Notes under the pieces: model-generated | What the model was told of the DNA's origin: nothing | Databases searched by the model: none | The model's input: only the letters and a program-made list of their open reading frames with translations | Program-made: the position numbers and the translations under genes | Part shown: piece after piece, positions 1-49,939 of the stretch | Layout of the letters: every line of letters begins with the position of its first letter | Numbering within the stretch: the first letter of the stretch is position 1 | Origin: Candidatus Parcubacteria bacterium | Lineage (GTDB): Bacteria; Patescibacteriota; Patescibacteriia; PEXW01 | Assembly (NCBI GenBank): GCA_003597955.1 | Contig: QZJU01000012.1 | Span: 1 to 49,939, forward strand | DNA: 49,939 bases | Reading direction: 5' to 3'

Positions 1-96
1 GCTCCTTTACTTCAGGAGCTATCGAGTGATGTTTTTTCATATGCCCATACGTTAATTAGTCTAGACCGTCGTGTCTAGTATATGGGGGTCAGTACA
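1..96 (-). mobile_element. IS3-family-like insertion sequence, left end (IRL and start of orfA), truncated by window edge
   Basis: Exact reverse complement of 49843-49938. The minus strand starts TGTACTGACCCCC (IS3-type 5'-TG end), and ATG at 40 reads MKKHHSIAPEVKE, an OrfA-like N-terminus. Confidence 0.75.
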
Positions 97-455
97 GACT
101 GAAAAATATAATTCGGCATTCCGTGAGCTCCCCGGGCTATTCTAAAGGCGGTCAGTGAACCCAGAGTCGCCAGCAGGACAATAAGAAAAATTGCCGCAAT
201 GGCTGAAGCAATAGGCGAGGTCCATTTTTGCGGAACAAAGGCAAACTCCAGACCAGCCAGTATCGGGAATGGATTTGTGGGTATGCCGGGCACGATGTTG
301 CCAATAAAACTCAAGATTATTAGTCCAGCTAAAAACCAAGGCGTTTCTAATATATTTACCAGAGCGTGCCTAAACTCCGGGAAAATAATCAGGCTTAGAA
401 GCCAGGGTAGATACAACCAGGTACAGGTTTTTGAAAGCTTGTCCAAAAAACTCAA
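97..455 (-). pseudogene. VTT/DedA (TVP38-like) membrane protein, 3'-truncated by the IS
   Basis: Hydrophobic ORF with PGIPTNPFPILAG and ATLGSLTAFRIAR motifs. GGAGG precedes TTG at 455. The ORF's last residues (VLTPIY) are encoded by the IS end. Confidence 0.55.
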
Positions 456-563
456 ATTTACCTCCTTAAAATATTGATTTTTCAAAGATCATCAAAATAG
501 TCTTTCAAATTTTAGTATTTTTGTCAAGCGGCGGCCTCTGTTTCAAAGGCCGTTTGGACAAAT

Positions 564-599
564 AAAAACCGCCCATTATGATTTGTGAGCGGTTTTTTT
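564..599. terminator. Intrinsic terminator-like hairpin
   Basis: AAAAACCGC...GCGGTTTTTTT just downstream of the HAD gene stop. Confidence 0.55.
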
Positions 600-608
600 A
601 AAAAAGCA

Positions 609-1268
609 TTAGATGATTTGCGGCCATTGGCTGGGTTGCAGGGTAATAAATTCAGCCTGGACGCCGGCTGCGGCAAATTCTTCGGATGTGGTGACACCAC
701 TGCAAAATGCCACGAATTCTAGGTTAAGGTTGCGAGCGGTTTCCAGGTCCACCAAGCTGTCGCCTAAGCAAACAATTTCATACGGCTTGACCCCGGCTTG
801 GAAAGCCAGCGCCAAGGCTTTTTCATACATATCAATCGCGGGCTTGGGCTTTAAGCCGTTGGTGACACCTTGAACGAAGAAAAACAAGCCTTGCGGTAGG
901 TTAGTCTGACCGAGCCGCCATTGCAGGCTTTCGTGATCGCGATTGGAAATTAATGCTAGTTTTATTTGTCTTGCCTTCATTTCCAACAAAACTTCGTTGA
1001 CACCGGCAATCATCGGGAATTTTTTGCCTGCAAAAAAAGTTAAAAATGCTCGTTTGGCTAACTGCCAATCTTTTGGCCATAAGATTTTTAACATTTCATC
1101 CCAATCCCGGCCCCAGATTTTTCGGAAAATTTCAAAATTGGGTTCAGGCAAGTTGAGCTGTTGGGCCAGGGAAAGGTGCAGGCTGTAGCTCACTGTGAAA
1201 CTATCAATCACGGTTCCATCAAAGTCAAAAATGCAGGCCTTGAATTTTGGCCGTTTGTGATTTGTCAA
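609..1268 (-). CDS. HAD-family hydrolase (phosphoglycolate phosphatase-like)
   Basis: DFDGT motif I, SN motif II, KP motif III and GDSLVD motif IV. Confidence 0.9.
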   Translation of the reverse strand: MTNHKRPKFKACIFDFDGTVIDSFTVSYSLHLSLAQQLNLPEPNFEIFRKIWGRDWDEMLKILWPKDWQLAKRAFLTFFAGKKFPMIAGVNEVLLEMKARQIKLALISNRDHESLQWRLGQTNLPQGLFFFVQGVTNGLKPKPAIDMYEKALALAFQAGVKPYEIVCLGDSLVDLETARNLNLEFVAFCSGVTTSEEFAAAGVQAEFITLQPSQWPQII

Positions 1269-1492
1269 TTTTTACCTCACTTTTTTGGTTTTTTGTCTTA
1301 TGGATTTGGTGAATCTAGCATTCCGATTTAAAACCGTCAAATTTATTCGTGCGCTATTTACCCCGCATCAAAAGCAAATCGGTTTCTGGCTTAAAAGGCG
1401 GAGGGGCGGTCACGCCGCTTCCCGTAGTTTCTGCCCCCCGGGTGGTTTAAGCTTCATTTTATTTTTAGGTTTTTAGTTGGTAGAATGTAGTT

Positions 1493-2221
1493 ATGAAACT
1501 CAAAAAAGGCGCTTTTATAATGGTTGACGGCATTGATGGATCGGGCAAGGGCACGGTGGTTAGTGCCTATGGGGCTTGGGCGAAGAGACAGGGCCTGAAA
1601 ATCTTGGATGTGCGAGCATTCTCGCAAAAACAAAGACGGTTGCCAGAACCTGAAGAATTGAAGCCGTATCAGCTGATATTATCCGGTGAACCGACTTATG
1701 ACGGTATTGGCCAAGCAATTCGGGAAGAATTTATCAAAGCAAACGGACGATTGTATTCTGCCCAGGCCACGGCCGAAGCTTTTAGTTTGGATCGATTGGT
1801 TCTGTACACCCGAGTAATTCTGCCGGCGACAAAACAGAAAAAACTTGTCATCCAAGAGCGGGGCTTAACCACCTCGATTTGTTACCAGCCCATTCAAGGC
1901 CAAATTTCTTTAAAAGTTTTGCTGCGTTTGGAAGGCAATCGGTTTGCCTTAAAAAACCGGCCGGACCTTCTGTTAATCGTTGTCTGTGAGCCGAAGATTT
2001 GTATCCAACGTCTGCAGAAAAGACTGCATAAACAAGACCAGGCGATTTTTGAGAAATTGAATTTTTTAAAAAAGGCCGATACGCGCTTTCGGAGCCCGTG
2101 GTTTGCGGATATTTTCCGGAAGCGGGGTAGTGTTGTGGGTTATTTGGACACCCAAGACACAGTTTTGGAAACTCAAAAAGAAGCGGTGGGCTACATTAAT
2201 GATTTTTTGGAAAGAATATGA
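1493..2221 (+). CDS. tmk: Thymidylate kinase
   Basis: DGIDGSGKGT P-loop; EP, DR, ER...YQ and PDL motifs. Confidence 0.88.
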   Translation: MKLKKGAFIMVDGIDGSGKGTVVSAYGAWAKRQGLKILDVRAFSQKQRRLPEPEELKPYQLILSGEPTYDGIGQAIREEFIKANGRLYSAQATAEAFSLDRLVLYTRVILPATKQKKLVIQERGLTTSICYQPIQGQISLKVLLRLEGNRFALKNRPDLLLIVVCEPKICIQRLQKRLHKQDQAIFEKLNFLKKADTRFRSPWFADIFRKRGSVVGYLDTQDTVLETQKEAVGYINDFLERI

Positions 2222-3762
2222 AATTAGAACCTGTTATTGGTTTGGAAATTCACATTCAGCTGGCCACGGCCAGCAAGATGTTTTGCGCCTGCGCAAATGT
2301 GGAAACCGAAGCGCCGGCCAATTCCGCGGTCTGTCCAGTGTGTTTGGGTCACCCCGGGGTTTTGCCGGCGCCGAATCAGCAGGCTTTCAATTTTGCCATT
2401 CGTTTTGCGCAAAGTTTGAATTTTGAAGTTCCGAAACTGACCAAATTCGATCGTAAGCATTATGCGTACCCAGATTTGCCCAAAGGTTATCAGATTTCCC
2501 AGGCCGATCTGCCGCTCGGCAAAAACGGCCACTTGCTCATTGATGTGGCGGGCGGAACGCATCGTGTCCAGTTTGAGCGGATCCATTTGGAAGAAGATTC
2601 GGCCAAGAATGTGCATGCCCCGGATGGAAAAATTTTGGTGGATTTCAACCGCGCTGGCACACCGCTTTTGGAGCTGGTCACCACACCAAGTCTGCCCTCG
2701 CCGGAAATCGCCAAGGCGCTTTTGATCGAACTTCAAAAAATCGCCCGGCACCTGGGAATTTCCAATGCCGATATGGAAGCCGGACATTTGCGCTGTGATG
2801 CTAACATTTCCTTACGGCCCAGCCCGGAATTTTTTTCTCAAGCGCCGATTCAGCCAAATGCCCAGGGGTTTTTCCCCAAGACGGAGGTCAAGAATTTAAA
2901 TTCTTTCCGCAGCGTGGAAAGGGCTTTAAAGTATGAAATTCAGCGCCAAACGAAGCTTTGGCAAACCAAACAGCCGCCCGTTTCAGACTCAACCCGCGGT
3001 TGGGATGAGCGGCGAGGCGAAACCACGCCCCAGCGTGAAAAAGAAACCAGCGCTGATTATCGATATTTCGCCGAGCCGGACATTCCGTTTGTTGCGTTGT
3101 CGGACAAATATTTACAAACCAACCAGACTGATTTAATTGAACTGCCTCGAGAAAAAGCCAAAAGGTTTAAAACCCAGTATCAGCTTTCAGCCAATGACGC
3201 AAAGTTATTAACTACGGATTTGCATTTGGCAAATTGGTTCGAAGCTGTTATTTCCGAATTGCAGAAATGGCTGACCAGCCGCCAGGGGCAAATTGCAGAA
3301 ATGGCTGAAGAAGATTGGACCAAAGCCAACCAAAAATTGGTAAAGCATGCGGCTGGCTGGATTACCACCAAACTTTTTGGGATTTTAAAGGCAGAACAGC
3401 TGGAAACCCGGGATTTAAAAATCACAGCTGAAGATTTTGCGGAGTTTCTGACCATGCTTTACGAGCATCAAATGAACAGCACCGTAGCCCAAGTGGTTTT
3501 AAAGGAGATGGTAAAAACCGGCATGGATCCGCACCGGATTTTAACCGAAAAGGATTTGCGGCAACTAAGCGACCCAAAGGACATTGTCGGCTTAGTCGAC
3601 CAAGTCTTGGCCGAGAACCAGGAAATTGTGGCCGACATTCAGGCTGGTAAGCGGACCAAAGCCCAATATCTAATTGGCCAAGTAATGAAATTAAGCAAAG
3701 GCAAAGCCGATCCTGATATCATCAAAGAATTGCTTTCAAACAAGCTAAATCTTCTGATCTGA
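2218..3762 (+). CDS. gatB: Asp/Glu-tRNA amidotransferase subunit B
   Basis: VIGLEIH, FDRKHY.YPDLPKGYQISQ, HLEED, LRCDANIS, EVKNLNS and DYRYF.EPD motifs. Confidence 0.97.
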   Translation: MKLEPVIGLEIHIQLATASKMFCACANVETEAPANSAVCPVCLGHPGVLPAPNQQAFNFAIRFAQSLNFEVPKLTKFDRKHYAYPDLPKGYQISQADLPLGKNGHLLIDVAGGTHRVQFERIHLEEDSAKNVHAPDGKILVDFNRAGTPLLELVTTPSLPSPEIAKALLIELQKIARHLGISNADMEAGHLRCDANISLRPSPEFFSQAPIQPNAQGFFPKTEVKNLNSFRSVERALKYEIQRQTKLWQTKQPPVSDSTRGWDERRGETTPQREKETSADYRYFAEPDIPFVALSDKYLQTNQTDLIELPREKAKRFKTQYQLSANDAKLLTTDLHLANWFEAVISELQKWLTSRQGQIAEMAEEDWTKANQKLVKHAAGWITTKLFGILKAEQLETRDLKITAEDFAEFLTMLYEHQMNSTVAQVVLKEMVKTGMDPHRILTEKDLRQLSDPKDIVGLVDQVLAENQEIVADIQAGKRTKAQYLIGQVMKLSKGKADPDIIKELLSNKLNLLI

Positions 3763-4653
3763 AGTTAAAAATCGTCTGACTAAAACCTGCGCTTGGCGAA
3801 AATTTTTTAGCCAGTGGATGTTCGGATTTCTTTTAAACCAGGTTATTTGGCGTTTGGCGTAATGCCAAATGGCATAAGACAATCGGCTTTCCATTTCAGT
3901 TCGGGTAATTTTTTTCTGCAAAAATAAGGTCACAAACCGATATTCCAAACCCAAAGCCAGCAGCCGTTTTGCAGGCACACCCTGGCGCAATAAGCCCTTG
4001 ACTTCCGAAATCATACCTGCTCGAATTCTTTGCTTAAGTCGTTTCTGGATTTTCTTTTTCAGTGCTGGTTTGTTGGTCTGAATACCTACCCAAAGAACCT
4101 TATACGGTTGGCTTTGGCGCAGCCGCGGGACGGATTTTTTGCTGGCTAAAACTATTTCCAAAGCCCGAACTAATCTTATGGGATTCTGCTTGTCGATGTT
4201 TTTGGCCCGCCCCGGGTCTAGTTTTTTTAAGCTCGCGAACAACTTTTCCGTTGACCAGCGGCTAAGCTTTCTTCGCAGTTTAAAGTTTGGTTTAATATGG
4301 GGTATTTGCCAGCCGTAAAGCAGAGCGTCTAGCCAAAAACCCGTGCCGCCGACCACTATGGGAATCTTGCGACGATAATTAATGTCTTGAATTTTCGCCT
4401 GCGCTATTTTTTGAAAATCCGTTACCGTGAAAAGTTTTTTGGGGTGGGCGACATCCAAAAGGTGATGGGGGATCCCGCCCATTTGACTCTTCGTAATTTT
4501 GCCGCTGCCAATATTTAAATTTTTGTAGACTTGCCTGGAATCCGCGGAAATTATTTCACCCCCAACCAGCTTGGCTATTCTTACTCCCCAGGCAGACTTG
4601 CCCGCAGCATTGGGTCCCACCAGTGCTATGACTTTTACGGTTTTTTTTGGCAT
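3745..4653 (-). CDS. miaA: tRNA dimethylallyltransferase
   Basis: GPNAAGKS, ISADSRQVY, VGGTG, RALE and YAKRQITWF motifs. Confidence 0.96.
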   Translation of the reverse strand: MPKKTVKVIALVGPNAAGKSAWGVRIAKLVGGEIISADSRQVYKNLNIGSGKITKSQMGGIPHHLLDVAHPKKLFTVTDFQKIAQAKIQDINYRRKIPIVVGGTGFWLDALLYGWQIPHIKPNFKLRRKLSRWSTEKLFASLKKLDPGRAKNIDKQNPIRLVRALEIVLASKKSVPRLRQSQPYKVLWVGIQTNKPALKKKIQKRLKQRIRAGMISEVKGLLRQGVPAKRLLALGLEYRFVTLFLQKKITRTEMESRLSYAIWHYAKRQITWFKRNPNIHWLKNFRQAQVLVRRFLTSDQKI

Positions 4654-4856
4654 ATTCTAATTTCAGTATGATTTGCTTTTTAAGTCAATCCGTGGTAAAA
4701 TATAAGAGACAAATTAGCTAAAATAATGAGGATATGGCAGATTTGAAGGCAAATTTTGCAAAATTCTACTTCTTTCAACTTCTTATTAAATTTTAGGAGG
4801 TTTTAATGACCGAGCTTTTAACAGCTCGTTTTTTAAAATTAAAATTTTAAGACTAT

Positions 4857-7800
4857 ATGGCTATACCCGAAAATAAAATAAAACCGAACGGCAAAAAGGT
4901 TTTGGTGAAAACCAAAGCGACGACTTATTCGGCCGTTAGGCTTTCACAAGTTCTAATGACCGCGGCTGCTATGTTTGCCACCGGTGTAATTAGTGCCAGC
5001 TTGATTATCGCAGCTCTACCCAAGAGTATAAAGCAATCCGTTGCTAAGCCTATGGCGCCACTTTCGGTAAACGAAAGTCTGCCCGGCGAAGTCCTGGTGA
5101 AATTTAAAAGCGGTCTTACCCAATCAGTTCGGTTGGCCGCTATCAACACAGCTCTTAAGCAGTCGATTAAATGTGTAGTGACCCGGACTTATGTTGAGAA
5201 GAAGTGGCTCAAGAGCAGCGTAAAAACCGCAAGTTCGTTGACAAGTTGTCAAGTGAAACTCAAGAGTTTGAGTCCGGTCGCGTCGGTCGTCGAGGTAGTA
5301 AACGATAAGTATCCCGACCGGGCAAAACGCGCCCAAACCGAGCTGGCGAGTTCAACCCGGGATGATTTAAAAAATTGGTACATTTTGCGAGTGACCGGTA
5401 ACCCGGATTTAAATTCTTTGGTTAAGGCCTTGGTGGGTGCTAAAAATGTGGTCAAAGTCGAAAAGAATCCAAAATTATCCGCGGCTATGGCTTCGGCCTA
5501 TAACCCAGCCTCCGTTGAAGCGGCACAGAATAGTGTATACAGTTTAGCGGGCGATGTTAACAGCGACGGCATTGTAAATTGGGCTGATGCTAAATATGTG
5601 GAAAACCACTTGTTCACTGGCGGTCCCGCCCCCGCCAAGGTTGAACTTGCAGATTTTAACGGTAACCGAAATGTGGACCAAGCCGATCTGGTTTTGTTGA
5701 CTAAGTCTTTGAATACCGGTTTGGCCACGCCCAAAGATTTGAACGCAGACGGCAAAGTTGATTTGAATGATGCTTACTATTTGAATAATTATGTCGTTGG
5801 TTCTGGTTCGCCGCCCGCTACCTTAAGTAATGCGGATTTGAATGTTGATGGGCATGTGGGTATTGTCGATGTGATTTTGTATTCGCTTTATGTTCAGAAC
5901 AGCGCCGGCCAACCGACCTGCCTTAAGGGTGATGCGAATGCCGATGGTTTGGTAAATTTACAGGATGCCTATTATATCAGCGATAATTTATTTAGGAACG
6001 GGGCTTCTCCCGCCGCAGTGGGTTGCGCCGACGTCAGTGGGAATGGGGAAGTTGACATTAGTGACGCCTTGATTTTGACTCGCTTGCAGGCCAAAACGCC
6101 CCTGGTAAAAGCATTGGACTTTTCGGCGGCTACCTATATAAATGAAATTATTAGCCCTTTGCCCGTGCCTCAAGAATTCCCAGTGCCAGCTTTCTTAACC
6201 GGTGATGTTAATGGGGATAACAAAGTCGATTACGCCGACGCTTTGTTTTTGGCAAATTATGTTTTTAATTCTGGACCTTCGCCAGAGCCTTTGAGTCGGG
6301 GTGATTTAAATGCCGACAATAAAGTCGATGTGGCTGATGTGAATATATTGTTTGACTTGACCCTGCCGTATAGTCAATTCGCGCCGCGTTTAAGTTTGGC
6401 TGATTTAAATTCTGATGGTAAGGTTGACGAAAGTGACGCACAAATTATATTTAATTTTTCAATCAATAAAATCTCTACTATCGATGTGAGTAAAGCCGAC
6501 ATTACTAATGATACTAAAGTGGACTTTGTTGATTTTTATGTTTTAAACGATTATCTAAAAGATCAGCTAACGACCACGTTTACCATCGGTTCATTAGTTA
6601 CGGATGCATCTTACGAATTCATTTTTGGTGATGTAAACGGTGACAACCAGGTAAACCTTACTGATGCTGATTTCTTGTTAGCATACCTTTATAAAAAGGG
6701 CCCAGCTCCTTCACCTTTAGTCCGCGGTGATATAAATGGTAACAATGTGATAACTATCCTGGATGTCACGGCTTTGTTAACATTGCTTAATACTCAAAGC
6801 GAAAACACACCAGTGCTTGACGGTGATATTAATAAAGATCAGGTTGTTGACGGCAAAGATGTCGATGTCTTATTTGATGCCCTGAGGAGAGGAACGGTTT
6901 TAGGAGGCGACATTAATCGTGACGGTCGTAACAACGATTTGATTGATCTATTCGCATTAGTTGATTTGCTAAAATTGGATGAAAACAATAAGCCTTTGTA
7001 TGATTTTAATAATGATGGGGTAGTGAATTTGAGCGATGTTGATTTTCTACTGGCTTACCTTTACAAAAACGGTCCTGCGCCGACAAACTTGGTTGCGGCA
7101 GATTTAAATAGTGATGGCCAAGTGAGTATGGCTGATGTAATCGCTATGCTTAATGGCTTGAAGGCCATTAATTCACTACAATTTACAGTTGGGGATGCAA
7201 ATAAAGACGGTTTAATAACTCCAGTTGATGTTGATTTTCTACTGGCTTACCTTTACAAAAACGGTCCTGCGCCAGATCCATTGGGCAGAGGGGATTTAAC
7301 TAATGATGGCAAAGTTAATATGATTGATGTTGTTTGGTTATTAAATCGTTTATACCCGACTGTAAATCCGCCTGCGGCCACGAATCGAATTAAGGTTGGA
7401 ATTTTAGACACCGGCCTAAACAAAGAACCGGGCACGGTCAGCGCCACGGCAGTAATTAACTATGACGTGCCTGGCAACAAGAAAGATGACGACAAAAATG
7501 GTTACGTTGATGACGCGTTTGGTTGGAATGCGTTGACCAACGGTTCAACAAGGGACTTTAACGGTCACGGCACCGCGGTTGCCAAAGTTATCCATACCAT
7601 CGCCCCAAAGGCCGAATTATTTCCGGTTACGGTTCTGAATCAACAGGGCGTAGGGGATTGCAAGACGGTATCGCAAGGTATAAATTACGCTGTTCGCCAA
7701 GGCGCGGATATTATTAATATCAGCGCCAGTGGTAAAGGCATTTGTACTTTACTGAAAGACGTGGTGGCTTACGCTCAAGCAAATGGCGTAATTGTGATCA

Positions 7801-8114
7801 TGGCGGCCGGCAATGATTCGACAAATGTCGTCAATCTGCAATCTCGAACTGACGCTTTGGTGGTTGGCGCCGCTGAATCAGGAAAACGCGTTAAATACAC
7901 TAATGCCGCCAACATCTATGCCCCAGATAGGGATGTCAAAAGCCAGAAGCGTGGAACCTCGTACAGTGCGGCATATGTCAGTGGAGGTGCGGCCTTAGTT
8001 TTAACAAAGAGTAATAACTTAACCGTTGACCAGCTGCAAAATCAATTGGTCAACACAGCCAAGCTCTACACCAGCGGCGTAAAAATGATAGATTTGCAAG
8101 AAGCGACCAAATAA
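4857..8114 (+). CDS. Membrane-anchored/secreted S8 (subtilisin-like) serine protease with nine dockerin-like domains
   Basis: N-terminal hydrophobic segment, propeptide (PGEVLVKFK), 18 DxNxDGxVxxxD-type loops in 9 pairs, and catalytic motifs ILDTG, HGTAVA, AAGN and GTS. Confidence 0.9.
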   Translation: MAIPENKIKPNGKKVLVKTKATTYSAVRLSQVLMTAAAMFATGVISASLIIAALPKSIKQSVAKPMAPLSVNESLPGEVLVKFKSGLTQSVRLAAINTALKQSIKCVVTRTYVEKKWLKSSVKTASSLTSCQVKLKSLSPVASVVEVVNDKYPDRAKRAQTELASSTRDDLKNWYILRVTGNPDLNSLVKALVGAKNVVKVEKNPKLSAAMASAYNPASVEAAQNSVYSLAGDVNSDGIVNWADAKYVENHLFTGGPAPAKVELADFNGNRNVDQADLVLLTKSLNTGLATPKDLNADGKVDLNDAYYLNNYVVGSGSPPATLSNADLNVDGHVGIVDVILYSLYVQNSAGQPTCLKGDANADGLVNLQDAYYISDNLFRNGASPAAVGCADVSGNGEVDISDALILTRLQAKTPLVKALDFSAATYINEIISPLPVPQEFPVPAFLTGDVNGDNKVDYADALFLANYVFNSGPSPEPLSRGDLNADNKVDVADVNILFDLTLPYSQFAPRLSLADLNSDGKVDESDAQIIFNFSINKISTIDVSKADITNDTKVDFVDFYVLNDYLKDQLTTTFTIGSLVTDASYEFIFGDVNGDNQVNLTDADFLLAYLYKKGPAPSPLVRGDINGNNVITILDVTALLTLLNTQSENTPVLDGDINKDQVVDGKDVDVLFDALRRGTVLGGDINRDGRNNDLIDLFALVDLLKLDENNKPLYDFNNDGVVNLSDVDFLLAYLYKNGPAPTNLVAADLNSDGQVSMADVIAMLNGLKAINSLQFTVGDANKDGLITPVDVDFLLAYLYKNGPAPDPLGRGDLTNDGKVNMIDVVWLLNRLYPTVNPPAATNRIKVGILDTGLNKEPGTVSATAVINYDVPGNKKDDDKNGYVDDAFGWNALTNGSTRDFNGHGTAVAKVIHTIAPKAELFPVTVLNQQGVGDCKTVSQGINYAVRQGADIINISASGKGICTLLKDVVAYAQANGVIVIMAAGNDSTNVVNLQSRTDALVVGAAESGKRVKYTNAANIYAPDRDVKSQKRGTSYSAAYVSGGAALVLTKSNNLTVDQLQNQLVNTAKLYTSGVKMIDLQEATK
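7035..7273 (+). repeat. 47-bp perfect direct repeat (7035-7081 and 7227-7273) between dockerin units 8 and 9
   Basis: GATGTTGATTTTCTACTGGCTTACCTTTACAAAAACGGTCCTGCGCC occurs twice, 192 bp apart. Confidence 0.9.
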
Positions 8115-8118
8115 TCGT

Positions 8119-8253
8119 ATGGACGAAACCGTCACAAAAACCGCCAAAACATCCAAAGCGACAAAAGTCGTCATTGGCATAGTCGCTGTTACAGTGGTTG
8201 CTTTAGGTGTAGTATTTGGTTACGCTATGTATATTGGTGGATTCTCCAAGTAA
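8119..8253 (+). CDS. 44-aa single-pass membrane microprotein (below ORF-track cutoff)
   Basis: Translates as MDETVTKTAKTSKATKVVIGIVAVTVVALGVVFGYAMYIGGFSK*. Starts 4 nt after the protease stop and lies before the terminator. Confidence 0.65.
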   Translation: MDETVTKTAKTSKATKVVIGIVAVTVVALGVVFGYAMYIGGFSK

Positions 8254-8274
8254 GTAAATTTAGTTTTAATTGTA

Positions 8275-8316
8275 AAAACCCCGTCTTTTTGGTTAAAGGC
8301 GGGGTTTGATTTTTTT
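8275..8316. terminator. Bidirectional terminator
   Basis: AAAACCCCGTC...GGCGGGGTTTG plus a T-run, between convergent genes. Confidence 0.65.
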
Positions 8317-8320
8317 GTCC

Positions 8321-8641
8321 CTAGCTGCCGCAAATTCTGTTCATTTCATTGTAATATTGGATTTTCTCCCACTGTCCTCTTTTTAGTTCAATTTCAGTCT
8401 TTTCATGAAAAGGGCAGAACCCCTTTTTGCTACTTATTGCGTAACATTGAGGACAGTAATAAATTTCTTGGTCAAATTTTGGGTTTGAAGAATCGGGCAT
8501 TATTCGAATGCCGACTTTCGGAAACCGATTCTGATACTTATACCTTTTGCGGCAATAGCGGAAAACCGTAAACAGAAAAAGCAAACTTAAGCTGATATAG
8601 AGGGCCGGGTGCACATTCAGCAGCCAATTCAAAGGCTTCAT
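8321..8641 (-). CDS. Small membrane protein with a Cys/His metal-binding ribbon
   Basis: N-terminal TM helix, YYCPQC...GFCPFH motif, and GGAGG RBS upstream. Confidence 0.7.
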   Translation of the reverse strand: MKPLNWLLNVHPALYISLSLLFLFTVFRYCRKRYKYQNRFPKVGIRIMPDSSNPKFDQEIYYCPQCYAISSKKGFCPFHEKTEIELKRGQWEKIQYYNEMNRICGS

Positions 8642-8749
8642 TTTATCCTCCTTTTTTGAAGAGCGCTTTTGTTGCCTTTGAATTTAGCATTGAAATTTTT
8701 ATCGGTCAAATGTATAGTGAATCAAAGGCTTTTTAAAGTTTGATTTTTT

Positions 8750-9211
8750 ATGTATCTGAAGCTTCCGTATTTTAAGCAAATTAATGGCTACGCTTGCGGT
8801 CCCGCAGTCTTGCAGATGCTTTTGCGGCATTATGGTATTGCCAAAAGCCAAAAAACCCTATTCAGGCAAGCCAAAACAAATTCCAAGGTCGGCACTTCAA
8901 CCACTAATATGGTTAAAGTTCTTAAAGCTTATGGTTTGAAGACGCGTGAATTTAATTCGGCAAATTTTGACATTCTGACACGGGAAATCAAAAAATCGCA
9001 GCCGATTCTTGTGAAATATTTAGAACCGGGAGAAAATGAAGTCCATTATGCCATAGTGTTAGGCTTGAAAAGAGAGAATTTGATTTTGAACGATCCCTGG
9101 CACGGCCGGGCATACGCTTTCCCCAAAAAAGCTTTCAGATTGCGATGGCGTAACCTTAAACACCCAAAAAGATTATCCGGCTGGTTTTTAACGGTTTTGG
9201 CAAAAAAATGA
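8750..9211 (+). CDS. Stand-alone peptidase C39-like cysteine protease
   Basis: Q....CGPA, HY and DP motifs of the C39 family; no ABC transporter domain. Confidence 0.85.
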   Translation: MYLKLPYFKQINGYACGPAVLQMLLRHYGIAKSQKTLFRQAKTNSKVGTSTTNMVKVLKAYGLKTREFNSANFDILTREIKKSQPILVKYLEPGENEVHYAIVLGLKRENLILNDPWHGRAYAFPKKAFRLRWRNLKHPKRLSGWFLTVLAKK

Positions 9212-9243
9212 AAAATTTTACCTTCGGCAGATAAGGGCTACCC

Positions 9244-9291
9244 TTGACAAATCCTGCAGATCTGCTAAGCTCATTTGCTTGGTTCTTTAAA
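9244..9291 (+). promoter_or_regulatory. Sigma70-type promoter with boxA-like element
   Basis: TTGACA (9244), 16-nt spacer containing TG, TAAGCT (9266), then GTTCTTTAAA at 9282-9291. Confidence 0.55.
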
Positions 9292-9303
9292 GTAAAAAAT
9301 ATT

Positions 9304-9572
9304 GAGAAGGGCGTGCCGATTACAGTTGCCAGCATGATTACAAAGATAGCGTTGGCGCTTTACCGAACGCAGGCCAAAAAAGCCTTTGGTGATGACCCCA
9401 GCCAGCAAAAAAGCCGGTCGGAATGCTCTACCAGAGGCACTTAAACCCCGCGGGTTCGCCCGCCTGCCATAAATGGCATGTCGGGCAGGTCCGCTGTTCT
9501 GTTCAGGCTAAATGCCTGGTTTCCGCGCAACATCAGACTTGTAACCTAGTTTAGCGGTGGCACGCCCTTCTC
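9304..9572 (+). ncRNA. Candidate structured ncRNA (~270 nt), family unassigned
   Basis: Perfect 14-bp terminal stem 9304-9317/9559-9572 with further nested pairings. Promoter upstream, terminator downstream, no credible ORF. Confidence 0.5.
9459..9489 (-). repeat. CCTG+hairpin REP-like palindrome
   Basis: Minus strand reads CCTGCCCGACATGCCATTTATGGCAGGCGGG. The ends resemble those of the element at 48647-48759. Confidence 0.6.
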
Positions 9573-9609
9573 TTACTCCGGATTTAAAAAACCAGCAAGA
9601 TTTATCTTT

Positions 9610-9644
9610 AGCCGTTTAAAGCAATTTGAACGGCTTTTCTTTTT
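9610..9644 (+). terminator. Intrinsic terminator
   Basis: AGCCGTTTAAA-GCAA-TTTGAACGGCT followed by TTTCTTTTT. Confidence 0.7.
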
Positions 9645-9645
9645 G

Positions 9646-9750
9646 ACCCAGCACCACTTTTCAAAAAGATGTTTAATGCTAATTAAGGATATTTTGCCGG
9701 ATTAATATCTATATTGTGAAGAGATATTATCATTGAAAGTGGTGCTGGGT
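9646..9750. mobile_element. MITE-like element with 15-bp terminal inverted repeats
   Basis: ACCCAGCACCACTTT (9646-9660) and AAAGTGGTGCTGGGT (9736-9750) enclose an AT-rich interior, with TG on both flanks. Confidence 0.55.
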
Positions 9751-9778
9751 TGACAAAGCAGAATGTCCGTGTTAAGGT
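9750..9778 (+). promoter_or_regulatory. Sigma70-type promoter
   Basis: TTGACA-17 nt-TAAGGT upstream of GGAGG and the ATG at 9820. Confidence 0.55.
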
Positions 9779-9819
9779 TGCGGCGGAAATTTAGCTCATT
9801 AAAAAAATTGGAGGTGTAC

Positions 9820-10236
9820 ATGGGACGCTGTTACGAAATACCCGAAACCCTTATTGCTGAACTTTTGAGCGTGCTGGAAAAGCATTACCAAAAATGGCAT
9901 TGGCGAGGCAAAAATAATAGTTGGGGCGAAGAGTGTAAAGTAAAGACCGAAGAGCCACAGACCAAATTTCTCATCACTTTGAGAAAAAACAGGTACGGTG
10001 AGATTTTTATCGTCATTATTGATTCCGCCGAAAAATTAGGCTGGCGAAGCGTGTTAGATTACGAAATTCGCCAAGACGGTGTCTTGCTTGGCCGCGCCCA
10101 AGTTTTGTTTGAAAGGCTTATGAAGGTGGCGAGTTTTTCCACGATTCGCCAATTTAAGAAACGGCGTGGACCAGTGTTATTGGAAACGATTTCAAAGGCT
10201 ATCGAGATGCTAGATTCAGCCGGTTCGAAAAGCTGA
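9820..10236 (+). CDS. Hypothetical protein (138 aa)
   Basis: GGAGGTG RBS before ATG 9820, with its own promoter and terminator; no recognised motif. Confidence 0.7.
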   Translation: MGRCYEIPETLIAELLSVLEKHYQKWHWRGKNNSWGEECKVKTEEPQTKFLITLRKNRYGEIFIVIIDSAEKLGWRSVLDYEIRQDGVLLGRAQVLFERLMKVASFSTIRQFKKRRGPVLLETISKAIEMLDSAGSKS

Positions 10237-10270
10237 AATTCGTGTCTGTTGTCCATTACTAACGCAGTCG

Positions 10271-10306
10271 AAACCGCAGGCTTATTTTTCAAGTTTGCGG
10301 TTTTTT
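10271..10306. terminator. Intrinsic terminator
   Basis: AAACCGCAGGCTT...AAGTTTGCGGTTTTTT hairpin. Confidence 0.65.
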
Positions 10307-10430
10307 ATCAGCCTCCGTCACAATCTCCCAGCGTTAGCTTAAGGAATGAAGGCGGTACCAATTGATCAAGTTAATTCCGAAGAATATAGCTGCGCTTCGG
10401 CTGATTCCGCACAAAGAGAGCAGACTGATA

Positions 10431-10459
10431 ACCCGCCGTAGCCCTTGGCGAAGGCGGGT
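10431..10459. repeat. REP-like palindrome
   Basis: ACCCGCC-GTAGCCCTTGGCGAA-GGCGGGT downstream of thrS. Confidence 0.55.
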
Positions 10460-10495
10460 ATGAGGCTGGCACTATGGACACAAGCCCTTGAAGCT

Positions 10496-12247
10496 TCACT
10501 TCTTCATTTTTATCCGTTCAATCAAATCTTTCAAGAATTCGAGTTTAGCCATAACCTTGAGCGCTTTTTTGCCCCGAATCCGAATCATCAGCTTCCCGGT
10601 ATTTTTTTCCTTTTCGCCAATCACCAGGATGTAGGGGACTTTTTGTTTTTCCGCCGCGCGGATTTTGTAGCCAACGGTTTCATTATCGCCATAAAGCTCC
10701 ACTCGGATTTGAGACCGAAGGAATTCCTGGAAAAGTTTTTTGGCAAAAGACTTGTGCGCCTTGCCGACCGGAATAATCGCCACTTGGACGGGCGAGAGCC
10801 AGAGCGGGAATGCGCCGGCGTAGTGCTCAATCAGAAAAGCAATGGTTCTTTCCAAGCAGCCGATGGAAGCCCGGTGAATAACGATTGGTTCGCGCTCTTT
10901 GCCGCGATTGTCAATGTAGCGCAGGTTAAAGCGCTTTGGCATAACAAAGTCGTATTGCACGGTAAAAGCGGTTTCTTCCTGGCCGTTGATTTTTTTGACT
11001 TGCACATCAATTTTCGGGCCGTAAAAAGCCGCCTCGGCTGGCGCCTCATAGAACGGCGCCTTGGTTTTTTTCAGGATTTTTCGTAAAACATTTTCCGCGT
11101 ATTCCCAGGCTCTGTCGTCTTTATAATATTTTTTTTGATCCTGCCGATCGCCTAAAGACAGGCGATAGCGGTAATCCAAGCCTTTTTTCAAACCCAAGAT
11201 TTTATTGCTTGAATCTATAAATCTTAAAACATTTTCAATCTCCTTTTCTACTTGGTCAGCCGTGCAAAAAATATGGGCGTCCACCAGAGTGAACATTCTC
11301 ACACGCATTAAGCCGGTCAGTTCGCCGCTTTTTTCATAGCGGAATTGGGGGGAAATTTCCGCATAACGCAAAGGCAATTCCTTGTAGCTGCGAGGCCGGC
11401 TGGCGAAAAGCATAAAATGGTGCGGGCAGGTCATGGGCCGCAAGATCAGCTCTTCTTCATCCACGCGCATCGGCGGGTACATTGTGTCTTTGTAATACGG
11501 ATAATGCCCCGAGGTTTTATACAGCTCGGTTTTAGCCAAAGGCGGAGTAAAAACATGTTGGTAGCCGCGTTTGACTTCTTCATCAACAATAAATCTTTCC
11601 AGCTCGCGCCGGATCACGCTGCCTTTGGGCGTGAGCAAGGGCAGGCCCTTGCCCACCAATTCGGAAAATGCGAATAAATCTAGATTTTGGCCTAAAATTC
11701 GGTGGTCTCTTTTCTTCGCCTCGGCTTGCTGGGCTAAGTAAGCACCCAGGATTTTTTTGTTTTCAAATGCCACCCCGTAAATACGAGTCAGCATTTTATT
11801 TTTTTCGCTGCCGCGCCAATATGCGCCCGCCAAGTGCGTTAATCGAAAACCGTCCGCAGGAATTTCCTTAGTGGAGATGACATGCGGACCCGAACAGAGA
11901 TCCAGGAATTGGCCACTTTCGTAAAAAGTGATGGGTTTTTTTGCCTTTTCAAGTTCCGTCACCAGTTCAAGCTTGAATTTTTGTCGACCAAGCAGGTTTC
12001 GGGCTTCGGCAGGAGTCTTGTTCAGTTGGCGAAAGCTTAAATTTTGGCTGATCAGTCTTTTAATATGTTTTTCTAACTTTGGCAAATCTGTTTCGGAGAT
12101 TTTTTCCGGCAGGTCAAAGTCGTAATAAAAGCCGTTTTCAATAACCGGACCTATACCCAATTTTGCTTGCGGGAATTTTTCTAAAACCGCCATTGCCAGC
12201 AGATGGGAAAGCGAGTGTCGAATTTTATGCAGTTGTTCAGTGGTCAT
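10496..12247 (-). CDS. thrS: Threonine--tRNA ligase (lacks TGS domain)
   Basis: RHSLSHLLA, DLCSGPHV, GAYWRG, RDHR, RPMTCPHH, AFYGPKID and IHRA motifs. Confidence 0.98.
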   Translation of the reverse strand: MTTEQLHKIRHSLSHLLAMAVLEKFPQAKLGIGPVIENGFYYDFDLPEKISETDLPKLEKHIKRLISQNLSFRQLNKTPAEARNLLGRQKFKLELVTELEKAKKPITFYESGQFLDLCSGPHVISTKEIPADGFRLTHLAGAYWRGSEKNKMLTRIYGVAFENKKILGAYLAQQAEAKKRDHRILGQNLDLFAFSELVGKGLPLLTPKGSVIRRELERFIVDEEVKRGYQHVFTPPLAKTELYKTSGHYPYYKDTMYPPMRVDEEELILRPMTCPHHFMLFASRPRSYKELPLRYAEISPQFRYEKSGELTGLMRVRMFTLVDAHIFCTADQVEKEIENVLRFIDSSNKILGLKKGLDYRYRLSLGDRQDQKKYYKDDRAWEYAENVLRKILKKTKAPFYEAPAEAAFYGPKIDVQVKKINGQEETAFTVQYDFVMPKRFNLRYIDNRGKEREPIVIHRASIGCLERTIAFLIEHYAGAFPLWLSPVQVAIIPVGKAHKSFAKKLFQEFLRSQIRVELYGDNETVGYKIRAAEKQKVPYILVIGEKEKNTGKLMIRIRGKKALKVMAKLEFLKDLIERIKMKK

Positions 12248-12509
12248 ATATTTAGATTATAAAATAAACCCAAAGTTTTCGCTTTGGGGTCCAGTTTTGT
12301 CAGGCTTTATTAGTAGGCTGATTGTTTGGACGGTTCCACCCAATTTTCTCTGCCTTTTTGGGCAAAGACGCTTTTTCGCCTTCGGAATTAGACCGAAAAT
12401 CAAGAACAGTTTCCCCAGAAATCATTTTGGGGAAGGATGGTTGGTAGCCATCCCAATTTTCCGTTTTCAAACTATACCGTAAACTCGCGGTTCTGGCAAT
12501 AACCAGCCG

Positions 12510-12857
12510 CTAAGCCGCTCTTTTTCGGGAGTAAAAAATATCCTCGGCGCGTTTTTTTGCCGCGGAGTTGATTTCCGCGTGCGTGAGCTTGCTGCCGTCA
12601 TAATCCGCCTCAAAATCCGTTAGGGCTTCGTGTTTTTGACTGACCTCAGCGTCAGCCAGCTCCTCCCGGCTGTAAAATTCTTGCCATTCTGCGTCGGGAG
12701 TTTTTGGGTTTTTTTCCAATTCCGCCTTCTCGGTCAGTAGAAGCAATTGTCCGGTCTTTGCCTCGATTAAAGCATCAACCAGGTTTTGGTAATTTAAAGT
12801 TTGGTCAATGTTAGCTTCCGGCTTCTCGACTGTCGGCGCGTTTTCGAAGGGTTGCAT
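12510..12857 (-). CDS. Hypothetical acidic helical protein
   Basis: 115-aa ORF co-directional with its neighbours. Confidence 0.65.
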   Translation of the reverse strand: MQPFENAPTVEKPEANIDQTLNYQNLVDALIEAKTGQLLLLTEKAELEKNPKTPDAEWQEFYSREELADAEVSQKHEALTDFEADYDGSKLTHAEINSAAKKRAEDIFYSRKRAA

Positions 12858-12879
12858 ATTTTTTAAATTATTTTTATAG

Positions 12880-14073
12880 TTATTCTCCCCGCTGGATTTC
12901 CAAGCGAAGTTTTTTGGCGTCCGAAGGAACTTTTTTTACCCAAAATGGGGTAATCTCAACGGCGATGTTGGAAATCGCCGGGTTTTGCGTCAACAATTTT
13001 TCAATCTCCGCTTGATTTTTGCCCACATAGGTTGAAGGTTGAAAAAGAGCGTGGCTAGGCGCCGGTGCGGTTTTGCCTTTGGCCATCAACTCGAATTCGG
13101 CCTTCGCTTTTGTCGCGTCATAGGCACTGACTTTAAAAAGAAAATCCTGAGTGTTTAGCGTCAATAATTGCAGCTCTTGGGTTAATGTGGAATTCAAAAG
13201 TTCTTCCGCCGCTTTCCTTAATTCAGTTTCGGCAACTGCCACGCCCACGGTTTTCACGGTCAATTTCAAAGTGTAATTGCTTTTTTGCTCACCGATTTTC
13301 GGTCCAGACCGGGCCGTGGTTTGGGCATAAATCATGCCGGGTAGTAATTTTTTTCCTTCAGGCACCAGTTTTTGGAGTTCGGGCTCGGCTTGAGCAATGG
13401 CGGTCTGTTTTAATTCTGCCTCGGCGTTGGCCAATTCATTGGCGGTCAAGCCAGATGTGCCCGAGCTTGTTTGGCTTGTTTCCCCATAAAAATTTTCTGC
13501 AGCTACACCGTAAATTTTATCCTGCAGACCCAGCCATAATCCTGGAATCGTAAAACGGGTGTTTTTGGCGAGCGCGCCTTTTTCGCCAGCCTCATCGGCG
13601 ATTATCAAAGTCGTTACGCTGCTGCCGGCCGGTACATCTACTCTTGCCTGCGTTCGAAAAATTAAACCGTCAGGGGATTGGAAACGAGTGCCTGCCTGTA
13701 AAGGTTGGGTTTTGGAGTAACTGTTGATAATTTTGACATTACCTCGGGCTTTGCCTTGAAAAGTCGGGGTTTCGGCCGGAGTTTCTCCGGCGGTCTCGGC
13801 TTGGGCTTCAAAAGTCTTTTCCACCTCAACGTTTTTTTCCAAAAAAACCGCTGGCAGGTCAGTGCCGACCGGTGTGACGGCGGCGGTTAAAGTCGTTTTG
13901 GCCTCGGAAGTCTGCGGAATCCAAGTAAAGGCCACCCGGCTTTGGCCTGTGGCCAGAAAAATCACTCCGGCCAAGATTAAAATGGCGAGAATTAAAAAAC
14001 CAATTGCCAGGAAGCGTTGTTTGGGCGTTGTGGCGGGTTTATTTTGAGTTAGATTATGGGTTTGGCTAGGCAT
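12880..14073 (-). CDS. Membrane-anchored baseplate-J-like domain protein (CPR-type)
   Basis: N-terminal TM; KARG.V.I.N, Q.L..GTRF...G..FR, V.VP, AD..G and FTIPGL pattern. Confidence 0.7.
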   Translation of the reverse strand: MPSQTHNLTQNKPATTPKQRFLAIGFLILAILILAGVIFLATGQSRVAFTWIPQTSEAKTTLTAAVTPVGTDLPAVFLEKNVEVEKTFEAQAETAGETPAETPTFQGKARGNVKIINSYSKTQPLQAGTRFQSPDGLIFRTQARVDVPAGSSVTTLIIADEAGEKGALAKNTRFTIPGLWLGLQDKIYGVAAENFYGETSQTSSGTSGLTANELANAEAELKQTAIAQAEPELQKLVPEGKKLLPGMIYAQTTARSGPKIGEQKSNYTLKLTVKTVGVAVAETELRKAAEELLNSTLTQELQLLTLNTQDFLFKVSAYDATKAKAEFELMAKGKTAPAPSHALFQPSTYVGKNQAEIEKLLTQNPAISNIAVEITPFWVKKVPSDAKKLRLEIQRGE

Positions 14074-14074
14074 A

Positions 14075-17000
14075 TTATTGAAAGCTTAAATTTTCATTTC
14101 CCACCAGTCTAATCAGATCCGGCCAGACAGATTGGCGGTTTACTTTTAGGTTGGTTTTAATCTTTTTTTCACCCGACCCGTTTTGTGTAAGTATTTCCAC
14201 GGGGGTGGCTCCCGGGTGGGCCTCCAGAATTGATTTTAAGGTTTTAAATTTTTCTTTATCGATTTTTGCCTGAAGCTTGATGGTTAAAGGCTGATGGTTG
14301 GGCTGTTGGTTAGCGTAATCTTGCAAGGCCTTGGTGTCCAGTTCTCGCGCAGTATTAGCGAGAAATTTGATTTCCCCGTCTTTGTCGGAAACCTTGCCCT
14401 CCATTATAACCAGGCGGCCCTCTCGCCACAGTTCGTTAGTTTGCTGGAGAAGTTTTGGGAAGATCAGAGCTTCCACTCCACCAACAGCATCTTCAATTTT
14501 CACAAAAAGCATGGAATCGTTTTTTTTCGTGAGGATTTTTTGGATTTTGGAAACCACGCCGCCCACTCTGACCCGCTCATCGCCCAAGCGCTCGGCCAAT
14601 TGGTTCAAGGGCGTGGCGATTAAACCTAAATCCGCTTGGTAGGCCCTTAAGGGGTGATCAGACAGATATAAACCCATTAGCTCTTTTTCCCATTGCAGGC
14701 ATTGGTTTTTGGTGGCGGGTTCAAAGGGTTTTAGCCTTAATTTCGGAGCATGGCCATCGGGCAGATCCGAAAATAGGGAAATTTGGTTGCTGACATTCGA
14801 TTGGCTGGCGGTTTTATTGAACTGTAAAAGGGTTTCTAAGTTACCCAAGAGTTGGCCCCTTTCGCCAAAACGGTCCAAAGCTCCGGATTTAATCAGGCTT
14901 TCCAAGGCTTTTTTGTTAAAGTCTTTTACCTGAACTCGGCCAAGCAGGTCCTCCAATGATCTATACGGACCATTGGCTTTTCGTTCGTGCACGATAGTTT
15001 TCACAACATTTTCGCCAACATTTTTTATAGCCGTCAAGCCAAAGCGGATGGTTTGCGTGGGATTTTTGGTTTGGGGATCATAGACTGCCGTAAAGGTTGA
15101 GTAGCTTTCGTTGATGTCTGGGGGCAAGACTCGAATGCCCATGGCACGGCATTCGTCAATTTCAATGGCAATGCGGTCAATCGAACCGTGGTCGCCGGTA
15201 AGCAAAGCTGCCATAAAAGCCTCAGGCTCGTGGGTCTTGAAAAAAGCGGTCTGATAGGCAATAAGGGCGTAGCAGGCGGCGTGCGACCGGTTAAAGCCGT
15301 ACCGGGCGAAAGGCTCGATAAAATCAAAGACCTTTTCCGCCGTGTTTTTCTTTATGCCATTTTTGACGCAACCATTTATGAATTTTTCCCTTTGCTCTTT
15401 TAAAAGCTTTGCGATTTTTTTGCCCACCGCTTTTCTGAGGACATCGGCTTCACCTAAGGTAAAGCCCGCTAGGTCACGGGCGATTTCCATAATTTGCTCT
15501 TGGTAAACTGCCACACCGTAGGTTTTTTCTAAAATTGGTTTCAGCTTAGGATGGAGATAATTGGCGGTCTTGCGGCCGTGCTTTCGGGCGATAAAATCCG
15601 GAATGAACTCCATAGGCCCCGGTCGATATAAAGACACCATGGCGATCAGATCTTCCAGTTGAGTAGGTTTCAATTCTTTTAAATAGCGTCGCATGCCCGA
15701 AGATTCAAATTGAAATATGCCGATAGTATGCCCGGCTTGGAGCAATTCAAAAACCTTTTTATCATTCAGAGGCAATTTGTCCATGTCGTAATTCTTGCCT
15801 TGGGCTTTCTGAACTATTTCAATAGTTTGCTCTAGAACCGTCAGGTTTCGCAAACCTAAGAAATCCATTTTCAAAAGCCCGAGATCTTCAATTGGATGCA
15901 GGGAATATTGGGTGATTATAGTATCGTCGTCCGGACCCGCGTGTTGCAAAGGAACTTGTTCCATCAAGGGTTCTTTGGTAATCACTACGCCGCAGGCATG
16001 AACCGAGGCGTGGCGCGCCACGCCTTCCAGGCGCGCCGCCGTGTTTAGAAGTTTTTGGCCATCCAGGTCATTCTGCATAATTTCCTTGAGTTCGGGCACG
16101 GTGGCCAAAGCTTGGGGCAGGGCGGTAAACATTGGAATGAGCTTGGCAACCCTGTCGCAATAGGCGTAAGGGAAACCCATGACCCGGCCAACATCGCGCA
16201 CGGCGGCGCGCGCCGCCATTGTGCCGAAGGTTATAATTTGCGCCACATGATCTTCCCCGTATTTTTCCGCGACATACCGCAGGACATCGTCTCGCCGGGT
16301 GTCAGCAAAATCAAGGTCAATATCCGGCATGGAGATTCTCTCCGGGTTTAGAAATCTTTCAAACAGCAGATCATAGGCCAGCGGATCTACATTCGTGATG
16401 TTGGTCAGATAGGAGACGATCGAACCGGCAGCCGACCCTCGGCCCGGACCCACGACAATCTGATTGTTTTTCGCCCAATTTACAAAATCCTGAACAATTA
16501 AGAAATAGCTAGCAAAGCCGGTTTTTTCTATCACGCCTAGCTCGTAATTGAGGCGTTCCAGTATTTTCGGTTCTTTTACCCTGCCCGGGTAGCGTTTCGG
16601 CAGACCGGTTAAAGCCAGTTTTCGCAAATAGCTGTCCGCGGTTTCACCCTTTGGCACCTCAAAATGGGGGAGCTGGGTATTGCCCAGCGGCAGCTCGAAA
16701 TTGCAGCGTTCCGCGATTTTTAAAGAATTGGAAATAACCTCGGGATTTTTTGGAAAGGCTTTTTGGAATTCCGCCTCGGTCAGCATGCTCACATTAACGC
16801 CTTTGTAAGTCATGCGTTTGGGATCATCCATGGTCGTTCGAGTTTGAATGGCCAACAGCACATCTTGAATGTCCGCGTCATTTTCGGACAAATAGTGAAC
16901 ATCGTTGGTAGCCACGACGCCGAGATTGAATTTTTTTGCCAACTGAAAAATCACTTCATTTACCCTGACTTGGTCGTCAATTTTCAAATGAGGCTGAACT

Positions 17001-17518
17001 TCCAAGAAATAATTTTCCGAGCCAAAGATTTTCAAATATTTCTCGACAACCGCTTCGGGGGTCGCGTTTATTTTACCCAAAATCGAAGCGGCCAACTCGC
17101 CTTGCAGGCAAGCGGACAGAGCAATTAAGCCGTCGTGATATTTTTCCAGCAATTCCTGATCGATTCTCGGCCGATAATAAAAACCTTCCAAGTGGGAATG
17201 GGAAACCAGCTTTAATAAATTTTTGTAGCCGACCTGGTTTTGGGCAAGCAAGACCAGATGGAAAGGCCGCTCGTCAATTTTTGTTTCGCGGTCAAAGCGC
17301 GTGCGCCTGGCCACATAAGCCTCCACACCCAAAATTGGTTTTAAGTTGGCCGCCCTGGCTTTCTGAAAAAATTCCACCGCCCCATACAAGACCCCGTGGT
17401 CAGTCAAAGCCAATGCTGAAGCGCCTTGGTTTTTTGCGTAAGTAACTAGTTCGTCGATTTTTGGCAAACCGTCGAGCAGGGAATAATGGGAATGTACATG
17501 CAAATGCGTGAAACCCAT
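14075..17518 (-). CDS. dnaE: DNA polymerase III alpha subunit
   Basis: HLHVHSHYSLLDG PHP domain, GPGRGSAAGS, PDIDLDF and YGFNRSH motifs, C-terminal OB fold; no intein apparent. Confidence 0.98.
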   Translation of the reverse strand: MGFTHLHVHSHYSLLDGLPKIDELVTYAKNQGASALALTDHGVLYGAVEFFQKARAANLKPILGVEAYVARRTRFDRETKIDERPFHLVLLAQNQVGYKNLLKLVSHSHLEGFYYRPRIDQELLEKYHDGLIALSACLQGELAASILGKINATPEAVVEKYLKIFGSENYFLEVQPHLKIDDQVRVNEVIFQLAKKFNLGVVATNDVHYLSENDADIQDVLLAIQTRTTMDDPKRMTYKGVNVSMLTEAEFQKAFPKNPEVISNSLKIAERCNFELPLGNTQLPHFEVPKGETADSYLRKLALTGLPKRYPGRVKEPKILERLNYELGVIEKTGFASYFLIVQDFVNWAKNNQIVVGPGRGSAAGSIVSYLTNITNVDPLAYDLLFERFLNPERISMPDIDLDFADTRRDDVLRYVAEKYGEDHVAQIITFGTMAARAAVRDVGRVMGFPYAYCDRVAKLIPMFTALPQALATVPELKEIMQNDLDGQKLLNTAARLEGVARHASVHACGVVITKEPLMEQVPLQHAGPDDDTIITQYSLHPIEDLGLLKMDFLGLRNLTVLEQTIEIVQKAQGKNYDMDKLPLNDKKVFELLQAGHTIGIFQFESSGMRRYLKELKPTQLEDLIAMVSLYRPGPMEFIPDFIARKHGRKTANYLHPKLKPILEKTYGVAVYQEQIMEIARDLAGFTLGEADVLRKAVGKKIAKLLKEQREKFINGCVKNGIKKNTAEKVFDFIEPFARYGFNRSHAACYALIAYQTAFFKTHEPEAFMAALLTGDHGSIDRIAIEIDECRAMGIRVLPPDINESYSTFTAVYDPQTKNPTQTIRFGLTAIKNVGENVVKTIVHERKANGPYRSLEDLLGRVQVKDFNKKALESLIKSGALDRFGERGQLLGNLETLLQFNKTASQSNVSNQISLFSDLPDGHAPKLRLKPFEPATKNQCLQWEKELMGLYLSDHPLRAYQADLGLIATPLNQLAERLGDERVRVGGVVSKIQKILTKKNDSMLFVKIEDAVGGVEALIFPKLLQQTNELWREGRLVIMEGKVSDKDGEIKFLANTARELDTKALQDYANQQPNHQPLTIKLQAKIDKEKFKTLKSILEAHPGATPVEILTQNGSGEKKIKTNLKVNRQSVWPDLIRLVGNENLSFQ

Positions 17519-17596
17519 GAATTTAATGCCAAAGTTAAAAAATGAAAAGCTCCTCGTTTTAAATAAAAAAGAGGCAAAATGTCAAGGCAAAGTTTT

Positions 17597-17917
17597 TTAT
17601 TCCGAATCAGTTTGGGATTTTGTGTTTTTCTTTTTTGCTCGCCGAGACTGTACGAATGTGACGACTTCGCCTACAGCCTTAACGATTCCAGCGATGGCCG
17701 AAGCCGAAGAGCTGACTTTGTTTTGGATCGCGTCCAAAATTTCTCCCAAGTGTTCAAGCCGGTGATGTATACTTTCGATCATTTTCCGAAATTCTTGAAC
17801 GGCTTGGTTTACTGTTTTAATAATTTGAACCAAATAATATAGCAGCCAGACCAAAAATCCGCCAACGGCCAACAAAACAAAGGCGATTACTATGTTCAAA
17901 ATATCCCCAGTGCTCAT
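17597..17917 (-). CDS. DUF948-like membrane/coiled-coil protein
   Basis: N-terminal TM followed by an amphipathic coiled coil. Start may be 17935. Confidence 0.65.
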   Translation of the reverse strand: MSTGDILNIVIAFVLLAVGGFLVWLLYYLVQIIKTVNQAVQEFRKMIESIHHRLEHLGEILDAIQNKVSSSASAIAGIVKAVGEVVTFVQSRRAKKKNTKSQTDSE

Positions 17918-17982
17918 AGGCAAAAAGTATATCATATTTCGGGTTTGGCGGACAGTGAAAATATTGGCTATACTTATTGTAT

Positions 17983-18819
17983 ATGACTGAAACGCTTTCT
18001 GATCTAGGTTTAAGAATCAATTATTGGTTTTTGACTAATCGTCAGCAATTTCGGAAATGGTGGGTTATTTTATTACTGGCTATGGATGTTTTCATTTTAA
18101 CCGCAGTTATAACCCAGGGTTTACTTTTGTTGTTTCGCATCCGTGACGCCAGCAACATTATCGCTAGCGTTGTAAGCAGCACCCAAAAGCTTGGGGAAAG
18201 CCAATTGAAGTTAGCGCCCAAAGCCGTGGTGCAATCAGCCGCAACCGTGACCCCACATGGCCTTGGTCGGTACGATTTTTCCGTACGCTTGGAAAACCCC
18301 AACGAGAATTGGTTAGCCAGGGTCACAATTAAATTTCAAGGCGGAAAAAACGATTTATCACCGGTAGTTGTGGTTCTGCCGCCAAAAAGCGTTCGGTATG
18401 CTCTGGCCTTGGACGTGAAGCCGCTTATGGAAAATCAGACTCCCCAAGTTTCCATAACCCTCCCGGCCGTAATCTGGGAGAAACTTTCGATTCAAGAAAT
18501 TGCAAAGAACAAGATTGATGTCAAAGTTGAAAATCTTCAGCAGTCCCAAACCATTTTAGTTTCTGGGGACGGCACCAAACGTTTAGTGAGCCGCGTGATT
18601 GGCGAAATTGTGAATAGTAGTTTTTACTCTTTGAACGGCCTGCGCGTGGCGATTATTTTGACTCGAGGCACTGAAACTCTGGGTGTCCGCAGCGCAATCA
18701 TTTCCAAACTGGGACCGGAAAGTCGGGCGGACTTATCGGTTGAATGGGATACGGTTTTGCCTTTGGCTGACAAGGTTGAAGCATATCCGGAAATTTTTGC
18801 TGATTTAATTAGCGTTTAG
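17983..18819 (+). CDS. Membrane-anchored protein with two beta-sandwich (FxLYD-like) domains
   Basis: TM helix, then YDF...LENPN and GEIVN.S patterns; directly upstream of rodA. Confidence 0.65.
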   Translation: MTETLSDLGLRINYWFLTNRQQFRKWWVILLLAMDVFILTAVITQGLLLLFRIRDASNIIASVVSSTQKLGESQLKLAPKAVVQSAATVTPHGLGRYDFSVRLENPNENWLARVTIKFQGGKNDLSPVVVVLPPKSVRYALALDVKPLMENQTPQVSITLPAVIWEKLSIQEIAKNKIDVKVENLQQSQTILVSGDGTKRLVSRVIGEIVNSSFYSLNGLRVAIILTRGTETLGVRSAIISKLGPESRADLSVEWDTVLPLADKVEAYPEIFADLISV

Positions 18820-18829
18820 AAAGCTTGCA

Positions 18830-19936
18830 ATGTCACCGGTCGTTTTCCAAACGTTTCGGCGAATTGATTGGCTGCTTTTAGTTGCCACCATTTTATTAAT
18901 CTTTATCGGCCTGATTGCATTGGCCAGCGTGACGGTTGCAAAAGCGCCACCTGAATGGAAGACATTCTTACACCAGTTGGCGTACCTGGGGCTTGGTTTG
19001 ATTCTTGCCTTGGGCGCGATCACGGTTGATTATCGAGTTTTGCGGGGCTACAGCACTCACGCGTACATACTGGCGGTTTTGTTGTTGGTTGGGGTTTTGT
19101 TTTTTGGCACCACGATCCGTAGTACCACGGGTTGGTTTATTATTGGGGGAGTCAGCTTTCAGCCCGTGGAAGTCGCCAAGCTTTTGTGGATTTTGGCCTT
19201 CAGCGCTTATTTAGCTAGATACGCCAGGGCCTTTGATCAGTGGCGGCACTTAGCCATTAGTGGCGCGTTTATGGTGGTTTTGGTGGCTTTGGTTTTGCGT
19301 CAGCCGGACTTGGGTTCGGCCGTGGTGATAATTGTCATTTATTTAGGTTTGTTATTATTGGCGAATGTGCGACCTAAGCAGCTGGCGATTTTATTTCTAA
19401 TTTTGATCAGCGCCGGGGTTTTAAGTTATTTCTTCATCCTGCAGGATTACCAGAAAGACCGGATTCGAGTTCTGTTTCAACCCAATGCCGATCCGTTGGG
19501 TCGCGGATACAATGTCACTCAGTCAATCATAGCCATCGGTTCGGGCAATTTATTTGGCCGGGGTTTCGGACAGGGCACTCAAAGCCAGCTTAATTTTTTA
19601 CCCGAACAGCAGACCGACTTTATCTTTTCAGTTTTCGCAGAAGAGTTTGGATTCTTGGGTAGCGCGATTTTGCTGGCTGCCTACATTTTAATGTTGGTTA
19701 GAACGGCGCTGATTGCCAGGCAAGCGCGTGAAGATTTCGGCGCATTTTTGGCCGCGGGCATCGGCATTTGGCTGGTCGCACAGCTGTTCATTAATGTCGG
19801 CATGAATATGGGGCTTTTGCCGGTCGCCGGCATTCCTTTGCCTTTGGTTAGCGCCGGCGGTAGTTCACTGGTGGCCACGCTCATTGGGCTGGGTCTGGTG
19901 CAAAGCATTGCCTTAAGGTCCCGTTTGACGGTTTAA
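18830..19936 (+). CDS. rodA: SEDS-family peptidoglycan glycosyltransferase RodA
   Basis: FQPVEVAK, QPDLG, YQKDRI, GYNVTQSIIAIGSG, LPEQQTDFIF and GIPLPLVS.GGSS motifs. Confidence 0.92.
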   Translation: MSPVVFQTFRRIDWLLLVATILLIFIGLIALASVTVAKAPPEWKTFLHQLAYLGLGLILALGAITVDYRVLRGYSTHAYILAVLLLVGVLFFGTTIRSTTGWFIIGGVSFQPVEVAKLLWILAFSAYLARYARAFDQWRHLAISGAFMVVLVALVLRQPDLGSAVVIIVIYLGLLLLANVRPKQLAILFLILISAGVLSYFFILQDYQKDRIRVLFQPNADPLGRGYNVTQSIIAIGSGNLFGRGFGQGTQSQLNFLPEQQTDFIFSVFAEEFGFLGSAILLAAYILMLVRTALIARQAREDFGAFLAAGIGIWLVAQLFINVGMNMGLLPVAGIPLPLVSAGGSSLVATLIGLGLVQSIALRSRLTV

Positions 19937-19991
19937 ATACTTACTAAAAAATTTTTCGGTCATTGCTCCCGGGCAGTAAGTCTTAAGGTTG

Positions 19992-20020
19992 TTGACTACC
20001 TTGACAAAGAATGTTATAGT
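19992..20020 (+). promoter_or_regulatory. Sigma70-type promoter
   Basis: TTGACT-17 nt-TATAGT upstream of the 20056 start. Confidence 0.55.
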
Positions 20021-20055
20021 GTATTTGTTAAAATTTTAAAAATTAATAAATTTTC

Positions 20056-20376
20056 ATGAGTTTTCCGCTTTCTTCAATGCACTCGGGTTTTGATTTGCGC
20101 GCGGGCGTAGATTTCTTTGGAGTCTGCCCGCTCTGCAAAACCAGTTATGAGCCTTTATCAGTGCGTTTGCTGGCGGCGCAGGAAGAAAGACACCTTTTGC
20201 ATATTGTTTGCCAAAAATGCCGGGTCGCCTCTTTAGCCTTAGTTTTAGTGCAAAATACCGGCATTAAAGCCGTGGAAGTGGTTACGGATTTAAACAGTAC
20301 CGATGCGGTCCGTTTAGGCCAGCAAGCGCCGATCAGCGCGGATGAGGTTTTGGCGTTGCATCAAGCCTTGGCCTAA
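20056..20376 (+). CDS. Zinc-ribbon hypothetical protein
   Basis: CPLC...H..CQKC plus TDL and ISADEVL..H motifs. Confidence 0.75.
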   Translation: MSFPLSSMHSGFDLRAGVDFFGVCPLCKTSYEPLSVRLLAAQEERHLLHIVCQKCRVASLALVLVQNTGIKAVEVVTDLNSTDAVRLGQQAPISADEVLALHQALA

Positions 20377-20479
20377 ACTCCAGGTTTTTGGAGGGATTTT
20401 TAAAATAAACCCTAGGGTTTTTCCAGAGCTTTAAAAAGCCCAAAAATTTCTAAAGACGCGTTTTTCATTATTCCAAATT

Positions 20480-21187
20480 ATGAATCTAAAACTCCAAGCC
20501 AAGAATCGAGAAGTCGGCAAGGTTGCAAATGTAAAATTGCGAAAGCAGGACTTGCTGCCGGCAGTCCTTTACGGGCACGGCATTAAGAACCAAAATTTAG
20601 CCTTAAACAAGGCGGAATTTGAGAAAATCAGCCAGCAAGCCGGCGCCTCGGGAATTATAGATGTGGTTTTAAGCGGGCATTCGCCGGTTAAGGCCTTGAT
20701 TCAGGATGTGGCCCGGCATCCAACCAGCGGCAAGATTTTGCACGTGGATCTGTATCAAATCCGGATGGATGAGAAGATCACCCACGATGTGGTTCTGAAT
20801 TTCACCGGTGAATCGAAAGCCGTAAAGGAATTAAGCGGCATTTTAGTGAAAAATCTTTCAATGGTTCCGGTAAAGTGCTTGCCTGCGGATTTACCGGCGG
20901 AAATTAGTGTCGATATTTCAAAATTGGTTGATTTTGAATCGAAAATCACCATCGCGGATCTGGCCATACCCAAAGGTGTGGAGCTCTTGGCTAAACCCGA
21001 AGAAGTTGTAGTTTTGGTTGAACCGCCCCGCAGCGAAGAAGAATTAAAGGCCCTGGATGAAAAGGTGGAAGAAAAAGTGGAAGAAGTCGCCAAGATTGAA
21101 AAAGAAAAGCCAGTGGAAGAGGAGGGTGAGGCTGAAGCGGTCGCAACTCCACCGACGCCGGCCAAAACTGAAAAAAATAAATCATGA
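20480..21187 (+). CDS. rplY: 50S ribosomal protein L25/Ctc
   Basis: LR....PAVLYG, HVDLY and CLPADLP..I.VD motifs; acidic tail. Confidence 0.95.
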   Translation: MNLKLQAKNREVGKVANVKLRKQDLLPAVLYGHGIKNQNLALNKAEFEKISQQAGASGIIDVVLSGHSPVKALIQDVARHPTSGKILHVDLYQIRMDEKITHDVVLNFTGESKAVKELSGILVKNLSMVPVKCLPADLPAEISVDISKLVDFESKITIADLAIPKGVELLAKPEEVVVLVEPPRSEEELKALDEKVEEKVEEVAKIEKEKPVEEEGEAEAVATPPTPAKTEKNKS

Positions 21188-22245
21188 CTGAAAAACTGAT
21201 CGACAGTCCAAAAGATTTTACATTCGGCAAGAGGAAAAACCGCTGGCCTTGGTTGATAGGCGGAGGAGTGGCGGCTTTAGGGCTGATTGTTTTTGGCGGC
21301 TATTTGGCGTTTGGAAAGACCGGCGGGCTGGGCGGTTCAGACGAGTCTAAAAGTTCCGTAAATGTCCCGCGGAAGATCGACGGGGTGGTCATTGATTCCG
21401 AAAAATCAAATTTGTTTCCTTTGTGCATGGTAATCGAAAACCATTCCAGCGTCAGGCCACAAAGCGGTTTAAGCCAGGCGGGCGTTGTTTATGAAGCTTT
21501 GGCTGAAGGCGGCATCACCCGGTTCTTGGCGGTTTTCGCGGTTAACGGTGTTTTGGAAATCGGGCCCGTGCGCTCGGCTCGGCCATATTTAGTTGACCTG
21601 GCCAAGGAGTATAACTGCCTTTTCGTGCATGCGGGCGCTTCCCCTCAGGCGGAAACGGAAATAAAAACCACCAACATCTTGGATTTTAACCAATTTTTTA
21701 AGCCATATAATTTTTACCGAATTCCAGGTCGTCAGTATGAACATTCGTTGTTTACTACTTTAAGCAAGATGGAATTGGGTCGGATTGATATGGGCATTAA
21801 AGATCGCGGGAATTACGAAGCCTGGGAATTTAAGGAAGATTCTCCGGTCGCGGAAGCGACCGTTAAAAATTTAAAAATAGATTTTTCAACGCAGGCCTAC
21901 AAAGTAGAATATACCTACGATGCGCAAGCCAATGCTTACCGGCGTTTTCAGGGCGGTTCGGCCAGCAAGGATAAATCTACGGATACGGAAATCGTTCCGA
22001 AGAATGTTGTAGTGATGTATACGGTTTCCAGCCTTTATGATGAATTGCGCCGGAATATCACAGTGGTGGGCGAAGGCAAAGCTTTGGTTTTTCAAGACGG
22101 CCAGGTTATTACTGGAACGTGGAAAAAATCCAGCGTAGAAGCCCGCTTAAAATTTTTTGATGCTACCGGTGCTGTGATAAAATTAAATCGCGGCCAGACT
22201 TGGGTGGAAGTGGTCGATGTACCGGAAAAAAATGTCACTTATTAA
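21184..22245 (+). CDS. DUF3048 domain membrane-anchored protein
   Basis: IENH...RPQSGL, VYEALAEGGITRF, GPVRSAR and G.TWVE motifs. Confidence 0.9.
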   Translation: MTEKLIDSPKDFTFGKRKNRWPWLIGGGVAALGLIVFGGYLAFGKTGGLGGSDESKSSVNVPRKIDGVVIDSEKSNLFPLCMVIENHSSVRPQSGLSQAGVVYEALAEGGITRFLAVFAVNGVLEIGPVRSARPYLVDLAKEYNCLFVHAGASPQAETEIKTTNILDFNQFFKPYNFYRIPGRQYEHSLFTTLSKMELGRIDMGIKDRGNYEAWEFKEDSPVAEATVKNLKIDFSTQAYKVEYTYDAQANAYRRFQGGSASKDKSTDTEIVPKNVVVMYTVSSLYDELRRNITVVGEGKALVFQDGQVITGTWKKSSVEARLKFFDATGAVIKLNRGQTWVEVVDVPEKNVTY

Positions 22246-22274
22246 TTAATTTCGATCATTAAATAAAAAAGCCC

Positions 22275-23474
22275 ATGCCCCCAAAACCAACACCTTCAAA
22301 AATTCCAAATAAAAATTCCCAAGACAAAAAACCCATGGAAACAGAAGATTCGGTCGTTCCTGTCAGATTGAATGTCGGCGATGCTAAGAAAGACAAGAAA
22401 ACTAAAGTTCCCGGCCATCACTGGTCCAGGTTGACATATTTGATTTTGGGTTCAGTGGTGATTGTAGTCTTAGCCGTCGGTGCCGTGGCTTTTGCATGGC
22501 CGGGGTTAGGGAAAAAGTCCACAAAAGCTGATACCACCCAAACTTCAGAACCAGTTGCGCAAAATCCGGTTTTGCCGGACCTGGTCGGGGGCAATCGTTT
22601 TGACAAAGGTCACTACTATCCGGTTGCGGTGATGATCGACAATGCTTCGCCTGCCCGGCCGCAATCAGGTTTGCAAGCCGCTTCAGTGGTTTACGAGGCT
22701 TTAGTCGAAGGGGGTATCACGCGTTTTATGGCCGTATATGACCACGGCGAAATTGAACAGATCGGACCCGTCCGTTCGGCTCGTCCGTACTATCTGGAAT
22801 GGCTGGCTGAATATGACGCGGCTTACGCTCACGCTGGCGGTTCGCCCGAAGCCCTGGGCAGCATTGTTAAAAACCGTATTCACGATATTAACGCCATTCG
22901 CAATGCCGCCGTGGCTTTTTATCGCGATAAAGGCCGGCCGGCCCCTCACAATCTGTACACTTCTTCAACCCGGCTTTATACCACCACGGTGGCAAACAAC
23001 TTAAAAATTTCAGATGTTGATATCGAACCTTGGGTTTTCGCGACCCCGGCTGATATTTTGCCTTTGACCGCGACCCCGGCCAATAAAGTGACCTTAAACT
23101 TCTCCGGTTCAGCCAAGGGCTCGGAAGTGAGTTACGCCTATGATTCGGCCAGTCAAACTTATTTGCGAAGTCAGGCCAGAGTTAGCCACGAAGACCGATT
23201 GACCAAAGCGCAAATCAAAGTCAAAAATCTTATCATTCAAACTATTTCCAACAACATCACCGTTGGCGAAAAAGGCCGGTTAAGTATGAAGGTCACCGGG
23301 ACGGGCAAAGCCAAAATTTTTCAAAACGGTAAAACCTTTGAAGCCGTCTGGACCAAGACTGACACGAGCGACCGGACGATTTTCACCTTAGTCGACGGCA
23401 CGCCGGTAAAATTCCAACCCGGAAATACTTGGATTGAAGTTCTACCCGAAGGCCGCCAGGTCAAGGTTGAATGA
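22275..23474 (+). CDS. DUF3048 domain membrane-anchored protein (paralog)
   Basis: MIDN...RPQSGL, VEGGITRF, GPVRSAR, APHNLY and GNTWIE motifs. Confidence 0.9.
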   Translation: MPPKPTPSKIPNKNSQDKKPMETEDSVVPVRLNVGDAKKDKKTKVPGHHWSRLTYLILGSVVIVVLAVGAVAFAWPGLGKKSTKADTTQTSEPVAQNPVLPDLVGGNRFDKGHYYPVAVMIDNASPARPQSGLQAASVVYEALVEGGITRFMAVYDHGEIEQIGPVRSARPYYLEWLAEYDAAYAHAGGSPEALGSIVKNRIHDINAIRNAAVAFYRDKGRPAPHNLYTSSTRLYTTTVANNLKISDVDIEPWVFATPADILPLTATPANKVTLNFSGSAKGSEVSYAYDSASQTYLRSQARVSHEDRLTKAQIKVKNLIIQTISNNITVGEKGRLSMKVTGTGKAKIFQNGKTFEAVWTKTDTSDRTIFTLVDGTPVKFQPGNTWIEVLPEGRQVKVE

Positions 23475-24286
23475 CAAAAAAGCCAAAAACTAAGTTGCTC
23501 CTGATTGATCTCGATGACACCTTAATCGGTCCGGATCTGCGGGTTTCGCCTCGCAACCGCAATGCCATTCGGCAAGCTACGCGGGCGGGCCTGATTGTCA
23601 CTTTGGCAACGGGTCGAACTTTCACCACAACTCTGCCCTTTGCTTTAAAATTGGGCTTAAAACACACCTTAGCCTGCTTTCAGGGTGCCTTGCTACGCGG
23701 CAGGAGTAAAATTTTAGCTTCGCGAACTTTGCCGCCCCAGCATTATTTAGACATCATTAAGTTCGGCTTAAAGCATAGAGTGCAAATCTGCGTGTATGTT
23801 TTGGATCATGACACAGTTTTTTTTCAACGGCCCCTGGATCGATACGGCAAGGAATATTTGGACAAGATTGAGCAGGTCAGGCAGATCAGCTTGGTAAATT
23901 TATTGACTTTTCCCTTCACCCATCCCCCGATCAAGATAATGTTTGTCGCGCACCCAGAGAAAATCATAAAGCTTGAAAGGCTGGCTCAAAAAAGATTCGG
24001 CAGGAAGTTGTACATTACCCGAACGCGCAACACGCTTTTGGAATTTTTGCATCCCCAGGTTAACAAGGGTTTTGCCTTGAGAAAATTGGCGGAACATTAT
24101 CATTTGCGCCTCAAACAGACAGCGGCCATCGGCGACGGCTATAACGACATTCCGTTGCTCAAAACCGCGGGCTTGAGCTTTGCCGTAAAAAACGCGCCGG
24201 CTAAAGTGGAGCGCTCCGCCGACCGCGTGGTTTCGGCCTGGGACCAGGACGGCGTGGCCGAGGCGATCGAGCAGATCATAAAATAG
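23471..24286 (+). CDS. Cof-type HAD-IIB hydrolase
   Basis: DLDDTL, ATGR, NKG, GDGYND and DGVA motifs. Confidence 0.92.
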   Translation: MTKKPKTKLLLIDLDDTLIGPDLRVSPRNRNAIRQATRAGLIVTLATGRTFTTTLPFALKLGLKHTLACFQGALLRGRSKILASRTLPPQHYLDIIKFGLKHRVQICVYVLDHDTVFFQRPLDRYGKEYLDKIEQVRQISLVNLLTFPFTHPPIKIMFVAHPEKIIKLERLAQKRFGRKLYITRTRNTLLEFLHPQVNKGFALRKLAEHYHLRLKQTAAIGDGYNDIPLLKTAGLSFAVKNAPAKVERSADRVVSAWDQDGVAEAIEQIIK

Positions 24287-24316
24287 CCTTTTTTGAACTC
24301 GTGATAAAATAGATTT

Positions 24317-25576
24317 ATGTTCAAAAGATTTTTTTTGACCAATGGGGTCAAGGTTCTAATATCACCGCTTAAAGAAACCCAGGCCGTAACGGTCATGGCC
24401 ATTGTTAAAGTTGGTTCAAGATACGAAAATATTAAATTGAACGGCGCCTCGCATTTTATCGAGCACATGATGTTTAAGGGCACCCGGAAAAGGCCTGACA
24501 CCTTAACTTTAACCAAAGAGCTTGACGGCATCGGGGCAGAGTACAACGCTTTCACTGCCAAAGACCATACGGCTTATTACATTAAGACCAACCGTTTCCA
24601 TGTCGATTTGGCCTTGGAGATCCTTTCGGACATGCTGGTTAATTCCAAATTTGACGAAAAAGAACTTAATCGAGAGCGGGGCGTGATCATCGAAGAAATC
24701 AATATGTACGAAGATAATCCTATGGTTTTGGTGGAAGATGTTTTGGAAGGCGGTTTGTACGGCGATTCTCCTTTGGGCCGAAACATCGCCGGGACTAAGT
24801 CTGGCATAGCCAAAATGGACCGCCGAGAAATGCTGCGCTTCAAGGACCAATATTACATTGGCCCAAACATTTGGTTGGTGATTGCCGGTCGCGTGCCGCC
24901 TAATATCAAGAGCCTAGCCGAGCGCTATTTCCGGCTTATGCCAAAACAGCCGAGCTCGCCGATTTTTCAAAGACAGAAAAAGCTGAACGCCAAACGCGTG
25001 CATCTGAAATTCAAAAAAACCGAGCAAGTGCATTTAATAATCGGTGGTCCAGCCCTGCCTTATGCCGACCGGAACCTTACGGCCTTGTCCGTGTTGTCCA
25101 CCATGCTCGGCGGCACCATGAGTTCCAGACTGTTCATTGAGATTCGAGAAAGAAGGGGATTGTGTTATTTTATTCGAGCTTCGTTAAGCCCCTATCAAGA
25201 CCTAGGGCACTTTCAGATCCAAGCGGGCTTAGATAAAAACCGAATTAGCGAAGCCATCCCGGCCATCCTGGGTGAGTTGCAAAAGATGCGCAGAGGCGAA
25301 TTCAGAACTGAAGAACTGAACCGGGCCAAAGAGTATATGAAGGGCAAATTCATTTTGGATTTGGAAGATTCGGAAAATTTGGCCGGTTGGCTCGGCAAGC
25401 AGGCATTGTTTTTGCCGGAAATTAAGACGGTTAAAACTCGGTTGGCCGAAATTGACCAAGTCACTTCAGCAAAGGTGAAAAAATTAGCAAAGACCATTTT
25501 TCAGCCTCGGCGATTTCATTTGGCGGTTATTGGTCCGTATAGGCAGGAAAGGGCTTTTCTTAGGTTTTTGCCCTAA
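24317..25576 (+). CDS. M16 (pitrilysin-family) zinc metallopeptidase
   Basis: HFIEH inverzincin motif, NAFT, ERGVIIEE and SSRLF..IRE..GL.Y motifs. Confidence 0.94.
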   Translation: MFKRFFLTNGVKVLISPLKETQAVTVMAIVKVGSRYENIKLNGASHFIEHMMFKGTRKRPDTLTLTKELDGIGAEYNAFTAKDHTAYYIKTNRFHVDLALEILSDMLVNSKFDEKELNRERGVIIEEINMYEDNPMVLVEDVLEGGLYGDSPLGRNIAGTKSGIAKMDRREMLRFKDQYYIGPNIWLVIAGRVPPNIKSLAERYFRLMPKQPSSPIFQRQKKLNAKRVHLKFKKTEQVHLIIGGPALPYADRNLTALSVLSTMLGGTMSSRLFIEIRERRGLCYFIRASLSPYQDLGHFQIQAGLDKNRISEAIPAILGELQKMRRGEFRTEELNRAKEYMKGKFILDLEDSENLAGWLGKQALFLPEIKTVKTRLAEIDQVTSAKVKKLAKTIFQPRRFHLAVIGPYRQERAFLRFLP

Positions 25577-25602
25577 AACTCCAAAGCGGTTATACTGAAT
25601 TT

Positions 25603-26658
25603 ATGGCAGAAAATCCTGGCAACCCTTCGTTAAACATCTCCACCTCAACTATGTTGCGGTTGATATTAGTGGTGATCGTGTTGGCTTTCGCATACACCAT
25701 TCGTGAAGTTTTCGTGCTGTTCATTGTGGCTTTAGTGCTGGCTACGGCGCTGGATCCCTGGGTTGACAAAATGCAAGCTCGGAAAATTCCGCGTTCATTG
25801 GGTGTCGTATTGCTGTACATTTTATTGTTCGGTACAATCGCATTAATTCTCGCCATCATTATTCCTCCGCTGATTAATCAAATCAACGAACTTTCCTCGA
25901 ATTTTCCAAGCCTCTACCAAAAATTCATAGATGAATTCACTGCGCTTCGGGATTTGACCACCCAAGCGGGCTTGCAAAACAATGTCAACAGCTTTTTGCA
26001 GTCTTTGCAGTTAAGCATTGGCAAAGCCGGTTCGAGCGTCTTTGGCGCCATCACCAGCTTTTTTGGCGGTTTGATTTCTTTTTTGGCGATTTTGATCATG
26101 ACTTATTACATGTTAAGCGAAGAAAGCGGCATGAAGCGTTTTTTCAGCGCCATCGTCCCTTTAAAGTATCAGCCGTTTTTAAATCACCTGTTTTCCAAGA
26201 TTCAATTCAAAATGGGCGGCTGGTTGAGGGGTCAGCTCTTTCTGATGCTGATTGTGGCCGTGGCGGATTTTATCGGCTTGAGCATCATTGGCGTTAAATA
26301 CGCCTTGGCTCTGGCATTATTCGCCGGTTTGCTGGAAATCGTGCCTTTGATTGGTTCCACCATCGCTGCCATTCCCGCGGTTTTTGTAGCTTTTACTTTA
26401 AGCCCCACTAAAGGCATTTTAACCATTCTCTTGTTTTTCGTGGTTCAGCAGATTGAAAATAACCTGATTGTGCCCAAGGTTATGAAAAGTACCACCGGAC
26501 TGCATTCAGTGGTGGTCATTGTGGTCTTGCTGATCGGCGCAAAATTAGCCGGGATCCTGGGCGTGCTTTTAGCCATTCCGGTCACTTTGATTTTGAGCGC
26601 GATTTATTCTGAAATCTGGGGCCAACGCCGCGAGGAGGAAATGCGTTTGGAGCAATAA
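25603..26658 (+). CDS. AI-2E family transporter
   Basis: Multi-TM protein with WLRGQ, P..G, QQIENNLIVPKV and G..G.LLAIP motifs. Confidence 0.92.
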   Translation: MAENPGNPSLNISTSTMLRLILVVIVLAFAYTIREVFVLFIVALVLATALDPWVDKMQARKIPRSLGVVLLYILLFGTIALILAIIIPPLINQINELSSNFPSLYQKFIDEFTALRDLTTQAGLQNNVNSFLQSLQLSIGKAGSSVFGAITSFFGGLISFLAILIMTYYMLSEESGMKRFFSAIVPLKYQPFLNHLFSKIQFKMGGWLRGQLFLMLIVAVADFIGLSIIGVKYALALALFAGLLEIVPLIGSTIAAIPAVFVAFTLSPTKGILTILLFFVVQQIENNLIVPKVMKSTTGLHSVVVIVVLLIGAKLAGILGVLLAIPVTLILSAIYSEIWGQRREEEMRLEQ

Positions 26659-26664
26659 TTGAAT

Positions 26665-28128
26665 ATGCGAAACTTCCGGGTTCCGTTGCTTATAACCACG
26701 CCAATTTATTATGCGAACGCCGCACCGCATTTAGGTTCGGCATATACAACGATTGCGGCAGATGTTTTGGCCAGACACTGGCGGAATCAAAAACGCCGGG
26801 TTTTTTCTTTGACCGGCACCGATGAGCATGGGCAGAAAGTGGCGGACGCGGCGAAACAGGCCGGAGTCGATCCCCAGGCGTTTGTGGATCAACAAGCCAA
26901 GGTTTTTAAAACCGCCTTTCAGGGCTTGAATGTCGGTTTTGATCGATTTATTCGAACCACCGAACCCGACCACCTGAAGGGCGTGGAATTTTTTCTGAAT
27001 CAGCTAAAAAAAGCCCAAACGCCCAAGAAACGTCCGGCCATATATAAAGGCATATATCAAGGCTGGTATTGCCAAGGTTGTGAAAAATTTTTAACTGAAA
27101 AAGAATTAGTCGAAGGCAAGTGTCCTTTGCACCAGACCGCGCCGCAATACTTAACGGAAGAGAATTATTTTTTCCGGTTAAGCGATTATTTACCCCAAAT
27201 CCGGAAAGCCATAAGCCAGAATAAATTGAAAATTTTCCCGTCGACCGCGCGGCAAGAAACCCTGGGTTATTTTAAGCAGGGAGTGCAGGATTTTTCCATT
27301 TCCCGCCAAAAGGTTGATTGGGGCGTGCCTTTGCCGTTTGACAAGCGACAAACCGCCTATGTTTGGGTGGACGCATTGCCGAATTATTTGACCGGCGTCG
27401 GTTATGGCCAGGGCCGTCGTTACCGAAATTGGTGGCGGGGCGAAGTCGTGCATTTTATGGCGCGCGATATTTTAAAGTTTCACGCCATTTATTGGCCGGC
27501 TTTGCTTCTGGCAGTCGGCGAGCCTATGCCGTACACGATTGTCGCTCACGGATTTTTTACCGTGGAGGGCAAAAAAATGAGCAAGTCATTGGGTAATGTG
27601 ATTTTGCCAAAAGAGGCAATCGCCAAATTTGGCGTGGACGGCACCCGCTATTTGTTGCTCTCGGCCTGCCCCTTTGGCCAAGACGGAGATTTATCAATGG
27701 TCAGATTTTTGGAAAAATACAATGCCGATTTGGCAAATGGTCTGGGAAATTTAGCCAGCCGGACCACGAATATGCTGGAAAGATATTTAGTCGGTCGGGT
27801 GAGCTTAGGTCAGCCGCCCAAACCACTGCTTCGAGCCAATCAGCATATCGAAAATTTTGATTTTTTTCGCGCGTTGCAGGAAATTTGGAAGACCATCACC
27901 TGGGCTAACCAGGCTATCGATAAAGTCCAGCCTTGGGAGCTGGCTAAAAAGCAGGATAAAACCAGCCAAGCGAAACTGAAGAAATTTTTGAGCGAATTAG
28001 CTGCCCAGCTTTTGGAAATCGCCAAAGCCATCAAGCCGTTTATGCCCGAAGCCGGCAAGAGGATCGAAGCAAGTCTGCATGCCGAGAGTATCAAAAAAAT
28101 TCCTCCGCTTTTTATCCGAGCAGTATGA
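26665..28128 (+). CDS. metG: Methionine--tRNA ligase (short form)
   Basis: TTPIYY.N..PHLG, GTDEHGQK, YVWVDAL and KMSKSLGN motifs. Confidence 0.97.
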   Translation: MRNFRVPLLITTPIYYANAAPHLGSAYTTIAADVLARHWRNQKRRVFSLTGTDEHGQKVADAAKQAGVDPQAFVDQQAKVFKTAFQGLNVGFDRFIRTTEPDHLKGVEFFLNQLKKAQTPKKRPAIYKGIYQGWYCQGCEKFLTEKELVEGKCPLHQTAPQYLTEENYFFRLSDYLPQIRKAISQNKLKIFPSTARQETLGYFKQGVQDFSISRQKVDWGVPLPFDKRQTAYVWVDALPNYLTGVGYGQGRRYRNWWRGEVVHFMARDILKFHAIYWPALLLAVGEPMPYTIVAHGFFTVEGKKMSKSLGNVILPKEAIAKFGVDGTRYLLLSACPFGQDGDLSMVRFLEKYNADLANGLGNLASRTTNMLERYLVGRVSLGQPPKPLLRANQHIENFDFFRALQEIWKTITWANQAIDKVQPWELAKKQDKTSQAKLKKFLSELAAQLLEIAKAIKPFMPEAGKRIEASLHAESIKKIPPLFIRAV

Positions 28129-28640
28129 ACACCACTGACATTATTTTGTTAATTTTACTTTTTGGCTTTGTCTGGGCGGGTTTTTGGTATGGCCTAATCC
28201 AAACCTTGGGTGGGATCGTGGGGGTAATCGCAGGTGCAGTCATTGCCGGTCGGACTTATGCCGTTGCGGCAGGCTGGTTGGGCGGCGCGGGCGCAAGGGC
28301 GGGTTTGGCGGAATGGCTGGCTTTTTCCGTAATTTTCGTCATCGTAAACCGAGCCGTCGCCATGGCCACGGGTTCGGTCGGCAAAATTTTAAATGTGGTC
28401 AAAGTCGTGCCTTTAGTCGGTTCAGCCAACCGCTTGGGCGGCGCTTTGGTAGGGCTGGTGGAAGGCCTTTTGGTTTTAGGCCTGATAATCGCTATGGCCC
28501 AAAGGTTTGAACTAAGCCCTCAGTTGGTCGAACTTTTGGATAATTCCCGAGTCGCTAATTTTTTAAGCGCCATCGGATCCAGTTTAATGCCTTTGCTGCC
28601 AACAGCCATCCGGGGCGTTCGGTCGATTTTACAGGTCTGA
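28125..28640 (+). CDS. CvpA family membrane protein
   Basis: MN..DI, GF..GLI and NRLGG..G pattern; four TM segments. Confidence 0.85.
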   Translation: MNTTDIILLILLFGFVWAGFWYGLIQTLGGIVGVIAGAVIAGRTYAVAAGWLGGAGARAGLAEWLAFSVIFVIVNRAVAMATGSVGKILNVVKVVPLVGSANRLGGALVGLVEGLLVLGLIIAMAQRFELSPQLVELLDNSRVANFLSAIGSSLMPLLPTAIRGVRSILQV

Positions 28641-29317
28641 TGTCAGGAACGCTTTTCATTATCGCCACGCCCATCGGCAACCTAAGCGACCTTTCAGCGC
28701 GCGCCAAAGAGGTTTTGGCCCAAGTCGACGCGGTCCTGGCCGAGGATACGCGGGAAGCCGCAAAATTATTGGGGCATGTTGGCGCGTCAAAAACTGTTAT
28801 TCGTTATGATGAACACACTCGAGGCCAAAGGGAGGACGCGATTTTAGAAAGCTTAAAAGCTGGAAAAAAATTAGCTTTGGTGGCAGATCGCGGCACGCCA
28901 AACATTTCGGATCCCGGCGGTAGATTGGTCGAAAGAGTTTATAAAGAAGGCCCTGGAGTAAAAGTCGTGCCAATTCCTGGGCCTTCGGCCATGAGCGCGG
29001 CTTTATCAGTATGCGGTTTCCCGTTGCAGCAATTTTGCGGTTATGGTTTTTTGCCTTTGAAAAATAAAAGGCAGGCAATTTTAAAGCAGATGGCTGAAGA
29101 CCCTCGACCAGCCGTATTTTTTGAATCCCCGCATCGGATCGAAAAAGTTTTGAGTTTTTTCATTGAGGTTTGTCCGGCAAGGGAGGTTTTTATCGGTCGG
29201 GAATTGACTAAGACTTTTGAACATCTTTACCGCGGCAAACCCGAGGAAGTTTTAAAAGCTCTGCGAGCTGACACGATCAGAGGGGAATTTGTGGTGGTTT
29301 TGGGGCCAAAGGATTAG
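28640..29317 (+). CDS. rsmI: 16S rRNA (cytidine1402-2'-O)-methyltransferase
   Basis: ATPIGNL.D, AEDTR, GTP.ISDPG, PIPGPSA, ESPHRI, RELTK and RGEFV motifs. Confidence 0.95.
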   Translation: MSGTLFIIATPIGNLSDLSARAKEVLAQVDAVLAEDTREAAKLLGHVGASKTVIRYDEHTRGQREDAILESLKAGKKLALVADRGTPNISDPGGRLVERVYKEGPGVKVVPIPGPSAMSAALSVCGFPLQQFCGYGFLPLKNKRQAILKQMAEDPRPAVFFESPHRIEKVLSFFIEVCPAREVFIGRELTKTFEHLYRGKPEEVLKALRADTIRGEFVVVLGPKD

Positions 29318-29368
29318 GGATATGAAAAAAGCGAGCTTTATAAAAAAACTCGCTTTTTGAATAACCAG

Positions 29369-29761
29369 TCACGATTGAATCAACTCCAGGATTTTCCGCA
29401 AAGGCGCCGCGCCGTCAACCATGCCCCGCAAAACAAAACTGTCTGCGCCATTTTCGATAAAACTGTTTTCCAGCGCCGAATTGCCTGAACAGCCGATAAT
29501 CGGGCAGGTAATGCCTCGCTCCCGCAGCAGGCGCACAATTTTTGGGCCGGCAGAAATCCGGCATTCGGATAAAAATCCACCGACGATTATCGCTATAAGC
29601 GCGTTTTTTCTTTGCAGAGTCAAAGCTATATCCAAGAATCCGCAATTTCTTAATTCAGCCGTCATCATTACGCGGAGGCAGAAATCCGGCGGCGTTCGGA
29701 CTTTTTGGTTGTCCCGGATGATTGATTCATCGTCTTCAAGGAGCAATATAGTTTTATCCAT
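29369..29761 (-). CDS. Atypical single-domain receiver (CheY-like) protein
   Basis: ILLLEDD, PIIGCSG and GADSFV motifs. Asp and Lys signature residues are replaced. Confidence 0.65.
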   Translation of the reverse strand: MDKTILLLEDDESIIRDNQKVRTPPDFCLRVMMTAELRNCGFLDIALTLQRKNALIAIIVGGFLSECRISAGPKIVRLLRERGITCPIIGCSGNSALENSFIENGADSFVLRGMVDGAAPLRKILELIQS

Positions 29762-29954
29762 CTCGTCTCCAAATAGATTTTTTTGAGTTTAGGGTTTTTA
29801 GACTGAAATGTCAAAAGTCTGGTACCCGAAAATTGCTGATGCGGGGTTTTGAGCAGGCTTGACTTTTTCGAATTAGTTTTTACAATAATTTTGCGGTCTT
29901 TTATAAGCAAATTCTGGGGAAGACCCGGGATATTACGCATTTTAAGTCCGAAAA

Positions 29955-30206
29955 ATGGAAAAAAATGGAAAAACCGGCTTTTGGCAGGCCTTAAGTCTTG
30001 CTTGGGAGTTTGGTTATGTTATTGCCATTCCGATCGTGATTTTCGCCCTTTTGGGACGAATTCTCGATAAGAAGTTCGGTACCTCGCCTTGGCTTTTGCT
30101 GGCGGGCATTCTAATTTCTATCCTCATTTCTTCTTTTGGTTTAATCGCAAAATTTAAAAAAATGCTGAAAAAGCTCGAATCTGATAATCGAAAGGAAAGC
30201 AAATAA
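29955..30206 (+). CDS. AtpZ/AtpI family protein
   Basis: G..LD..FGTSPW motif and two TMs; first gene of the atp operon. Confidence 0.85.
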   Translation: MEKNGKTGFWQALSLAWEFGYVIAIPIVIFALLGRILDKKFGTSPWLLLAGILISILISSFGLIAKFKKMLKKLESDNRKESK

Positions 30207-30955
30207 TGGCCTCGGAGGTTTCTTTGGCTGCGGAAAAAGTTTTTCACCTGGGGCCGTTGCCGATAACCAACAGTTTATTGGCGACCTGGGCGGTGATGGT
30301 GATTTTAATCGTGGGGGCGTTTATTTTGAACAAGAAGATTCAAAAAGAGAAACCCGGCGGGTTTCAAAATTTGGTGGAAATGATATTTGAAGGCGCTTTG
30401 AATCTGATGGACTCGGTTACGCAAGACCGGCAGCAATCTCTTAAGTTTTTTCCATTTGTCTTTACGTTGTTTATTTTAATAATTTTGGGAAATTGGTTCG
30501 GGCTGATGCCGGGCGTCGGCACGGTCGGATTTCACGAAATCCACGAAGGCAAAGAATTGTTCGTGCCATTATTGCGGGGTTCGGCTGCGGATTTGAATTT
30601 TACCTTAGCCTTAGCCGCCATTTCCGTGGTCGCCACGCAAGTAATCGCAATTTTCACTCTTGGCACCTGGAAGCATTTAAAAAAATATATTAATTTCAAA
30701 AATCCTATCTTGGGCTTTGTCGGCGCATTGGAAGGCATTTCCGAATTTGCGAAAATTTTGTCCTTTTCTTTTCGGCTTTTCGGCAACATTTTTGCCGGCG
30801 AAGTATTGCTTATTGTCATCGGGTTGATTATCCCGTATCTGGTGCCCATACCGTTTTTGTTCTTGGAACTTTTTGTCGGTTTTATTCAAGCGTTCATATT
30901 TTCGGTTTTAACTTTGGTGTTCCTGAAAATCGCCACGACGGCCAGCGAGCATTAA
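30206..30955 (+). CDS. atpB: ATP synthase Fo subunit a
   Basis: QN.VE, NWFGLMP, SFRLFGNIFAGE and E.FVG.IQA motifs. Confidence 0.96.
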   Translation: MASEVSLAAEKVFHLGPLPITNSLLATWAVMVILIVGAFILNKKIQKEKPGGFQNLVEMIFEGALNLMDSVTQDRQQSLKFFPFVFTLFILIILGNWFGLMPGVGTVGFHEIHEGKELFVPLLRGSAADLNFTLALAAISVVATQVIAIFTLGTWKHLKKYINFKNPILGFVGALEGISEFAKILSFSFRLFGNIFAGEVLLIVIGLIIPYLVPIPFLFLELFVGFIQAFIFSVLTLVFLKIATTASEH

Positions 30956-31079
30956 TAATAAGACGCTTTGCGTTTTCTTAAAAAACGCCAGCCGTTTCAT
31001 TATTAATTAACCAGCATTTCGGTCCCGACTTTAAAAATCCAAAATCAGTCGAGAACCAAAAAATGCGAAAGGAAAAAAT

Positions 31080-31307
31080 ATGGAAGCAGATTCCGCAAAA
31101 CTCTTTGCCGCCGCTCTGGCCATCGCCATTGGTGGTTTCGGCCCCGCGTTTGCCATCGGAAAATTGGCTGCCAAAGCCATGGAAGCCATTGGCCGCAACC
31201 CCGAAGCCGCCGGCAAAATCCAAGTGCCAATGCTGATCGCTATGGCATTCGCCGAAGCCATCGCGGTTTACGCTTTGGTCGTGGCGCTGATTATAAAATT
31301 CGTGTAA
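31080..31307 (+). CDS. atpE: ATP synthase Fo subunit c
   Basis: RNPEA loop and the essential Glu in FAEAI. Confidence 0.96.
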
Positions 31308-31426
31308 ATATTCCCGCGTACCGTCCCGCCTAGCGGGGGGTACGGGGTTTCGTTCCTGCACCTCAGCGGGGATGAAACTTCGTATCTTTAATCGCGCGAA
31401 AGTTTTCACTCGCGCCTGAACTAAAA

Positions 31427-31930
31427 ATGGATGAATTAATAAAAAAATTCGGCATTGAACCCGCGTTATTAATTGCGCAAATAATCAATTTCGGTATTGT
31501 GCTGTTTGTCTTGTGGAAATTTGCGTATAAACCGGTTCTAAAAGTCTTAAGAGATCGGCAGGCAAAAGTTAAACAGAGCTTGGTCGACGCGAAAGCGATT
31601 GAGGAAAAACTGCACGCCGCGGAAGCGCTAAAAAAAGAAAAAATTCTGGAAGCCCGCGCTGAAGCAGAGCAGATTTTGGAAGCCGCCAACATTGAAAGTC
31701 AAAGGTTGAAGCAGCGAACCATCGCTGAAACCCAAACCGAGATCGCTAAGCTTAAAACCCAAGCCCAAGCCGAGATTGTCGCTCAAAAAGCCCAGGCCTT
31801 AAACCAGGCGAAAGCCGAAATCGTGGATTTGGTAATTGACGCCAGCGGTAGGGTAGTGGGGAAAGCTGGTTTGGAAAAGGTAAATCGCGCCTTGGTTGAA
31901 GAAGCGTTAAAAGAAACTGAAAATGCCTAA
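31427..31930 (+). CDS. atpF: ATP synthase Fo subunit b
   Basis: AQIINF...KP....L..R motif followed by a coiled coil; operon position. Confidence 0.94.
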   Translation: MDELIKKFGIEPALLIAQIINFGIVLFVLWKFAYKPVLKVLRDRQAKVKQSLVDAKAIEEKLHAAEALKKEKILEARAEAEQILEAANIESQRLKQRTIAETQTEIAKLKTQAQAEIVAQKAQALNQAKAEIVDLVIDASGRVVGKAGLEKVNRALVEEALKETENA

Positions 31931-32330
31931 ATTCACGCCCAACCAATACGCCGCCGCATATTTGGAATTGGCTTTGCCAGCACCAAATGAAAAGCGCGAG
32001 CAACTGGCTTTACGGCTGGTTAAAAACTTGGCTTACAAAAGACAACTTAAGCTTTTGCCAAGAATCATTTCGGCATTGGAAAACTTGATCGCCAAGCGCG
32101 GCGGTCCGCTGGTGATTAATTTTCAAACTGCCACAAAACTTGGAACATCCGCTGACAAGGAAATAAGCCAGCAGCTGAAAAAAATTTCGGGGCGGGAAAT
32201 AAAATTGCGCCATCAGACAAACCCTAAACTCTTGGCCGGCGCCAAATTGAAAATCGACGATCGCTTGATTGATAACTCCTTAAGTTCCCGTCTGCAAAGT
32301 TTAAAATCACATCTTTTAACTAACGTTTAA
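31923..32330 (+). CDS. atpH: ATP synthase F1 delta subunit (short)
   Basis: YA N-terminal motif, P.LLAG..L..DD..ID.SL..RL C-terminus; operon position. Confidence 0.85.
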
Positions 32331-32332
32331 TT

Positions 32333-33835
32333 ATGCCCCATACCATTGTTGAAGTTTTAAAACAGCAATTGCAAAATTTTAAAGCCGAGGCCGTGAAAAC
32401 CACGGTCGGTCAGGTTATTGAAACCGGCGACGGCATTGCGCGCGTGGAGGGCCTGTCGAACATCCGCGCGAGCGAGAAAGTGGAATTCGCTTCGGGCGCC
32501 AGGGGCGTGGCTTTGAACCTGGAAGAAGACACAGTCGGCATAATGATAATGAAAGGTGCGATTGAAGTTAAGGAAGGCGAGGAAGTCCGTGGCACGGGTG
32601 AAATTCTATCGGTGCCGGTCGGCCCGGAAATGGTCGGCCGCGTGGTCAACCCTTTGGGCGAAACCATCGACGGCAAAGGCGCCATCCAAACCAAGCAAGC
32701 CTACCCGGTAGAAAGGATTGCGCCGGGTGTTATTACCCGTGAATCCGTCCATCAGCCCTTGCAAACCGGCATCAAAGCCATTGACGCGCTCATCCCAATC
32801 GGTCGCGGCCAGCGAGAATTAATCATCGGTGACCGGCAAACCGGTAAAACCGCGATTGCCATTGATACGATTATTAATCAGAAAGGCACGGGCGTTATTT
32901 GTATTTACGTGGCCATCGGCCAAAAAGCCTCTAAAGTGGCGCGAATCGTGGCTGAATTGGAAAAGCAAGGCGCGATGGAACATACCATCGTAGTTTTAGC
33001 CGGCGCTTCGGATCCGGCCGCCTTATCATTTCTGGCGCCGTATGCGGGCTGCGCTTTGGGCGAATATTTCATGGACCAGGGCAAGGACGCCCTGATTATT
33101 TACGATGATCTTTCCAAACACGCTTGGGCTTACCGCCAAGTTTCCTTATTATTGCGCCGGCCGCCTGGCCGAGAGGCTTACCCAGGTGACATTTTCTATT
33201 TGCATTCCCGGTTGCTGGAGCGCGCAGCCAAACTTAACCCGGATTTTAAAGGCGGTAGTTTGACGGCCTTGCCGATCATCGAAACCCAGGCCGGCGATGT
33301 TTCAGCTTACATTCCCACCAATGTCATTTCCATTACCGACGGTCAGATTTATCTGGAAGCCGATTTGTTTTACCAAGGCCAGCGGCCGGCATTGAACATC
33401 GGTTTGTCGGTTTCCCGGGTGGGTTCTGCCGCGCAGAACAAAGCCATGAAAAAAGTGGCAGGAAAATTAAGGTTGGACATGGCGCAATATCGGGAATTGG
33501 CGGCTTTTGCCCAATTTGGTTCGGATTTGGACGCGGCCACCAAGCAGCAGCTGGAAAGGGGCAAACGTACATCCGAAATTTTAAAGCAGAATGTCCTAAT
33601 GCCTTTGCCGGTCACGCATCAAGTTGCGGTTTTGTACGCGGTCACCCAAGGGCTTTTGGATGAAATTAAGGTTGAAGAAGTTCAGAAATGGGAAAAAGAC
33701 TTTTTGCACGCTTTAACGACCCAGCACTCTAAGTTCCTGCAGAATTTGGAAAAAACCGCAGAATTGTCGCCGGAAATCGAAAAGGAGTTGAAGGAAATTA
33801 TTTCGAACTTTAACGCTTTAAGAACGAAAAAATAA
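32333..33835 (+). CDS. atpA: ATP synthase F1 alpha subunit
   Basis: [20 protein letters not shown] and SVSRVG motifs. Confidence 0.98.
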
Positions 33836-34731
33836 TGCCCAGCACCCGCGACATCCGCCGACGGATCAAATCCATCGGCAATACCCGGAAAATCACCAAG
33901 GCCATGGAATTGGTCGCGGCTTCAAAAATGCGCAAAGCCGTGGCCCAAGCTTTGGCGACCCGGGCTTATGCGCTGGCGGCGTGGGAGGTTTTGACTAATG
34001 TTTCCAGAGTGACGAACCGAGAAGCGCATGCTTTGTTGATTCAGCGCCCGATAAAGAAAGTCGCAGTAATCGTGATTAGCTCGGACCGGGGCTTGGCCGG
34101 CGGTTTTAACGCCAACATTGTTCGCCAAGCCTTGCAGGTGATTGCTGAAGAAAATAAGGTGCCGGTTGAAGTGATTGCCCTGGGCAACAAAGGCGCTGAT
34201 GGCTTACGCCGCGCCGGCGTGAATTTGGTCGCAGCTTTTTCAAATCCGCACACTAAACCGACCCTGGAAGACTTGGCGCCCTTAACGAAAATAGCCATTG
34301 CTGATTTTGTAGCCGGGATTTACGACAAAGTTTATGCCGTCTACACCGATTTCGTTTCTACCTTAACCCAAAAAGCACGAAGCCGGGTGGTCTTGCCCAT
34401 CCAGAAGGAAACGGTCAGACGGATTTTAGACGATGTGGCCCCGGAAATCGACCAAACTCAAACCCAGGAGATCAATCCGTACTTGTTCGAACCGAGCGGT
34501 GACGAAGTGTTGGAAAAAATGCTTAAAGCCTTAGTGCAGTCGCAAGTTTATCAAGTAGTTTTGGAATCCTTGGCTTCGGAACATGCGGCGCGGATGGTGG
34601 CCATGCGTAACGCCAATGACGCGGCCGGCGAACTGATTGATGATTTGACCTTGACCTATAACCAGGCGCGCCAAGCGGGCATTACCCGGGAAATCGCGGA
34701 AATTAGCGCAGGAAGGGCGGCGTTGGAATAG
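33835..34731 (+). CDS. atpG: ATP synthase F1 gamma subunit
   Basis: KITKAMELVAASK, DRGLAG, SEHAARMVAM and RQAGIT.EI motifs. Confidence 0.97.
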   Translation: MPSTRDIRRRIKSIGNTRKITKAMELVAASKMRKAVAQALATRAYALAAWEVLTNVSRVTNREAHALLIQRPIKKVAVIVISSDRGLAGGFNANIVRQALQVIAEENKVPVEVIALGNKGADGLRRAGVNLVAAFSNPHTKPTLEDLAPLTKIAIADFVAGIYDKVYAVYTDFVSTLTQKARSRVVLPIQKETVRRILDDVAPEIDQTQTQEINPYLFEPSGDEVLEKMLKALVQSQVYQVVLESLASEHAARMVAMRNANDAAGELIDDLTLTYNQARQAGITREIAEISAGRAALE

Positions 34732-34739
34732 GTTTATCT

Positions 34740-34799
34740 GGGAGTAGAGACTTTAGTCCCTCGTTCGTAAAAAACAAAGAGGCTGAAGCCTCTACTCCC
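34740..34799. repeat. GTAG...CTAC REP/REPIN-like inverted repeat
   Basis: GGGAGTAGAGACTTTAGTCCCTC pairs imperfectly with GAGGCTGAAGCCTCTACTCCC. Confidence 0.65.
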
Positions 34800-34804
34800 C
34801 CGTC

Positions 34805-34844
34805 ATTCGTAATCCGTATATTCGTACTGATTCGTACATTCGTA
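34805..34844. repeat. Five near-tandem ATTCGTA heptamers
   Basis: Copies start at 34805, 34812 (ATCCGTA), 34820, 34830 and 34838. Confidence 0.8.
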
Positions 34845-34924
34845 GGAAAGCCGCAGGTGTATAAAAAAGCGCCTTGAAGTTATCGCAGCGCCTAGTGAGA
34901 AAATAAAATATGGTAATAACTGTG

Positions 34925-35161
34925 CTATGGCCATCGAGTAGTGGAAACAATTGTGGTAATTAGTCCAGCGGCGAGAAGCAATGCGCCCACGAATGCATCC
35001 CATGTCGCATGTTCTAAATATCCATTGGGAGTTAAATGTTGTGAAATTAGATAGAACCCAACGAAAGTTAGTAGCGGCCCAATGGCAACATGGAAAGCTT
35101 GTTTTACCAGCTTGGCTTTGGACAGAACGATCGCTTTAAAGCTTTTTAATAGAAAGAACAT
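34925..35161 (-). CDS. 78-aa two-TM membrane protein, antisense inside the atp operon
   Basis: GGAGGTG RBS before the ATG and two hydrophobic helices. Confidence 0.65.
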   Translation of the reverse strand: MFFLLKSFKAIVLSKAKLVKQAFHVAIGPLLTFVGFYLISQHLTPNGYLEHATWDAFVGALLLAAGLITTIVSTTRWP

Positions 35162-35266
35162 GTTGCACCTCCAATGTTTTTCAATATACTATGGGTTGTT
35201 TATAATGTAAATTCTCGCTTTAAATACATAAAGAATCCGAATAACCAGCCCTATAAATTATATTAA

Positions 35267-36670
<1,404 letters not shown>

Positions 36671-36792
36671 GTTTAAAGGTTTGGGTGCGGATCTCAGTAT
36701 CGTTACGCGGTGTGGTCATACGGCCTATGACTATCAGCTACACCGATACGAAGGTCAACACCCAAAACTACGCACTACAACCATTAATAAAC

Positions 36793-37212
36793 ATGCCCAA
36801 GACCATCAATCTCACCATAACCACCCCAGAAAGAATCGTTTTTCAAGACCAGGTTGACGAAGTGGTTTTGCCGACCCCGCAAGGTGAGATTGGCATCTTG
36901 CCAAACCACCTGCCTTTAATTTCTTTAATGTCGGCGGGTGAGATTCGGGTTAAAAAGGGGGAGGAAATGACCCCCCTGGCCGTTTCTTCGGGTTTTATTG
37001 AAGTTCGGAATAATCAAGTGACGATTCTGGCTGATACTGCGGAAAAAGCCGAAGAAATTGACGAGCAGAGAGCCCAAGCCGGCCGGGAACGCGCCCAGGC
37101 TTTGATGAAAGAGCGCGCGACCGATGATGTGGGCTTAGCTGGCGCCCAGGCGGCATTGGCAAAGGAATTGGCCAGGTTGAAAGTCGCGCGCAAGAAACGG
37201 AAATATACATAA
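36793..37212 (+). CDS. atpC: ATP synthase F1 epsilon subunit
   Basis: ITTPER, GEIGILPNH.P and GFIEV motifs. The real start is the ATG at 36793, not 36685. Confidence 0.95.
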   Translation: MPKTINLTITTPERIVFQDQVDEVVLPTPQGEIGILPNHLPLISLMSAGEIRVKKGEEMTPLAVSSGFIEVRNNQVTILADTAEKAEEIDEQRAQAGRERAQALMKERATDDVGLAGAQAALAKELARLKVARKKRKYT

Positions 37213-37267
37213 ATATTTTTTCCTTGGTCAAGCTTGTGAACCTAAAGGTTTTTGTTATACTAAAAAT

Positions 37268-37639
37268 ATGCCTGCGGAAAATTTTAATATAAAAAAATTT
37301 GTTCTTGCCAGCGCAATCGTCATGGGCGCGTTTCTGCTTGGCGGGGGAGCGTGGCTGTTTTGGTCAAACCAAAGTTTGCCCCAAGCCCGGGCGGCCTGTG
37401 GCATTGAAAATTGCCACGGCATGGAAATTACTTGCGGCCCCAATATCGCGGAAATTTGCACGGATATTTATTTAATGGGGGACAGATGCCGGCAGTTCGC
37501 GTCGTGCGGAATTGTAAACAACACCTGCCAGCAAATCCAGAACCCGCAATTCACGGCCTGCAAAACTTGCGTGGAATCGTGTCTAAATCAGTTTGCCAAT
37601 GATCAGGTCAAGGCTTTTGAATGCGAAAGCGCCTGTTGA
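37268..37639 (+). CDS. Membrane-anchored extracellular cysteine-rich protein (12 Cys)
   Basis: N-terminal TM followed by 12 Cys in about 80 aa. Confidence 0.8.
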   Translation: MPAENFNIKKFVLASAIVMGAFLLGGGAWLFWSNQSLPQARAACGIENCHGMEITCGPNIAEICTDIYLMGDRCRQFASCGIVNNTCQQIQNPQFTACKTCVESCLNQFANDQVKAFECESAC

Positions 37640-37713
37640 TTTTGGTTTTAAATAAATAAATCCCCCAGGACATTTGGCGTCCAAAGGGGGATTAAGAGGA
37701 AAGAGTCGCACTT

Positions 37714-37991
37714 TTAGGTTTTTGGAATGAACTGCTGGAGCAGAAGAACCTCAATATCGATGTTGAGGTTTTTCAATTCAGCCAGAATCTCATCGATGTG
37801 GGGGCTTGGCGTTGTCACCAGCCGGATGAAAGGCTGTATGACCGCGAGATGATCAAGAACCGCAGATTTCACAAAGGAAAGGTAAGAACATAGTCTTTTT
37901 GCCAGGGCTTGCCATGGAAAGCGCTTATGATCTGTTTTGTTACCCCAGGTAAATCTTCTTCGCGGATTCCATACATTTCAATATTCGGCAT
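37714..37991 (-). pseudogene. ~90-aa hypothetical protein frameshifted by a 5-bp duplication
   Basis: AGGAGG RBS and ATG at 37991 (MPNIEMYG...). Removing one AAAGG copy of 37873-37882 restores a 273-nt ORF ending DIEVLLLQQFIPKT*. Confidence 0.7.
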
Positions 37992-38152
37992 TTCTGCCTC
38001 CTTATTTGATTTTTGTTTAAATAGTTTAAAACAAAGAAGTATAGCAAAATCATCAGGTTTGTCAAGGGGTTGTTTGACAAAGTCTTGAAGTAGGCTTTAA
38101 ATGTGTGTATTAAAACTGAACTTTTAAATTTTTTAAAAAAAAGGAGACAAGC

Positions 38153-39013
38153 GTGAGTAATTATTCCGTGGTTCTGCCGATTGTGGCTGCCGTGCAGGCG
38201 ACTGAAACGCAGTTGGGTTTGGCTCCAAAATGGCAAGCCGTTAATAACGCGCAAGTAGAATTTCTGGAAAATTTCCTGCCCCTAAAATCCTACCTGAATC
38301 TTTTTCCAGAGATAAAAGCTTCGGCCATGGTTTCCGAAACCAGCCCCAGGATAACCGCACCCAACATTAAGACCATCAAAGCCTATGGCAATCTGGATGT
38401 CACCGTTGAATGGCCCGAGGAAGGCCAGGCATGCAACATTATCACGCCAGCTAAAAAAAGCTATCCCGGCGTTAGGTTGCAGAAAAATCGGGTGAGTTTT
38501 CATGAATCAAAAGACTATGAGTTCCCGATCATAAGGATCGAAACTCGGAGCAGCGACTTGGTTTATATGACCATGCTGCCTGCCGGCGGGGAATACACAA
38601 ATTTTGAGTTAGAAAAAGCGGTCAAACACCTGTTCTGGGATTCCCAGCCCCGCTTGATTTTCGGAAAATATGGCGGGCTTCAGTTCCCAATGGCAAAATT
38701 TCGAATTTCGGAAAAGATTTCCTGGCTAATGGGTATGAAGGGCCAAGATGCTGAAGGTTTCCCAGCCGTTATGGCTGATGCCCTGCAAGAAACAAAACTA
38801 AAGTTGAATCGTCAGGGCGCGCGGGTGATTTCAAAGGTTTGGTTGCGAACCGATGTTATGCTGGCGCGAATGCCGGATCCTGAACCGCCTGATTACATAA
38901 TTAACCAGCCGTTTCTCGTCTGGTTTGTTCGGACTAAAGTGGCCCAACCTTATGCGATCTTCTGGCTGGACGAAGCCGACTGGAAGGATCCCGGGGATCT
39001 TGATAGCTTTTAA
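38153..39013 (+). CDS. Divergent serpin-like protein
   Basis: AGGAG RBS and GTG start. The C-terminal half follows the serpin pattern: FP......WL.GM, Q.T.LKLN..GA (hinge), Pro-rich loop, IINQPFLVW. Confidence 0.5.
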   Translation: MSNYSVVLPIVAAVQATETQLGLAPKWQAVNNAQVEFLENFLPLKSYLNLFPEIKASAMVSETSPRITAPNIKTIKAYGNLDVTVEWPEEGQACNIITPAKKSYPGVRLQKNRVSFHESKDYEFPIIRIETRSSDLVYMTMLPAGGEYTNFELEKAVKHLFWDSQPRLIFGKYGGLQFPMAKFRISEKISWLMGMKGQDAEGFPAVMADALQETKLKLNRQGARVISKVWLRTDVMLARMPDPEPPDYIINQPFLVWFVRTKVAQPYAIFWLDEADWKDPGDLDSF

Positions 39014-39027
39014 ACGTGTGTTTTTTT

Positions 39028-39058
39028 AAAACCGCCTGCTTTTTAAGTCGGCGGTTTT
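39028..39058. terminator. Intrinsic terminator
   Basis: AAAACCGCC...GGCGGTTTT hairpin after the 39013 stop. Confidence 0.6.
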
Positions 39059-39122
39059 ATGATTTGCGCAACGTCGGTATTTTTGCGACAATTAAGACAA
39101 ATAAAGCCTTAACCTAAAGAAT

Positions 39123-39902
39123 ATGGAAATTTTCTTTGACGACAGCAAATTTCGGAAAATCCGTGTTTTTAACCTCTTGATGGGTTTTTTACATCTTTTT
39201 CAGGCGATTTTAATGCTGTTTTTGAGTACAGATTTTAGTCTACCCATCACCTCGGCTTTTGTGGAAATGAATCTGTCGAGCGGGAAATTAGAACCGGTTT
39301 TGCGTAACTTGTTTGATTTACAGATTGGACCTTTGGTGGCTGGTTTTTTGTTCCTTTCGGCATTGGCGCATTTTGCGGTTTCCTACGGCGGTATTTACCA
39401 ATGGTATGTCAAGAATTTAAAAAAGGGCATTAATCACGCCCGTTGGCTGGAATACGCCCTAAGCTCGTCCTTAATGATGGTGGTAATCGCTCTATTGGTG
39501 GGCGTCTATGACGGGCTGACTTTAATACTGATGTTTTTCCTAAATGCCGCCATGATTCTTTTCGGCTGGCTAATGGAGCTTCATAACCAATCAACAGCCC
39601 AGACCAATTGGGCCAGCTATATTTTTGGGTGCATTGCCGGCGCTGTCCCCTGGGTGGTAGTGGCTTTTTATCTTTTCAATGCCGGCGGCGATGCGGGCCG
39701 GGCGCCGACATTCGTTTATTGGATTTTCTTTTCAATTTTTATTTTTTTCAACATTTTTGCGCTCAATATGCTCTTTCAGTACAAGCGAGTGGGGAAGTGG
39801 AAAGAATATCTGTACGGAGAGCGGATTTACATTGTTTTAAGCTTGGTGGCTAAGTCGCTTTTGGCTTGGCAGGTTTTTGCCGGAACATTGAGGCCGGTCT
39901 AG
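39123..39902 (+). CDS. Heliorhodopsin
   Basis: Seven TMs; N...G.LH..Q, SALAH, N..RWLEY..SSS.M, FG..ME, P.FV, GE..YI.LSLVAK (retinal Lys). Confidence 0.95.
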   Translation: MEIFFDDSKFRKIRVFNLLMGFLHLFQAILMLFLSTDFSLPITSAFVEMNLSSGKLEPVLRNLFDLQIGPLVAGFLFLSALAHFAVSYGGIYQWYVKNLKKGINHARWLEYALSSSLMMVVIALLVGVYDGLTLILMFFLNAAMILFGWLMELHNQSTAQTNWASYIFGCIAGAVPWVVVAFYLFNAGGDAGRAPTFVYWIFFSIFIFFNIFALNMLFQYKRVGKWKEYLYGERIYIVLSLVAKSLLAWQVFAGTLRPV

Positions 39903-40024
39903 GAAAACGTTTGAGATTGCTTATAGTTTACCTATTAGTTCAACTCTGAACCCTCCAGACAGGAAGGCGTTTTTGAAAAAATAAAAAAGCCCTCATAAAA
40001 TTTGAGAGCTTTTAGTCCAAGGAT

Positions 40025-40210
40025 TCAGCAGCCGCGATTGCGATTACCTGGCAGATTAAAGCTGCTCTTGCGACCGACGGCCTTAGTCGAGAGATGAGGG
40101 CAAGTTTTTGGCTGGCGGCTTTTCATTACGATGAAGCGTTTGAAATTTTCACGAGCGTCATTTGCGCCTAGCGCTTTTTCGAAATCCAAAAGCATTTTCA
40201 GATCCAGCAT
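40025..40210 (-). CDS. Small basic hypothetical protein (61 aa)
   Basis: GGAGG 10 nt before ATG 40210 and a hairpin just after the stop. Confidence 0.4.
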   Translation of the reverse strand: MLDLKMLLDFEKALGANDARENFKRFIVMKSRQPKTCPHLSTKAVGRKSSFNLPGNRNRGC

Positions 40211-40332
40211 GATTATATTGCCTCCAAGAAATGTTAAAAGACTGTTTGATTTGCTAGGTAGCGTACCAGAAGTTGCGGAGGTTGTCAACCCCGCAGGCTA
40301 GTTTTTGGTTTTTTGCTATACTTTTTTATAGT

Positions 40333-40704
40333 ATGAAGAAAATTTTAGCTTTTGAAGATAATCAAAACTTGTTGGATGAATTTAAAAATGAATATCAAAA
40401 GTTGGGTTTTGAGTTTTTGGGCTTACCTTTCCCGCCAGAGGATTTAATAGCCTTAATTTTGCGATTTAAACCGGATATTATTTCAATGGATGTGACCATG
40501 CCGTATATGGACGGCATTTCCGCGGCTAAAATAATCAAAGCGAATCCCCAAACTGCTGGCATCCCGTTATTTTTTTATACTAACATGGGGAGGCCGGAAG
40601 ATAAGGGACGGGGGAAGGCTTTGGGCGCAGCCGGGTATTTTTTAAAAACCGAAATCAGCCCACTGGAGTTGGTTAAGCTAGTCCCAGGGCTGCTTAATTC
40701 GTAA
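40333..40704 (+). CDS. Single-domain response regulator (CheY-like)
   Basis: KILAFED, PDIISMD..MPYMDG (phospho-acceptor Asp), T and GA.GYFLK. Start reassigned to ATG 40333. Confidence 0.9.
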   Translation: MKKILAFEDNQNLLDEFKNEYQKLGFEFLGLPFPPEDLIALILRFKPDIISMDVTMPYMDGISAAKIIKANPQTAGIPLFFYTNMGRPEDKGRGKALGAAGYFLKTEISPLELVKLVPGLLNS

Positions 40705-40773
40705 TTGCGTTTGCGATTGAACAAAGCTTGGTTTTTCGCCGAAATGTTTTAGATGTATACTTAAATCAAGTTT

Positions 40774-41310
40774 ATGCCGATAAATTCGCCGCCATCAAAT
40801 TCGTCAGTCCGACCGGAAAATTTGGAAAAGGAGCCCGAAGATATTTTTGAATTTGTGGAAAAAACACCAAGCGAAAAGCCGGAAGTGAAGGTTGAAAAAA
40901 TTCGGGAAGCCTTGGAAAAACACGGCGAAAATTTTGAGACCCAGTCCCAACCAACTGTTGAAAGTGAGGAATTGCCCGGTCAAGCGCCGCCAACTGATCA
41001 GCCAACCATGCCTTTGCCGATTACGGCGGAAGAAGAACGTTTTAGGGAAGTAGAACGGGTTTTAGCCGAGGGTTTGCACGACTTGTTTTTAAACTTGCCG
41101 GCGGCTGAACAGCAAAAATTTAAAAACGAAGGCGAGAAAGCCGCTCGAGAGGTGAACGGTCTGTTGGGGCAAGTCAAAGTAAAAATTGATCAGTTAATTT
41201 GGGTGATCCGACGCTGGTTGGCGTCAGTGCCGGGCATAAATAAATTTTTCGTAGAGCAGGAAGCAAAGATAAAAGCGCAAAAATTATTGCTTTTAAAAGA
41301 AAGAAAATAA
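40774..41310 (+). CDS. Conserved hypothetical protein coupled to the VirD4-like ATPase
   Basis: Low-complexity N-terminus, then VE.VL.EGL, FK..GE and WL...PG.N.FF.EQEAKIK. Confidence 0.8.
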   Translation: MPINSPPSNSSVRPENLEKEPEDIFEFVEKTPSEKPEVKVEKIREALEKHGENFETQSQPTVESEELPGQAPPTDQPTMPLPITAEEERFREVERVLAEGLHDLFLNLPAAEQQKFKNEGEKAAREVNGLLGQVKVKIDQLIWVIRRWLASVPGINKFFVEQEAKIKAQKLLLLKERK

Positions 41311-41314
41311 ATTC

Positions 41315-43864
41315 ATGGTAGACTGGCTTTTCCAACCAGCGCTTGCCCAAGAATTAGAAACGGCGGAGGACGCGACCGTCAGTAGTTTGAATGTCCCAAT
41401 CCTAATCGCGACCTTGGGGCTGGCATTAGTTTTTACAGTCTTATTTTTTATTTGGTTGAGAAAACGCAGGCAGCAGAACACGCCCGTGGGTTTACAACGA
41501 GTTTGTTTGCAGATTGCCTTGCCCAAAGAACAACAGAATGAAGATTCTGGCCAAGCTGCTTCTCGCATACAACAAATGCAAGAACAAATTAGCGTCGGCG
41601 AATCATTCTTGTCTTTTTTGGGCAACATGCGGGCGCAACGGTGGTATAACACCTTGGGCCGCGGCCGGAGCGACCATTTTAGTCTGGAAATCGTGGCTGA
41701 CCGGGGGGAAATAAAATTTTATGCGGTCGTGCCCCAACTGATGCAGGAATTCATGGAACAACAGATTCACGCGCAGTATCCGGACGCAGAAATTTCCCTT
41801 GAACCCGAATACAACCCCTTTCGGCCGGATTCCCAAGTGGCGGCGGCCATGTTGGTTCAAAAAAAACAGAAAGTTTTGCCTTTGTTGACTTATCGGCACA
41901 TGGATGTGGATCCGCTTGCCGGCCTGACCAACGCCCTAAGCAAGCTGGAAAAAGACGAAGCCGCCGTCATTCAGTATGTTTGCCGATCTTCGCATCCACG
42001 CTGGCATGCCCAAGCGAATGCCGTCGTTCATCAATTGCAGGCCGGCAAGCGCGGCAGTTTGACCAGCTCGCCTGCCGTTAATGCTATAAAAAATATTTTT
42101 TCGGAGATTTTTCATATCTTTTTTTCCAAGAAAAGCAGCAACGAGCTGGGGAGTCTGAAGCAGCTTTCCCCGGCAGATGAAGAATTAATTCAGCGTTTGC
42201 AGGAAAAAAACAGCAAAGCCGGCTTGGATGTGAATGTCCGGCTGGTGGTTTCCGGGCCGAATCAGAATGCGGCGAGTTTGCGCTTAAAGAACATTATGGA
42301 TGCTTTTGGTCAATACAACGCTTTTGATACCGGCAATGGTCTGGTCAAAAAAAATCCCTGGCGGTTTGAAAAAATCGTGCGGGATTTCATATACCGGGCT
42401 TTTGACCAAAAGCGTTCGGCGCTTTTGAATATCGAAGAATTGGCCGGGATGTGGCATCTGCCTCTGCCTTCCACCGAGACGCCGAATATCCATTGGGTGA
42501 TGTTCCGAACCGCGCCGCCGCCGGTTAATGTCCCCAAAGTCGGGGTGGTTTTGGGCTTAAGCCGTTTTCGGGGCGAAGAACATTTAATCCGGGTGGCGCG
42601 GGAAGATCGGCGCCGGCATATTTACATCATCGGTAAATCCGGAGTCGGAAAGTCAGTTTTGATGACCCAGATGGCCTTGCAGGACATTGCTAATGGCGAC
42701 GGCGCTTGCGTAGTGGATCCGCATGGCGATTTGATCACCGATATTTTGGCGCGTTTGCCAGCTCATCGACAGAAGGATGTGGTGCATTTCAACCCGTCTG
42801 ATGTGGAGTATCCCGTGGGTCTGAATATGCTGGACGCGGCCACACCCGAAGCGCAGGATTTTGCCGTACAAGAGATGATTGCCATATTTATGAAATTGTT
42901 TCCGCCTGAAGTCATTGGGCCGATGTTCGAGCACAATATGCGCAATGTCATGCTAACGCTCATGGCGGATCGCGGAAATCCCGGAACCATCGTGGAAATC
43001 CCGCGGATGTTCACTGACCCGACTTTTCAGAAAGCCAAGGTCGCTAAAGTTACAGATCCCATGGTCCGGGCGTTCTGGGAAAAAGAAATGGCCAAGACTT
43101 CGGATTTTCACAAAAGTGAAATGCTGGGTTACCTGATTTCCAAAGTCGGGCGGTTCGTGGAAAACAGCATGATGCGGAATGTCATCGGTCAGTCCAGAAG
43201 TGGCTTTGATTTTGAAGAAATCATGAACAAAGGCAAAATCCTATTGGTCAATTTGGCCAAAGGCACGACCGGCGAAGTTAATGCCAACCTTTTGGGATTA
43301 ATTATAGTCTCGAAGCTGCAGATGGCGGCTTTGAGGCGCGCCAGCTTGCCGCAAGAACAGCGCAAGGATTTTTTCTTGTATATTGACGAATTCCAAAATT
43401 TCATAACGGATTCCATTGCTACGATTTTGTCCGAAGCGCGGAAGTATCGTTTGAATTTAACCATCGCGCACCAATATGTCGGCCAGCTTACCGATAAGCA
43501 GGACACACGGATTCGCGACGCAGTTTTTGGCAATGTGGGTACGATCGTGGCCTTCCGGGTCGGGGTAGAGGACGCGGACATTTTTGCTCAGGCTTTTGCG
43601 CCAGTCTTTAGTCAATACGATGTGACGAATATGGAAAAATATACGGCCATCGTAAAATTATTGATTGATAACGCCTCTTCCAAGCCCTTTACCATGAACA
43701 CCCTGCCTTTGGGTCAACCCCTGCCGGGCCAGGTGGAAAAATTAATCACCCAGTCCAGGCAAAATTACGGCCGACCCAGAGCGGCTGTGGAAAAAGAAAT
43801 TCTTGAAAGATCCCAGTTGGGTGTTTCCGCCCCGCCGCCAATGGTGGCGGAAAGAAAAGCTTGA
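41315..43864 (+). CDS. VirD4/TrwB-like (type IV coupling protein / HerA-FtsK superfamily) ATPase
   Basis: N-terminal TM; DR.RH.Y.IGKSGVGKS Walker A, DPHGD, YIDEFQNF Walker B, SEARKY and AHQY motifs. Confidence 0.9.
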   Translation: MVDWLFQPALAQELETAEDATVSSLNVPILIATLGLALVFTVLFFIWLRKRRQQNTPVGLQRVCLQIALPKEQQNEDSGQAASRIQQMQEQISVGESFLSFLGNMRAQRWYNTLGRGRSDHFSLEIVADRGEIKFYAVVPQLMQEFMEQQIHAQYPDAEISLEPEYNPFRPDSQVAAAMLVQKKQKVLPLLTYRHMDVDPLAGLTNALSKLEKDEAAVIQYVCRSSHPRWHAQANAVVHQLQAGKRGSLTSSPAVNAIKNIFSEIFHIFFSKKSSNELGSLKQLSPADEELIQRLQEKNSKAGLDVNVRLVVSGPNQNAASLRLKNIMDAFGQYNAFDTGNGLVKKNPWRFEKIVRDFIYRAFDQKRSALLNIEELAGMWHLPLPSTETPNIHWVMFRTAPPPVNVPKVGVVLGLSRFRGEEHLIRVAREDRRRHIYIIGKSGVGKSVLMTQMALQDIANGDGACVVDPHGDLITDILARLPAHRQKDVVHFNPSDVEYPVGLNMLDAATPEAQDFAVQEMIAIFMKLFPPEVIGPMFEHNMRNVMLTLMADRGNPGTIVEIPRMFTDPTFQKAKVAKVTDPMVRAFWEKEMAKTSDFHKSEMLGYLISKVGRFVENSMMRNVIGQSRSGFDFEEIMNKGKILLVNLAKGTTGEVNANLLGLIIVSKLQMAALRRASLPQEQRKDFFLYIDEFQNFITDSIATILSEARKYRLNLTIAHQYVGQLTDKQDTRIRDAVFGNVGTIVAFRVGVEDADIFAQAFAPVFSQYDVTNMEKYTAIVKLLIDNASSKPFTMNTLPLGQPLPGQVEKLITQSRQNYGRPRAAVEKEILERSQLGVSAPPPMVAERKA

Positions 43865-43970
43865 AAATGGGAATTTTTGGCATTATAGCTTATTTTTTCT
43901 TCTGACTCTGACCATACAATTAACAACCAAGGACCTCTGGGGTTTTAATTTTTTAAGACGAGCCGAGATA

Positions 43971-44810
43971 TTATTTCGCACGTTTTTTAATTATCAATCC
44001 CCGGGTTTTTTGGCTTAAATCTTTCAAAAACTCAAGATCAAAGTCGCCAAATTCTCGCATTTTTGTTTCCAGCCAAGGCTGCTGCAAGGGCGAAATTTCC
44101 AAAATTGCATAGGGGATTTGCCGTTTGGAAATTTCCTCAATTAGCCGGTAAATCAGTTCCAAGCCCTGCTTGCCGCCGAATAAGGCGATTCGGGGTTCGG
44201 ACAAAACTCGGGTGGATTCCTGTCGGGTTAAATACGGAAGGTTGCTGACCACAAGGTCAATTTCTTCCGTGGGCTGGAAGGCTTGAAGGAGGTTGCTTTG
44301 CAAAAAGTTAACATTTTTAACCCCGTGATTCCGGCGGTTTTGGCGGGCGACAGTCAAGGCTTTTGAGCTAAAATCCACAGCCAAAATTTTGGCTTGGGGC
44401 AGATATTTGGCCAAAGTAATAGCAATGCAACCTGAACCAGTACCAATGTCAGCGATGGTTATTTTAGAATTTCGCGGAAATTTTTTTAAGACCCAATCAA
44501 CCAGCAATTCAGTTTCCGGCCGGGGGATTAGCACATTTTCATTCACTTTAAATTCCAGGCCGTAGAAGCCTTTTTTGCCTGTCAAATACGCGAAAGGTTC
44601 GCCTTTCAGCCTACGCCTTAGCAGTTTAAAAAGAATCTCGGTATGTTTTCGGCTAATCTTATATTCAGGATGGGAAATGAAAAACTCCCGGGATTTTTTT
44701 GCCGTAAAACCCAAAAGCTCGGCCGCCTCGTTGAAAGTCACGGGAGTTTTTGTTATAAGGCTTTGGACTTTGGAAAAAAGCTCTTGGACCGAAAGATTTT
44801 TAGCCGGCAT
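43971..44810 (-). CDS. prmC: Release factor glutamine methyltransferase
   Basis: RR..GEP.AY..G, VLIPRPETE, DIGTGSG and SNLPY motifs; directly downstream of prfA. Confidence 0.93.
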   Translation of the reverse strand: MPAKNLSVQELFSKVQSLITKTPVTFNEAAELLGFTAKKSREFFISHPEYKISRKHTEILFKLLRRRLKGEPFAYLTGKKGFYGLEFKVNENVLIPRPETELLVDWVLKKFPRNSKITIADIGTGSGCIAITLAKYLPQAKILAVDFSSKALTVARQNRRNHGVKNVNFLQSNLLQAFQPTEEIDLVVSNLPYLTRQESTRVLSEPRIALFGGKQGLELIYRLIEEISKRQIPYAILEISPLQQPWLETKMREFGDFDLEFLKDLSQKTRGLIIKKRAK

Positions 44811-45855
44811 ATTCAAAGTTGTCTCGGCGCCACTTTTGCAGGGCGTCAACGAGCTTGACGATATCGCCGTCCATAATCGCCGAAAGATTATGGAAGTTTT
44901 CCTTAAGCCGATGATCGGTCAAGCGGTCCTGGGGGAAATTATAAGTCCGAATTTTTTCGCTTCGATCGCCGGTCCCCACCTGGCTTTTTCGAAGTCTGGA
45001 TCTTTCCATTTGCCGCTTTTCTTCTTGAATCGCAAAAACACGGGCGCGTAAAACCTCAAGCGCCTTTTCACGATTTTGTTTTTGTGATCTTTCGTCCTGG
45101 CACTTTACCACAATCCCGGTTGGCAAGTGCGTCAACCGTACCGCCGAATAAGTCGTGTTGACTGATTGGCCGCCATGGCCGGAAGAAGTGGTAACTTCAA
45201 TTTTTACATCTTCAGGCCGGATCTGAATATCGCTCTCTTCAACAATCGGCAAAACCGCCACCGTGGCTGTGGAAGTGTGCACGCGCCCGCTTTTTTCCGT
45301 GGCTGGAACCCTTTGTACGCGGTGTACGCCGGATTCCATTCGCAAAGCCCCATATGCTTCAAGACCGCGGACCTCAAAGATGATTTCTTTGTAGCCGCCA
45401 ATGCCCGTGCGGTTGGTATCGACCACGTGCGTGAGCCAGCCTTGGCGCTCGGCAAAACGCATATACATTCTGGAAAGCTCGGCGGCAAAAAGACCTGATT
45501 CGTCGCCGCCCGCGCCGGCTCGGATTTCCACGATAGCTTCTCGGCTGTCTAAAGGGTCTTGGGGTTTTTCAGCTTTGGCGAGTTTTGCTTCGACTTCCTT
45601 GAGCTCCTGCTGAATTCGGGCGGCTTCTTCACTTCCAAGCTTTGCTAATTCCGGATCCGCATCTTGCTGAGCGCCCAGGGCGTCAGCAAGCTGTTTTTCT
45701 AACTGGGTTTTTTCATTCAGCAAGTTTAAATGCTCGACCAAGCTTTTATGGTCGCGAGAAAGTTTCTGCAGGTTTAAAGTGTCGCCGGAAGCCGCGGCGA
45801 CTTGAATTTTCGCCTCCAATGCCTGTTTTTTTTCGAGCAAGCTCTGGGAGTTCAT
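44800..45855 (-). CDS. prfA: Peptide chain release factor 1
   Basis: GGQ motif, RVPATE (PxT RF1 signature) and RTYNFPQ. Confidence 0.97.
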   Translation of the reverse strand: MNSQSLLEKKQALEAKIQVAAASGDTLNLQKLSRDHKSLVEHLNLLNEKTQLEKQLADALGAQQDADPELAKLGSEEAARIQQELKEVEAKLAKAEKPQDPLDSREAIVEIRAGAGGDESGLFAAELSRMYMRFAERQGWLTHVVDTNRTGIGGYKEIIFEVRGLEAYGALRMESGVHRVQRVPATEKSGRVHTSTATVAVLPIVEESDIQIRPEDVKIEVTTSSGHGGQSVNTTYSAVRLTHLPTGIVVKCQDERSQKQNREKALEVLRARVFAIQEEKRQMERSRLRKSQVGTGDRSEKIRTYNFPQDRLTDHRLKENFHNLSAIMDGDIVKLVDALQKWRRDNFEYAG

Positions 45856-45924
45856 AAGATTAGCGCTTTAATAAAAGCCAAAACGCCCTAACCCAAAAGT
45901 TACGGGTGAAGCCGTGAATTGTAT

Positions 45925-46179
45925 TTACTTCTTGGCCTTGGCTTTTTTGTGGGTCAAACGGGCCGTGACTTTGCCCGTTGATTTTTCTTTAATCCGTTTG
46001 AACCGTTCAACCCGGCCTTGGGTGTCGACCACTTTCTGTTTGCCTGTGAAAAGCGGGTGGCAATTAGAGCAGATTTCCACATGAATTTCTTTTTGGGTTG
46101 AACCCGTGGTAAAAACATTGCCGCAGCCGCAAATTACCTTGGCGTCAGAAAAATATTCTGGATGGGTATTTTTTTTCAT
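45925..46179 (-). CDS. rpmE: 50S ribosomal protein L31 (zinc-binding type)
   Basis: MKK..HP.Y, C.CG, CSNCHP.FTG and GRVERF motifs. Confidence 0.96.
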
Positions 46180-46299
46180 AAGTCTGTAAAATATAACATA
46201 TTTTTAGTCTTAGTCAACTGCCTTAAAAGCTTAAAAAATATTGGGCCTTGCTGAATCTGAGCTTTTATGTTAGAGTCAGAAATGTTCATTTTAACTCTC

Positions 46300-46385
46300 A
46301 TACGCCGGTTTTAAGATACTTCTTAAATACGGATTGCGTCCTGCCTTATTTAAAACAAGGCCCTAATCCGGCAAAGGCGTAGCGG
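46300..46385 (+). promoter_or_regulatory. Structured rpsB 5' leader (possible S2 autoregulatory element)
   Basis: Nested stems TACGCC/GGCGTA, CGGATT/AATCCG and GCCTT/AAGGC upstream of rpsB. Confidence 0.4.
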
Positions 46386-46405
46386 CAATTAAGAAAGGAT
46401 AATTT

Positions 46406-47119
46406 ATGCGTGAGATTTCACTTTTGGAGATGCTCCAAAAGGGTGTGCATTTTGGTCATCAAGAGTCGAGGTGGAGCCCAAAAATGCGGCCCTATATTTT
46501 TACTTCGCGAAACGGTATTCACATAATTGATCTGGAGGCCACCCGGGATAAAATCCGCTCGGCTTACGATTTTGTCGTTGCCTTGGCCAAAAGTGGCGGT
46601 CAATTACTCTTTGTGGGCACAAAAAGACAGGCGAAAGTTATTGTGCGGAAAGCCGCCGAAACTTGTGGTATGCCTTTCATGGTGGAACGCTGGGTTGGGG
46701 GCGCGTTAACGAATTTCGCGACCATTCACGAATTGATAAAGAAACTAAGACGACTAAAGAGCGAACAGGCAGCCGGCATGCTGGAAAAGTATACAAAAAA
46801 AGAGCAGCTGAACATTCAAAAAGAAATTAACAAATTGCAGAATGAAATTGGCGGACTGGAGATGCTTGAAAAAATTCCCCAGGCTTTATTTGTCGTTGAC
46901 GCCATTAAAGAGCGCACGGCAATTCGGGAAGCAAACAAAATGAACATCCCGGTGGTGGCCATTTGCGACACCAACAGCAATCCCGATTTGATAAAATTTC
47001 CCATTCCGGCTAACGACGATGCCACCAAAGCAATTGATTTCATTTGTAATTTGATGGTTGAGGCCGTGAATGAAGGCAAATCGAATCTTGATTTGACAGC
47101 CAAAGAAATCCAAAAATAA
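46406..47119 (+). CDS. rpsB: 30S ribosomal protein S2
   Basis: GVHFGH, W.PKM.PYI, FVGTK, RW.GG.LTN, DTN and IPANDD motifs. Confidence 0.98.
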   Translation: MREISLLEMLQKGVHFGHQESRWSPKMRPYIFTSRNGIHIIDLEATRDKIRSAYDFVVALAKSGGQLLFVGTKRQAKVIVRKAAETCGMPFMVERWVGGALTNFATIHELIKKLRRLKSEQAAGMLEKYTKKEQLNIQKEINKLQNEIGGLEMLEKIPQALFVVDAIKERTAIREANKMNIPVVAICDTNSNPDLIKFPIPANDDATKAIDFICNLMVEAVNEGKSNLDLTAKEIQK

Positions 47120-47131
47120 CCGAGAAATAAT

Positions 47132-47722
47132 ATGGCAAAGATAAATCTTAACGATGTCCAGAAATTACGCGAACAAACCGGCGTTGGAGTGATGGACGCA
47201 AAAAAAGCTTTAGAAGCAAGCGGCGGCGATTTAGCCGAAGCGATTAAAGCCATGCGCGAAGCGGGCCAGAAAATTGCCGAAAAAAAGCAGGACCGGCAAA
47301 CTCATGCCGGCACAATCGGGGTGTACTTGCACTCGAATAAAAAGATTTTGGCCGCCGTAGTCGTGGCTTGTGAAACGGATTTTGTGGAACGGACAGCGGT
47401 TTTTCAAGAATTGGCTCATGAATTAGCCATGCAGGTTGCGGCTGCGAACCCGAAATACATCAGCGCCGAAGGATTATCAACTGAAGTCATTAAGGCAGAA
47501 ACCGAGATTGCCAAGGCACAAGCCGAAAAAGCCGGCCGGCCAGCAAAAGTCATTGACGAAATTATTAAGGGCAAACTCGCTAAGTTTGCTGAAGAGTATT
47601 GTTTAATGCAGCAAAAGTTTTTTAAAGATGATAAGTTGACTGTGGCAATGGTTGTGCAGGCGGCTGTCCAAAAATTAGGCGAAAACATTCAAATCCGAGA
47701 ATTCATTCGTCTGACAATCTAA
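47132..47722 (+). CDS. tsf: Elongation factor Ts (short form)
   Basis: V.KLRE.TG.G.MD.KKAL, CETDFV and KLGENI.I motifs; follows rpsB. Confidence 0.96.
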   Translation: MAKINLNDVQKLREQTGVGVMDAKKALEASGGDLAEAIKAMREAGQKIAEKKQDRQTHAGTIGVYLHSNKKILAAVVVACETDFVERTAVFQELAHELAMQVAAANPKYISAEGLSTEVIKAETEIAKAQAEKAGRPAKVIDEIIKGKLAKFAEEYCLMQQKFFKDDKLTVAMVVQAAVQKLGENIQIREFIRLTI

Positions 47723-47724
47723 AT

Positions 47725-48618
47725 ATGCTTTTTGATTGGATTACCCTGGGCATTTTTGCAGTTTGCGTGATTGTTTGCGCCGTAATCATTTGGCGCAAAC
47801 TGCCGGCTTTGGCCAGCATTCGCATAGACGCCATTCCAAAGCATCAGCAGGCTGCGCAAAAGCAGGCTCTGCTTGATAAAAGGTTGCAAACCAAACTTGG
47901 CAATTTTGAGGCCCGTATTGTAAGGGGGGTTGAGATGGTTTTTGGGCAAGCTTTTAAATTTTTTAAAAATTTAATTTTGCGCCTAAAAAGGATGGAAAGC
48001 GAATATCGACGCAAGGTGATTACCCAGCAGGCTTTGGACAATCCGGATGTTTTGCGGGCGAAAATCGTAGCAACTTTAAATCAGGCGCAAACCGCCTTAA
48101 ATCAGGGTGACTTGGCCCAAGCCGAACAATTTTTCGTAGATGTTGTAAGTATGGATGCTAAAAATCTTGACGCCTACATTGGCATGGCAGATATCGCGAT
48201 TGCTAAGAAAGATTACGGCAATGCTCGAGAAGCTCTGAATTATGTATTGAAGGTGCAAAAAGACAGTGAGGCCGCATATTTGCGCTTGGGTCGCATCGCG
48301 ACTGATGAAGGCAAACTGACCGAAGCCGAAGCTGATTTTTTGACTACGGTTTCTTTGAACGCGACTACAGCCAGTGCGCATTTTGAACTAGCTGGCATCG
48401 AAGAAAAACTTGGGAATCTAGAAAAAGCCGAAAAGGCTTTTGGGGAGGCAATAAAATTAGAACCGGCAAATCCTAAATACCTGGACGGCCTTCTACAATT
48501 TGCTATAAGACAAAAGAATAAAACCTTGGCTAAGAAATCTTTAGCTAAATTATCCAAAGCAAATCCAGAGAACCAAAAATTGGCGGAGTTATCCAAAGAA
48601 ATTGAAAATTTAGGTTAA
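47725..48618 (+). CDS. Membrane-anchored TPR protein
   Basis: N-terminal TM and about five TPR-like repeats (AY..LG, A...F..AI.L.P). Confidence 0.85.
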   Translation: MLFDWITLGIFAVCVIVCAVIIWRKLPALASIRIDAIPKHQQAAQKQALLDKRLQTKLGNFEARIVRGVEMVFGQAFKFFKNLILRLKRMESEYRRKVITQQALDNPDVLRAKIVATLNQAQTALNQGDLAQAEQFFVDVVSMDAKNLDAYIGMADIAIAKKDYGNAREALNYVLKVQKDSEAAYLRLGRIATDEGKLTEAEADFLTTVSLNATTASAHFELAGIEEKLGNLEKAEKAFGEAIKLEPANPKYLDGLLQFAIRQKNKTLAKKSLAKLSKANPENQKLAELSKEIENLG

Positions 48619-48623
48619 TCTAC

Positions 48624-48771
48624 GCCGATGTAGCTCAGCTGGTAGACCTGCTCGCCTGTCGCCGGGCGCCGGGATAGCTCAGTGGTAGAGCAACTGTTTT
48701 GTAAACAGTAGGTCGGAGGTTCGAATCCTCTTCCCGGCTCCAGGCGATCGGCAGGCGGGGCAACTGTTTTG
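48624..48771 (+). pseudogene. Interrupted 5' fragment of tRNA-Thr(UGU): 48624-48646 plus 48760-48771
   Basis: The joined pieces give GCCGATGTAGCTCAGCTGGTAGA+GCAACTGTTTTG, equal to tRNA positions 1-35. No 3' half follows. Confidence 0.6.
48668..48742 (+). tRNA. tRNA-Thr(UGU)
   Basis: Full cloverleaf: acceptor GCCGGGA/TCCCGGC, anticodon arm ACTGT-TTTGTAA-ACAGT, TTCGAAT T-loop and encoded CCA. Confidence 0.95.
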
Positions 48772-48832
48772 CCTCCCTTGGGGGATGCCCCGGAAGGGCA
48801 ACTCCGGGTTGTTTAAAAAATTGTTTACATAC

Positions 48833-48870
48833 GCCGATGTAGCTCAGCTGGTAGAGCAACTCCATGGTAA
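48833..48870 (+). pseudogene. Orphan 5' half of tRNA-Thr(GGU), ending at the anticodon loop
   Basis: GCCGATG-TA-GCTCAGCTGGTAGAGC-A-ACTCC-ATGGTAA, followed by non-tRNA sequence. Confidence 0.8.
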
Positions 48871-49000
48871 TAAACAGGTCCCCGGCAAAAGAGACAAAAT
48901 CAGCTAACCACAGCCAAGAATCACCGCGAAATGCCATGAGATGGACCTACTCCATCCCAAAGTGGGCCGCGGGCTTCTCAAAAATCATCGTGTACCGTAC

Positions 49001-49273
49001 GCCGTTGTAGCTCAGTTGGTAGAGCAACTCCATGGTGGGCCGCACGCCCCGCCCACGGCCAGGGAAACCTGGTCGTGAATCCCGAATGACGGTCAAAGTC
49101 CGGCAACCCGGATCAGACCGTGGCGCTATCTCAAGCGCCCGAACGACTGACAAGGGGAGCTAACCCCGAAAGGGAAGCTCAAGATACAGTCTAGCCCGCT
49201 TATAGGCTACAAGCCGAAGAAGCGGTGTAAGCGAAGGAGTAGGTCGCCGGTTCAATTCCGGCCAACGGCTCCA
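49001..49273 (+). tRNA. tRNA-Thr(GGU) with intron; exons 49001-49036 and 49234-49273
   Basis: The spliced product is a 76-nt cloverleaf: GCCGTTG/CAACGGC, ACTCC-ATGGT^AA-GGAGT, GCCGG-TTCAATT-CCGGC, CCA. Confidence 0.9.
49037..49233 (+). ncRNA. Group I self-splicing intron (197 nt, no ORF)
   Basis: 5' exon ends in U and the intron ends in G. P4 ACGGTC/GACCGT, P5 TCCGG/CCGGA, P6 GGCGC/GCGCC, P7 GACTG/CAGTC with AAGATACAGTC S-element, P8 GAGCT/AGCTC. Confidence 0.88.
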
Positions 49274-49275
49274 GG

Positions 49276-49308
49276 GAAAAGTACTGCAACGAACTTGCAG
49301 TATTTTTC
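49276..49308 (+). terminator. Terminator-like hairpin after the tRNA
   Basis: GAAAAGTACTGCAA-CGAAC-TTGCAGTATTTTTC. Confidence 0.65.
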
Positions 49309-49321
49309 TAATCCCACACCT

Positions 49322-49842
49322 ATGGACATTTCAACCGCACTTGATAAGTTCTGTGATTATTCTCAGTTCATGCGGGGATATTCGCGAGATACTATAAAAC
49401 GCTATCGAGGGACTGTGCGATTGCTTCAGCGGTTCCTACACGTCCGCCAGCTCGAAGAATGCACCGAGTCTAGGGTTCGAGAGTTCTTTTATCACGGCAG
49501 GCAAGTTCAGCATTGGGCACCGAATTCATTCATTACATACCACAAGTCGCTCGCTGTCTTTTTCAGGTGGTGTGTCGACCAAGGCTACATGCACACAAAT
49601 CCAACCGACGACATGGAAATGCCCAAGACCGAAAAGAAGCTGCCGCCAAAGCTGACCAAGCAGGAGGCCTTAAAGCTACTGGAGATCGTTTACAATTATC
49701 CGTATCCGTACACCTACCAGCGATACCGGAACTATGCGATCTTTGCCACCTTCGTGTATGCGGGATTGCGGAAGAGCGAATTATTGCGCCTCAAAATGGT
49801 CGATGTCGATCTTGCGAATCAATCCATCTATATTCATCAGGG
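49322..49842 (+). pseudogene. Tyrosine recombinase/integrase (XerD-like), interrupted by the IS
   Basis: SAM-like N-domain (GYS..TI..Y, FFRW, NP), LP..LT..E, R..A and YAGLRKSE.L.L...DVD (catalytic Arg box). Breaks off into the IS end before the HxxR/Tyr box. Confidence 0.85.
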
Positions 49843-49939
49843 TGTACTGACCCCCATATACTAGACACGACGGTCTAGACTAATTAACGTATGGGCATAT
49901 GAAAAAACATCACTCGATAGCTCCTGAAGTAAAGGAGCA
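49843..49939 (+). mobile_element. IS3-family-like insertion sequence, left end (IRL and start of orfA at 49899), truncated by window edge
   Basis: Starts TGTACTGACCCCC, is the inverted identical copy of 1-96, and encodes MKKHHSIAPEVKE. Confidence 0.75.

Follow-up and report, generated by a model that had tools for sequence, protein, structure and literature searches.

The last kilobase of a contig from a Candidatus Parcubacteria bacterium (QZJU01000012.1, assembly GCA_003597955.1) holds the 5' half of a tRNA-Thr(GGU) gene, a second and complete tRNA-Thr(GGU) gene interrupted in its anticodon loop, and the beginning of a tyrosine integrase gene. This arrangement raises the question of whether a mobile element has broken the host gene and brought its own replacement, as proposed in an earlier note made from the letters alone, and of what the intron in the replacement contributes. 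All the elements described in that note were found, at coordinates that were exact or off by at most 1 nt. We conclude that the region is very probably the left end of a decayed integrative island that splits the host tRNA-Thr(GGU) gene and supplies an intron-bearing replacement. The contig (C19) constitutes the whole window, i.e. the 49,939-nt stretch that was analysed, and the far end of the island was therefore sought on other contigs. The genome (G000 among the genomes compared) is a 21-contig metagenome bin, 98.5% complete.

Disruption of the host gene

The left junction comprises the following features:

48833–48870, + strand: orphaned 5' half of the host tRNA-Thr(GGU) gene (tRNA positions 1–38, GCCGATG...ACTCC followed by ATGGTAA)
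48864–48870, + strand: common core ATGGTAA, i.e. the anticodon loop and crossover region (second copy on contig C10, 25501–25495)
48871–49000, + strand: left arm of the island, exactly 130 nt, starting with TAAACAGGTCC, a junction motif conserved across the family
48833–48870 with the left arm behind it: attL

Where the anticodon stem should continue with its 3' strand, the host 5' half is followed by TAAACAGGTCC; a motif that resembles it, AAAGTGGGCC, occurs inside the left arm at about 48961–48970. The missing 3' half, which had been predicted to read GGAGT..TTC..CATCGGCTCCA, does exist: it lies on contig C10 (25501–25457), behind the duplicated core ATGGTAA and with a matching acceptor strand, CATCGGC. 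Joined in silico, the halves from C19 and C10 give a tRNA-Thr(ggt) that corresponds letter for letter to the intact gene of a relative, G003, whose 5' part is identical to the host 5' half. As also anticipated, the corresponding place in relatives without the island (G003, G009 and G010) is occupied by the intact gene, which has no intron there, and a hand count found an uninterrupted gene (5' and 3' matches abutting) in at least 30 of 60 relatives. The 5' half, the junction and the spacer recur in G001 (83% identity) and G005 (96%); this recurrence, together with the identity of the joined halves to the G003 gene, indicates that the split arrangement is not due to chance. The core ATGGTAA is likewise present at both junctions in 8 complete islands of relatives. 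Another genome, G002, was considered as an empty site and dropped, its acceptor being GCCGTTG and its gene lying inside an inverted-repeat cassette.

The attachment site of the island and the host gene share the 7-nt loop ATGGTAA and AGGTC at matching spacing, and nothing else: four of the five stem positions after the core are mismatched and the flanks of the core are unrelated at both junctions. As a result, the host gene is left in two non-functional halves once the island has integrated. Indeed, attL is not an intact gene, as it would be in a tRNA-rebuilding island whose attP carries the tRNA 3' part. Integrase 1, alone or with a second recombinase (both described below), would exchange strands inside the 7-bp loop.

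Two tRNA features lie upstream of the island:

48621–48646, + strand: 26-nt tRNA 5' fragment TACGCCGATGTAGCTCAGCTGGTAGA, a direct repeat of 48830–48855 (26/26 identical)
48668–48742, + strand: complete tRNA-Thr(UGU) gene (76.3 bits), bracketed by an imperfect inverted repeat

Both are neighbours outside the island, and comparison with G002 indicates that the 26-nt fragment is most likely the shell of a resident tRNA-Thr(UGU) gene. The flanks keep the gene order of relatives, with a TPR gene on the left and rpmG followed by a tRNA on the right.

The replacement tRNA and its group I intron

Inside the left arm, the island carries its own tRNA-Thr(GGU) gene and a terminator-like element:

49001–49036, + strand: exon 1 of the island tRNA-Thr(GGU), ending ..ACTCC ATGGT
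49037–49233, + strand: group I intron of 197 nt that separates tRNA positions 36 and 37; P1 contains U-1.G and the last base is G
49234–49273, + strand: exon 2, AA GGAGT ... CAACGGC T CCA
49282–49307, + strand: terminator-like hairpin and T-run between the tRNA and the integrase (the hairpin is listed on the − strand)

The whole gene (49001–49273) has the acceptor GCCGTTG/CAACGGC, is interrupted after GGT and bears the same anticodon (GGU) as the disrupted host gene. Splicing in silico after U36 and after the terminal G yields a canonical 76-nt tRNA-Thr(ggt), so that the claim that the element breaks the host gene in its 7-nt anticodon loop and complements it with a complete gene of its own is borne out by the two halves, the core and the island tRNA together. 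ARAGORN detects this gene with the intron option only, and a splice site misplaced by 2 nt leads it to the wrong label Arg(gcg); with default ARAGORN and Rfam at gathering score, only the tRNA-Thr(UGU) gene was obtained in the region. Across the 21 contigs, ARAGORN lists Thr(tgt), Thr(cgt) and the island gene as the only tRNA-Thr genes, the last being the sole Thr(GGU) gene of the assembly. The cell thus probably depends on the island tRNA even with the island dead. The hairpin was seen by eye at the same place in the relatives compared, and a promoter scan of 48550–49400 returned no sigma-70-like site.

The Rfam model Intron_gpI reached only 11.7 bits on the intron (gathering score 50, E 4.2, shifted coordinates), which falls short of an Rfam assignment; this model's 12 seed sequences include no bacterial one (Williams 2020, bioRxiv 10.1101/2020.01.27.920355). 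The structure was therefore built by hand, and it was tested by covariation on an alignment of 11 homologues. With helices P1 to P9 and the P3/P7 pseudoknot, 94.2% of cells are paired and 25 of 50 pairs show compensatory change; none of 500 shuffles equals this pairing, and slid controls reach 28–47%. Compensatory changes occur in P2, P5, P6, P8 and P9, while P3, P4 and P7 are invariant and therefore carry no covariation information. The P1 pair 8-29 is U.G in 11/11 sequences, and the terminal intron G is present in all 11. From these features, the intron would be expected to splice itself out and release a working tRNA. RNA runs were searched for the stretch, with no holder listed. Joints across the intron site in metagenome reads were considered as spliced product and rejected, since other letters stand between the two sides; they correspond to intron-less tRNAs of other organisms.

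The earlier note was right that the island tRNA carries a group I intron, but such an intron is not essential to these islands: among the 67 classifiable ones, 38 have an intron-bearing replacement tRNA and 29 do without. The same intron is also found in tRNA-Thr(GGU) genes in native position, right after the TPR gene, in four genomes without an integrase orthologue (G017, G019, G031 and G040).

A dead copy of the island

Downstream of the tRNA, the window ends within a disrupted integrase gene:

49322–49842, + strand: integrase 1, a tyrosine recombinase of XerC/D-like build, of which the first 173 codons are left
49843–49939, + strand: left end of a multicopy IS, TGTACTGACCCCC..., which cuts integrase 1 at codon 174; the contig stops here

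The remnant matches Pfam Phage_int_SAM_4 (E 3.6e-11) and positions 3–61 of the Phage_integrase model. It lacks the catalytic K, HxxR, H and Y, while full-length orthologues have R..K..HxxR..H..Y, and an uninterrupted relative in X3, a wastewater metagenome run, goes on with ..QGKGSKDR. The remainder of integrase 1 was sought by tblastn over the assembly and not found. Five contig ends run into this end of the IS and eight into its other end, the IS interior being absent from the bin.

Near the far end of the island, contig C10 holds a recombinase 2 that is reduced to its last ~63 residues. This fragment best matches the second recombinases of relatives (58.6% to G252 and 54% to G306); its assignment to the C-terminus of integrase 1 was rejected, as the second recombinases of complete islands match better. 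The recombinase 2 stump is due to IS-linked loss. With integrase 1 cut by the IS and recombinase 2 reduced to a stump, the island is no longer mobile.

A family of small defence islands

The copy in G000 is a dead member of a widespread Patescibacteria family of 7–14 kb islands that carry defence genes as well as two recombinases. Of 401 genomes of the class, 15 contain an integrase orthologue (at least 44% identity), and 12 of these 15 have the layout of 5' half, island tRNA and integrase. In public records, where we examined 80 of 139 genome relatives and 80 of 270 metagenome relatives, the same layout appears at 33/80 genome loci and 37/80 metagenome loci, so that the sharing of this layout by integrase homologues, which had been put forward as a check, is observed. 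Records labelled Bacteroidota, Ignavibacteria and Myxococcota likewise contain close relatives of the integrase. In Niastella populi, an intron-less Thr(GGU) loop with its 3' stem was sought by one degenerate pattern, with no match.

Besides whole islands and empty sites, the relatives show insertions in tandem and nested ones, as well as an attP-type junction. In eight cases the island runs complete from attL to attR, with sizes of 7.15–13.6 kb, and in 10 genomes a second recombinase lies 4–13 kb downstream. The two annotated complete islands (G041 and G146) carry SIR2_2, HEPN_AbiU2, SocA_Panacea, DUF4145, DUF4238 and Schlafen AlbA_2 as cargo; neither of them contains phage or conjugation genes. 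IMG/VR holds no close relative (best match 28% identical), and a phage origin of the island was rejected on this ground. Mobility is apparent from the left end in G005, which belongs to another genus and is 96% identical to that of G000, versus 83% in the congener G001. Finally, one 43.8-kb contig of run X3 bears an attP-type junction, in which the right arm GGGGCCATTG is followed by ATGGTAA and the left arm, together with the uninterrupted integrase. This junction could derive from a tandem array rather than from a free circle; tandem islands with an attP-like junction are present in G089.

Intron state and anticodon stem

An insertion between positions 36 and 37 means that the DNA of the island gene holds no intact stem-loop-stem site, a property from which the earlier note had proposed that the intron keeps the gene from being re-targeted. 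By this reasoning, a tRNA gene on the island that matched the target would be open to recombination, whether by the enzyme of that island or by another island. The anticodon stem of the island tRNA equals that of the split host gene in 26 of the 38 intron-bearing islands and in none of the 29 intron-less ones; in the remaining 12 intron-bearing islands, it differs from the host stem. Protection of the island tRNA by the intron would fit the core broken at the DNA level, this distribution of stems and locus L117, where an intron-less island tRNA has itself been split by a second, nested island. Some intron-less stems are 1 base pair off the host's (L082, L094 and L136), and such a single difference may be insufficient to block the integrase. 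This weighs against protection, as do the 12 intron-bearing islands with another stem and the attP arms of the family, which bear no resemblance to the tRNA stem.

We regard it as quite possible, though just short of probable, that the family avoids self-recombination either through the intron or through an altered anticodon stem. A more far-reaching version is tentative and on balance unlikely to hold in full. It states that the intron lets the stem-loop of the island tRNA equal its target without being cut by the own or a rival integrase, and that the stem must diverge when there is no intron. If the orphan 5' half then recombined with the 5' exon, to which it is identical, the product would be an intron-bearing gene in native position, so that the islands would act as vectors seeding tRNA introns through Patescibacteria and the invaded locus would become immune to the family.

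Alternatively, the intron might be a passenger without protective part in an otherwise real island, a reading that we hold to be plausible without calling it probable. Host-like intron-bearing tRNAs would then have been captured or gene-converted from host lineages with a native intron, and the intron-less ones would represent an older foreign tRNA lineage. The native-position genes that carry the same intron without an integrase are in line with this, as are the 29 of 67 islands that have no intron and the frequency of tRNA group I introns in metagenome-assembled phyla (0.49 per genome; Williams 2020, bioRxiv 10.1101/2020.01.27.920355). A paired tree test also leaves room for it: none of 7 independent pairs contradicts the predicted relation between intron and stem, but the test is underpowered and not significant (median p 0.125, range 0.03–0.25). 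In the other direction, the tree of close integrase relatives contains at least 15 changes of intron state and the host stem is nonetheless seen in 0/29 intron-less islands, so that a passive model must explain a non-host stem at every intron-less switch. Furthermore, in a hand count over a subset of loci, only 1 of 15 intron-less island stems was found among host stems, and the nested insertion at L117 argues against a mere passenger as well.

It is very unlikely that the locus is a conventional tRNA-targeting island, in which the intron-bearing tRNA would be the host gene (attL) with the integrase beside it and the upstream 5' half an unrelated relic, for example of a local duplication. The textbook order is indeed tRNA, integrase and a 3' half at the far end, and G270 has precisely an intact tRNA, an integrase and an identical copy of the 3' half, without a 5' half. 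In G000, however, the copy on C10 is not a duplicate of 49234–49273, which would have marked a conventional attR, but the host's own 3' half. Its acceptor position differs, it fits the upstream 5' half (A5-U68) and not the intron-bearing gene (U5-A68), and both halves carry ATGGTAA. In addition, relatives with an empty site hold one gene that equals the joined halves, the island takes the spacer and the tRNA along with it (96% between genera; joined to the right arm in run X3), and the loop is unusable as a crossover site while the intron is in place. An assembly or binning artefact, in which DNA of separate populations would meet at a contig end and the halves would come from different organisms, is extremely improbable: the bin has 21 contigs and both junctions lie within 1.1 kb of the ends of different contigs that enter the same repeated IS end, but the same junctions were independently assembled in G001, G005 and dozens of public records, and the flanks match the gene order of relatives on both sides.

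Comparison with known systems

The reading that we favour, an island that splits the host gene and complements it, has a close precedent. The principle of a short core, a host tRNA gene that is not rebuilt and an element that brings the cognate tRNA is already known from the tRNA-dependent lysogeny of actinobacteriophages (Fionnbharth, Cluster L, Gaia and the Gordonia CQ2/DL phages), as described in the part of the article available to us (Guerrero-Bustamante & Hatfull, mBio 2024, PMC10865867). According to that part, these phages also use a tyrosine integrase, with attB located in a single-copy tRNA gene and a core too short to rebuild the tRNA (8–17 bp in the phages, 7 here); they compensate for the loss with a tRNA that has the same anticodon, and they have close relatives that do rebuild the tRNA (here G270). 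They are temperate phages, whereas the islands are small, carry defence genes and have two XerC/D-like recombinases without a lambda-type arm-binding domain. The absence of phage genes in both annotated islands and of a close relative in IMG/VR sets them apart from temperate phages with tRNA-requiring lysogeny. The islands, which are known from sequence alone, occur in Patescibacteria and some further phyla. They target tRNA-Thr(GGU) with a core that coincides exactly with the anticodon loop, and their replacement gene lies directly inside attL. A group I intron is present in 38/67 classifiable islands, whereas introns in element tRNAs and self-targeting are absent from the portion of the article at our disposal.

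Group I introns that lie in tRNA anticodon loops of bacteria are classically found in Leu(UAA), fMet, Arg(CCU) and Ile(CAU), and 21 settings have been recorded (Williams 2020, bioRxiv 10.1101/2020.01.27.920355). The present intron resembles them in its length of about 200 nt, the lack of an ORF, its place in the anticodon loop, the U-1.G in P1, the terminal G and a P3–P9 core with pseudoknot. It differs in its Thr(GGU) gene, its position after loop position 5 (possibly one of those 21 settings), its location on a mobile island and its 11.7 bits against Intron_gpI.

In the archaeon Caldiarchaeum subterraneum, a tRNA-Thr(GGU) 5' fragment lies upstream of a recombinase-bearing insert together with an intron-containing tRNA-Thr(GGU), and a mobile element has been proposed as the cause of the fragment as well as of the acquisition of the intron (Sugahara et al. 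2012, PMC3293823). The 5' fragment, the recombinase and the intron-containing gene are thus shared with our locus; in contrast, protein enzymes remove the archaeal introns, the fragment is followed first by the recombinase and then by the tRNA, and the accessible part of the article contains neither the logic of a complementing gene nor an att core. Randau & Soll (2008, as cited in Kanai 2015, PMC4390854, part of which was accessible) hypothesised that tRNA genes are guarded against integrating elements by being split or by containing introns. The idea is alike in that an interrupted anticodon loop would no longer serve as a recombination site but would still give a functional RNA; it concerns archaeal host genes, whereas the protected gene would here be that of the element and the intron a bacterial ribozyme.

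Conventional tRNA-gene islands and prophages, which Williams is said to have described in 2002, reportedly have a tyrosine integrase that crosses over in the anticodon loop, with the symmetric stem as its likely binding site. Such islands carry the tRNA 3' part in attP and rebuild the gene, whereas here only AGGTC is left at matching spacing. Among the main texts available to us, most of them in part, we came across none that deals with such islands in Patescibacteria or with introns in replacement tRNAs carried by an element.

Implications

The new part of these observations is the relation between the anticodon stem of the island tRNA and the intron state (26/38 versus 0/29). Integration by disruption and complementation, known from actinobacterial phages, is thereby extended to small defence islands, which make up a large family. 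Their hosts are ultra-small bacteria with a minimal tRNA set, and such a host would be held hostage to the tRNA of the element even after the death of the latter, as appears to be the case here. For annotation, tools that do not allow for introns make these genomes seem to be without tRNA-Thr(GGU), and there is a risk of miscalling the orphan halves. With both kinds of tRNA in one integrase family, the islands provide a natural data set for the old idea that an anticodon-loop intron removes a recombination site, and they suggest a plausible way in which tRNA group I introns could have attained their patchy distribution.

Organisation of the contig end

The assembly amounts to 0.99 Mb in 21 contigs, one of which, C19 (49,939 nt), is the window in its entirety. 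The stretch 48300-49939 was read for the order of its features.

Features at the end of the window (window positions; basis in brackets)
Stop at 48618: end of a TPR-repeat gene (direct reading)
48621-48646: tRNA 5' fragment, 26 nt (direct reading)
48668-48742: complete tRNA-Thr(UGU) (tRNA scans and direct reading)
48833-48870: 5' half of the host tRNA-Thr(GGU), 38 nt, with the terminal loop ATGGTAA, then TAAACAGGTCC
49001-49273: complete island tRNA-Thr(GGU), with 197 nt inserted after GGT, starting exactly 130 nt past the 5' half
49282-49307: hairpin and T-run, between the island tRNA and the integrase
From 49322: integrase ORF (direct reading)
From 49843 to the contig end: repeat, inside which the contig stops

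The arrangement described in an earlier note (orphan 5' half with ATGGTAA, 130-nt spacer, intron-split tRNA-Thr(GGU), integrase) matches the sequence in every detail. The interrupted tRNA gene is detected by ARAGORN with the intron option only and is labelled Arg(gcg), because the splice site is placed 2 nt off; splicing in silico after U36 and after the terminal G yields a canonical 76-nt tRNA-Thr(ggt).

Ahead of the split gene, a segment of 183 nt lies between the two copies of a 26-nt direct repeat (48621-48646 = 48830-48855). It contains the complete tRNA-Thr(UGU), which is flanked by an imperfect inverted repeat and followed by GCAACTGTTTTG, corresponding to positions 24-35 of a Thr(UGU) gene. 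The region 48621-48855 has the appearance of a resident Thr(UGU) gene's shell in which a substitute gene is nested, as in the congener G002. Thr(UGU) lies upstream of Thr(GGU) here and downstream in relatives; it has therefore changed place, and recombination between the shared 26-nt stretches may be the cause. In G002, a perfect 13-bp inverted repeat, CTCCCGCCACCTC / GAGGTGGCGGGAG, encloses an intact tRNA-Thr(GGU) with the island-type acceptor GCCGTTG (locus L020, 1720-1840).

Fate of the host tRNA-Thr(GGU) gene

The earlier note had proposed to search the genome for the missing host 3' half and to look for strains with an intact intron-less gene, and both were found. When the region was compared with all contigs by blastn, a 41-nt copy of the 3' exon region came up on the minus strand of contig C10. 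In window orientation, C10 25531..25457 reads ...GGGGCCATTG ATGGTAA GGAGTAGGTCGCCGGTTCAATTCCGGCCATCGGCTCCA and so has its own copy of the 7-nt loop. This half differs from the island 3' exon at one acceptor position (CATCGGC vs CAACGGC), and its base there is complementary to the orphan 5' half (GCCGATG); a conventional attR derived from a duplicated island 3' end is thereby dismissed, since the C10 copy fits the host 5' half and not the island exon. Joined once through the core, the two halves form a tRNA-Thr(ggt) that is letter for letter the intact gene of the relative G003, located directly after its TPR gene. More broadly, of 60 relatives searched, at least 30 (hand count) have abutting 5' and 3' matches and hence an uninterrupted intron-less gene. 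The gene order is Thr(GGU), Thr(UGU), Trp in G003 and in two other relatives (G009 and G010), while rpmG and a tRNA lie downstream of the C10 half, with a similar order in relatives, among them G002, where a Thr(UGU) gene also precedes rpmG. The tRNA at C10 ~25003-25073, minus strand (L002 734-804), found by Rfam (55.6 bits) and missed by ARAGORN in the whole-genome run, is probably, by its position after rpmG, the tRNA-Trp seemingly missing from the genome.

Site-specific recombination over a 7-bp overlap leaves just this mark, a 7-nt loop at both junctions. The host gene is split in its anticodon loop, this loop is doubled at both junctions, and all the DNA between them is foreign. The island tRNA is the sole Thr(GGU) gene that ARAGORN reports in the assembly.

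The group I intron

The alignment comprises 11 homologous inserts (191-235 nt), 7 island-borne and 4 from intron-bearing genes at the native position (G017, G019, G031 and G040), where no integrase orthologue was found. A group I structure from P1 to P9 with a P3/P7 pseudoknot was drawn by hand and scored on this alignment: 94.2% of the 548 alignment cells pair, compensatory changes occur in 25 of 50 pairs (P1 extension, P2, P5, P6, P8 and P9), none of 500 shuffles reaches any measure, and pairing falls to 28-47% when the helix partners are slid. Across the alignment, the core helices P3, P4 and P7 are invariant and hence neutral for the covariation test. All 11 inserts have both the U.G pair of the 5' splice site and the terminal G, and we infer that the intron of the island tRNA is spliced. 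The Rfam group I model gives it a score of only 11.7 bits; according to Williams (2020), the 12 sequences in this model's seed include no bacterial one, and the settings of bacterial tRNA group I introns were raised from 4 to 21 in that work.

The island family

Using the full-length integrase of G041 as query and a threshold of at least 44% identity, orthologues were found in 15 of the 401 genomes of the class. The order host 5' half with (A/T)TGGTAA, arm, tRNA-Thr(GGU), integrase is present in 12 of these 15; G270 has an intact tRNA and, at the far end, a second, identical 3' half, and G027 and G302 are uninformative on layout. Eight islands are complete, with attR (arm, then ATGGTAA and the host 3' half) 7.15-13.6 kb downstream; G089 has two tandem islands joined through an attP-like junction, and a second tyrosine recombinase lies 4-13 kb downstream in 10 genomes. 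The cargo of the two annotated islands (G041 and G146) includes SIR2_2, HEPN_AbiU2, SocA/Panacea, DUF4145, DUF4238 and Schlafen AlbA_2, and neither of these two contains phage or conjugation genes. IMG/VR holds no close relative (best match 28% identical).

In GTDB (one genome per species), 139 integrase relatives were found. The best 80 of these 139 (55-74% identity) belong mostly to Patescibacteria, some records being labelled Bacteroidota (including the cultured Niastella populi), Ignavibacteria, Myxococcota and Bacteriovoracaceae. Among these best 80 loci, tRNA-Thr(GGU) adjoins the integrase in 44, with an orphan 5' half in addition in 33, and other loci have the integrase beside Lys, Phe, Ala or Met tRNAs. 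JGI and ENA metagenomes contributed 270 further relatives, with the split-and-replace layout in 37 of the best 80 of 270 loci. The layout sought among integrase homologues thus recurs in the class, in GTDB and in metagenomes.

Several family integrases (L092, L097, L103, L116, L138 and others) lie 100-130 nt downstream of tRNA-Lys genes, with a partial copy of the tRNA's first ~22 nt (..ATAGCTGTTTTGGTAG..) ~72 nt upstream (37 nt upstream in L116), which hints at a branch targeting another tRNA, at another position within it. In G248, one island is followed by two tRNA-Thr 3' halves whose stems differ (L067, 10230 and 12412), suggesting an older insertion beneath the present one.

State and mobility of the island

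Integrase 1, the tyrosine recombinase beside the island tRNA, is reduced here to 173 codons (SAM-like domain and beginning of the catalytic domain), without the K, HxxR, H and Y conserved in full-length orthologues, and is interrupted by the left end of an insertion sequence (IS). Its remaining part was not found anywhere in the assembly; an uninterrupted copy, 96% identical, in the wastewater metagenome run X3 reads on ...QGKGSKDR exactly at 49842/49843. On C10, a stump of another tyrosine recombinase, its last ~63 residues, lies ~190 nt left of attR; its best matches are second recombinases of complete islands (G252 58.6%, G306 54%, G283 46.5%), and left of it follow the tail of a GC-rich ORF and the IS end that interrupts integrase 1. 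The island copy in this genome is dead. It is a fossil, and its intron-bearing tRNA probably now stands in for the host gene that the island destroyed. The congener G001 has this island as well, likewise wrecked by the same IS family, at other positions and with integrase 1 cut at a different codon.

The left IS end (TGTACTGACCCCCATATAC...) closes 5 contig ends and the opposite one (TGTCAAGACCCCCAAAATTAAGACAC...) closes 8 (window 1-110 and 49843-49939, ends of C4, C10 and C13, 8 further contig ends). This IS, whose interior is absent from the bin, accounts for much of the fragmentation of the 1-Mb assembly. The ORF tail between IS end and recombinase stump (C10 26100-26242, minus strand; …LRHSLYALTERAGSTLKDFEPLLDRHDGRP, stop) has 65% GC in a genome of 46% GC. 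A second repeat family, at the left ends of C5, C6 and C18 and the right ends of C7, C12 and C20, always starts directly behind a hairpin and T-run (TTTTTTCTAATCCAGGAAACCCCGCACGG...); class C group II introns typically insert right behind terminators.

The left end of the island is 96% identical between this genome and G005, of a different genus, versus only 83% for the congener G001. In X3, one 43.8-kb contig (depth 94) covers 48864-49842 at ~96% identity and reads, left of the core, ...TTTTCCGTCATGGGGCCATTG, the island right arm seen at attR of this genome and of G005. Right arm, core and left arm therefore exist as one DNA piece, in attP form; a free circle and a tandem array both fit the contig data.

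In Niastella populi (NZ_LWBP01000002.1; L132 1575-2000), a cultured Bacteroidota species, a palindromic attP-like site, GTGTTTA ATGGTAA TAAACAC, precedes an intron-bearing tRNA-Thr(GGU) and a family integrase by ~110 nt. This locus has no orphan 5' half, and one degenerate pattern for an intron-less Thr(GGU) loop and 3' stem had no match in the 8.6-Mb genome.

Intron and integrity of the island tRNA

The intron parts ATGGT from AA by 197 nt, so that the stem-loop-stem site is gone at DNA level. The 5-nt anticodon stems of island tRNA and split host gene were compared at all loci with both readable, after removal of identical-integrase loci: they are identical in 26 of 38 intron-bearing islands and in 0 of 29 intron-less ones (raw Fisher test, 1e-9). 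In the first set (hand count), one of 15 intron-less island stems occurs among host stems, most being GC-rich (e.g. TCGCC, CCACC, ACGCC), and intron-bearing island stems are host-type in 24 of 24. Intron state changes at least 15 times on the tree of 67 integrases, the two kinds being thus thoroughly interleaved. A conservative paired test, with only 7 usable pairs, gave 3-6 as predicted and 0 against (median p 0.125; p 0.25 on the earlier 38 rows).

One Parcubacteria record (L117; PKTK01000006.1, 1360-1965) has two 5' halves in a row before an intron-bearing tRNA. The host 5' half and the arm of island X come first, then the 5' half of the intron-less tRNA (stem CTACC) that belongs to X, then the arm of island Y with the intron-bearing tRNA of Y, and last the integrase. 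A second family island, Y, has accordingly split X's intron-less replacement tRNA, a natural experiment that supports a risk to intron-less island tRNAs. A tRNA and integrase without 5' half (e.g. G270, L112, L180) would be the expected remnant of recombination between the half and an identical island tRNA.

That the intron protects the island tRNA from the integrase appears to us nearly an even prospect. Against it, 12 of the 38 intron-bearing islands differ from the host stem regardless, some intron-less stems are one base pair off the host's, and the attP arms (e.g. CCATTG / TAAACA) are unlike the tRNA stem. The intron may instead be a passenger without such a role, a substantial possibility if short of even, and one favoured by the residence of the same intron in native genes.

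Relation to known systems

In tRNA-dependent lysogeny, as presented by Guerrero-Bustamante and Hatfull (2024, PMC10865867), the attB of a tyrosine integrase lies within a single-copy tRNA gene, a core of only 8-17 bp leaves the tRNA unrestored, and a phage-borne cognate tRNA is required for lysogen survival; Lactobacillus prophage Lj965 is cited as a likely case outside Actinobacteria. The islands work alike but are not phages, so that one defining feature is absent, and they are a variant of this system. The earlier interpretation, in which the island breaks the host tRNA and complements it with its own, holds by the two halves, the core and the sole remaining gene, although its principle is not new. 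New with respect to the known system are the host range, the element type, a core that is the anticodon loop, the presence of two recombinases and a ribozyme intron in the replacement tRNA; PMC10865867 makes no mention of introns in the element tRNA or of its escape from the integrase. Sugahara et al. (2012, PMC3293823) saw in an archaeon a tRNA-Thr(GGU) with an intron, together with a recombinase and a 5' fragment. Our literature search yielded no publication about islands of this kind in Patescibacteria or about replacement tRNAs that contain an intron. The idea that introns shield tRNA genes against integration comes from Randau and Soll, as cited in PMC4390854. The pattern of introns versus stems makes this old hypothesis testable, and Niastella populi could serve as a laboratory model.

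Follow-up and report, generated by a model that had tools for sequence, protein, structure and literature searches.

The locus analysed here raises the question of why, in the genome of a Candidatus Parcubacteria bacterium, the only recognizable tRNA-Thr(GGU) gene carries an insert in its anticodon loop and stands 168 nt downstream of an orphaned 5' half from another tRNA-Thr(GGU), and whether a gene in such a state can work. The window, that is, the whole stretch of DNA analysed (49,939 nt), comprises all of contig C19 from a genome of 990 kb in 21 contigs that is 98.5% complete. The evidence presented below makes it highly probable that positions 49001-49273 hold a working, intron-split tRNA-Thr(GGU) gene, carried by a genomic island and replacing the host copy that the same island destroyed. 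The parts of the gene and the element following it are:

49001-49036, plus strand: 5' exon of the island-borne tRNA-Thr(GGU), positions 1-36, ending ...CCATGGT, last base U36
49037-49233, plus strand: predicted group I intron, 197 nt, 3' end ...GTAAGCG, omega-G at 49233
49234-49273, plus strand: 3' exon, positions 37-76, beginning AAGGAGT, CCA encoded
49282-49310, plus strand: hairpin followed by a T run, terminator-like, read directly between the tRNA and the integrase gene

When the exons were joined in silico, ARAGORN returned a tRNA-Thr(ggt) of 76 bases, in agreement with the direct reading of the sequence, and the original prediction of a 197-nt insert that follows U36, ends in G and leaves a 76-nt tRNA-Thr upon excision is therefore upheld. 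Its description of the insert as ORF-less is right in substance, as the frames crossing the insert measure only 42-68 aa and none lies wholly inside it; the expectation that tRNA scans would miss the gene also proved correct, both default ARAGORN and Rfam at the gathering score being blank. With introns allowed, ARAGORN finds the gene, misplaces the intron and gives the wrong label, tRNA-Arg(gcg). The intron-bearing gene is the sole tRNA-Thr(GGU) among the 43 tRNA genes that ARAGORN calls in this 98.5%-complete genome. Since tRNA-Thr(UGU) and tRNA-Thr(CGU) are called as well, the GGU species may not be strictly essential. A promoter scan of 48550-49400 gave no sigma-70-like promoter, and the terminator scan puts the hairpin at 49282-49310 on the minus strand only. 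In the ARAGORN calls for this genome, tRNA-Trp(CCA) is absent and tRNA-Ile(tat) appears twice; the tRNA-Trp gene may lie in an assembly gap or be split so that the scan overlooks it. An archaeal-type, protein-spliced intron was set aside on grounds of position and taxon: such introns occupy position 37/38, against 36/37 here, require a bulge-helix-bulge motif and are not known in bacteria.

The insert folds with a minimum free energy of -91.4 kcal/mol (z = -6.8), a value matched by 0 of 200 shuffled sequences. Its helices are:

49034-49039/49048-49053, plus strand: P1, with G-C, G-C, U.G at the splice site and then three G-C pairs
49056-49063/49068-49075, plus strand: P2, with loop L2 GAAA at 49064-49067
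49081-49083/49154-49156, plus strand: P3, 3 pairs only, pseudoknot
49089-49094/49116-49121, plus strand: P4, from the fold and RNAalifold
49099-49102/49109-49112, plus strand: P5, from the fold and RNAalifold
49122-49126/49135-49139, plus strand: P6, from the fold and RNAalifold
49145-49149/49187-49191, plus strand: P7, GACUG/CAGUC
49157-49160/49177-49180, plus strand: P8, from the fold and RNAalifold
49194-49195/49231-49232, plus strand: P9.0, two pairs
49196-49201/49220-49225, plus strand: P9, from the fold and RNAalifold

Covariation was assessed on an unguided MAFFT alignment of 24 family copies, from which RNAalifold returned P1, P2, P4, P5, P6, P7, P8 and P9; the P3 pseudoknot and the two-pair P9.0 were then added. 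In this alignment, standard pairs occupy 95.8% of the cells compared with 78.5% in shuffles (0 of 500 as high), and both-sided changes occur at 31 of the 50 pairs compared with a shuffled mean of 20.6; as a control, sliding the partners by 1-3 columns left 28-45% of the cells paired. P1, P2, P3, P5, P6, P8, P9.0 and P9 are backed by compensatory changes. P4 and P7 are invariant across the alignments, so that covariation is uninformative on these two helices. The P1 put forward originally, with U-G at the splice site, is present and turned out to be longer; its G-C, G-C and U.G pairs recur in 24 of 24 copies and the following pair covaries (AU, GU, GC, UA). The P4-P8 core proposed with it was likewise recovered by RNAalifold from the 24 copies, with covariation in P5, P6 and P8. 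Both pairs of P9.0 covary in the same alignment (GC 13 / AU 9; UA 10 / CG 9), and at 63 loci P3 changes from C-G to U-A in 10 cells with 0 broken pairs, counts obtained on an alignment unfitted to P3, which is absent from the model behind its 63 rows.

The loop of P2 is of the GNRA type in 61 of 63 loci, and 16 of 63 carry in P8 a CUAAG...UAUG receptor-like motif, the two presumably making an Azoarcus-type contact. P7 (GACUG/CAGUC) and the J8/7 stretch, where the guanosine pocket is predicted, are invariant or almost so across the 63 loci, and the P3-P7-P8 and P4-P6 core with its P3/P7 pseudoknot follows the canonical order. The introns of subgroup IC3 are small and tRNA-borne, with P2 and without P2.1, P5abc, P7.1/7.2 or P9.1 extensions; the architecture found here, P2 included, is in line with this definition and may be of the type called IC3. 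On such a scaffold, the exon end GGU would pair with the internal guide GCC of the intron, with the U.G wobble of P1 at the splice site, a free guanosine in the P7 pocket would attack after U36, P9.0 would bring the terminal G (49233) to the same pocket, and ligation of the exons would yield the 76-nt tRNA with its encoded CCA.

The insert is not confined to this genome. A blastn search with it against 400 other genomes of the same class gave matches in 25 genomes, 23 of them full-length copies that align across exons and insert, and among 400 other genomes of the phylum 26 had a match, 21 of which were new and 20 of the new ones full copies; a further 21 intron copies came from loci found through the integrase. 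A family model, R1, built from the Thr introns alone, placed 63 distinct copies and supplied their boundaries. Left out were L033 (contig end), L034 and L061 (matches of 31-32 nt, no tRNA) and L062 (same place as L059), while L063 and L127, from the same contigs, took the place of L013 and L029. In 63 of 63 copies the host is tRNA-Thr(GGU), the insert follows U36, the base before it is U and its last base is G, with lengths from 178 to 243 nt (median 201, 63 loci). The survey of Thr(GGU) genes in relatives that had been proposed thus uncovered a same-site intron family of 63 loci, and it qualifies two earlier statements. Thr(GGU) is an "unusual host" against the four classical hosts only, as the intron is present in 26 of 401 genomes sampled from the class and, for the phylum, in 27 of 401 (window genome counted in both); and the "near minimal" size of 197 nt is about average for the family, in which a 178-nt member exists.

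The covariance-model check advised in the original prediction failed, and under the refuting condition set there the claim would fall. On the window, RF00028 gave 11.7 bits with an E value of 3.7 over an odd span that begins in the upstream tRNA half, short of the gathering score of 50 bits; the insert alone gave no match, and the RF00028 search of the whole genome did not report the locus. Only 1 of 20 family members was detected at E <= 1, the Thr intron of L017, at about 25.9 bits (E 1.5e-4, 561-base search) with P1, P2 and the J8/7-P7-P9 part aligned. The miss is a weakness of RF00028, which is too insensitive for the Thr family. The connection to accepted group I introns is provided by introns in tRNA-Tyr(GUA) genes:

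L011:485-769: tRNA-Tyr(GUA) with intron, RF00028 55.1 bits
L015:1726-2000, minus strand: tRNA-Tyr(GUA) with intron, RF00028 47 bits
L017:1147-1443, minus strand: tRNA-Tyr(GUA) with intron, RF00028 78.9 bits
L044:2529-2828, minus strand: tRNA-Tyr(GUA) with intron, ARAGORN alone

R1 matches two of these Tyr introns, that of L011 at 42.1 bits (E 4.5e-11) and that of L015 at 23.1 bits (E 3.2e-5), and since both are RF00028-positive, the Thr family is tied to accepted group I introns. The score of RF00028 on the Thr intron of L017, given above, is a second such link. The Tyr introns of the related genomes L011, L015 and L017 resemble the Thr introns in length (~190-200 nt), in anticodon-loop position and in their neighbouring tRNA genes, and differ in that RF00028 recognises them well and their P4-P6 and P7 sequences are classical; the junction sequences of the Thr introns and their order mirror the Tyr intron of L017 as RF00028 aligns it. 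With L044 included, the Tyr introns measure about 190-216 nt, and in the window genome the tRNA-Tyr gene, on C14, has no intron. Architecture, conservation and covariation thus support the proposal of a group I intron after U36 of tRNA-Thr(GGU): its sequence marks the insert as a small, tRNA-type group I intron, for which splicing itself is predicted. A search for RNA runs covering this stretch returned none. The contigs of four runs, two of them labelled 'RNA? probably DNA', contained no spliced junction of this gene and covered the intron region in fragments only; the joints present in them belong to tRNAs of other organisms and to other anticodon loops. Beside the intron-bearing tRNA-Thr(GGU) of L014, an ORF with LAGLIDADG_3 and helix-turn-helix domains begins 45 nt downstream (L014:541-1386, minus strand), and helix-turn-helix ORFs are similarly placed in L027 and L020; these ORFs may be free-standing homing endonucleases.

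Could the intron be a decayed relic that no longer splices, leaving the gene a pseudogene? The integrase of the window's island is broken and the genome has other tRNA-Thr species, as might be expected of a relic. A relic is nevertheless hard to reconcile with compensatory changes at 31 of 50 pairs around an invariant core, with the U before and the G at the end of the intron in 63 of 63 copies, with perfect exons, and with a genome in which no other tRNA-Thr(GGU) gene exists and the host copy is split. We therefore give decay very little credence.

The working intron so favoured has well-known counterparts. Williams (2020, bioRxiv 10.1101/2020.01.27.920355) raised the bacterial tRNA settings of group I introns from 4 to 21 (17 new), many of these introns coming from metagenomic genomes of unnamed phyla, and designated as site '5' the place after the third anticodon base, in labels such as 'Ile2.5Ug' and 'Arg.5Ug', with subgroup IC3. 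The introns in tRNA-Ile(CAU) of Azoarcus and tRNA-Arg(CCU) of Agrobacterium have the same site 5, the U before, the G at the end, a length of ~200 nt and no ORF, and they share P1-P2-P3-P8 with P4-P6 and P9, the GNRA loop on P2 and, in part, the receptor-like motif of P8. The family described here differs from them in its host tRNA, Thr(GGU), and in its carriers, Patescibacteria. Its P4-P6 sequences are moreover too divergent for RF00028, unlike those of the classical introns, and its IC3 likeness is one of architecture. No use of the label 'Thr.5Ug' was found in the running text of the literature searched. Lui et al. (2021, PMC8172020) report group I introns in tRNAs of completed genomes, nearly all of them CPR.

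The second part of the question concerns the orphan half upstream, which the original prediction mentions no more than it does the integrase gene downstream or the island to which the gene belongs. Here the surroundings of the gene are informative:

48624-48646, plus strand: 23-nt repeat of bases 1-23 of the host half, 100% identical to 48833-48855 (blastn-short)
48668-48742, plus strand: tRNA-Thr(UGU), intact, chromosomal neighbour (ARAGORN; Rfam tRNA 76.3 bits)
48833-48870, plus strand: attL, covering positions 1-38 (5' half) of the intronless host tRNA-Thr(GGU) and sharing 94% identity with the 5' exon
48871-49000, plus strand: island arm beside the crossover core (attP P' arm), beginning with TAAACAGGTC
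49322-49842, plus strand: tyrosine integrase gene, N-terminal ~173 codons, with Phage_int_SAM_4 (3.6e-11) and the start of Phage_integrase (Pfam)
49841-49939, plus strand: end of a repeated, insertion-sequence-like element, with an ORF start at 49900
C10 25457-25501, minus strand: 3' half with attR, no intron, ATGGTAA followed by positions 39-76

The upstream half ends in the anticodon loop ATGGTAA (48864-48870), where unrelated DNA takes over, and the same 7-nt repeat is common to attL on C19 and attR on C10. The acceptor strand of attL, GCCGATG, pairs with CATCGGC of the C10 half and not with the CAACGGC of the island copy, whose own acceptor stem is GCCGTTG/CAACGGC. Rejoined, the C19 and C10 halves give a tRNA-Thr(ggt) of 76 bases in ARAGORN. 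The matching halves and the shared ATGGTAA argue that an element inserted in the anticodon loop of the host's intronless gene. That C19 and C10, which are separate contigs, hold the two ends of one island is suggested by the fit of the halves. The intron-bearing gene lies 130 nt inside the left end of this island. The TAAACAGGTC motif follows the core in many related islands, and an inverted copy precedes the core in the attP-form loci L094 and L109. In the chain of events that we propose, and whose direction and timing we infer, an island with a tyrosine integrase would have recombined with the 7-nt ATGGTAA anticodon loop of the host gene, splitting the host copy, and the intron-bearing copy brought by the island would stand in for the disrupted tRNA-Thr(GGU). 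Near this junction, 186 bases that include tRNA-Thr(UGU) are bracketed by the 23-nt direct repeats.

The integrase gene is cut after ...IYIHQ, a truncation evident against five full-length orthologues of 297-316 aa. The same 96-99 bases occur at five contig ends, namely both ends of C19 (window 1-96 and 49841-49939), C4, C10 and C13, and probably represent an insertion-sequence end at which the assembly broke; the repeated element also cuts an ORF at window 75-485. Because the integrase gene is cut by this element, the island is probably immobile, and thus probably stuck in this genome.

The same arrangement recurs in other genomes. In the class sample, 6 further loci have an upstream half at 153-200 nt, and a Phage_integrase ORF lies directly downstream of the gene in 7 of the 7 loci with such a half (window included), the remaining 17 class-sample loci being ordinary tRNA clusters without integrase. 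Four other genomes offered enough sequence to look for the 3' half, and in all 4 it lies 8.1-13.2 kb downstream, preceded by ATGGTAA and fitting the upstream half; one of them has a second 3' half 2.2 kb beyond the first. In total, the order of half, core, about 150-200 nt, intron-bearing gene and integrase was seen in 22 distinct genomes. This recurrence bears on the view that the intron-bearing gene is native and that the 5' half before it is the scar of a local duplication in which no island took part. The placing of the island ends on separate contigs would permit such a history, and the 23-nt fragment at 48624-48646 is evidence of small local duplications. It would, however, leave unexplained why the acceptor strand of the upstream half fits the 3' half on C10 rather than the adjacent gene, and why the layout exists in 22 distinct genomes with a matching 3' half 8-13 kb downstream in 4 of 4 checked; a native origin of the gene is accordingly most improbable.

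As for the islands themselves, cargo varies among the 4 with both ends and includes a copper ATPase accompanied by a CsoR-type repressor, defence genes (AbiU2, SIR2, SocA-like), hydrolases and a protein kinase. The 54 ORFs in and just beyond these islands contained no phage structural domains (Pfam). Two or three tyrosine integrase genes occur per island (L035, L036, L037, L039), which may be tandem island arrays. A search with an alignment of six integrases as query gave 80 loci, with the following tRNA genes beside the integrase:

Thr(GGU) with intron: 21 of 80 loci
Thr(GGU) without intron: 21 of 80 loci
Lys(UUU): 7 of 80 loci
Other tRNAs: 7 of 80 loci
No tRNA within 2.5 kb: 24 of 80 loci

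The Lys(UUU) neighbours are those of L072, L083, L087, L088, L090, L103 and L128, where the integrase orthologues have ~50% identity, and further orthologues lie beside Ala, Phe and Met tRNA genes; the integrase family has switched tRNA targets. An unintegrated form, in which non-tRNA DNA precedes ATGGTAA, is seen in L066, L094, L109 and L115, and in L094 and L109 the motif found after the window's core stands as inverted copies on both sides of ATGGTAA. Some single loci add detail: L073 (upstream of 2200) has two host-half copies in succession, at 321 and 152 nt before the gene, each followed by the island arm motif, which suggests serial integrations, and one island (L092:2060-2459) has a tRNA-Thr(UGU) between its intron-bearing tRNA-Thr(GGU) and the integrase. 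An 'intron' called by ARAGORN in L123 was rejected as false, for it consists of a host half plus an intronless copy.

Integration of this type recalls the tRNA-dependent lysogeny of actinobacteriophages, for which Guerrero-Bustamante and Hatfull (2024, mBio, PMC10865867) give a common core of ~10 bp. In that system the element is a temperate phage, whose tRNA the lysogen needs to survive. Both systems use a tyrosine integrase and a short core in a host tRNA gene, of 7 nt here against ~10 bp there. With so short a common core, the host tRNA is not rebuilt at either junction, and a short core with unrebuilt tRNA halves was observed in the window genome and 4 others, as in integration of the tRNA-dependent type. 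Set against the actinophages, the elements here are genomic islands of 8-13 kb, their hosts are Patescibacteria, the target is tRNA-Thr(GGU) and, in most cases, a group I intron sits inside the crossover core of the replacement tRNA. No description of an intron in the replacement tRNA was found in the consulted sections of PMC10865867, and our literature searches found no paper describing one inside an island-borne replacement tRNA.

What, then, is the intron doing there? It cuts the 7-nt crossover core (ATGGT^AA) and shifts the right half-site by ~200 bp. It might thereby mask the island's perfect copy of its target tRNA gene from the island's own integrase, so that this copy would not recombine with the attachment site of the island, a possibility that we regard as distinctly tentative. 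We hold it slightly more likely than not that the intron rides along by chance and that the integrase is unaffected by where in the crossover core the intron lies. That the two sites overlap is to be expected by chance, because the anticodon loop is, to our knowledge, the invariable location of tRNA group I introns and is also where many integrases cross over. Seven islands with the same layout have an intronless copy, so the intron is not required. In the unbiased samples, chromosomal genes with no sign of an island make up 17 of the 24 intron-bearing loci of the class and 19 of the 20 that the phylum sample added. Three observations sit less easily with chance. One is frequency: an intron is present in 17 of 24 island replacement copies found via the integrase, as opposed to ~6.5% of genomes at large, the former sample being biased by its queries, integrases taken from islands with the intron. 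Another is the intron tree, on which island and chromosomal copies intermingle and the well-supported branches call for no fewer than 7 switches, so that the association of intron and island does not derive from one capture. The third comes from 29 islands with a visible host half, compared according to whether their island-borne tRNA-Thr(GGU) has the intron:

Island copy with intron (n = 22): anticodon stem equal to the target in 14, different in 8
Island copy without intron (n = 7): anticodon stem equal to the target in 0, different in 7

The contrast between 7 of 7 and 8 of 22 altered stems is significant in a Fisher test (p ~0.004) in which loci are counted as independent despite their kinship, and the 5' exon of the intron-bearing island copies often matches the target throughout. 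If the intron does act as a mask, these figures suggest that intronless islands reach the same end by an altered anticodon stem, and chromosomal alleles with the intron would be protected from this integrase family in the same way. A parallel is offered by collaborative homing in the psbA gene of cyanophages, in which an ORF-less group I intron is associated with a free-standing homing endonuclease. There too, an intron without an ORF interrupts the DNA target of an enzyme encoded next to it and the intron allele is thereby protected; the enzyme in that case is a nuclease, whereas here it is a site-specific integrase and the protection is a prediction.

The intron in tRNA-Thr(GGU) is thus an ordinary member of a family common in Patescibacteria that standard annotation misses, with the result that genomes appear to be without tRNA-Thr(GGU), and the 178-nt member of the family is a possible minimal ribozyme to study. 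It is the island context and the pattern of replacement copies that merit attention. With them, 'tRNA-dependent' integration reaches beyond actinophages to the genomic islands of ultra-small bacteria, and they suggest a testable role for an ORF-less intron of the anticodon loop, which may conceal a tRNA gene from the integrase aimed at that loop. If this were true in general, masking would be a selective reason for group I introns to last in the anticodon loops of tRNA genes.
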